From Octopus bimaculoides (Eukaryota), in NCBI RefSeq assembly GCF_001194135.2, contig NC_068989.1:57654528-57705094 (forward strand): a stretch of DNA of 50,567 bases, given 5' to 3'. How positions within the stretch are numbered: position 1 is the first letter of the stretch; each line of letters starts with the position of its first letter. The notes below the pieces were generated by a model. It searched no databases and was not told where the DNA came from. It saw only the letters and a program-made list of their open reading frames with translations. The position numbers and the translations under genes were made by a program. Shown here piece by piece: positions 1 to 50,567 of the stretch.

Positions 1-314
1 ATATATATATATATATATAACATGTGAATATTTTGCATATATTTATATGTGTAGGTATATATTTTACACCTCATACACACACACACATATATATATACAT
101 ATATACATACATGTGTGTGTGTGTGTGTGTGTGTATGTGTGTGTGTGTATGCGTGCATGCATGTGTGTATGTGTATGCATCTCTATGAAAATGCAATGTG
201 AATCATTACAAATTAAATGGAGAAAATTTTCAGAATAAATCATATGAGTATTGATAACAAGGATCTCAACCAAAATACCAACATGAAGCTTAGGCCTGCA
301 TATATAACTGAGTA

Positions 315-322
315 TCTGTTTG

Positions 323-380
<58 letters not shown>

Positions 381-420
381 AGTCTATCTATTGTCTATCT
401 GTCTATCTATCTATTTATCT
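315..420. repeat. (TCTA)n microsatellite, representative of dozens of (TA)n, (CA)n, (TACA)n, (GA)n and (ATT)n tracts across the window
   Basis: Direct inspection. Confidence 0.95.
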
Positions 421-1462
421 ACCTGTTTAACTACCTACCGGTCTAAGTTTCTATCTCCTGCAAAAATCCATAATATGGCACACACTTTTTTTCACTGAAA
501 CTGATATTAAACAATAAGTGTTTACAACACATGGTATTAGGCTACTAATATTTTCCCTGTCCACATATACAAAGAATAAACACAATTATATGATGATTAT
601 AATTTAATCTTTAGATGATATTTACACCCTATCAATATGTTTAATATAAAACGAAGTACTGAAACTAATCTATTGGATTATAATAGAACATCTCCTATTG
701 TAGATGTTGTGAAATACTGCATGTTATATATGTTATTAAAGGTTATTGAGACAATATAGGACCCCATATCAAGATGAGTTTTGTACATAGAAAGTCCTCA
801 ACATGGACTATTATAGTATTTGTCTATCTAATTATCTATCTAGCAATCTATATACCTTATCTAATCAATATAATACATAAGCTCGGAAAAGTAGTATATC
901 TGGATTTCTTTCTAAAAGTTTATGACTGTAATAAAATACATTCTATGTCCCTGTTAACCAAAATACACAAACACACACATGCATACACCCATACACACAC
1001 ATACATATAAAAACACATAAACACATAACATAGTATATATAACCTACAAACAAAAAACAATTTACATGTATATGCCTGTATGTATATGGATGTATAGGTT
1101 CATGTGTATAAGTGCATACTTGTGAGTGTGTATATGTGTGTATGTGTAAAAATATCTGTGTGTCACCAAAATATATTTTCAATATTTTAACCTTCTTTCT
1201 CCAATCAACACCATTTTGCTCAAATCTACCGTTTAAGAAACGCAACACATTTTTCTGATCTAGCTCATAATATGACTTACGTATTTCTGTGAAACTTCAT
1301 TTCAAATGTGCACACACACACATATGCATACACACACACATATACATACATACATACGTGTGTACATACATGCATACATACATACATATATATAATGCAT
1401 ATGTGTGTGTATACAGATATATGCTACAAATATATACATATATATATATATATATACATTTT

Positions 1463-1499
<37 letters not shown>

Positions 1500-2092
1500 N
1501 NNNNNNNNNNNNNNNNNNNNNNNNNNNNNNNNNNNNNNNNNNNNNNNNNNNNNNNNNNNNNNNNNNNNNNNNNNNNNNNNNNNNNNNNNNNNNNNNNNNN
1601 NNNNNNNNNNNNNNNNNNNNNNNNNNNNNNNNNNNNNNNNNNNNNNNNNNNNNNNNNNNNNNNNNNNNNNNNNNNNNNNNNNNNNNNNNNNNNNNNNNNN
1701 NNNNNNNNNNNNNNNNNNNNNNNNNNNNNNNNNNNNNNNNNNNNNNNNNNNNNNNNNNNNNNNNNNNNNNNNNNNNNNNNNNNNNNNNNNNNNNNNNNNN
1801 NNNNNNNNNNNNNNNNNNNNNNNNNNNNNNNNNNNNNNNNNNNNNNNNNNNNNNNNNNNNNNNNNNNNNNNNNNNNNNNNNNNNNNNNNNNNNNNNNNNN
1901 NNNNNNNNNNNNNNNNNNNNNNNNNNNNNNNNNNNNNNNNNNNNNNNNNNNNNNNNNNNNNNNNNNNNNNNNNNNNNNNNNNNNNNNNNNNNNNNNNNNN
2001 NNNNNNNNNNNNNNNNNNNNNAAGAGCTTAATTTATAAGCAGTTTTTAAACTCCAACATGTTCTTACATTACAGTAGATCCAGGTGGGGCCA

Positions 2093-2130
<38 letters not shown>

Positions 2131-2145
2131 ACATATATACATATG

Positions 2146-2206
<61 letters not shown>

Positions 2207-2995
2207 CTATATTAAATTAGAATGATCTACAATAGCAACATATTTAAAATAAATGGAAAAAACCATAATTTTCACTTATAGTTCATATTTCATGTTCAAA
2301 AACTGTTTCATTCAGATAATCATCACTAAATGTGCAATTACATAATTGTGATACATAAATAATTAATTTAAATTAAATTAATTTAAAAGCTGTGTTTACC
2401 CAAATCATCAGGAATATTTATAAGTATACTTATATGAATGTGCAGAAGTAGAACACTCACATATCAATTTGAAAAGCTGAATATTTCTAGGCAGTGGAGA
2501 AATCATTTTCCCAAGCAAATATGTAAATTAAAGCACATATTTTTTCTAAGTGTCTGCCATTTTGAAATACTTTGACGTTGCCTTATTTGATGGTTGTTTC
2601 ACATGCAAAAGCATGTTAATTTTTATCCCTCACACACCTAATATGAGGAATTCTTTAAACTGCCTAAAATCACTACTTATAACTGTTAATATTCACAGAT
2701 GAGAATCTACTCTTGTTATTATTGTAATTTCTTTGTAATAAATTATTTCAGACTTAGCATTGTGATCTATTACAGGATTATTAAATATCAAGTGGGAATT
2801 TTCATTTTTTCATGAATGAAAAAGATGCACAAAGTCTCTTTGCTGAAGACAATATAATATATATATAACCTTAAATTGTGTTATTATGATAGTATATAGT
2901 ATCATACATTATAATAATGCTATATGAATGTATAATGTGTATGTGTGTGTGTGTGTGTGTGTGTGTACATATATATATATATATANNNNNNNNNN

Positions 2996-3033
<38 letters not shown>

Positions 3034-3387
3034 AATAAGTACAGCAATTATACTTGAGCTACTTTGAGTTTCATGTTCTGATACCGCAGTAATCAGAAGA
3101 ATTGTATTTTATACTATGCATGATCCAGTTGTCATTCAGGCTCAATTTCTTTTTTTTATTTTTTAGCCTAAATGATTGCTAGATTGTGCATAGTACCCAA
3201 CACAAGCCTATCCAATAACAACACCATATGAGCATGAAATTTGTAACTTATGTACAGCTCCTGTATTCATTAAATAATATTTGAAGAAACATTTATTTCT
3301 CATGGGATTATTTTTTGCTAATCCTATCAACAATTGAACAGTACATTATATATATAAATGAATGAATGAATGTATGTATGTGTAATA

Positions 3388-3449
<62 letters not shown>

Positions 3450-5472
3450 TGTGTATACATATATGTGTATACATATATATACATGTATACATATATATAT
3501 GTATACATACATATACACATATACACATTCATACTGACATGCACACATTTCTAAAATATTTAGCCACACATATAAATAAAGAAAAATATGAAAAAAATTT
3601 TCCAAGAATACTTTGTGCACATGTTTTTCTGACATTTTCCCTAAAAGACAATTTTTGCTTGTCTTTTAGATCCTGGTTCTTCAAATATAGATTGACAAAA
3701 ATTGTCATTGAGACAATTTTTTTTTTAAATTCTACAAAAAAACTGCAAATTCTTCAAAATATTTTCCATTTTGTGTTTTCCATATCTTTTCCCTTTATTT
3801 AACTACTTGCCAATGTCAGTATACATTTTTGTGTATGCATATATACATATATATGAAGGTATATGTATACATATATACATATGCACATATATATATACAT
3901 ATATATAAGCATATACATATATGTATATATAATGCATATATATACTATACATATATGTATTATATCCAATGTTTTAACATGTATAAACAAAACAAGCCTC
4001 TAAATATATTTTACGTACTTACACTTATACATATATGTATTTCAATATATATGTTTTTACATATACACTCATATGATGCTTATATAAATATAAAATATAT
4101 ATGTACATATTTAATTATAAACACGAAACAAAATTTAATTATTCTTCTAATTACCTTTTTAAATTTTTTTAAACTTTTATCCCCCTTCTCTTCCCGAGCA
4201 AAAAAATACTGAAAAAATATGTTAAAAATATGAATATGTGTATGCATCTTTGTATACATATATATATAGTATATACATATATATATANNNNNNNNNNNNN
4301 NNNNNNNNNNNNNNNNNNNNNNNNNNNNNNNNNNNNNNNNNNNNNNNNNNNNNNNNNNNNNNNNNNNNNNNNNNNNNNNNNNNNNNNNNNNNNNNNNNNN
4401 NNNNNNNNNNNNNNNNNNNNNNNNNNNNNNNNNNNNNNNNNNNNNNNNNNNNNNNNNNNNNNNNNNNNNNNNNNNNNNNNNNNNNNNNNNNNNNNNNNNN
4501 NNNNNNNNNNNNNNNNNNNNNNNNNNNNNNNNNNNNNNNNNNNNNNNNNNNNNNNNNNNNNNNNNNNNNNNNNNNNNNNNNNNNNNNNNNNNNNNNNNNN
4601 NNNNNNNNNNNNNNNNNNNNNNNNNNNNNNNNNNNNNNNNNNNNNNNNNNNNNNNNNNNNNNNNNNNNNNNNNNNNNNNNNNNNNNNNNNNNNNNNNNNN
4701 NNNNNNNNNNNNNNNNNNNNNNNNNNNNNNNNNNNNNNNNNNNNNNNNNNNNNNNNNNNNNNNNNNNNNNNNNNNNNNNNNNNNNNNNNNNNNNNNNNNN
4801 NNNNNNNNNNNNNNNNNNNNNNNNNNNNNNNNNNNNNNNNNNNNNNNNNNNNNNNNNNNNNNNNNNNNNNNNNNNNNNNNNNNNNNNNNNNNNNNNNNNN
4901 NNNNNNNNNNNNNNNNNNNNNNNNNNNNNNNNNNNNNNNNNNNNNNNNNNNNNNNNNNNNNNNNNNNNNNNNNNNNNNNNNNNNNNNNNNNNNNNNNNNN
5001 NNNNNNNNNNNNNNNNNNNNNNNNNNNNNNNNNNNNNNNNNNNNNNNNNNNNNNNNNNNNNNNNNNNNNNNTATATATATATATATATATATGTATGCAT
5101 GTACACACACATATATGCATATCACATATGCATACATATATATGTGTGTGTGTATTTATATATCAGATATATATGTGTGTGTGTGCGTGCTTGTGCGCAT
5201 GTTTGCGTGCATGCTTGTATTCTCAAGACAACACCTCTTGCTTCAAATCAACCTGTTCATTCTTGCTAAATTAGCCACCATTTCCTCTCTACCTGTCCTC
5301 CAATCCCAATCTTTATGGAACATTTTAAACATACCTCTTTTTTTTTTGTATATATAACTTTGCACTTTACTATTTTCATGACAATGATGGCTACTTTGAT
5401 TAAACCTTTTTCTCACAGACTACAGTTGTCTTGCTTTGTTTTTTCAATTTATCTTTGCTTTTCACTCTAACA

Positions 5473-5635
5473 GGAGCAGGCATGGCTGTATAGTTAAGAA
5501 GTTTGTTTGCCAACCATGTCATTTCAGGTTCAGTTTCACAGTATAAGCAAGTGTTTTGTACTATAGCCCTGGGTCAACTAAAGCCTTGTGAGTGGATTTG
5601 GTAGATGGAAACTGAGAAAAAGCCTATTGTATGTG
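5473..5635 (+). mobile_element. tRNA-derived SINE family 1 (other copies: about 7205-7335 +, 21385-21656 -, 43185-43340 -, 44108-44330 +, 47468-47600 +, 47601-47716 -, 48995-49190 + 3' part)
   Basis: Shared TGGCTGTGTGGTAAG..CCAACCACATGG..GGTTCAGTCCCACTG..GGCAAGTG..AAAGCCTTGTGAGTGGATTTGGTAGACGGAAA core across copies. Confidence 0.8.
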
Positions 5636-5637
5636 CT

Positions 5638-5669
<32 letters not shown>

Positions 5670-6870
5670 TTGGGTCACACCATAAATAAGCAGTTATTTT
5701 ATACTTCTTTTATTTTTCAAAATTAAGATAAACAAAGTTCTTTTTTAATCTAAAATATGCTCTCCTTCATTTTCTACAATGCTCTTCCATCTATCTGGTA
5801 GACTTGCCAGGCCCCTCTTCTAAAATTCACTTGTCCATGAGGAAAAATACTCCTCCAGTACTGTTCTGACCTCATTTACAGAATTCATATTTTTTCCATC
5901 CAAATGATCTTGAAGATTGAAGAATAAATGATAATCAAATGGGGCAATGTCCAGTGAATATGGTGGGTGGGGCATCATTTCCCATTCACACTGCTCCAGC
6001 TTTTGCAATGTCATCCTTGCTGTATGTGGTCAAACATTATTCTGATGGAAGAACACCTTTCGTCTTGAAACCAAAGATGGTCGTTTTTCTTCTAGTGCTG
6101 ACTTAAGCCTCTCAAGCTGCTCGCACTAGATCTCCTTTGTTATCATTTGGTTTGAGTTTAAAAGTTCAAAGTGGACTAAACTTTTCATATCCCACCAAAC
6201 AGATCACAACACCTTAGGTGGGTGAAGACCTTCTTTAGCTTGGGGTACTGGTGTTTCTCCTTTCTCTACCCACTGTCTTTGGTGCTTGATATTTTTATAG
6301 AGATCCCATTTCTTGTCACCAGTCACTATTCATGAGATGTGACAGCAAAGAAGAGCACACATTCACTCTCTGCTCATGGTTAGACTCAGAAAGTTTGTGA
6401 GGAACTCATTGACCCAATTTGCTGATTTTTCCAACGAATGGCTGAATGACCAAATCAAAGCTTCTCTACTAGTTCCTCAACAGTTATGATGCAATTTTGC
6501 TCCACCAGGGTTTGCAGGACATCCTAGTTGAGCTCTACAGATCTTCAAGGACATGGGTTGTCTTCTAGGCTGTAGTTTCCAGCTTGGAATTTCTGGAACC
6601 ACCGTTGATACTGGCTTACACTTATTGTCTGATCCCCATATATTGCATTAATATTCTTCACACTTTCTATTGCCTTTATTGAACTCATAAAGCATAAATG
6701 ACAAATATGCTCCTTTGTCACTTCCATTATAGCTTTGAAAATATAACTGTTAAACTTGAACTGCACTCTTCAAAACTTTCACTAAGAATAAGGACATGGT
6801 AAAATTGGAAGCTGAGTATATTTGCCAGTGCAGAAACCAGTCCACATGAGTCCAAATACTTGAATGTATG
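5670..6870 (-). mobile_element. Decayed mariner (Tc1/mariner) transposon
   Basis: Minus-strand motifs: RWFQKF (HTH), *VPHKL (WVPHEL), VTGDKKW, VWWD, FHQNN..PH and HPPYSLDIAPFDYHLF. TA plus a TIR-like end TTGGGTCACACC at 5668-5681; second TIR not found; stops and frameshifts present. Confidence 0.9.
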
Positions 6871-7420
6871 CTGGAAGATTGCTTTAACCCGTTTACCTTC
6901 AGATGGTTGATTTCTGTAGTTAATATCAGTGTATTTTGGTAATTTAAATAAGAGTTTTCACTGTTATTTCCAGTAGGTAGACATATTTAGTATGTCCTTT
7001 GATTAATTTTAATCCTTCAGCTATTTAATGCTTTTTTTGGTTCTTGCAATCGCCTATATTCTCATTCAGTTATTATCATTTTTAAGTTATTACACTAGAT
7101 AGTAACAGAGTCAATGGTATCTTCACAAATTATTTTTTCGTGAATAATTTTTTCTCATGAATTATTTGCTCCATTGAAATGATATATATATATGAGAGAG
7201 ATAGGTATAGGCATTGCTGTGAGTTTAAAAGGTTTGCTTCCCAACCATGTGATCTCAGGTTTAGTTCCACAGCAGGGCACCTTCGACAAGTGCTTTTTAT
7301 TCTAGCCAACCAAAGTATAAACCTGTGGTTTATATGTACGTAAGCATGTATGTGTGTGTGCATACATGAGAGGGAGAGGGATAAGTGCAAGTAGACTGAC
7401 AGACATATAGACAGAATGCA

Positions 7421-7465
<45 letters not shown>

Positions 7466-8632
7466 TTATGTCGTGTTCATCTCAAACACAGAAGAACAAA
7501 GCCAAAAGTTATCATGGCAAAACATAGCTTCACTGAACATTTTTTAGAAATATGATTTTATTTACACTTTAATGTTGTAATGAATAGGTTTTTACAAACA
7601 GTCTGTTGCTGGATCCATAAACATTTACAATGAACTCAACTATTTAGCCTCTAAGATTAGATTTCACCAACATCTAATTTGCATTTTATCCATCTTCCAA
7701 AGTGGGACAAAGAGTCATTGGCATGTTAGAAAATAAATCAGATTCAAGATTGCTCTCAGTATGCTTCCATATTGATTCATATTGCAGATTTACAGAGACA
7801 ACCTTTCTTTTAAAGAAATGGAAACACCTAAATATATCATTACTGTGTAAAGTAATCACAAGAAATTCGATCCTCCACAATTATTTTGCTTACTCTGGAA
7901 TAAGATTTTGCTTTAGTTTAAGCCCATTGATCTCTCTGTAAACCAGCATCAACTGAAGACCTTCAATCACACTGTGACAGATCCAAGAACAGTTGAATCA
8001 TAAAAAGAGTTCGTTCTTACAAAACGATTTTTTTTTTTTTATTTCCAAAGATATATCGATGATGATGATATCCTGCTAGAAATTATATCCCACTGTCTTA
8101 AATGAGGAGAGGACACACCAGATTATGATGTTGTATATACTTCTAAAAAGACGAGATAATCATGGTTGGATTATCTTTCATTATAGGTTTGATCGATCAA
8201 TGTTGACCTGGTGCCAAAAGGAACTAAAGCTTATTTAAGATTTAATTTGTCAAGCAAGATCCGTTAGGAGAAGTGAGAATGAAAATACATGGTAGGGAGC
8301 GCAGGAATAGACACAGATCCATAGAGAGAACGAAGTGAAAATGAAATCGTAAGTGTCCTTATCCTTTTTTATTCAAACAGGCCATATCAGGCCTCTCACA
8401 CCTATCGTGCAATGTCATTCTAGGAATAAACAACCACATCATATAAATTCCAAAGCTACAAGATAATGTATAAATTCAAAACAATGTGAATAAATAAGCA
8501 TTACATGTGACAGAAAAATCTGAATGCTAAAAGATTGTAAACAATCGTACACAAAATAATTTTCCCGTCTTAAAGAACTTGAAAGAGCTGCTAAATTCCA
8601 TTCTAAATCGAAGCTGTTATTTTCACCTGTCA

Positions 8633-8975
8633 TGTGCCTTCTAGCACTTGTGCTGGTGGCACGTTAGAAAATCATTCGAGCGAGGTCGTTGCCAATGCCG
8701 TTGGACTGGCTCCTGTGCATGTGACACATAAAAAACACCATTTTGAGCGTGGCCGTTGCCAGTACCGTGTGACTGGCCCTCGTGCCGGTGGCACGTTAAA
8801 GCACCCACTACATTCTCGGAGTGATTGGCGTTAGGAAGGGCATCCAGCTGTAGAAACTCTGCCAGATCAGATTGGAGCCTGGTGCAGCCTTCTGGCTTGC
8901 CAGTCCTCAGTCAAATCGTCCAACCCATGCTAGCATGGAAAGCGGACGTTAAACGATGATGATGATGATGATGTG
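8633..8975 (+). mobile_element. SINE/LINE-tail family 3 ending in (GAT)n (other copies: about 17236-17540 +, 47235-47340 - partial)
   Basis: Near-identical GGTGGCACGT..GGCGTTAGGAAGGGCATCCAGCTGTAGAAACTCTGCC..CCCATGCTAGCAT.GAAAGCGGACGTTAAAC in both long copies. Confidence 0.8.
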
Positions 8976-9129
8976 AAAATGTGTTAACATGGTTAGCGTT
9001 AAGTTTGAATGGTTAGTTACAAGTCGACGTCGGGTGAAAAAATGTGGGCGAGAAAGAAATTCTAATGGTTGGTGAAGTTCTAACGAGGAAGGAATAGGTA
9101 GAGTAGTTGGTTGGTGGGGCATGGAAGGA

Positions 9130-9480
9130 GTGGCGCAAAATGGTTGGTCACATGAAGGGGGACAGATGCGTCAGTGATTTTGCATCGAAGTGACTAACAA
9201 TTCGCAAGTTACTAGTTCTAAAGATCAGATGCTGTTGTAATAAGGGTTGAAGAGACAGAGTGGCTCTAATAAAGTGGACTAGTCTTTGAGCCCTATACGA
9301 TAAATGTGAGGTCACCATTAGCAATTATCAGTGTTTGTGATGTTTGGCATTTATAGCGACTTTTAACTGAGAGAGGAGAATATGAAGTACAATATTGTTC
9401 CGTTGGTGAATACAGGCAAAAGAAAGTGGGTGACATAACCGAACGTTGGGGCATACCAAAGTTGATAGAGTTTGTGTGTG

Positions 9481-9514
<34 letters not shown>

Positions 9515-11690
9515 TGTAACAATTGGATTTGATCCCACGTTTTGTCACATTGAAATCAAAATTTAATCATGTGCGCAAACCCTAATTGTTGTCCAATCAA
9601 CGATTGTTCACGTGATAGTTTGGTAGCATGACTAGGACCTTCTGTGAACATGGCCTACAAATACAGCTCAATTGAGCGCGAAAACTACAGAGTCATTCGG
9701 TTCCTGGTAGTGTTCACTCTCGAAACATAGCTGTTTTTACAGCTACATATTCAACCTGAACGATCGAAGAAGATACGCGATGGCAACAGGAATATGTATC
9801 GATGTGTGAAAATTAGTCCGCATGTTGAATTCCTAACGAAGACTCTGCACTTGTCATATACGTTGTTTCATCTGAATATTCCTTTTCTTGTATTGCATTA
9901 ACACCTATATTAATGTAACAATAAATTATGTTCACAAACATAAAGCAGCTTCTATCATTGCCACAAGCCCATCAGCGCACACTGTAATGGAGTGATCGGA
10001 TACTAAAATTCCAACTCATGACATCGGAGCGATGGATAACAGTTTAGCTAAGAAATTTTTGTATAAAACATGGTGATGTAAAACATTTGACCGTGCAACG
10101 ACATTATTTTCACCAAATTTCTTAAGAACGAGTGAAAACTGGCAGGTGACATAGAAGGGCAGATTTCCAGTATATCTGCCTCAAGGAAAAGGGACTGACG
10201 ATGACGGAGGAAGTAATTGTTAACAACCGTTTCCGTTATACTAGAGGTGTTCGAAGTGGAAATGATAGATTGATGGTCAGAGACGTTGTTCTTCAGGACA
10301 CGTTGAAGCAGATCTCCAAAGATCGAGAAAAATCTTAAGTTTGTGCGAATAACTGCGATAACCTGTTTGAGGAGAATCGAAAGGGCATTGCCAGGGCCGG
10401 TGATCTTGGTTTGAAGAGAGTGAAAATACTTTGCAAGTGGTATTGGAGGTGTTATTGTTGTTGTAGTTGTTGCTATTGTTGTTCTAGTTTAGCTCTTGGT
10501 CGGCCCTGATCGAGCAGACCTATGATCAAATCGTTCCAACTGTAACCAATCCGAATTATATATTACCCAACATATTTAATTTTAAAATTAAAAAACAACA
10601 GTAGGGCGTGGTTGGATGGCGTTTTGACTGTAATTTCTATCAGATAGAGCGATGGCATAGAGGCCTCATCGTTGGCTTCGGATGTAGAAGATCGATGTAG
10701 AAAGAAAGTTTCGAAAGAGTTTTATCGAGGGTGTTTAAAGTGGAGTCGAATGTAAATCAGGCCAGAACTGTGTGTATTTTCTCTGTGGGAAAAATACTTA
10801 TGGAATCATCACAGCTGAATAATGTTGGTTAGAATTCCATAAAGTTGGTAGATATCTTTGACAAGAGATTAAAGGTTAAATTTCTTATAATGTTGGAAGC
10901 GGGTGACACACCTTTTCTGCTTGACAGACGGTAGTCTTTCAGAAATTATAACTATAGGTAAGAGCCATCAAGATAGCAGAGGTAGTTATTTTCCCAAGCG
11001 TTATAGGAAAGTTGCGGTTCAGCTAGGTAGGATATTTGGACCTATGAGCTTTAGTTGTGCGAGAGAAGGAAACAGATATAATGAAGATGAAGGTTTCAAA
11101 CACACTGCTTAGCCATCTCGAAAGGTCAACTCGCGCCTATATAGATTTTCTGCCAGAGATTGTTAACCTAAAGCTGGTTGAATTCAGATCAGTTAGCTGA
11201 TTTGAAGTACCATAGTGTTCTGAAGGTAGGGGTTATTGAGTACTATGGTATGTGGGAAGTCGTAATTAGGTTGCAGTGGGATTATCGACTGGTACAAGGG
11301 CGAATATAGCTTAGTAAAGCTAAGCTGGAAGGAGTGGCAACTATCAAGGTTGTCAGAGGTACCTGTACCAATTAAGGCTATCAGAAGCTTTGGTTAGAGC
11401 GAAAAGTGAGAACTAACAAGACTTGTGGGCATTGAGTCTCGAAGAAGGACGAGGAGTTCAGAGAAGTGTGAAATAAGATAGATATTGTTGATACGAAAGA
11501 TGGTCGAAAAGTTGGTACCGATTAAAGGTGTTCACAAAAGTGGTAGAAGCAGCAAATGAATTTGGTCTAGAGGAACTGGAATTCTTAGTTGCGAATAAAC
11601 AAGTGAGAGTGGTGAGTGATAGATGGTATGTGAGGTTCAGATTGGACTGGAGTCCACGAATGTTTAAATAAAGAAGGAAGAATTTCTAAA
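9130..11690 (-). mobile_element. Highly decayed CR1/Jockey-group LINE ORF2
   Basis: APE start motif YLNIRGLQSNL near 11640-11680 and RT motif INFGMPQRSVMSPTFFCLY near 9410-9470, in the correct order on the minus strand. Confidence 0.6.
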
Positions 11691-11714
11691 GTAATATATT
11701 ACAAGCAACAGTTT

Positions 11715-12080
11715 AATAAACAATTTATTTTACAAAATTCTTTACTATTTTCAAAATTAATTGAAACAAAGAGAATGTACAGCAAAAATAGATAACAGAA
11801 TGGGTAAAGTTATCTAAATTAAAACTATAAATCAAACTTTCAAGTTAATTCATGTTTGAAAAACCTGCTAAATAATGACAAATTTATTTTACAGATTTTT
11901 TCATTATTTCGAAAATGGAAACAAAAGCAATGTATTTCAACAAAAATATCGAAACAAATGAGCTAAAATGATCTAAATTAAAACCGTAAATCAAAATTTC
12001 ATGTTAATTTATGTTCCAAACACCAGCTTAATAATGATATTAATTTCAACGAAGCTATTTCAACAGAAATAAAAGGGTAA
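11715..12080. repeat. Degenerate AT-rich tandem repeat, period about 160 bp, about 2.3 units
   Basis: Recurrent AATTTATTTTACA, GAAACAAA.., ATCTAAATTAAAAC..TAAATCAAA.TTTCA.GTTAATT and ATAATGA blocks at roughly 160-bp spacing. Confidence 0.6.
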
Positions 12081-15052
12081 AAGATATTACTAAAGAATCG
12101 TGAGACCAAAGAGATGATATCTAAATATCCAGTGCCGTCAATTTCTACTCACCCAGATGTTGCCCCAACCATCATTATCAGTTCCCGAGAAAGATATCCT
12201 ACCAGTTTAATGACCACTTCCTAATGTTTCAGTCATCTTTCAAGTTGAAGGTGGTAACCATCGTGGCCCCAATTTCCTGTCATCTAAATCTGCATAGTTA
12301 TAAACTTTATTTCTTCCCTTTGGAAAAGGCGAACTCTTGTACACGTGTCAGCACAATTACGGCACCTCAGCCGTGTTCTTCATAAGAATTTAACTTGCTT
12401 TTAAATGGTGTTTTGGTTTTTTTTTTTTCTTTATTAACCAGCTTGTTCCGGTTTACAAGATATTTTCAATGGAGGATTAAATGGTTAGCTGTTACATAAA
12501 CTATGTGTGCTAATCTAACCACCAGTCATCTATCAAAATCACTAATCTGGTATTCCACTGGTCGCAACGATGCCATATTAGTGAGATCCAACTTTATAAA
12601 CATTGCAGCAAAGGAAATAAAACTACAAGAAACTCGATCATTCTGTGAATTATCGTTGGATCATAAGTTGATACGATTGGAAGGTTGTACAAGAGCAAGT
12701 GCGTGGTCTGATGAGAGAAACAATTAGTGATGACTGAGTCTGGCAGTCATTGCCAATAGGAATAAAGCAAATATGGTTCATGAATAACACTGGGATTTAT
12801 GAACGGTAACATTTACTGGTTAGATTTTTCATAGATGAGTTATTAATCGCAGTGCACTTGAAGAGACAGGTGAGCAGAGAGTTCAATTCTCTTGAAGACA
12901 AAAATACCAAATAGACTCAGTTGTGTAAATGAAGTGAAGGAGACAGTTTCGACTGGAAGTAAAATGGGATTCTAAAAAAAAAATTTTTTTTTAAACCAAC
13001 GATGGCCTACATCGGTAATTGATAAGTATTAGCAGTTCAACCATCTGAAACATCGCTTCCTGATGAAATATCCTTTCAGAAACATTTGGCTTTTTTCCCT
13101 CTTCTTCACACCATAGCAATATATTCCAGTTTTGAATTCTTTATACTCAGCTGAAAGTAGCTAATTACATTAATACTAATTACATTATAGACATTATAGT
13201 AACTAATTACACTATAGGTAAAGATTATCTCTGTTCGATAAAATAAGTGCAAGACTATAAGTTCTAGAATCAATATAATCGATTTTAAAACACCATTCAA
13301 AGATATTTCCATCATGGCATCAGTTCAATAACTAAAACCAGACAAAGAGTTAAATTAGTAATACAGTTTTGTAAGGAAAAACGAAATTTGATTGGGGAAA
13401 AAAGAATCAAAATGAATAGGAAGAATTAATGTTTCATAAAACGAAATCTGGTGCAACCTGAGCAAGTAACTCTGAAATATCCAGAGGGACTAACAGTTAA
13501 GCTGTATTGAAATAATACACTTTATAGTGGAGTTCAGGACGCGTCAAATAAAAACTTCCAGATTCACTATTCAACGGAAAGCGCACAGTGTGCCCGGTTT
13601 AAACTATGATAGTAACTGAGAAACAAACGAGAAAAATTTAGCTATATGATTGTAGTGGTTAAGTGTGTATCAGTATGGGTTAAGGTGAACAAATGCCATA
13701 GGCATGTGGATGCCTTTGAAGTAAACAAATAAATTACATCGATTCATAGTTAACATAATTTATTTACTGTACTTGCATATGCCTTTGGTATACAATATTC
13801 TTCACTACATGTAATTGTTGACAATTACTACGAGTTACTAGTAATAGAAACAGGGCACATCTATGGAGGTGATATGTCAGAACTGAATATATTTGTTTGA
13901 GTGTGTGGTTCATCTAAGAAAGTAGTCTGCCATGGACCTTTCAGTCTGTCTGCCAAAGCCTTTCTGTCCATATCTATGTTGACCGCGGTATTTTATAACC
14001 CGCTGTGACAGCTAGAAGGACAGACATACTGCAGCAGAGATTGTGCCTAAATAGGTCAGGTCCTGTCCACTTGAACTTCGCCTAACATGGCTGAGGTCGT
14101 AGGTCAGAGGGAGATGACTTATCATTTTTTTTTTTTTTTTTTTTTGACAGAACAAAGAAAACCTGTTTTTTGCGCCTGTTGATCGTGGTGGTTTGGACGA
14201 GCGAGAATCCTTAGATTCGATTTCGAATCTAAGCTTGGAGAAAGAAGTGTTAATTTTTACACGATGATACCGTTATCATCTAACTTGACTGCTATTACGT
14301 CAATATCAGTGTGAAATTTGGCAGGTTTTTCCTGCCGCACCCAGTATTTAATCAATAGCTTAGATTAGGAAAGAATTCTATGGATGAATAAGCTTTAACT
14401 TTGATTCTAGGTTAATTCGTTTCTTCATTAACATACGGGAGCAAATGATAAAAAAAACAAGCAAAAAAATTATTTGAGAAGGCTGGGAGTGGTATCAGAC
14501 CTGCACAGCAAATGCAAGAAAAAGAAAACAGCAATATTTCATCTACAGTGTCGATGTAAAATATCTACATTATATTTTAAGGGATCCTACATTAATCAAT
14601 GGTTATCAAATTTCTCCGACATAGGGATCGGAACTTGATTGCAGATATGGCTTGTGGAGCTAATAAAAGTAACAATAAAGGATATACCAAGGTTTCATAG
14701 ATAACTACAGCACTGGTCGTGAGGACAACAGAGAGAAATTTTGCATGACAAAACAAAAGTGCTTTCGGAACTCCACTCAAAATTGAGAAATTAAGGTGTA
14801 AATGAATCTTAAATCCTTGATTAAGTCATTTTAAAATGATAACGACACAACTTGTAATGTTAAAGTCGCAGGGGTCTTTTATGATAAAATATAAACAAAG
14901 TAGGCAGCTTTTGTGTATAATTATGGATGCATAATCAAACATGATAACTAATATCAGGTTATCTGAAATGCTCAATGGTAAACTTACGTAAATATTTTAT
15001 TCCCAATACATCAGACCTACAAGATAATATTTTATATAAAGCAACTATAAAC

Positions 15053-15210
15053 CTAATCAGCGAAGGAAACAGCATCGTCAAAATCGATTGCTTTAGCAAT
15101 GTTCGGTTCAATACTTAGGCATGCTAAATCAACAAGTTGAGTTTTAGACATGGTAGACCTGGATTTTGGTGTGACTGAGTTTACTAAAGCATCTGTCTAC
15201 TGCTGCAGTT
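15053..15210 (-). mobile_element. hAT transposase C-terminal dimerisation-domain fragment
   Basis: AAVDRCFSKL / frameshift / RSTMSKTQLVDLACLSIEPNIAKAIDFDDAVSFA matches the hATC consensus ERSFSKL..LRSTM..RL..LA.LSIE....IDFD. Confidence 0.7.
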
Positions 15211-15394
15211 CACGAAGTCTGATCTCATTGAATGTGTAAATGTACTACAGGTTTCGATTCTGGTTTTCTGAAACAGTATTAAATTAAAATAGCGTATATA
15301 CGTTAAGTATGATACACAGATGACAATTTAGTTCTTCTAAAATTTGTTTTCTGCAAGAAGCATAAATTATACATTTCTCTTCGTATATTAACCC

Positions 15395-15642
15395 TTTCTT
15401 CTTCTTCTTCTTCTTCTTCTTCTTCTTCTTCTTCTTCTTCTTCTTCTTCTTCTTCTTCTTCTTCTTCTTCTTCTTCTTCTTCTTCTTCTTCTTCTTCTTC
15501 TTCTTCTTCNNNNNNNNNNNNNNNNNNNNNNNNNNNNNNNNNNNNCTTCTTCTTCTTCTTCTTCTTCTTCTTCTTCTTCTTCTTCTTCTTCTTCTTCTTC
15601 TTCTTCTTCTTCTTCTTCTTCTTCTTCTTCTTCTTCTTCTTC
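15395..15642. repeat. (TTC)n microsatellite spanning a 35-N gap
   Basis: Pure TTC run; source of the poly-R/K/E pseudo-ORFs. Confidence 0.95.
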
Positions 15643-15712
15643 TCATTCACTTTCAGATACTATGAAATATTTCCACAAGAAAATAAAATGTTCGTCCCAC
15701 CACTTTCATCTG

Positions 15713-16005
15713 GCACTCCGTCGGTTATGACGACGAGTGTTCCAGTTGGTCTGATCAACGGAACAGCCTTCTCGTGAAATTAACGTACAAGTGGCTGATC
15801 ACTCACAAGCATGCGTACCCTTAATGTAGTTCTCAAGGCAGTCAGCGTGACAAGGCTGGTCCTTTGAATTACAGCCACAACTCATTTTTATCAGTTGAGT
15901 GGACAGGGGTAACATGAAATAATATCTTGCTCAAGGACTCAATGAGCTGCTGGGAATCGAACTCACGACCTTACGATTGTGAGCCTGTATGCTTTAACAC
16001 TACTA
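15713..16005 (-). mobile_element. tRNA-headed SINE family 4 (second copy about 44368-44672 +)
   Basis: B-box-like TTCGATTCC head; 3' GATCAACTGGAACAC..GT..TAACCGACGGAGTG shared in inverted orientation with 44630-44672. Confidence 0.7.
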
Positions 16006-16729
16006 AAACATACAGGTAATCCTGCAATAATATTATCCATCAAAACCTTAAATACGGTTTTTTTTCTGAGATAAACCTCTTCAACCGTTTCTGCCATTAA
16101 TTTCTGGATGTTTGATAGCAGGTGTTTTTATCTTAACTCACACCTATACACCCAGACGACAGTTTGATTTCCATCGTAAGATCTGGTTTCATCGCTTTAG
16201 CTTCATTTTCATAACTTTTTCAAATTTTCCACGGGGATTTCTACATCCAATATGGCCTCTCTGGTTTGAATGGTGTCGTTTTAAATATCTACTGGGACCA
16301 ACACGCAGAAAATTGCGCTATCGCAGCGTGTGTTTACAGGGCACTTCCTGTCTCACATTCTAACAACACTGACGTGTCTCATGGCTTGGTTTTCTTCTCA
16401 ACTTACTTCTTTCTATTTATCAAGGACCTACTTCCCATCATGTCCATCAATGCTCACTCTCTTATGCACATAAAAATAACTTGCATACCTTCCTAATCTC
16501 CACCATACATCCATCGTCTACATGTAACCTAATAACCATATGCCAATTTGTACCGATTCCATAATCAAAGGCCTTGAAGGCATCTTCAGATAAGAACATT
16601 CCAATCTTGTCTTCAACAGAAAAAACAAAGCCCACAACATTATTCGTACGAAGAAAACAATATTGTTTCTCACCACCTCCTACTTAAACATGGGCAATAT
16701 GTCTTCCTTCTCCCGCTAGATCATCCTAC

Positions 16730-16985
16730 TAGGGCTTTACTCTCATTTGATGCAATAGTTGCGAGCTGGAAGAGGACTCGTGGTGGGCCCAGCACCTGAT
16801 GGCTAGAGGTGTTTGGGAGAGATCTCCAGAAGCTTGACGCCACCTTGGAGGATGCAGAGGGGCTGTGGCATGGAACTGCCAGCAATGGAGAGCACTGGTT
16901 GACCTGGTCAGCTCTACGCATGACGACATCTCTGAGATCACTAACCTGGGATATCCCCAGCCACATCAAGTAAGAACATGAAGCA
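16730..16985 (+). mobile_element. 3' end of a decayed RTE-clade LINE
   Basis: Translates (with a frameshift) as SWKRTRGGPST*WLEV..DLQKL..TLEDAEGL..QQWRALV, resembling the RTE C-terminal KRPRGRP..W..DL..WR pattern; CAAGTAA-type tail. Confidence 0.55.
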
Positions 16986-17679
16986 AACAAGCGCACATGT
17001 AACTAGAGCCCTCATGATTGTTCCAAATGTTAGCCTCTCTTCACGAAAGTACACCCTTAATATAGCTTGTACTGATTCTCAAAGACTGCCTCTTCTTTTA
17101 ATGACTGGAAGATATTTCAGTAGCCCACATGTCCCAGCTATCACCAGGGAGAAATAAGAGCAATAAGGCCGTATTATTATTATAAGTTGGTTCCCCATCA
17201 AGAAGGTCCTGGGGAAAAGAAAGAAAGAAAGAAAGAGCATGTGTAAAGACATTCGAGCGAGATCGTTGCCAGTGCCGCTGGACTGGCTCCTGTGCAGGTG
17301 ACACGTAAAATACACCATTTTGAGCATGGCTGTTGCCAGTACCGCCTGACTGGCCTTCGTGCCAGTGGCACGTAAAAGCACCCGCTACACTCTCGGAGTG
17401 GTTGGCGTTAGGAAGGGCATCCAGCTGTAGAAACTCTGCCAAATCAGATTGGAGCCTGGTGTAGCCATCTGGTTCACCAGTCCTCAGTCAAATCGTCCAA
17501 CCCATGCTAGCATTGAAAGCGGACGTTAAACAATGATGATGTAAGGTCCCTCGCAGCTGTTTCTAGAATAGCTAAGCATAGAGACCATATGTTATTGAGT
17601 TAAAAAAATTTCGTGTAAACCAAATATACTGTCATCGGAAAGAGAGAAATAAGAAAATATAGAAATGTGGAATATCTTC

Positions 17680-18050
17680 AATCGAGAATATTAGTAGTTA
17701 CAGTTCTTTGAGAGACCAAGGAATGTCCAGGGTAGAAGATAGATGTCTTTGATATTCCCGTGATTGAGGAGTTAATAAAATCTAGAATAAAAAATGTCAG
17801 ATAGTTGGTTGTGTTCAATAGGTGAAGTTTTGAGGAGAATCCTTGGCAAAGGAAAATGGAAGTTACTAGTTCCATTTTTAAAAAGAAAGTAAATCAAATT
17901 TGAGTTGGAAGGCCTTGTAAGAGTATATCATAGTGTGAAGAGAGATAGAGTGAGAAATGTATGAAAGTAGATAGATAGTAGACTGTATAGTGAGGGCGTA
18001 TTTGAGAAAGGAGTTAAAGGGATGTATGTGTATACACACACATATATATT

Positions 18051-18104
<54 letters not shown>

Positions 18105-20420
18105 TGCTAACACACATATACAAGTGCTCATGTACCAGTACATACACATATATGCAAAGGTGTGTATATACACATATATATACATGGATGGATAAACACA
18201 CATACGTGGCCATACATAGACACATACATATGTATGCGTATATAAATGGACATATACAGATGCACAGGCACAAACATATATATACATACACACACACACA
18301 CTCTCATATAGTCATCATATATGCGCATAGAGAGATAGAGAAAATTGAGTGAGTAGGGAAGGAATGTTTGGCGATATGGAATGAGGAACACCAGATATAC
18401 AAATACCCATTAGCCTCATTATATCTTTGACCAGCAGTGTGGTCTAGGATTATTAGATAGCCAGAGGTGTGGGGTGTGTTAAAGGGTTGTAAAAATGGTT
18501 TTATTAATAAAAGATAATGAAGTTCTCAGATGATAGAACTTAAAATAGTGAATGTGATAAGGCAAAGTGGTGGGGAGAGATTTATGGTTCAACTGGTTAT
18601 AATGTTGTTAGCTATTGAGGCAAATAATATTAAAATATTAAATTTTGAAATATTTGTGAAAAATGTATGTTTATTGAGAATAAATAAATAAAATATATAA
18701 AATTATCTCTAAGTTCCAGTAGAGTAAATGATAGAGTTTAGGGATGAAATAAATAAAATAATAAATGAATAACAAATATCATGACACTGAGTAATATGAT
18801 TTTTTTTTTCCTTGAGTAGAAACTGTTATTTCCTATTTGCTTATCCCTAGAAAGTATGAAAAATGGCTAATATTTCCTTCAAACTTTGCTGTTGTTATAT
18901 TTATTCAAACTCCAAACAATCCCTTTCAACATATGGCTATTATGCTCCTACTCCTACTCATTGTCAGCCACTAAGGGATATGCTCAAGTGGTTAAAGTAA
19001 AGGAAGTGACAAGCAAATCTGTGCTATTGAGCAGAATATTTGCTATAATGATATTTCTGCTTCAGCAACTCAGCACTGAATCTGTACGAAATGTGATATT
19101 GATGTCCAGGTCATGAAAGCAAAATTTGAAGGGAACAGAAGTCATTTCATTTGATGTCTAGATAGAAGCAAATAAGAAATGACCCTTACTGACCAAAGTA
19201 AAAACAAAAGTTAAAATTCTGTAATTGATGATTGAATAAAATAACTCGATATGTTGAGTAAAGAAATTTGTTAAGTTAATCATATACATTAATTAACTAA
19301 TGTTTAATTATAGTAGGTTTAAATAAGGTGAGGTGTGGAAAAAGAGTTAAGTGGGGATAATAAGGTACTGATCTTTAAAATGAAATAAAATAAAATATGA
19401 TAATAAGATAAATACAATAATTTGATCAAGTGATCTTATGTCGTCAAATGGCATTTGGATTAATGGAAATATATAAAGGTCTCAAGGAATCTATAACCAC
19501 GAGAAGAGAAAGATTAATGGTGTTTATTTAATAATGATGATAATGATAAAGAAAGTGTAAAACAAAAGCAAGGCAGGAAAGCTTGAAAGAAATATCGAGA
19601 CTGTGGCAAGAAAAACTATTGCATGGGTAATACCTCAAATGAGCTGGGGAAGCTGATATAGATATGAGAACTCATCAGTGGCTGCAGAGTGCTGGTTTTC
19701 CATGTAGTCTGTGTTGTTAGATATTCTTGTCTCATAAGAGATAGTCAATGCAGCTTTATTGTTGCAGTTGGTGGCGCAAACCCTATTATTGTAAATAGTA
19801 CTATTGATGTTGGTGCTAGTGTTCTCATTATTATTATTATTATTATTATAATTATTATTATTATTATTATTAGTTGTGGTTGGTGGGTTATGTCTATTAA
19901 ATTTGTGTTTATTAGATGAGGCTATAAGTGATCCCATGTTAGGTGTAGTGGAATAGGATAATTTCAGTGTAGATCAGTTAAAGATTGAGTGGTACTTATG
20001 GTGAGGTGGGAAATTAGATTTGGTAATGGCAAAGAATTGCTCTGGTAAGCCTCTAACAATTAATGAGAACCGGAGGTATACAAAAGTATGGTTCTTTCCC
20101 CACTTTTATTAGGTAATCATGAGAGCATAGAATTCAATTTCCAAGTGGCTATTTGAGATGCAACTCTATCTTCAGGATAATATTTTGTATGAGATTTTGA
20201 GGAGGGTGGCTGAATATGTTTAGTAAGTTGATATTTACGGTGTGGAGTATTGGGTTGAGTGCTCCTACTATAATCGTTGTTTTAGGGTGCATATAATTAG
20301 GATCTAATTGTCTTGGGTGGTTAAGCTTTGTATTAGACAAGAATTTTATTTTTTGTGAGAAACCACTGACATGTAGTGCTTGATTATTATAGGCGGCATG
20401 CTTATTAAACATTTCTTCAG
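17680..20420 (-). mobile_element. Possible very old L1/Tx1-like LINE remnant interrupted by microsatellites
   Basis: Weak motifs in plausible order: TIIVGALNPIL (like II.GDFN) near 20230-20270 and RT-like stretches near 18450-18600 and 17700-17870; low specificity. Confidence 0.35.
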
Positions 20421-20487
20421 ATGCAGACAGATCAGAAATTCTACTAGTCTGCTTCTCTTTTGAATATAAGAACTACCAACCAATGTA

Positions 20488-20533
<46 letters not shown>

Positions 20534-20584
20534 ATATATGTATGTGCGTGTGCGTGTGTGTGTATTTCCCTTCATAGAAAATAT

Positions 20585-20783
20585 CCTTTTCTACTCTAGG
20601 CACAAGGCCCGACATTTTTGGGGAGGGGACCAGTCGATTAGATCGACCCCAGTATGCAACTGGTACGAAAGGATGAAAGGCAAAGTCGACCTCGACGAAA
20701 TTTGAACTCAGAACGTAAAGGCAGACGAAATACCGCTAAGCATTTTGTCCGATTTGCTAATGTTTCTGCCAGCTCGCCACCTT
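20585..20783 (-). mobile_element. SINE family 2 with 16-bp TSD CCTTCATAGAAAATAT (other copies: about 22365-22522 -, 35492-35567 -, 45800-45990, 46470-46975 three degenerate +, 49640-49850 +)
   Basis: GGCGAGCTGGCAGAA..TTCTGAGTTCAAATT..GAGGTCGACTTTGCCTTTCATCC core; TSD at 20569-20584 and 20784-20799. Confidence 0.8.
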
Positions 20784-21676
20784 CCTTCATAGAAAATATT
20801 AATTTTCAATGAATGATATCAGAGTTTGCAGTGTAAGGGAGAAAATCAATTGAAAAGTTCTTTCCCTTGGTTTTGTAAAGTTGATATTCTCTTTTTTTTT
20901 TTAAATTTCATATTCTTGCTTTGTCACTATCAATAGAACAGTTCGGGCTTTCTCAGTATCGATAGAACATTTTACAAACAGTTCTTTCATTATTTTTATA
21001 CTTGCCGGCACTTCGTTAATCGAAATATTTTCCTTATTGCACGAAATGTGTCAAAAATCTTGTTGCTATTACCATGCTGCTACATGTTACCTCATGACTT
21101 ATGGTTAAAATGTTACTTCATTTCCTCTTATGAAGAACACACATTATTTCTTAAAAAACTGAAGAGAAATAACACTAATCTACAAATTACAGTAGAAAAA
21201 CTTGTTATATCTGACTATTATAATACAGACATATAATATTGTGTTTCTGTATACTGTGTAGTATAACATAATACGTGTTTGGACTTAGTAAGGGATTGTC
21301 TATATCTTAACAGTATATTCCCTTTATTTTAATGGTGTGCTTTTGAAGGATTTATGTACACTGAATAGACATTAGATGGCGTTAAATTTTTTGCCGAAGT
21401 TACGGGGACGTAAACATACCAGCATCGGTTGTCAAGCGATGTTGGTGGTGGGGACAAACACAGACACACACATATATATATATATACATATACGACGGGT
21501 TTCTTTCATTTTCCGTCTACCAAATCCACTTACAAGGCTTTGGTCGGCCCGAGGCTATAGTAGAAGACACTTGCCCAAGGTGCCACGCTGTGGGACTGAA
21601 CCCGGAACCATGTGGTTGGTAAGCAAGCTACTTACCACACAGCCATTCCGGCGCCTAAAAAAAATGTAAGTGCCTG

Positions 21677-21768
21677 CGCCCGCAGAGGGATTCGAACCCG
21701 CGACCCTCAGATTCCTTTACTCTATCATACATAAAAATCTGATGCTCTACCAACTGAGCTATGCGGGT
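21677..21768 (-). tRNA. tRNA-Lys(UUU) with 19-nt intron, variant copy A (A1:C72 mismatch, U32)
   Basis: Reverse complement gives a cloverleaf with UUU anticodon, intron TGTATGATAGAGTAAAGGA, intact A/B boxes and a T8 terminator at plus 21657-21664. Confidence 0.7.
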
Positions 21769-22144
21769 TACGACTTTGCTCATAAATATGTGACATTTTG
21801 TATTAGAAATATAGTAATACACTTGAATATTAGGCAGGTTATTTGCCATGTTGAAAATCCGTTCTTACATATTTCATTCGACGGATGCCACTGCTGTCAT
21901 TGACGCCATAATGTCCATGTTAGTTACTGACATACATATAAGACAATATTCCTATGTCAGCACATACTATATTATGACATAATACATGAGCTTAATGCTA
22001 TATTGTCTACATTTTAACAGTATATTTCCTATGTTAAAAGAGTGTGGTTTTAACAGATTTACGCTGAACAAGACAGAATAAATGACTTTTATCAGAATGT
22101 ATTTTCACAATAAAGAGTATTGGTGTATGTAATCGATCGTAACC

Positions 22145-22236
22145 GCCCGCATAGCTCAGTCGGTAGAACATCAGACTTTTACGAATAATGTAGTTGAGAG
22201 CTCTGAGGGTCGCGGGTTCGAATCCCTCTGCGGGCG
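22145..22236 (+). tRNA. tRNA-Lys(UUU) with 19-nt intron (22182-22200), copy B (C11:A24 mismatch, C38)
   Basis: GCCCGCATAGCTCAGTCGGTAGAACATCAGACTTTTA[CGAATAATGTAGTTGAGAG]CTCTGAGGGTCGCGGGTTCGAATCCCTCTGCGGGCG; T5 terminator at 22251-22255. Confidence 0.75.
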
Positions 22237-22881
22237 TAAGCGGTTTATTCTTTTTCTGTTAAAGCATTCGTTGACAGAAATTCGTTGTCTTTTAAATGAT
22301 GTAATATGCATGTGACTTTCCTCTGAACTACAATTTTGCTGTAAGGCCAGCAATTTCAACATCGACACATATGTTCAACTGGTATTTGTTTTATGGACTT
22401 CGAAACGCTAGAAACGCAAATTACACCTCGGCGGAATTTGAATTCTGTACGTAAAGACCGACGAAATGCCGCCAAGCATTTTGCCCGGCCTCCTAATGAT
22501 TCTGCCAGCTTGTCGCCTTAATCACTGAACAACAATATTGTTTCTATTATGAATATTTGATACAATAGAACAACTGCTGCAGTATTTCAACATAATATTA
22601 CCAAGTTAATACCTGACCCTCAGAGAATGAGTCAATCTAAACAAATATAATATCTATTATAACTCGGCACTCAGATTTCAACACCCGATCTTCGAATACA
22701 TCATCAATTACCATACATACATATTACCATACATCAATCACCATACATATTACAGTACATTTTCTCTATGATTATTTTCTAAAACAACAGGTCAAATTAA
22801 ACCAGAAGCTCGACGTTTGTGGGCCAAAATCTGTGAATCTCATTCAATATACTAATTCAGTTAATTCTCGTTATTTACCTT

Positions 22882-23303
22882 TGTAGTGACTTCTTATAGC
22901 AGACGACTGTTATATGTTCAATGTCCGCAGTTTTATCCACGCATGCGCAGGGACTAGTTCCGGAAGGAATACAGGAAGAGTCTCATGCGCATGCGTAGAG
23001 TTCGACACCCAGCTTTGGCGCCTTTTCTCAGTCTCTTCGTTGACTGAACTCCGTCGAGCCAAGACGTCCAACAGAGCTCTCTCACATGTCAGCACCAGAG
23101 CTTCACAAATAACCACGGAAATCATTCAGGAGGCGTCTCAGTAACCGAGGGCGACGAGCTACCGAATTCCCTCCAAGCGTGAACTGAATTCCACTGTAAA
23201 TAAATATTGTTATGTTGTTCAGAATCTGCGTTCCGTTGTTTCTTCTAGAAATTTAATGTACGGAAGCGGTGTACACCTAATGGAGTATAACCACTTCCCT
23301 ACA
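22882..23303 (+). mobile_element. Solo LTR (422 bp), probably Gypsy-type
   Basis: TGTAG...CTACA termini, 4-bp TSD CCTT (22878-22881 / 23304-23307), AATAAA at 23199-23204. Confidence 0.8.
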
Positions 23304-23821
23304 CCTTTGACTTCATTCTCTCTGTTTCTGCAGTCCTTATATATGCCAGAAACTGTTACGTTTTCGTATGAATTCATAATTCCACTCGCCTTGCACAATC
23401 AATCACTAGTGAGAATTTCACCAACGTTTGACAGAAACACTGAGTAGTTCCTATACAACACGGACGCCAAAATACTGCGGGTTTCGATTATCTCTCTTGT
23501 CTATGTTGTGACAGAGTCAATCACAATGGTTTTTCAATCATCGTTCATTTCGTTATAATTTATGCGGCAATTTTCTTCGTAAGCATGTCTCACCGTTTGG
23601 TCACCGCCATGTGTCAAAAATTTTGTTGTTAGTACCATGCCATTACATGTTAGTACCATGCTATTTAAGTCTCATGGCTTAAAGTTAGAAAGTTACTTCA
23701 TTTTTTCGTATAGAGAACATATATTATTATTGAATAGAAATAACACTAATATCTACAAATTTTACTGAAATTACAGTAGAAAAACGTGTTATATCTGCCC
23801 ATAATAATACATACATTTCTG

Positions 23822-24355
23822 CAGGGCCGGATTAAGACCCACCGAGGCCCTAAGCACTTGAAAGATTTTGGTGCCCCCATAAAAGATTATATAATTCAAA
23901 ATATAAACAATAACAATCCATAAAATAATTTTTTATTTTCAAAACGAAACAAAACAGTAAGAGGGAAAATAATGTTTATTTTTGTATACTCCCACTATAT
24001 TTATATTTGAAAAGTTTCCTCCTACTTTTTTGAATTGCAATGTCTTTGATCAAATCCTCGAAATTAATTTTAGGTAACACATCTGCATTTATACTTAGTA
24101 GAGATAAAGGATCCTGAATNNNNNNNNNNNNNNNNNNNNNNNNNNNNNNNNNNNNNNNNNNNNNNNNNNNNNNNNNNNNNNNNNNNNNNNNNNNNNNNNN
24201 NNNNNNNNNNNNNNNNNNNNNNNNNGAATATCATTTTAGCAAGTTAAAAGTGATTTCTTCTGTGCCGTAAACCATTTATCATTTCTGTGGTGCATCCTCC
24301 TTCTCTTGATGCCCTAAGCACGTGCTTATTTGACTTAATGGTTAATGCAGCGCTG
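23822..24355 (-). mobile_element. Short non-autonomous hAT-like element; a partial duplicate lies at about 25581-25885
   Basis: Ends CAGGGCCGGATTAA / TTAATGCAGCGCTG (imperfect TIR), internal GCCCTAAGCAC repeat and a hATC-like remnant LSLLSINTDVLPKINFEDLIKDIAIQKSR. It is absent from the paralogous site near 21235; no clear TSD. Confidence 0.65.
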
Positions 24356-24589
24356 AATGTATAACATGTGTGTTTCTGTATACTCAGTAGTACAGCATAA
24401 TAAGTGTTTGGACTTAGTGATGGATTGTCTATATCATAACAGTATATTTCCTTTATTTTTAACGGTGTAGTTTTAACAGATTTACACACAGTGAGCAGAC
24501 GATAGGATTAAATGATGGTATCAAAGACTTACTGTCAGAAACAATGTTATCGCTGAAGAACTACGCTTATAGCCAACACTCCCCACCCA

Positions 24590-24681
24590 CCCCGCGTACC
24601 TCAGTCGGTAGAGTATCAGCATTTCGCAATAAATATAGTAGAAGAATCTGAGGGTTGTGGGTTCGAATTTCTTTGCAAGCC
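24590..24681 (+). pseudogene. Degenerate intron-containing tRNA-Lys pseudogene, copy C
   Basis: Collinear 92-nt match to copy B including a 19-nt intron (24627-24645); acceptor, anticodon and T stems disrupted; anticodon position reads TTC. Confidence 0.7.
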
Positions 24682-25380
24682 TGAATGTATTATTTATTTT
24701 TGTTTTCTTAAAATGAATGTATTGACAGAATTGATAAAACTGCTTCGCGTTATCATACAACTCGTGCATGACTTCAAACACACATACCATAGGTAAACAT
24801 AAATACATAAGTAATTACATCTTCAGTCATTAGAAAACGCGGAGTACCGACTTGTTGAAAGAATTGCGGCAACACAAAGATCTGCTCTTTATAAAACAAA
24901 ATTTATGTACCGTAAATATTATAAGTGTAAACATGAGCCATTCTCACTCTCTCGTCTCTTCTACATTCACTTTGCTCATAAATATGGGACATTTTGTATT
25001 AGAAATATAGTAATACACTTGCGTAATGAACAATGAATGTAAGGTGCATGTGGAGAGGTTATTTGCCATGTTGAAAACCCGTTAATACATGTTTTGTTTG
25101 ACAGATGCCACTGCTGTCATTGAGTGAGTCATTGACACCATAATGTCCATGTTAGTTACTGTCATACATATAAGACAATATTCCTATGTCAGCACATGCT
25201 ATATTATGGCATAATACATGGCTGAGCTTAATGCTATATTGTCTACATTTTAACAGTATATTTCCTATGTTATAAAAGTGTGGTTTTAACAGATTTACGC
25301 TGAACAAGACAGAATAAATTACTTTTATCAGAATGTATTTTCACAATAAAGAGTATTGGTGCATGTGATCGATCGTAGCC

Positions 25381-25472
25381 GCCCGCATAGATCAGTCGGT
25401 AGAACATCAGACTTTTACGAGTAATATAGTGGAGAAATCTGAGGGTCGCGGGTTCGAATCACTCTGCGGGCG
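25381..25472 (+). pseudogene. tRNA-Lys(UUU) copy D, 19-nt intron (25418-25436), probable pseudogene
   Basis: Paralog of copy B with extra lesions A11 (D-stem) and A62 (T-stem/B box). Confidence 0.65.
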
Positions 25473-26116
25473 TAAGCGATTTATTCCTTTTCTGCTAATG
25501 CATTTGTTGACAGAAATTCCTTATGTCTTTTAAATGATGTAATATGCATGTGACTTTCCTCTGAACTACAATTTTGCTTTCAAAACAAAACAGTAAGAAG
25601 GAAAATAATGTTTATTTTTGTATACTCCCATTATATTTATATTTGAAAAGTTTCCTCCTACTTTTTTGAATTGCAATGTCTTTGATCAAATCCTCGAAAT
25701 TAATTTTAGGTAATACATCTGTATTTATACTGAGTAGAGATAAAGGCATCCTGAATATCATTTTAACAAGTTTAAAATGATTTCTTCTGTGCCGTAAACC
25801 ATTTACCATTTCTGTGGTGCATCCTCCTTCTCTTGATGCCCTAAGCACGTGCTTATTTGACTTAATGGTTAACCCAGCGCTGAATGTATAACATATGTGT
25901 TTCTGTATACTCAGTAGTATAGCATGATACTTGTTTGGACTTAGTGATGGATTGTCTATATCATAACAGTATATTTCCTTTATTTTTAACGGTGTAGTTT
26001 TAACAGATTTACACACAGTGAGCAGACGATAGGATTAAATGATGGTATCAAAGACTTACTGTCAGAAACAATGTTATCGCTGAAGAACTACGCTTATAGC
26101 CAACACTCCCCACCCA

Positions 26117-26179
26117 CCCCGCGTACCCCAGTCAGTAGAGTATCAGCATTTCGCAGTAAATATAGTAGAAGAATCTGAG
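26117..26179 (+). pseudogene. 3'-truncated duplicate of tRNA pseudogene C (copy E)
   Basis: Near-identical to 24590-24652, then breaks off after ATCTGAG. Confidence 0.7.
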
Positions 26180-27245
26180 CTGAATTAACCCGCAGTTTGG
26201 AGTTGATAAACGTAAAATGTATAATTATCAATTTCGTTAGTAGTTTATTATATGGTATTAAGCAACCTAGGTAATGAATAAAGCTTTTTTGAACAGAAAT
26301 TTGACAGTTAGTAATAAATGAAAGTCCATGAAATGAGATCGCAATTGCTGTAGGCATTGGGGATACTATATCTTACCTGACGCGTTTTGTAGCATGTAGT
26401 TATTTTATTCGCAATGCCTGACACAACCGCATTGAACCGTTTTTCAATTAATTCATGTATGATAAAGAAAAGTAAGAACAATGGCATATACAAAAATAAT
26501 TGTCAGAGCACGCTTATGAGCGAAATGTGTGCGTGAAGTAAGAATGGTCATTGTTAATAGCAATCACGGAAATGAAACAAAATATCAATGTAATGCTTGT
26601 AGAAAGTCTAATTGCTAATGGCTACAGATTGGCGTAAATGTGAAGATTGCAGTAGCGGAGTAACTACTGTGGGGCTGCTTTGTAGACGACATTTTTGGTT
26701 TTTCCTTCAGGAGCATAGATAAATAAGCTGTCTTGATGGCCAACTCTGGAACAACCGACATAGAACTGTCCATGTGAAAATCATGACGTTCGAAGGTCCA
26801 ATCCGACAACTTTCAGCGATTGACTTTGTTGATTGTCACGGTGAAGCTGAATTTGAGAGCGAACTGAACTCTCTGCATATGGTCTTTTAGGGTTAGTGGA
26901 ATCTTCGGAATAAAACGGTATCGTTTTTTTCCATGTCCAGTGATAATTTGCGCTTCAATGACGCGATCCATCATTTGTTTGACCACAAAGCGAGTTCCAT
27001 TGTATAGTGTGGGTGCGTTTAGATTGCGTAGGAGGATGACAGGGCAACCGACTTTTAAGTGAAGTTCATGGGGAGGGAGTCCGGGAGGATATTTGGAGTC
27101 GAGAAATTCTGTTGGGAAGTGTGTAACCTGATCGAGATTGGTAACAGTGTCAACTGATCTGCAACAACGTTCTTGAGAAGGTAGCTTACTAAGTCGTAGT
27201 TAAGAGTGGCGACAGCTGCATTTGTAGGTGCAAGAACAGCTCTAT
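26180..27245 (-). mobile_element. Helitron 3' fragment encoding the PIF1-like helicase C-terminus (26664-27243, frameshifted)
   Basis: RAVLAPTN, FPTEFL..PPGLPPHELHLKVGCPVILLRNL...NGTR, VFIPKIP, FSHGQFYVGCSRV and KTKNVVY..*. Confidence 0.85.
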
Positions 27246-28345
27246 GCTAACGTATGAATATCGGCAGGTTGCAGAAAATGTAAAATCTGTATAACTGTCA
27301 CAACTTTGAGTAAAAGCAGAGAATATATATGATATTGATTAATTTCTGAAGGCATTTAAAAAATAATTAAAAGTTGATTTAAATTACATGGCTACCTCAA
27401 GGAAGTGAAAGTATCGGCGGTTTGCAGTGAATGGGCATTGTAAAAACTGTAGAAGACGAAGTGAAAGTAGCATGACTATGTCATCAAGGGAGTAATGTCC
27501 CTTGAAACAACAATCGTTGGTATTTGTTATTTACCTATGAGTAGGTGTTTTCGTCCCCTAGGGACGGCATTACTCATTATGTGGAAAATTTCAAGGGCTT
27601 GTGACCATCTCTGAAACATAAGTGATGTAAGTTCCCAGCGTAAACGAAATCGGATGATAAACACACATACACACATCTTCCGTTTTATTANNNNNNNNNN
27701 NNNNNNNNNNNNNNNNNNNNNNNNNNNNNNNNNNNNNNNNNNNNNNNNNNNNNNNNNNNNNNNNNNNNNNNNNNNNNNNNNNNNNNNNNNNNNNNNNNNN
27801 NNNNNNNNNNNNNNNNNNNNNNNNNNNNNNNNNNNNNNNNNNNNNNNNNNNNNNNNNNNNNNNNNNNNNNNNNNNNNNNNNNNNNNNNNNNNNNNNNNNN
27901 NNNNNNNNNNNNNNNNNNNNNNNNNNNNNNNNNNNNNNNNNNNNNNNNNNNNNNNNNNNNNNNNNNNNNNNNNNNNNNNNNNNNNNNNNNNNNNNNNNNN
28001 NNNNNNNNNNNNNNNNNNNNNNNNNNNNNNNNNNNNNNNNNNNNNNNNNNNNNNNNNNNNNNNNNNNNNNNNNNNNNNNNNNNNNNNNNNNNNNNNNNNN
28101 NNNNNNNNNNNNNNNNNNNNNNNNNNNNNNNNNNNNNNNNNNNNNNNNNNNNNNNNNNNNNNNNNNNNNNNNNNNNNNNNNNNNNNNNNNNNNNNNNNNN
28201 NNNNNNNNNNNNNNNNNNNNNNNNNNNNNNNNNNNNNNNNNNNNNNNNNNNNNNNNNNNNNNNNNNNNNNNNNNNNNNNNNNNNNNNNNNNNNNNNNNNN
28301 NNNNNNNNNNNNNNNNNNNNNNNNNNNNNNNNNNNNNNNNNNNNN

Positions 28346-28379
<34 letters not shown>

Positions 28380-28589
28380 GTGTGTGTGAGTGTGTGTGTA
28401 TGTGTGTGTCTACATATATGTATATATATGTATATGTGTGTGTATGTATATACAACCTTCAACAAAGTAGCCGTCATGTATACAACTTGAACAGACACAT
28501 ATCAGTACATAAACATACGTTCACATGTACACACACACAGACACGTATACACACCTAAATACTCACGTGCATACATATGTACGTGTGCA

Positions 28590-28774
28590 TCGTTGGCGAT
28601 ATTCTTTCTCTGTCTTCCCTTCTTTGGACTTTTCCTATATTTCTGACGAAGAACTCCGATCGAAACGTTAAATCCTCTTTCTTTTCTTGAGCATCCAATA
28701 ACACTGTACTTATTCCACATCCTCGCGTTATTGTTTTTTCGTGTTTTTTCTTGCTTGTTCATGTTTGAATCGAC

Positions 28775-28775
<1 letters not shown>
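28590..28775 (+). mobile_element. Probable Penelope-like element terminal remnant carrying a degenerate minimal hammerhead-like motif (28639-28673)
   Basis: ATTT-CTGACGA-AGAACTCCGATC-GAAACGTT-AAAT in a pyrimidine-rich tract; CTGANGA...CGAAAC is the typical Penelope terminal signature. Confidence 0.45.
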
Positions 28776-28808
<33 letters not shown>

Positions 28809-28944
28809 CATACATACGTGTGTATAGGCATGAACACATGCATACGCGTGTACACATGCATACGCACATACATGTACACACACATAAATACATACATGCA
28901 TACACACACACACACATACATACATACATACATACATACATACA

Positions 28945-28977
<33 letters not shown>

Positions 28978-29415
28978 CACGAACTAACTGGTACTTTCTC
29001 CGATGCAGCACGGAATTTTGTCAGTGAACAGGTCATGGTCTCAAAGCGACGAAAATATTTTGCCAAATTAAATTTAAATGTTGAAGTTAGGGGTTGAGGA
29101 TTCAACCCACTAAGGGATAGTATCTATCCAATATACTGCTGGGAGGGTACCCAATTATTGTTACACTAGTGTTATACCAAGTGTAATAAGTGAGAGCGGG
29201 AAAAAGGGGGGGTACCCTAAATATATATCAATTAGAAAATGGAGGATAATATGCTGAACCCAACGACTTGCAGACAGTGTATCTCGTTGAATTCATTAAC
29301 TTAATTTGTAACTAAAGTGACAAAAAACCACGATTACAAGTGTTTATGACAAACCATGTTATATTGACAACCGGGTTTACAAATAAAAGTACATAAGGAA
29401 TTTGAGAATAAACTT

Positions 29416-29536
29416 AATCTTACAGCTGTTTCGGCCTAGCTTTGGCATGCCCCATTTTATCCGAATANNNNNNNNNNAGCAGATGAAATGCTGAAATGGG
29501 GGTACATGCACGATTCGCTAGGCCTCTTCAGAGATT
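29416..29536 (-). ncRNA. Type I hammerhead ribozyme fold with extended helix II and palindromic helix III
   Basis: Minus strand reads AAUCU-CUGAAGA-GGCCUAGC...GCUAGGCC-GAAA-CAGCUG-U-A-AGAUU. Helix I is a perfect 5 bp, the catalytic core is canonical and the cleavage triplet is GUA (cut between 29421 and 29420). Confidence 0.8.
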
Positions 29537-30075
29537 CACAAAGAATTCCATACAAATATACAGTAAGAGATAAAAACAAAAGTGAAATAGAAACAAAAAC
29601 AAAAATAAAAATAAAATAAGGGTACAGCAAGAATAAAATAAAAAATAAATAAATGAAAAATGAAAATATAACATATAGAAAATATAAAAATATAAGGCAC
29701 ATAAAAAGCCTACAAACAGTACATGAGGTCATACAAATAGCTATAGACACTCCAATATATATATATAAGTCCGTGTGCATAACCATACTTAGAAGCTCAA
29801 TGATTCAAGATCATATATATATGTGAGTACACATGTGTGTCCATATCCATCTATCCCCTCACACATACGTATACAAATACAAATATGTATACACAAGCAT
29901 TCTCCTACGTACATGGTCCCTGGTACCAACGCTATCTCCTGTGTTTCGAAGGCTGTTTATGCTTTTTTAAAATAAAAAAAATTGCTGAGTGTGTGCGTCA
30001 GTTCTATATATTTTGAATGGGTTTATGTAGAAGTTCATTTCATAGGAGTTATTAATATTCTAGTAGCAATAACAG

Positions 30076-30076
<1 letters not shown>

Positions 30077-30126
<50 letters not shown>

Positions 30127-30166
30127 CGACGACGACAACAACAACAACAACAATAATAATAATAAT
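30077..30166. repeat. Compound trinucleotide microsatellite (GAT)n(GAC)n(AAC)n(AAT)n
   Basis: Direct inspection. Confidence 0.95.
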
Positions 30167-30449
30167 ATGCCAAACTTTCTAACTTTGCGGTGTAGGATAT
30201 CCTGTTACTTCTTCCAACGGGTAAATCGTTCTGCTGCTATTTGGGGAGGGTTAATTTCTACAGTTAATTCCTCCCATCTAATTGGACAACTATTGTTTGA
30301 AACTACCTAGGCTTAGCTACGGTTGGAACAAATTAAGTTAATGAATTCAACGGGATACACTGTCCGCAAGTCGTTGGGTTCAGCATATTATCCTCCATTT
30401 TCTAATTGATATATATGGACTCTCCTGTTGGTTTCAACTTATGATGATC

Positions 30450-31440
30450 TGACGTCAGTCATAATGCTTATGTCGAATGTGACATTTGTGCCCCACAAAC
30501 GATTTGTAAAGAAGCCCACATGTGTTGCAAGTTTGAGGATTACGGGTCAGTGCAGGCGGTATATTTGCAGCCGCTTTTCTCCCTTGCCTTGCACCTCAAC
30601 CTGTTAATGCTGGTTGCAACAAAATTTCTTATACCATTTTGACACGACGATCTCCATTTTGTTCGATCCAGAGTTGTTTGTTCAAAGATGTTGTGAGTAT
30701 ATTGACTGCTGAGAGGTTACTCTTCAACTTGTCTTTATATCTAAGCCATGGTCGACCAACATTGCTGTTCTCACCATCAAGCTAGTTGTACATGAAAACT
30801 TTGGATATTCTTTCGTCACTCATTCTAACGATATGGCCAGCGCAATTGCGACTGCATGAGGAAGCTCTCTGTTCCACTAATCTTACTCTTGCTAAACAGA
30901 TCGGCATTAGAAGCTTTGTCTTTTAGTGAATAACCGTAAATTGTTTTGAGACAGCCTTTATGGAAGATGTCTAGTTGGTTAATGTGCCGTCCATAGGGTG
31001 TCCACGATTCTGGACCATACAAGAGAGTAGTAAGAATGGCAGCTTTATAGACTTGCACTTTGGTGTTAAGTTTAATGCCCCTTTCATTCCAGAAGAGATG
31101 ACGGAGTTTTCCAAATGTGTTGGCTGCTCTTGCAAGATGGTTGACGATTTCCTCAAGGGAAGCGCTCGTATTCACATTGCTACCAAAATATGTAAATGAC
31201 TAGATATTTTAGGTCTTTCCCATCAACCTGTATAGGAGTGTCAGGAAACTTTGAACGCCAACTCAAGAGGTAGATTAACCGTTGTGTAACCCTTCAAAGC
31301 CCTTGGATTTTCGAATTTTTGGTGCGATACACGAGTAGGGGCTTTAATTTCATAACACCAGCGGCATTTCCTCTCAAAAGAAGTTCTAGACGACTTTTGG
31401 AAGCTGTTGGTCTTGATTTTCCTTCTCAAGAACTAAAAGT
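30450..31440 (-). mobile_element. Decayed RTE-BovB-like LINE, 3' part of ORF
   Basis: FTYFGS..EEIVNHLARAANTFGKLRHLFWNERGIKLNTKVQVYKAAILTTLLYGPESWT..QLRW. Confidence 0.85.
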
Positions 31441-32313
31441 TTTAACAGGCATGTGCCTTCAGAAGAGTGCAGTTTCGTCAAATATTTTTTACTTGTTCTG
31501 GTGTGTAACCCACCACCACCACATCCACCACTTCAGCAATCATGTATATAGATAGATAGATAGATACATACATACATACATACATACATACATACATACA
31601 TACATACAAACAAGCAACTTAAACGAAAAAGAAAAAGCGAGACCTTTGAGAAAGGTAGAGAAAGGGACGGAAGAAACCAAAAGTTATTGTGAGTCGCTAC
31701 AATATGAAATAGCGCATAAGACTTCCTCTATTCGTTGATTGTCGCTACCCACAACTTTGAGTCTGGTAAATATCTTAGTTAGAAGTCACTTACCTCTGAT
31801 GAACGCTTGGAATTGTGTTGATACTTACCAGGCAAGAGCACAAGGGATTAAGTGGAAGAGGTCAGGATAATGGACTTTTGTAATGTGTGTGCATGTAAAT
31901 GTGTGTGCATATGTGCATATGTATATATATGTGTGTGTAGATGTGTGTATATGGATAACAGTATGCGTATGTACAAAGCGTATATGTTGAGGGTGCACAG
32001 CTAGCACATTTATATAAACATTTCTAAAGAGAAAATTTAGTTTATATCTTTCTCCCAAAATACTATTTCCTTTCTTATAAAGAACATTCGTCAAAATTCT
32101 TAAACAACTTCTATGTCAGAATGCCCAAATACTTTAATATAATACTGATATGTTTGGTGCTTGCGCCAGATCTTTTCGCAATAACTAAATTTTTTGCTAT
32201 TTATTATTGTTAATATTATTATTATCATCATCATCATTAATTTAAATAAATATTTGTAATTCGCTACGGATAGTCGTGTGAATAGAAACATTGTTCTCTT
32301 ACACAGCGCAGTT

Positions 32314-33942
32314 TTATGTAAGAAGAGGCTGTTCTATGTTTTGACCGGTCTCTTGTAAGGTATGCTCGTTTTCATCACCTGCTGGAATGTCTGGACTGAG
32401 AATCGTTGTTTCTTCATCTTTTTCATCGTTATTGTCATCGGTAATAGTGCCAAGCCCTTCATTCGCAGTCTTCTCGGGTTCTGCCATTGGGGCAACACTC
32501 TTCAACGCGACTGTACTTTTATCATCGGGTTTTGGTAAAGTATGTATCGTTTGATCGCCTCTCGGGAGTTTTGGACTTGGAATCACTGTTTCAACTTTTT
32601 TATCGAATTTGTTGATAAATCTGTCGAGCGATGCTTTCTCGGGTGAAAATGAAGTACTGCTGGATAATCTACGTTTCTGCTCTTCAGTTTTGAAATAAGT
32701 ATCCTTGAAGTCCATAATAGGGATACAGTTTTTGTGACGTTCTAGGAGTGTTTTCTTCACTGTTGCTGGAGTCAGTACTTCTTCGGAAACAGACATTTTC
32801 CTTTTGCGGCCGTTCTGTTCACCTGGGTATTTGGGAATACAGTTCTTGTGATATTCCGTGTATGTCTTAACGCGTGTTTTAGATTTACTTGACGAAAAAA
32901 TCTTGTAATAGATGGAATCGGGGAAACAATTTTTGTGACGATCCACGAATGTCGTTTGAGAATTGAACATAAATGGTTTTTTTCTGGGCTCCTTCTTTAG
33001 GAAGCTGAGAGGAGGGAAACAATTTCTGTGGTGATCCATTAATACCTTCTGATATGTTGTTGTAGCTGGCCTTAGACCATCAGAATATATGGCAGTGGGA
33101 ATTCTTCCTGCTTTCAGCTCTTCTTGCGTTGAATCAATCGCTGTCAGGATCGGTACTTGATAGTCAAAAGGGATGTTCTTCTTTTCCTCGACGGGGATCT
33201 CCATAGCTGCTATATTCATCATGTTGTCTATGCTAGTTTTTGAAGACTGAAAACTGGATCGCTTTTTAGAAGCAGTCACCGAAGTTTTTGTGGGTAATTC
33301 AGATGTCCTGTATTTAGCTGATTTATTTTCGGAAATTCGACTTCGCTCCTTTGCTGATGTCTTTACTGAAGATTCTTGTGCTTTTGTGTCTTTTTTGGGG
33401 CTATCACGTCTTTTTTTAGATTTTTTTCCTGTAAGTTCTTTACTGCGAGCACTTTTTTCTGTAATTTGATCGGATGATGAGAGCTTAGACTTATCGGAAA
33501 ATTTTAAAGCCTTAGCTCCATCGAGTTTCCCCAAATCCTTACCTTGACCGAGCTTTCCTGAGTCCTTAACTTGATCGAGTTTTCCCAAATCCTTAGCTTC
33601 GCTGAGAGATTTCAAGTCTTTAGCCTGATCAGGATATTTCAAGTCTTTAGCCTGATCAGGATATTTCAAGTCTTTAGCCTGATCAGGATATTTCAAGTCT
33701 TTAGCCTGATCAGAAGATTCCAAGTCCTTAGCTTTATCGAGTTCTTCCAAGTCCTTAGCTTTATCGAGTTCTTCCAAGTCCTTAGCCTTATCGAGTTTTT
33801 TCAAATCCTCCTTCTTTTCACTTACAGGAGTTGCTTCTAGATACAAAATAGGACCAGATTTTCCAAGTCTAATACTAATACTCTTACTATCTGCAATCGA
33901 AGCAGTTATTTTATTACAAGACCCATACAATTTGATGTCCAT
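32314..33942 (-). CDS. Uncharacterised 542-aa Lys/Ser/Asp-rich protein with twelve 9-aa tandem repeats (aa 42-149) and four H[K/R]NC[F/I]P motifs (aa 305-408); possibly extended by 10 aa via an upstream micro-exon
   Basis: 1629-nt uninterrupted ORF in AT-rich DNA where other long ORFs are microsatellite, gap or TE artefacts. Start context AAAAATGG; AATAAA on minus strand at 32200-32205, about 110 nt past the stop; synonymous codon variation between motif copies. No transposase or RT motifs. Confidence 0.85.
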   Translation of the reverse strand: MDIKLYGSCNKITASIADSKSISIRLGKSGPILYLEATPVSEKKEDLKKLDKAKDLEELDKAKDLEELDKAKDLESSDQAKDLKYPDQAKDLKYPDQAKDLKYPDQAKDLKSLSEAKDLGKLDQVKDSGKLGQGKDLGKLDGAKALKFSDKSKLSSSDQITEKSARSKELTGKKSKKRRDSPKKDTKAQESSVKTSAKERSRISENKSAKYRTSELPTKTSVTASKKRSSFQSSKTSIDNMMNIAAMEIPVEEKKNIPFDYQVPILTAIDSTQEELKAGRIPTAIYSDGLRPATTTYQKVLMDHHRNCFPPLSFLKKEPRKKPFMFNSQTTFVDRHKNCFPDSIYYKIFSSSKSKTRVKTYTEYHKNCIPKYPGEQNGRKRKMSVSEEVLTPATVKKTLLERHKNCIPIMDFKDTYFKTEEQKRRLSSSTSFSPEKASLDRFINKFDKKVETVIPSPKLPRGDQTIHTLPKPDDKSTVALKSVAPMAEPEKTANEGLGTITDDNNDEKDEETTILSPDIPAGDENEHTLQETGQNIEQPLLT

Positions 33943-34341
33943 TTTTCTTACAACCTTACTTCTGTCGTTTAATAAAATTTATAAAACAGTAGTCACAATT
34001 TCATACGTTATTTTTGCTTGTTGTTTGTTACTATTCTTTGTTTTTTTTTTCTTTTATCAGATCAACACATATCGAACATATTGAGTTTCTACTACAAACG
34101 CTTTAGAAATAACATGATTCAATTTTAGGCGAATCAAGCAGAAAGAAAACTGTTTGTTTCTTTGTTTAATTTTTCTCAGAAAATATCAACAAAATATGCT
34201 TGAAATGGCGTTAGGTTATCAAACATGACGAATATACACAATATTTTCAATGTTATAGTCTACTTGTACCTTTCAAAACGACTAATAACTTAGATAGTTC
34301 GATATATTGTTATCCAAAATGCAGCTGTGGTAGACACTTAC

Positions 34342-34352
34342 GATACCACCAT
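34342..34352 (-). CDS. Putative first coding micro-exon (ATG GTG GTA TC) of the 32314-33942 gene; intron 33962-34341
   Basis: Minus-strand donor TC|GTAAGT at 34341 and acceptor TTTTATAAATTTTATTAAACGACAG| at 33962. 11 nt plus the 19 nt before the ORF ATG gives 30 nt, in frame with no stop: MVVSSKVVRK-MDIKL. Context GACATGG. Confidence 0.45.
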
Positions 34353-34455
34353 GTCTTTGTTTTTGCCACATCGTGCATAGCACAAAGATAATGCTGAAAA
34401 CTTGGATATATTCAGTTTGTCATTGTAGGCTTGAATATCACGTATACAAAGCTAG

Positions 34456-34463
34456 TGACGTCA
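34456..34463. promoter_or_regulatory. Perfect CRE palindrome TGACGTCA upstream of the minus-strand gene
   Basis: Exact 8-bp CREB/CREM/ATF consensus about 100 bp 5' of the predicted upstream ATG; function is inferred only. Confidence 0.3.
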
Positions 34464-34964
34464 TATATCATAACTGTGTCTGTACATACAAACGCACACA
34501 TACACACACACATATACATACACACATACACACACACACACACACACACATACATACATACATACATACTACATATACGCATGCATACATACATACATAC
34601 ATACATTCTTAACACATACAGACCACGCAGATACACAAATACATCTATATACACTTGCGCGTATTGTATCCTATTCTTTCCTCAGTTTGTGTAGGAAAGT
34701 CCCAAAGCAACTTCACTTTATTGTTTTCGCGAGCTTCCGTTTCTATTCCCACTAAATGGTTATAGCGTCTTTTCTGCGCATGCAAAACTAAATTTCTTGC
34801 AAAAATTCCACTGAATTATTACAGGCATATTATTATGTGTATATTTTGTATTCATGCTGAGCTAACTTTGGATATTTTGATACAATGTAAGTTCTGGTCT
34901 CAACTAAAACACTGTACATTCTACACTTGGAAGAGCAGTCCTGCAAATCTATCTTCTACTTGAT

Positions 34965-35252
34965 CCAAATTTATTATTATTATTGTTATTTATTGCCTTT
35001 GCACAGCTTCTAACGCTGAAGATGTACCACGGTGTCAGCTGTTCACAACCAGTGAACTAAGGTAGCACCTCTTATTTTTCGAGCACCTTCCGGAGTATTC
35101 TAGTGGTTCCAAGCAGTGCTGTTTTCTGCAAATGCTCCACCCTTATTTGTTCCACGTACTTCTCGAGATTTTTGCTTATTGTTCCCAGAGCTCCGACAAT
35201 TATTGGTAATACTCTTTTGAATATATGGTACTCTTTTTTGAATATATGAACT
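34965..35252 (-). mobile_element. 3' end of an R4/Dong-like (restriction-like endonuclease) non-LTR retrotransposon
   Basis: VLPIIVGALGTISKNLEKY...LQKTALLGTTRILRKVLE*, a short 3' UTR and a (TAA)n tail. Confidence 0.75.
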
Positions 35253-35393
35253 NNNNNNNNNNNNNNNNNNNNNNNNNNNNNNNNNNNNNNNNNNNNNNNN
35301 NNNNNNNNNNNNNNNNNNNNNNNNNNNNNNNNNNNNNNNNNNNNNNNNNNNNNNNNNNNNNNNNNNNNNNNNNNNNNNNNNNNNNNNNNTATA

Positions 35394-35425
<32 letters not shown>

Positions 35426-35567
35426 CGTATGTATATATGCATGCATGCATATATGTATGTATGTATGTATATTTCCCTTCATAGAAAATATTCTTTTCTA
35501 CTCTCGGCACAAGGCCCGAAATTTTGGAGGAGGGGACCAGTCGATTAGATCGACCCCAGTATGCAGT

Positions 35568-37880
35568 AGAGTAGAGGCGATAGGGTTTAGTAAGGAAATA
35601 GCCTTAGAGGAATCTAGGATAGAGGGAGAGCTAGTTAGGAAGCTAGAAGAGGCGCTTAGGAGAGGTATAGCGACTGATATGCTGGTGGCGAGATTGGCTC
35701 TTGGTCAATTCTTCAACGCCAAGCATGAAGGTTGCGTTGCCAGAGCTAGGGCACGTACACTAAGACATGCTGGTACGAAAGCTGTTCGATTGACCCGGGT
35801 GACAGAAGTGCAACGTGACAACAAACCCACAATTTGGTATTTGATGGGCTGGGACGGGCGCACGCTACACGAATCCAAGCAAATATTTACGGAATTTCAG
35901 CGGTACTTCGCCAAACTGTTCGGGATGCGCGATATGCTGGGAATGGAGGTGTATTTCACCTCCTACTTCGGCAGCATGCCGCGCTTTTCAGCCAGGGATG
36001 CGAAGTTCTGCGAAATGCCGATAACAGCCGAAGTAACACGGGACGCGATGACGGGTTGCAGAGGAGAGAAATCTCCGGGAATGGATGGCTTTATCTTCAT
36101 ATGCCAGACTTGTTTGGTAACTTCTTGGTAGCGATCACAACTGGCAGCAGATCGGGAGAATACCCATTGCTGTAGGCTGTGGCTTGGTGGTGCTACTGAA
36201 AAAGGACCCGAACAAGGGAAACCAAATACATAATTCTAGGCCCATAACTCTGCTGAACGCAGATTATAAGATTTTGGCAAAGGTGTTAGCCAAGAGGTTG
36301 GCGCTTGTCGTCGATAAGCTGGTCGGTGATGCACAGACATGCGCTATCCCCAACAGGTCTATCCATGACAACCTCCACCTCGCACGCTACATCACAGAGA
36401 GGGTAGTGAAGGAACCTGGTATCAATCGAAAGCTTTTTTCAAGATCGACCATCAAAACTCTGAGGCTATCCTCGCAGCGGCCGGTTTCGGTCCCGTTTTC
36501 AGAGGCTGGATCGCTGCAATGTACAGCGACATCTGTTCGGTGGTCAAAGTAAACGGCCACCTATCGGAATCGTTTAGCATCGCTTGTTCGATCCGTTATG
36601 GATGCCTGCTCACTCCACTTTTGTATGTGCTGGCTCTCGAGCCATTACTAAAGAAGTCGGATATTTCGAGGGGCACCCCGCGTGATCTAGGATGCGGAAG
36701 GTTCGTATCAATTTATGCGGACGACGTTACCATAATAGTGTCGAACAGCTCGGAAATCGAGGTGATCGGTACTNNNNNNNNNNNNNNNNNNNNNNNNNNN
36801 NNNNNNNNNNNNNNNNNNNNNNNNNNNNNNNNNNNNNNNNNNNNNNNNNNNNNNNNNNNNNNNNNNNNNNNNNNNNNNNNNNNNNNNNNNNNNNNNNNNN
36901 NNNNNNNNNNNNNNNNNNNNNNNNNNNNNNNNNNNNNNNNNNNNNNNNNNNNNNNNNNNNNNNNNNNNNNNNNNNNNNNNNNNNNNNNNNNNNNNNNNNN
37001 NNNNNNNNNNNNNNNNNNNNNNNNNNNNNNNNNNNNNNNNNNNNNNNNNNNNNNNNNNNNNNNNNNNNNNNNNNNNNNNNNNNNNNNNNNNNNNNNNNNN
37101 NNNNNNNNNNNNNNNNNNNNNNNNNNNNNNNNNNNNNNNNNNNNNNNNNNGAATGCGTACATCGCTTCCGTCATCTACTACTACCTGACCGTCGTCCCTG
37201 GCGCTGCTTCGTGGCTGATCAGGCTGGAGCGCTTGTTCTTCCGCTTTCTGTTGAAGGGACATGTTCAGCTCATCAGCCGCTGAGCGGAGGACTGGACATG
37301 CCGTGGCTAATGATGTGCAGACATACGCTGAGGCTTCGACATTTTCAGCGTTTTTTTAACGGTGAGCAGGTGTGGTCGCCATTTGTCAAACGGGATTTTC
37401 CATGGCTAGTCTCATTGACGGAGCTACAGTCTTGAATCAAACGTCGACCAAGAAAGGCCGCTTGGCACCTGGAGTGTCGGCAAGCGCTTACAGCTTTCTG
37501 CCAGTCAGACAACGCTGTCAGTTGAAGTTACACTATGGAGTTCTATAAGGGATTAGTGGCGGATAAAGGACGACGTCCTCGGGGAAACTCTGGACATCGG
37601 AAGGGATCAATTAAATGGTCTTTTCCGGAGGACTTTCGGGCCGGGGCCTGTGGATAACTTCCAGAAATCCTTGACTTGGCAGTGCTACTTGGAAGCTCTA
37701 CCGGTTTGAGATAAGCTCTACAAACACGGAAGTGCTGTTAGACGGACCTCTCCGAGCTATGCGCAGAGCGACGAAACCATCCTGCATACATTCGTCCAGT
37801 GTCCGTGCGTTAATGACTTGTGAAGCTTTCTCGAACAGCTGTTGATGCGTGCAGGACGAATCTAGTTATCAGTTCTTATG
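35568..37880 (+). mobile_element. 5'-truncated decayed Tx1/L1-clade LINE ORF2
   Basis: KSPGMDG, RPITLLNADYKILAKVLAKRL, YADDVTI and C-terminal C..C..ET..H.F..C knuckle; frameshifts and internal gap 36774-37150. Confidence 0.9.
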
Positions 37881-38278
37881 AGCGTTTTTTTCTTTTTTCG
37901 TGTACATAGAGCAGTCTAATACAAAAAGTAGCAGTTAGAGGAATAATGGTGGTTTGTCGTTGCTTTTGTAAAGCAATATAGACGGATTTTTGTTATTTTT
38001 CCAGGTATCCTGCTCCAGATCCTCCCAGTTCAGTAAGAACATGCTCTCCATCTGACGGTTTTAGCTGGAACGGATTTATTATTAAATCAGAAATTCAGAT
38101 CTTTCTCTGGGGGCATGACTGATCTCCGAAGTGTGTGAGGACCAGTATCTGAAAAGTGGCTTTATATTGCACGTCAATCAGTGAAGAATATTACCTCCAC
38201 ACGGCCTTTGAGCCTTAAACGTACATCCATCCATACATACATACATACATACATACATACATACATGCATACATACAT

Positions 38279-38317
<39 letters not shown>

Positions 38318-39189
38318 CATACATACATACATACATACATACATACATACGTACGTACATACATAAATGCATACATACGCCTACATATACACATGATAAA
38401 CATCAAAGATATAGGAGCTACTTAAAGATGTGTGTTCTTTCTCTTGTTGGTGACTAAACCATTCGCATAGTAGAAAACCTTTCTGTATTTCCTATATCTT
38501 CATTAGGAACCTCAAGATCAAAAGCATTTAGGGTCTTAACCTGAACGTTTGGTGTGTGCAAAATAGTAATGATTAAATAAGCCTTTACCTGCAGAAGGGT
38601 TTCTTCTGCTGTTTTTTGTCAACCAGAACTATTTTAAGCAAATCTCAACAGCTTTGGTTATCTCTTTATCTGAACTATATATTCCTTAAGAGTAATGGAT
38701 TTGTTGGACCTATAGCAGGGTTTTAATCTCTACAGAGCCAATAAAACAAATGCTAGTCAAAATCTGAGCTCAACTCTCTCTATCCCTCTCTCGCCTTTTC
38801 TCTCTGTTTCACTCTCCCCTCCTTGTCGCTTCCTTTCTCGCTCAGAGATAAGGTTGTGTTCCATCAGTTTAGATGCCCAACATACGACGTCTCTGCAGCT
38901 CCCTTAAGTGCCTCTACGACATCCTGCAAGCACTGTGGGATCATGGTAATGCTAGACATCCTTCCCCCCAACAAATGCTTAGTGCAGTATAAAAGTAATA
39001 AATTATTAAGGTTACATCATTAACGTGGTTAACAAGATGCTTGTCTCTCTGTTTACAATCATTTGAGAAAATTAGTTTCAAAAAATTTATCACACTATCC
39101 CATATCACTTCTGTAAAACGTTCTTTTGAAACAAGAACACATTTTGTTCTCTATGCGTTAGAATGTAGAACTTTTATTTTCTCAAGCTG

Positions 39190-39238
<49 letters not shown>

Positions 39239-39386
39239 CTCCCTCTTCCTCTCAATCTCTCCCCCTCTCACACACATACGCGCGCGCGCGCACACGCAAG
39301 CAAACAGGGATGAAGTTACCTCCCATCACCAGACGAAAAGATCGTCGTGCAAAATATACCAATTCCATCTTGTTTACTTAATCAAT

Positions 39387-39422
<36 letters not shown>

Positions 39423-39561
39423 NNNNNNNNNNNNNNNNNNNNNNNNNNNNNNNNNNNNNNNNNNNNNNNNNNNNNNNNNNNNNNNNNNNNNNNNNNNNNN
39501 NNNNNNNNNNNNNNNNNNNNNNNNNNNNNNNNNNNNNNNNNNNNNNNNNNNNNNNNNNNNN

Positions 39562-39593
<32 letters not shown>

Positions 39594-40721
39594 ATATGGA
39601 TCCACAGAAAATAACTCATTGCATTTACAAACAACGTATACAGACACAACAACGCGTCGACGTCGTTTATTTTATATTGTAACAATATTAAATAAATCGC
39701 CATCTTCATAATCAGTTGATTGTTTTTCTTTCATTCATTTCTGCGATGCATCATCATCGAAACTGCATCGTTACATTTTGGTGACTTCCCGACTTCTCTT
39801 CCAATTATATTGTTACACATCTATTTCTTCGTAATACACTCTGGCAGATCAGAATGTGAATATTTGATCACTGCTACCTTTCATCAAAGATTACCACCTC
39901 ACCTAAACACCCCACCCTTCCACCATCACCAGACGATGCATACTTATAACATGTGATTCACCAGTGTAAGAGGATCTTGAAATACTGCAGTGCTTTGACT
40001 TTTTGTGTTCTTACCCAGTTAAAGCCACTTCCGATAAATCTGACAAGAGTACGCGCTCTCACCTACAGAAATCAGCAAATTATTTACTAATGCATGCTGT
40101 TTACCGGACAACAACTGAAGGGTGCACACAGAAATGTGAGAATCCATACTAAAAACGTATCTATTCATTCTAAACTCGCTCTGGTAGATTCGAATGCGAA
40201 TATCTAATCGCTGTTGCTGCCTTTCGTCATGGATTCTCACTTCACCATGAGTTGCTCTTTTTAAAATTATTTTTATTTTGTAAATTTGCTGGTAAAAAGA
40301 AAATGTGCAGAAATTCTCGTTCAGTTTCAGCCGTGTTATTTAGAGTAGCCTCCCTTGATCACTGCTGCTGCGTTCGAAATTACATTTCTTAACCCTTTAT
40401 CTTTTACTTGAGGAATTTTAGTCGAATAAATCTACCCCAGTACTGTTATTGTTGTGAAGCCTGATACTTATTCTATTTACCCCTTTTGCTAAGTTACTGT
40501 AACGTACCAAATAAAGAGTTACACCAATTCCATCTTCTGTTTACTTAATCGATTATTATCTCAACTAACACTGCGGAATTCCTGAAGTAGATCCAAAGGA
40601 AATATACCCCAACTGCAGATGACACCAGGTAGTCCAAACTGTGCCAGTTTCGATCGCAGGATAGGTCGAAAAGATCGTCGTGCAAAATATACCAATTCCA
40701 TCTTCTGTTTACTTAATCGAT

Positions 40722-40772
<51 letters not shown>

Positions 40773-40782
40773 NNNNNNNNNN

Positions 40783-40848
<66 letters not shown>

Positions 40849-40990
40849 TACAGACAGACAGACACAGACAGACAGACAGACAAACAGGTGCAAATATAGT
40901 ATGCGGTCAAACAGTATAGCCAGGGTTATCTACCTTAAAAACTACTCGTTATCACCTCTCCTTTCCACTTGTGGTTTACCTTACATCGGA

Positions 40991-42220
40991 ATGTTGCAGA
41001 AAGATTTTTATACGCGTGTCATCTTTACAGAGGAAACAGCAGTCACATTTTTACAAGATTACAATCTGCTGGATACACAACAAGAAGCAGATCCCTGCCA
41101 TCGATACGGTACTGTCATGCAGGAAAAATGAAAGCGTGACAGACATGAACAATTCAGGCCTGTTTTTCGTTGTCCTCGAAAAGGGTGTCAAATTTCACGT
41201 TCAGTTCGTAAAGGAAACCAATTTTTCCATTATACGGATATTAACAACAAATTAAACAGCAAGCTGAACCTGAGTGAGGTTTTAGAACTAATATTTTTCT
41301 TTGTCATGGCTATACCCATGACCACAGCAGTGATTCTAACAGGAAACTCTAAAAATGCAATGACTGACTGGTACAATATGTGCCGCGAGGAGTGTGGAGC
41401 CATAGTTCATCATGAACAACGAGAGAAGATGTTTGGAACAAACGACAACCCCATTCAGACTGACGAAGCAAGATTTGCTGGTCGACAAAAATACGATTGA
41501 GGAAGAATGCTGAATGGCGACAACGCTCCTCTCTTCGAAGACAGTGATTCAGAACAACGAAACAACAGGAACCATGGGTTTTTGGTCTCAAACAAGGCTC
41601 AGACTGTCGATACTTTTGTGGAACGGTGTGTAGTAACGCCGTGCGCATGCGTAGTCTCACGCATGCGTGGAATTAAACAAGCAAGCTTTCCCGCTTAATT
41701 CTATCTCTTTCTCGGTCGGCCGGCCATGAGCATGGACGTGTCAAGCAGTGCCTCCAACATTCCAACTCTGGAGACAGTCTCTTTACGTGTTTAGCTGTCT
41801 CTCTTCATCTTTCGGACTTACACTCGACAGCTCGCTTACATCTACATAACAACGTCCCAACAACTATGCTCACACACACAGAAGTTGTAACAACAAGAGC
41901 TAAAGATGTATATATTTACCACCTGAATAAATGTTGTTTAAGTTGATAGTCTGGAGTTCAGCGTTCCGTTATATATTTCTTAATTTTATAGAGGAAAGTC
42001 AGGTATACATCTAATGATGTATAACCAACTTTCCTATAGGTGTAACGAGAACAGTCTGATCCCAATTATTGGGAGAGAATGTGAAAATGGTTCAGTAATT
42101 CATTCAGATGAGCGACCCGCTTATAATAATTTAAATGCCATAGGTTATCACCATCTGGCAGTGAACGATCAACGACATTATGTGGATTCAGTGACTGGAG
42201 CACACACAATTTGGAATTAA
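40991..42220 (+). mobile_element. Decayed Merlin (IS1595/ISXO2-like) DNA transposon transposase
   Basis: IQTDEARFAGRQKYD*GR, PWVFGLK, and after LTR removal VERCNENSLIPIIGRECENGSVIHSDERPAYNNLNAIGYHHLAVN..YVDSVTGAHT. Confidence 0.85.
41629..42038 (+). mobile_element. Solo LTR (410 bp), related to 22882-23303, inserted in a Merlin transposase
   Basis: TGTAG...CTATA termini, 4-bp TSD GGTG (41625-41628 / 42039-42042), AATAAA at 41926-41931; 3' end homologous to the first LTR. Confidence 0.8.
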
Positions 42221-43131
42221 AGTTGACTGCGAGGCATTAACAGCTTGTTACCATTACAACTGCACATTGTGTTGTGTTCCATTCGCATGTGTTGATTCTT
42301 CACAAGGAGATTTACTCTACCTGTACATTTTGTTTTGATAAAAATTTATATCTATCAATTAGAATTTTATTATAGATATTCTTCGCCAATTGTCTTAATA
42401 TTTTACATATTTTTCATATATAGCAAAAGTTATTTGCGATATTTATGCAGTTTCTTAGCATTATGAAGGTGAATGGAATATGTGAACTTAGTACAGATAA
42501 TTTGACATTATCTATGAATTCAGCATGCAAAAACATATGATACAGGTATTCTTTTTCTTGGGGCAAATTCTTCGTTGACCAGTGTTATTCTTATCGTAGT
42601 TTACAAATCCAAGCATGAAAACGTTACTCAACTTTGAAGTTTTGGAGACAGACGTCCCCTTTCACACACACACATACACACACACCCACACATATATTAA
42701 TGATGTACACATAAATTTTAAAAAATAATAAAAACACAATCAATGAAGAGACAAAAGAAACAGTAAAATGATACATGTTGATTTTATTAGTTATTTCTGT
42801 TTATTTAGAAACATACAATGAAGAGGTCATTTCACAGACGTTAAACTATAAATTTCATAGGGTACAACCTTAAAGTTGAACCGCTCCGCTAAACACAGAA
42901 AATTTTTGTCTCGTTATTGGCTATAAATACACAGTTTTTTCGATTTTTAAACCTCTGTAACATTTCCTCCAAATTTTCTCTCCACAACATCATATTTTCA
43001 TAGGAATTAGACTGGAAAATTTTATTATATCGGCCTTTGCCTTTCCCTTGGAAAAAATCGGTAGCGTGGAAAGGGAAGGCTGGTGTGCACGAGCGACTGC
43101 TGGTCTTCTGTAAACAACCTTGCCCACGCTT

Positions 43132-44105
43132 GTGCCACGGAGGGTGCAATTCCATGGTCATTTATGACCGAAGAGGGTCTTTAGCCTTTGTGTGTGTGTG
43201 TGTACGACGGACTTCTCTCAGTTTCCGTCTACCAAATCCACGCACAAGGCTTTGGTCGCCCAAGACTACAGTAAAAGATACTTTCTCCGGAACCGTGTGG
43301 TTGGGAAGCAAATTTCTTACCACACAACCTCGCCTGCGGTTATATGTTGAGCAAAAATTACTTTTGAGAACTATTCTTCTTTTTCCTTTCTGGAATCTGT
43401 TGAATGTATATTTTTCTATAAAATGAAAATTTCTACTGATACCAGCATAATTTGAAGAAAAAAATAATAAATAACCAGAGGTGAATTTGCTGGTATGTGT
43501 GTTTAGTATGCTATAGGCCTGGAAATTTTCATTTTGTTAAAAGTTTTTACTTAACAAATTCCAGAAGGTAAAGGATGGAATTGTACTCAAAAGTTTTTTT
43601 TTTTTTTTTTTTTNNNNNNNNNNGTGCCACGGAGGGTGCAATTCCATGGTCATTTATGACCGAAGAGGGTCTTTAGCCTTTGTGTGTGTGTGTGTACGAC
43701 GGACTTCTCTCAGTTTCCGTCTACCAAATCCACGCACAAGGCTTTGGTCGCCCAAGACTACAGTAAAAGATACTTTCTCCGGAACCGTGTGGTTGGGAAG
43801 CAAATTTCTTACCACACAACCTCGCCTGCGGTTATATGTTGAGCAAAAATTACTTTTGAGAACTATTCTTCTTTTTCCTTTCTGGAATCTGTTGAATGTA
43901 TATTTTTCTATAAAATGAAAATTTCTACTGATACCAGCATAATTTGAAGAAAAAAATAATAAATAACCAGAGGTGAATTTGCTGGTATGTGTGTTTAGTA
44001 TGCTATAGGCCTGGAAATTTTCATTTTGTTAAAAGTTTTTACTTAACAAATTCCAGAAGGTAAAGGATGGAATTGTACTCAAAAGTTTTTTTTTTTTTTT
44101 TTTTT
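43132..44105 (+). other. Apparent exact 480-bp tandem duplication across a 10-N gap (assembly artefact)
   Basis: 43132-43613 reads identical to 43624-44105, including the (TG)7 length; separated only by N 43614-43623. Confidence 0.85.
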
Positions 44106-45079
44106 CAACGGTAAGAAACTTGCTTCCCAACCACATTATTCCGGGTTCCGTGCCACTGCGTGACACTTCGGGCAAGTGTCTTCTACCATAGCTTCAGGCC
44201 GGCCAAAGCCTTATGAATGGATTTGGTTGGCGGAAACAGAAAGAAGCCAGTCATGTGTGTGTGTGTGTGTCATCACTTGCTTGTTGGTGTGTTTACGTCT
44301 CCACAACTTCGTTATGGGGAAACAAAGTTGGAGTGGAGGGCACATATATGTAATGTGGAAAAGTGTAGAGACGCGTAGCTTTAGTGTTAGGGTATTTGAC
44401 TCACGATCAAAAGTTCGTTTGTTCGATTCCTGGCGGCGCGCTGAGTCCTTCAACAAGACACTTTATAGCAAGTTACTGCACTCCACTCAGCTGGCAAAAA
44501 TGAATTGTACCTAAATTCAGAAGGCCAGCCTTGCCACATTTTGTATCTTCCTGAAAATTACGTTAATGGTATGTGTGTCAGTTGTACGCTCAGCGACTGA
44601 CATTATTTTCTCGAGCAGGTTGTTCCACTGATCGGATCAACTGGAACACTCATCGTTGTAACCGACGGAGTGTCATTTTTCTTCCTTTTTTTTTTTTTTT
44701 TTAGTCGAAAAATAATGTATCATTGTCTGGATTCAATAAAGAGAATCACAACTCAATGGATGCTATTGATACATATATAATAACAATTTATTTGCATATT
44801 TAGTAGCAATTTATTTGCATATAGAATTAGCGTTAAAACGTTAATTATAAATATTTATGCAGTGAAAGAGAAAAGACGTTCACTATGACTTAATTAGAGT
44901 TTTCAAACTAGGGGAGACAACTCTTCCTATGTTCCGGAATGGATTCTTTATATTTACTATCCTGCACATATAGTATAATCTTATTAGTTTCGTCAGAAAA
45001 CAATTGTTTGAATAAGACTCGTATACGAAATCTTTATCCAATAAAGATAGAAATAAAAAAAAAAATTTAAAAAGTTCTC

Positions 45080-45166
45080 CGCCCACAGAGGGACTCGAAC
45101 CCGCGACCCTCAGATGTCATGAGAGGACTTAAAAGTCTGATGCTCTACCGACTGAGCTATGCGGGC
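45080..45166 (-). tRNA. tRNA-Lys(UUU) with 14-nt intron (45116-45129); most intact copy (copy F)
   Basis: GCCCGCATAGCTCAGTCGGTAGAGCATCAGACTTTTA[AGTCCTCTCATGAC]ATCTGAGGGTCGCGGGTTCGAGTCCCTCTGTGGGCG. Acceptor, D and anticodon stems pair; intron lies between positions 37 and 38; T5 terminator 6 nt downstream (plus-strand A-run 45069-45073). Confidence 0.9.
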
Positions 45167-48100
45167 GAACTGAAAAAAATTGTCAATTTTGTGGTTTTCA
45201 ATATTATTACTGCTGCTGTAATTGTATGTACTATTGAAGTGTAATTTGTTGTTTCAGCTTTTTACATTCTGAAATCGAATCCCTAGAAGTTATGTTGTTA
45301 TATTTACTTTATATTTTCCTAAACTCGATAAAATGATCTGCAAACTTTTTGGTTCTGTACCTACGTAAGAAAGTATTATTACTGACAAGAATGAAATGCC
45401 GAAACAGAATCGGTAGGGCGATTATTAAATACTTTGCGGAGTTTATACTCTTAACTTTAATCTCATCGCAGTTCACTTTGCTTTTCATTCTTCAGGGGTT
45501 ACTAAAATAAAATAGAGGTCAAGAACTAGAGACGATTTAATCGGCTGATCCACTCTCCGTGGTCTTTTCCTGGTCCTTTGCCTGTGCTGATGAGTAAGCT
45601 GAAATAGAATGATTAAAATGCATAACGGAATTTAGGTTCGAGTGATCTTTGCATTCCGTCATCCAAGTACTTTCATTATGTTTGTCGAACAGTGGAGTTA
45701 TTTTTTTAATGCGAAGAGTTTTTTTCTTTTTATATTTTGATTTACATTTAAAATGTGTTGCTAATATATCGGACAAAATACTTAACGGCATTTCTTCCGG
45801 TTTTACGTTCTCTACTCAAATAACACCGAGCTTAGCTTTGCTTTTTATCCTTTCAGAGTCAATAAAGTACCAGTCTAGTACAAGGATCGAAGGTATCAGC
45901 CAATTCTTCCCCTCCTTATGCCAAAATCAGAAACCTAATGGGGCGTGCAGGCAGAATCGTTAGAGCAGAGGTGGAGAGACTTTTTAGTGCAGCGGGCAAA
46001 AATTTACAAAGAAAAAGGTCCGCGGGCGGATCACAAGTTCTAACTCTTATATCTGTGTAGATATTGTATATATCTATGTATGATTCGATGTGTATTAATA
46101 AAGATAAGTTTAACACATTAAATTAACGCGTAACATCTTCATTAACGCTACCACTGAATTTAGAACATTTATATTACTTATGAGGTTTCTCTATATTTCA
46201 GCTAGAGTGTAGCTGGGTCTCAAGGGAGTGGTACAAACCTAGCAGTATGTGTTTTTTAGTGAAAACAAAATTTCCATTCAAATGGCAGTTACTGGACGAG
46301 TTTCTGTTCGAGTCTAACTCTTTTAAGTCGTAGTGGAAACGCTACCTATGTCGCAAATAGGCATACGAATATTGCATAAATTTTATAATTGAAAAATTTA
46401 CTATTTTGTACATAAGAGTATATCAGCCTGTAAGCGAAATAAAATGGGTTTCCCCACCCCTACGTTAGAGCATCAAACAAAATGCTTAACTGTTTTTCTT
46501 TTGACTCATTACCTTATGAATTCAAATTCTGCTGGGGTCAACTTTGCCTCTGATCCCAGAGTCAATAAAATAAAGTAGCAGTCAAGTACCGGACTCAATA
46601 TAATCGACTTAGTCCCTCCTCTCAGATCCTTGGTTTGGTTTTGTGCCAAGACTGAAAAGAATTATAATTATGGAAAACGTCGCTGTCAGAATTGTTTGAG
46701 CATCAGAACAAATGCCTTGCATTCTGAGTTCAAATCCCAGTCAGGTCAACTTTGTGTTTCATCCCAAGATCCATAAATTAAAGTACCAGTCAAGTACTGA
46801 GATCAATGGTATTGACTAACCCAACCTTCTTTTTCTTCTTGTTGAACTGAGTTCAAATCGTGTTGAGGTCAACATTGCCTTTCATTTTTTTTCATAAGCA
46901 TTAAAAATAAAGAGCCAGTCACCAACTGAAGTTGATGGTGTCAGTTACATCCCTCTGCTGGCCTTGATTTGGAAAGCATTGTTCATTTTGTGTGGTTGAA
47001 TTACAATCAGTTCTCTGTTTAGTCTCTAAGGAGGGTATCATCATCATCATCATCCCCTTCTTCTTCTACTTCCTTTTCTACCTCTTTTTCTTCTTACTTC
47101 TCTTTTCTTTCTCCTCTACTTCCTCTTCTTCCACTTCCACCTCCTTCTCCCCTCTTCCCCTCCCCCCTTTATCCTCTTCCTCTTTTTATTATCATTTTAA
47201 CATTCACTTTTCCATGCTTGTATAGTTCCAATGAAATTTGTGGAGGTAGGTTTTCTATGACCAGGTGCCCTTTCTGTTGCCAACCCTCACCTGCTTCCAA
47301 GTAAGGTAATATTTTTCCATAGCCAGATATGTTTTCCATCAAACAACATCACTTGTATGACAGTGATGCTCATTGATAACCCTCATGTTTATCAGGGGCA
47401 CACACTAATGAATGTGCACACACTAATGAATGTGCACACACACACAAACACACATATATACAGATATTGTGGCTGTTTTGTAAGAAGCCAGCTTGCCAAC
47501 CCACATGGTTCTTAGTTCAGTTCCATTACATGGTACCTTAGGCAAGGGTCTTCTAATATAGTCTCAGGTCAATGAAAGCTTTATGAGTAAATTTGGTAGA
47601 ACCACTCACAAGGACAAGGCTTTGGTCAGCCCAAGACTATTGCCCAAAGTGCCATGCAGTGGGACTGAACCCAGAACCATGTGGTTGAGAAGCAAGCTTC
47701 TTACCACACAGCCACATTTGCACCTATACATATATATATAGTTGGAATTTACAAAAAAAAAACAAACAAAACAAAAGACGAAGACAGGTGTGTAAACCAC
47801 AATCAGATGTATTAGTTTAATGCTTAGGAAGTGAGAAAGTCTTTTACATTTCAAGCCTACGCTCTTCAACACAAAGGAACACAGAAATAAACAGAGAGAC
47901 AAAATAAAAAAGGTTTCGTGGCTAGAGATCAATCATGGCGAATATATATATATAAAGTATAAATGAGTAAGAAAGAGGTACAGGTGTCAATTCATCATGT
48001 CTGTTTCAAGCAACTCCTTTAATTGATTAATGAAAACATTATATCATTGCAAAGAAACCATTTTCATCAGATGACTGCATGAACTTCAAACATAAATGAC

Positions 48101-49191
48101 AATTTGACTTATTTAACATAGTCACAACCCCACAGAGACAAAATATTTACACTGATTCTGCTGCTATTCAGTTGGCACAATGAATCTACCAAATAGTTTA
48201 TATCGTGTCAGAACAAATAGAATTTAGAAGACAGTAGAGTTTATAGTAGGAGGAAGGAATATTTGAAACCAGTGACCCAGTTACCTATACTTCAAAACGA
48301 TATATGGTATATCCTGTTAAGAACATAGTAGAATACAATATAAAGTTCGTCCACCTTCAGATTTCACCCTGTGCTATCCAGTAGAAGTATTAGACATACT
48401 TCCAGGCTTGTGTTTGGGCATCTGTCATGTATGAATAGATAATTGAAAAACTTTGAGGTCAACAAGAAGGAGTACAGTTGGACATTTATTTTTCAATCAC
48501 TACAATTGTTTCTACGCAACGTAGTTCTCCAGGCATGCGGGTACTTTATTATGCAACCGTCTCCCTGCACTATGAGATCTTGTTGTGTTTCCTCATGTGA
48601 TGTGTAAATATTGTCTCCTTAAGTTCAAATTTTCAGCTTCTCTGTCGTGGCCTGAATTTAGTTGTAGCCATTGAGTTTATCAGGTTTGTTGTTGCTGAAG
48701 GACCATTGGCAAACTGCTTTGAATGTGTAGATGTAATGGGATGGTGATTCTGCTACTGTTAAAGTGGTTGCCATTTTAAAGGGATTGGTATTTGATTTCT
48801 TTATACTGTTGATTTGTTCTTCATGGTTGGTTACACATGCAATTGTCCTTAGCTGACCTTTAAGAGTTGGCCTATACATACACACGCATGGTCGTTCACA
48901 TATACATCCATATACATACTAACGCTCGGACACATACACACATATATATGCATTTGTATGTGTGTGTGTGTGTGTGCCTGTGTGTCTGTGTGTCTGTATC
49001 TGTGCCTGTGTCTGTGTTTGTCGCCCACCACTGTTTGACAACCAGTGCTGGTGTGTTTATGCCCCCATAACTTAGCAGTTCAGCAAAAGTGACTGACAGA
49101 ATAAGTACAGGGATTTTTTAAAAAATAAATACTGTAGTCAATTCATTCAAATAAAAATTCTTCAAGGTGGTGCCCCAGTACGGCTGCAGCC

Positions 49192-49234
<43 letters not shown>

Positions 49235-50166
49235 CTTGGTGACACAACAATTATGATGATGAAATAATGAAATATGCATATATATTTACTAATACACATA
49301 TGGTATTCAACATATGTATATTATGAAATCTACGTGTGTTAAATAATTTAATTGTTGAAACACTATTGTTTGTTTCTTTAGAAAGTTTAGTGTCATTCAT
49401 ATTTGCTTTATATTCTATTATGTACTTTTTTATTATTTAACAAGCCTCAATTTGCATTGTGCATATTGTTGTGTTCTTTTGAGTTTTTGACAAATGTAAA
49501 GAACCATCAAATCATTTGTACAATATTTTGTTCTGGAGAAGAAAGGCAAAAAAAGGAAAAAGAAAATAATGAACTAAATGATGTCACCTTTCCATGATAC
49601 AAATAATATGTACATCCTTTTTTTAATATATCCCTATTTCAAGGTGGTGAGCAGAATTGTTAGCACACCAGGCAAAATGTTTAGTGGCACTTTGTCTGTC
49701 TTTATGTTCTGAGTTCAAATTCCACTGAGGTCAACTTTATCTTTCAAAATTGATAGAATAAATGCCAGTTGAGTTCTGAGGTTGATTTAATTGACTTAGA
49801 CCCTACCCCAAAACTGCTGGCCTTGTGCCAGAATTTGAAACCAATATATCCTTATATCACATCAAGAAATATACTGAGGTCAGTGCTGAAAAATGCCAAC
49901 ATACTGCCCACTGCTCTACCAAAGTAATAATTTTAGGAAAACTCTTGTGAACAATGTAGCGTGTAGCAAGTCACAAATCTATTTTAATTCCCTACTGAAG
50001 CAAATTCAACATCATGAGCAAACAAAATCTTTTAACAACTGCTTCATCCATTTCTAAACCAGTCTTGTCAAATGCAATTACTAAATTTCTACATAAAAAT
50101 GAGTTGAAAAAATACTGAGACTGCTAGATATGAAAATAGAATATCAGTTAATTACTTTATTTAAAA

Positions 50167-50195
50167 CTAGCAAAAATACCCGGCTTTGCCCGGGT
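50167..50195 (-). mobile_element. Canonical Helitron 3' terminus (element extends to the right)
   Basis: Minus strand ACCCGG-GCAAAG-CCGGGT hairpin, 7-nt spacer, then CTAG followed by T. Confidence 0.7.
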
Positions 50196-50567
50196 TAAAG
50201 AGAATAATGAAATCTAAAAACGCTGTCTAGACTACGCAACCCTCAACTGTTAGTAGCTACGATACCATATTTCTACCTTAATAACTCTCCAATCCATGCC
50301 AGCATGGAACATAGACATTAAGTGGAATGCTAGAAGAAAGTTTTCAACTCATATCTATATAAAGTAAATACACGTAATTCAGAAACACGTTTTGTGTATT
50401 TTATTTCGTAACCAAACAAATAGGTACAGATTATAAATAATGAAAGGCCAATTTTGGTGATTCATTTGACAGAGGTAGTAGAGAGACAATGCGATGATAA
50501 ATCTGAGGTTGGATCTTGAAAGTTTGGATGAATGCTGCCTCAGTTAAATCTCTTGTGGTTCCAAATG

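What the first reader, a model, noticed from the sequence alone, without database searches (positions are those of the whole stretch)
32713..33054. Unrecognised protein with a four-times repeated T-x4-H[K/R]NC[F/I]P-like motif
Seen: QKVLMDHHRNCFP, QTTFVDRHKNCFP, VKTYTEYHKNCIP and KKTLLERHKNCIP, with His at aa 305, 336, 365 and 403 (spacing 29-38 aa) and unrelated linkers. Codons differ synonymously between copies (AAA/AAG, AAT/AAC, ATT/ATC, CCC/CCT), so the motif appears maintained at the protein level. I do not recognise the motif. Inference: short repeated motifs in a basic disordered protein resemble polymer-binding repeats such as those of axonemal/sperm microtubule-associated proteins; alternatively the invariant His/Cys pairs could bind metal or form disulfide cross-links.
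Basis: partly seen in the sequence, partly recalled or inferred. Interest (0 to 1): 0.75.

Follow-up and report, generated by a model that had tools for sequence, protein, structure and literature searches.

The report
Octopus orphan protein, four His-Cys motifs
The four-fold K-T-x-x-[D/E]-[R/Y]-H-K-N-C-[F/I]-P motif is real and sits in a transcribed, intronless, fast-evolving gene found so far only in octopuses; it matches no known protein family, so its role (most likely pairwise zinc binding or docking on a repeating polymer) is still a hypothesis.

Summary
A 542-aa single-exon ORF (window 32314-33942, minus strand) carries four H[K/R]NC[F/I]P motifs with His at aa 305, 336, 365 and 403. 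Four of the protein's five Cys lie in these motifs.

Two orthologues exist. One is an Octopus vulgaris "hypothetical protein" at a syntenic, single-exon locus. The other is a full-length RNA contig from an octopus metatranscriptome, so the gene is transcribed. All 12 motif copies keep His, Cys and Pro, and the spacing (31/28-29/38) is kept. The rest of the protein evolves almost neutrally (dN/dS 0.6-0.9), and one segment evolves faster than that (3.6).

Pfam, PDB sequences, 1.84 billion protein-cluster representatives and a profile search found nothing outside octopods. Tau/MAP repeats and all other curated Pfam families, including axonemal repeats and zinc fingers, were tested and gave no match. 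AlphaFold2 predicts disorder everywhere except a small N-terminal β unit.

My best reading, inferred and held at about 0.35, is that the four register-locked H-x2-C units are zinc-knuckle half-sites. They would pair to clasp or cross-link a basic disordered protein on a polyanionic partner. A link to testis or sperm is untested.

The parts
32314..33942 (-). Complete single-exon CDS (542 aa plus stop) of the orphan protein.
   Evidence: It is the longest real ORF in the window. It is colinear from Met1 to the stop with O. vulgaris CAI9728509.1 and with the RNA contig L002. An in-frame stop lies 39 nt upstream of the ATG.
33013..33048 (-). Motif unit 1, aa 299-310: KVLMDHHRNCFP.
32920..32955 (-). 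Motif unit 2, aa 330-341: TTFVDRHKNCFP.
32833..32868 (-). Motif unit 3, aa 359-370: KTYTEYHKNCIP.
32719..32754 (-). Motif unit 4, aa 397-408: KTLLERHKNCIP.
32779..32808 (-). Conserved basic/phospho-acceptor patch RKRKMSVSEE (aa 379-388) in the linker between units 3 and 4. It looks like a nuclear localisation signal or a site for a basophilic kinase (one that phosphorylates Ser/Thr next to basic residues).
   Evidence: The patch reads R-[KR]-R-K-[MF]-S-V-S-[ED]-E in all three orthologues. Its function is inferred from the sequence pattern only.
32677..32715 (-). Conserved block MDFKDTYFKTEEQ (aa 410-422) directly after unit 4.
   Evidence: It is nearly invariant in the three orthologues.
33506..33809 (-). 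27-nt tandem repeat (about 11 copies). It encodes the 9-aa [D/L][Q/D][A/K]AKDL-type repeats of the N-terminal third (about aa 45-146).
   Evidence: Tandem Repeats Finder. Copy number differs among the three species.
33823..33942 (-). N-terminal 40 aa. This is the only part predicted to fold, as three short β-strands.
   Evidence: AlphaFold2 pLDDT is 65-76, with strands at aa 12-18, 21-26 and 32-36. The segment is conserved in three species.
32317..32664 (-). Acidic C-terminal tail (aa 427-542; pI 4.5, charge -11).
33943..34024 (-). 5'UTR supported by the transcript and colinear with the genome, so it contains no intron.
   Evidence: L002 nt 1-82 align without gaps to the genomic DNA. Identity is 95% to O. 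vulgaris and 80% to the third species, against 85% and 70-74% for the CDS.
33993..34004 (-). Three-codon upstream ORF, ATGAAATTGTGA, in the 5'UTR.
   Evidence: It is invariant in the window, O. vulgaris and the RNA contig. A regulatory role is inferred only.
32265..32313 (-). Conserved proximal 3'UTR.
   Evidence: Identity is 98% to O. vulgaris and 82% to the RNA contig.

Best explanation
Window 32314-33942 (-) is a real, transcribed, intronless, single-copy gene that has so far been detected only in octopods. It encodes a lysine/serine-rich protein that is largely intrinsically disordered. Its parts are a small N-terminal β unit, variable 9-aa repeats, a very basic middle and an acidic tail. 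The one strongly constrained element is an array of four units with the consensus K-T-Φ-x-[D/E]-[R/Y]-H-K-N-C-[F/I]-P. These units sit at fixed distances of 31, 28-29 and 38 residues. My preferred mechanism is inferred, not shown. Each unit would be an H-x2-C zinc-knuckle half-site. The even number of half-sites would pair, within one chain or between chains, into two His2Cys2 zinc sites. Metal binding would thereby clasp or cross-link an otherwise floppy polycation while it sits on a polyanionic partner such as chromatin, nucleic acid or the acidic microtubule surface. The gene's other features are rapid evolution, the lack of introns and UTRs that are better conserved than the coding sequence. 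These fit a tissue-restricted, possibly male-germline, protein, but that is a guess.
For: Shown:
- The ORF is intact and colinear in three octopods, although synonymous divergence reaches about 0.5.
- The O. vulgaris copy is syntenic and single-exon.
- An RNA-derived 1660-nt contig from the octopus metatranscriptome SRR3401912 carries the complete CDS. Both of its UTRs are colinear with the genome.
- H, C and P are invariant in 12 of 12 motif copies. Asn is kept in 11 of 12, and all 12 have an acidic residue at position -2 and a hydrophobic residue at +4.
- Core positions are conserved far above the rest of the region (19/20 against 60/121, Fisher p=6.6e-5).
- The array has almost no indels. 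O. vulgaris has none, and the third species has only two 1-aa gaps. Elsewhere the protein has many long indels.
- Four of the 5 Cys in the protein are motif Cys.
- The copy number is four in all three species.
- AlphaFold2 sees no autonomous fold in the array (pLDDT 31-49). That fits a region which folds only with a ligand or metal.

From established knowledge:
- H-x2-C is a standard zinc knuckle in LIM, PHD, RING and PARP-type fingers.
- Half-site zinc bridging is known from the Rad50 zinc hook.
- Cys is the residue most depleted in disordered regions, so an invariant His and Cys three residues apart points to metal binding rather than to a plain docking motif.
Against: - No zinc-finger family in Pfam matches, even at E<=10.
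- AlphaFold2 did not bring the motifs into a confident compact module, either in the full-length protein or in the isolated region. The alignment behind those models had only 3 sequences.
- The linkers are hydrophilic and poorly conserved, which is unlike classical fingers.
- Nothing here measures metal binding.
- Constraint on the array is only moderate (dN/dS 0.43-0.58).
- The tissue of expression and the binding partner are unknown.
Confidence: 0.35

Rival explanations
1. Metal-free polymer-binding repeats. Each unit would be a short linear motif that docks on successive subunits of a periodic lattice, most plausibly the microtubule wall or lumen, as tau/MAP2 repeats and axonemal inner proteins do. 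His, Cys and Pro would serve as contact residues.
For: - There are four units 28-38 aa apart and their register is kept across species. Tau repeats are 31-32 aa long, about one per 8-nm tubulin dimer (established knowledge).
- The context is strongly basic and disordered, with an acidic tail.
- The region before each core also shows a conserved pattern, K-T-Φ-x-[D/E].
Against: - Pfam shows no similarity to the tau/MAP tubulin-binding repeat, nor to any other curated family such as SAXO/MAP6, STPGR or THEG, even at E<=10.
- hhalign against human tau R1-R4 gives probability 0.3%.
- No chain in the PDB, which includes the solved sperm and ciliary doublet proteins, matches the region or the unit profile.
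- An invariant Cys is unusual in a pure docking motif.
- There is no evidence of axonemal or testis expression.
Confidence: 0.3
2. Redox or disulfide cross-linking module. The four Cys would form inter-chain disulfides that harden a structure, as Cys-X-Pro-rich sperm-tail proteins (ODF1, Drosophila Mst87F) and Cys-containing protamines do.
For: - Each unit has one invariant Cys followed by x-Pro.
- The protein is basic and evolves fast.
- C-X-P motifs in sperm-tail proteins are recalled from the literature. That is a lead, not a test.
Against: - The invariant His three residues before every Cys is left unexplained.
- The units are not tandem C-G-P tripeptides; they lie 28-38 aa apart.
- There is no signal peptide, and no oxidising compartment is evident.
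- Pfam and the PDB give no match.
Confidence: 0.1
3. The ORF is a young, weakly constrained taxon-restricted gene, and the motif array is a relic of internal duplication with little or no specific function.
For: - Whole-gene dN/dS is 0.64-0.92.
- The CDS is less conserved than its flanks, 85% against 92-93% identity to O. vulgaris.
- In that species pair, motif-region dN (0.074) is about equal to flank divergence.
- No homologue was found outside octopods.
Against: - A 500+-codon ORF is kept open in three species at dS of about 0.5, and every indel preserves the frame.
- The motif core is significantly more conserved than its surroundings.
- The copies differ at synonymous sites, so they are old and held by selection on the protein, not by recent duplication.
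- The gene is transcribed and has conserved UTRs.
Confidence: 0.1
4. The ORF is a transposon- or virus-derived ORF rather than a host gene.
For: - The gene is intronless.
- Retrotransposon fragments flank it on both sides.
Against: - It is single-copy and syntenic in O. vulgaris.
- Only two relatives exist among 1.84 billion cluster representatives, whereas a mobile element would be multi-copy.
- It has no Pfam, viral or TE domain.
Confidence: 0.03

Closest known systems
Tau/MAP2/MAP4 tubulin-binding repeats (Pfam PF00418)
   Same: Both have three or four imperfect repeats of about 30 aa in a basic, intrinsically disordered protein. In both, a short conserved core contains His and Pro. Tau R2 and R3 also carry a Cys, and tau binds Zn through these Cys and His residues (established knowledge).
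   Different: There is no sequence relationship. Pfam is silent at E<=10 and hhalign gives probability 0.3%. The core here is H-K-N-C-[F/I]-P rather than H-x-P-G-G-G. Cys is invariant in every unit here. Microtubule binding is untested.
H-x2-C zinc knuckles of LIM, PHD, RING and PARP-type zinc fingers
   Same: The His-x-x-Cys spacing is the same, and a hydrophobic or aromatic residue follows the Cys, as in the LIM 'H-x2-C-F' signature. The 27-35 residues between half-sites resemble the PARP-type pattern C-x2-C-x28-30-H-x2-C. All of this is recalled from established consensus patterns.
   Different: Each unit has only two ligands, there is no C-x2-C partner knuckle, and the linkers are hydrophilic and variable. 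No Pfam zinc-finger model matches. AlphaFold2 gives no fold.
Zinc-binding basic spermatid proteins (mammalian transition protein 2, protamine 2) and Cys-containing cephalopod protamines
   Same: These are also basic, fast-evolving proteins with scattered His and Cys that bind Zn or form cross-links. The mammalian transition-protein and protamine genes also rely on UTR-based translational control. This comparison comes from the literature and was not tested here.
   Different: Those proteins are short and Arg-rich. This one is 542 aa and Lys/Ser-rich, with an ordered four-unit array. No homology was detected, and germline expression is not shown.
Axonemal microtubule inner-protein and sperm-tail repeats (SAXO/MAP6 Mn modules, STPGR/SHIPPO, THEG, ODF1/Mst87F C-X-P)
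   Same: These proteins also carry short motifs repeated along a disordered basic chain. The [T]-[T/K]-[Y/F]-x-x-[D/E] stretch before each core here is loosely like the T-x-Y-x-x-D-[YF] pattern of SAXO modules (recalled).
   Different: No Pfam match was found and no match to any solved axonemal protein chain. The motifs are not tandem tripeptides.

Membership tests
Tau/MAP2/MAP4 tubulin-binding repeat (PF00418) | Sequence match to the 31-32-aa repeat profile (…K-x-G-S-x-x-N-[IL]-x-H-x-P-G-G-G). | tested here: not met
   hmmscan against Pfam-A at E<=10 gave no hit for the window protein, for either orthologue or for the isolated region. hhalign of A3 against human tau R1-R4 gave probability 0.3% over 6 aligned columns.
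Tau/MAP2/MAP4 tubulin-binding repeat (PF00418) | Three to five repeats about 31 aa apart in a basic disordered region. | tested here: met
   There are four units spaced 31/29/38 aa, the region has pI 9.9, and pLDDT is below 50. This is a resemblance in architecture only.
Tau/MAP2/MAP4 tubulin-binding repeat (PF00418) | Binds microtubules. | not testable with these tools
   It needs co-sedimentation, TIRF microscopy or cryo-EM.
Other curated repeat families of sperm and cilia (SAXO/MAP6 STOP modules, STPGR/SHIPPO, THEG) | Match to the family profile. | tested here: not met
   The Pfam-A scan at E<=10 returned no such family for any of the three proteins. These families were tested only through that whole-library scan, on my recollection that Pfam curates them. 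Weak hits above E of about 0.1 may have been filtered out.
Solved axonemal/ciliary microtubule inner proteins (PDB) | Sequence similarity to any chain of a solved structure. | tested here: not met
   The region profile A3 hit only a ferritin at E=0.19. The unit profile A6 hit only a single HKNCIP string in protoporphyrinogen oxidase at E=1.4. Both are chance-level.
Zinc fingers (LIM, PHD, RING, PARP-type, C2H2 and others) | Match to a curated zinc-finger profile. | tested here: not met
   No Pfam family was found at E<=10.
Zinc fingers (LIM, PHD, RING, PARP-type, C2H2 and others) | Four Cys/His ligands per metal, arranged as two knuckles. | tested here: inconclusive
   Eight invariant candidate ligands are present as four H-x2-C knuckles. 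AlphaFold2 gives no confident fold that pairs them, and its alignment had only 3 sequences.
Zinc fingers (LIM, PHD, RING, PARP-type, C2H2 and others) | Stoichiometric Zn binding. | not testable with these tools
   It needs metal analysis of the protein.
ODF1 / Mst87F-type Cys-X-Pro sperm-tail proteins | Tandem C-G-P / C-X-P tripeptide arrays. | tested here: not met
   C-[F/I]-P occurs four times, 28-38 aa apart, and is never in tandem.
EB1-binding SxIP motif proteins | [S/T]-x-[I/L]-P in a basic Ser-rich region. | tested here: not met
   Only 1 of the 12 units (TCIP in P0002) fits. The other eleven have N at the first position, and half have F instead of I/L.
Transposable-element or viral ORF | Multi-copy, with TE or viral domains. 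| tested here: not met
   The gene is single-copy and syntenic, has no paralogue in the window or in L001, has only two relatives in 1.84 billion representatives, and has no TE domain.

The most novel reading that the evidence does not exclude
The array defines a previously undescribed, octopod-restricted metal-dependent binding module. Four H-x2-C half-sites would assemble with zinc, within or between chains, to lock a rapidly evolving and possibly sperm-specific polycation onto chromatin or the axoneme. The adjacent basic segment is under positive selection. That would make the gene a lineage-specific reproductive innovation in cephalopods.
Probability: 0.25. Interest if true: 0.6.

Novelty: new variant of a known kind. 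Interest (0 to 1): 0.4.

Why it matters
If the inference holds, this protein would be a clean natural example of single H-x2-C half-sites used as repeated, register-locked metal clasps in a disordered protein. It would also be a taxon-restricted octopod gene that combines a conserved functional core with a segment evolving faster than neutral. Such a gene is a useful handle on how new genes acquire function in cephalopods, and possibly on octopus reproduction. As it stands, it is one of many uncharacterised lineage-specific proteins. The motif is real and conserved, but no function has been demonstrated. The O. vulgaris orthologue is already deposited as 'hypothetical protein' CAI9728509.1.

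Tried and rejected
- Pfam-A at E<=10 was run on the full protein, on both orthologues and on the isolated region. It returned nothing, or sub-threshold noise only (CYTL1, DUF3005, DUF5509, MamL-1).
- A word-indexed search of 5.8 billion proteins found only O. vulgaris when the full protein was used. The isolated region and the 3-sequence profile found nothing. The region search failed to recover even the O. vulgaris orthologue, so the index misses things.
- An exhaustive phmmer search of aa 240-430 against 1.84 billion representatives found only the two octopod proteins.
- PDB sequence searches with the region profile and the unit profile gave chance-level hits only.
- hhalign against the tau repeats was negative.
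- AlphaFold2 on the full-length protein and on the region alone produced no confident structure in the array. I therefore ran no fold search, because it would be meaningless on such models.
- An exact-sequence look-up of the window protein found it absent from the collection.
- Literature searches for the accession numbers and for the motif strings returned no papers. A search on octopus, sperm, proteome and testis found nothing that could be linked to this gene.
- Rfam found nothing in or next to the gene.
- I considered and rejected these readings: intein or Hedgehog-type 'N|C' or 'G|CFP' autoprocessing (there is no Hint domain and the units are only about 30 aa apart), heme-regulatory Cys-Pro motifs (the pattern here is C-x-P, not C-P), a secreted structural protein (there is no signal-peptide-like N-terminus), and a TE or viral ORF (the gene is single-copy and syntenic).
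Full report
**Observation.** The minus strand of window 32314-33942 is one uninterrupted 542-codon ORF, by far the longest genuine ORF in the window. Its translation contains HRNCFP, HKNCFP, HKNCIP and HKNCIP, with His at aa 305, 336, 365 and 403. The four copies use different synonymous codons for Lys, Asn, Ile and Pro. Given the protein's own composition, 0.004 H-x2-C-x-P matches are expected in 542 residues, and four occur. None occurs in any other frame of the 50.6-kb window. Four of the 5 Cys in the protein lie in the motifs.

**Is it a gene?** A search of 5.8 billion proteins found one relative. This is Octopus vulgaris CAI9728509.1 / A0AA36F8U7, 'hypothetical predicted protein', 526 aa, 65-70% identical and colinear from Met1 to the stop. 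Its gene is a single exon on chromosome record OX597822.1. The surrounding DNA is syntenic with the window for several kb on both sides, and the downstream neighbour in that record is a claudin/PMP22-type gene.

An exhaustive phmmer search of aa 240-430 against 1.84 billion cluster representatives added one more protein, P0002 (507 aa, 53% identical in that region). P0002 is encoded on a 1660-nt contig assembled from SRR3401912. PMC11662614 identifies that run as the octopus metatranscriptome of Shi et al.. The contig carries the full CDS, 82 nt of 5'UTR with an in-frame stop, and 54 nt of 3'UTR ending in AATAAAT. Both UTRs align without gaps to the genomic DNA of the window and of O. vulgaris.

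The gene is therefore transcribed and intronless over the whole known mRNA. An in-frame stop 39 nt upstream of the ATG in the window excludes an upstream coding extension. No paralogue is present in the window or in the O. vulgaris locus. The window's own protein is not in the protein collection. The window species is an octopod about 92-93% identical to O. vulgaris in non-coding flanks.

**Evolutionary rates.** I computed Nei-Gojobori estimates in a script.
- Between the window and O. vulgaris, whole-gene dN/dS is 0.92. Against the third species it is 0.64-0.79.
- The motif region (aa 297-426) is the most constrained part, at 0.43-0.58.
- The basic segment aa 161-296 shows dN=0.243 against dS=0.067, a ratio of 3.6 (Fisher p about 0.001), in the window/O. 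vulgaris pair.
- The CDS is less conserved at the nucleotide level (85%) than its 5' flank (93%) and 3' flank (91.5%). The 150 nt around motifs 3-4 reach 93%.
- The UTRs are more conserved than the CDS. They are 95-98% identical to O. vulgaris and 80-82% to the third species, against 85% and 70-74% for the CDS.

This is the profile of a weakly constrained, partly positively selected gene with a conserved core and conserved regulatory ends. The ORF nevertheless stays open over more than 500 codons at dS of about 0.5, and every indel preserves the frame.

**Anatomy of the array.** Across the 12 copies (4 units x 3 species), H, C and P are invariant. Asn is kept in 11 of 12 and Lys at +1 in 9 of 12. 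All 12 have an acidic residue at -2, and all 12 have F/I/V at +4. Position -4 is hydrophobic in 11 of 12, Thr occupies -5 in 8 of 12, and Lys occupies -6 in 9 of 12. This gives the consensus K-T-Φ-x-[D/E]-[R/Y]-H-K-N-C-[F/I]-P.

The His-to-His distances are 31/29/38, 31/29/38 and 31/28/38 in the three species. The array has no indel relative to O. vulgaris and only two 1-aa gaps relative to the third species, whereas the N-terminal half and the tail contain many long indels. Core positions (H, N, C, Φ, P) are identical at 19 of 20 sites between the window and the most distant orthologue, against 60 of 121 for the rest of the region (Fisher p=6.6e-5).

Two further blocks inside the array are conserved: R-[KR]-R-K-[MF]-S-V-S-[ED]-E between units 3 and 4, and [M/I]-F-K-D-T-Y-x-K-T-E-E-Q after unit 4. 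The region is very basic (pI 9.9, +16), the preceding segment likewise (+11), and the tail is acidic (-11).

**Relatives and families.**
- Pfam-A at E<=10 returns nothing for the window protein or O. vulgaris, and only sub-threshold noise for P0002 and the isolated region.
- A 3-sequence profile of the array finds nothing more among 5.8 billion proteins.
- In the PDB, that profile finds only a ferritin at E=0.19.
- A profile of the 12 units finds only a single HKNCIP string in protoporphyrinogen oxidase at E=1.4.
- hhalign against the four human tau repeats gives probability 0.3%.
- The literature library holds neither the accessions nor the motif strings.

The family is therefore, as far as these searches reach, restricted to octopods and unassigned. 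A squid or other molluscan relative that retains only the short cores could have been missed. The E-value bar in a library of 1.8 billion sequences is high, and I could not run an iterated profile search.

**Structure prediction.** AlphaFold2 with the 3-sequence alignment gives mean pLDDT 37.6. Only aa 1-40 reach 65-76, as three short strands, and the array scores 31-49. The array alone gives pLDDT below 50 at every residue. This supports intrinsic disorder. It gives no support to an autonomous zinc-finger fold, but with so shallow an alignment it does not exclude one.

**Mechanism.** Three things are shown: a constrained, register-locked, four-unit array in a disordered polycation; invariance of a His and a Cys three residues apart in each unit; and an even copy number in all three species. 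What follows is inferred.

An invariant H-x2-C pair is the standard geometry of a zinc knuckle, as in LIM, PHD, RING and PARP-type fingers. Cys is otherwise strongly avoided in disordered regions. Single half-sites that pair across chains are known from the Rad50 zinc hook. I therefore favour, at about 0.35, a model in which the four half-sites pair into two His2Cys2 sites, within or between chains. The metal would then clasp or cross-link the protein while its basic segments sit on a polyanionic partner.

It is supported by the tau-like unit length and the fixed register, and weakened by the lack of any similarity to known microtubule-binding repeats. The two models are not exclusive, since tau itself binds zinc through repeat-region Cys and His. 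Disulfide cross-linking (about 0.1) does not explain the invariant His. A near-neutral young gene with a relic repeat (about 0.1) is contradicted by the conservation of the core. A TE or viral origin (about 0.03) is contradicted by single-copy synteny.

Several features recall post-meiotic male-germline genes: the absence of introns, rapid evolution, conserved UTRs and an invariant 3-codon uORF. The absence of the gene from other protein sets in the collection may point the same way. No tissue information was available, so that link is a guess.

**Comparison with known systems.** In architecture the array works most like tau/MAP repeats or like zinc-binding basic spermatid proteins. It is a member of neither, because the profile-based membership tests failed. 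I rate it a new variant of a known kind, namely a short-motif array or zinc half-sites in a disordered basic protein, carried by an unassigned octopod-restricted family. One orthologue is already deposited but uncharacterised.

**Verdict.** Its function remains open. Interest is moderate (0.4), because taxon-restricted repeat proteins are common. Against that, the invariant His/Cys array with locked spacing, next to a positively selected segment, is a clean and testable case.

Noticed in passing
window 33993-34004 (-), within the 5'UTR 33943-34024: A three-codon upstream ORF (ATG AAA TTG TGA) is invariant in the window, O. vulgaris and the RNA contig. It lies in a roughly 45-nt block (GTATGAAATTGTGA.TAC.GTTTTATAAATTTTA) that is far better conserved than the coding sequence. 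It may be a translational control element.
   Followed up: partly
window 32265-32313 (-): The first 50 nt or so of the 3'UTR are 98% identical to O. vulgaris and 82% identical to the third species, which is better than the CDS. The RNA contig ends right after an AATAAA. The window and O. vulgaris have no canonical AATAAA at the aligned position and run into an AT-rich microsatellite.
   Followed up: partly
window 33055-33462 (-), aa 161-296 of the protein: In the basic Ser/Lys-rich segment, dN=0.243 and dS=0.067 between the window species and O. vulgaris (ratio 3.6, Fisher p about 0.001). This is a pairwise signal of positive selection just upstream of the motif array. It is not seen against the more distant third species, where the ratio is 0.68-0.81.
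   Followed up: partly
window 33506-33809 (-): A 27-nt tandem repeat of about 11 copies encodes 9-aa KDL-type repeats. Copy number and sequence differ among the three species. The 89-aa ORF on the opposite strand (33571-33840, +) is a by-product of this repeat.
   Followed up: partly
window 33823-33942 (-), aa 1-40: A conserved N-terminal segment (MDIKLYGSCN.ITA…GKSGPILYLEA) is the only part AlphaFold2 predicts with moderate confidence (pLDDT 65-76). It forms three short β-strands and contains the fifth, conserved Cys (C9). It has no family match.
   Followed up: no
window 36184-36552 (+), and neighbouring ORFs at 35409-37435 (+): There is a reverse-transcriptase fragment here (Pfam RVT_1, E=6.7e-07, right at the curated cut-off), interrupted by assembly gaps. 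It looks like a decayed non-LTR retrotransposon 1.5-3.5 kb upstream of the gene.
   Followed up: partly
window 30825-31175 (-): A 116-aa ORF looks like the C-terminal part of a non-LTR retrotransposon ORF2 by eye, but it has no Pfam hit. The DNA at 30632-31606 is 89.5% identical to the O. vulgaris locus, so the insertion predates the split of the two species.
   Followed up: partly
window 45080-45166 (-), 21677-21768 (-), 22145-22236 (+), 25381-25472 (+): Four Rfam tRNA matches of 87-92 nt score 43-58 bits. ARAGORN calls two of them, with abnormal anticodon loops. They are probably tRNA-derived SINE copies rather than tRNA genes.
   Followed up: partly
window about 21400-26200, matching L001 17100-21581: DNA homologous to the O. 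vulgaris region that carries a claudin/PMP22-type gene (L001 20005-21581, -) is present but rearranged or duplicated relative to O. vulgaris. I did not work out the gene model in the window.
   Followed up: no
window-wide, e.g. 1500-2000, 4300-5050, 27700-28330, 36770-37150: The window has many runs of N (assembly gaps) next to (TATG)n/(ACAT)n-type microsatellites, so it comes from a draft assembly. GC is 19-25% in the first 6 kb against about 35-40% elsewhere. The GC figure is probably an artefact of the gaps.
   Followed up: no
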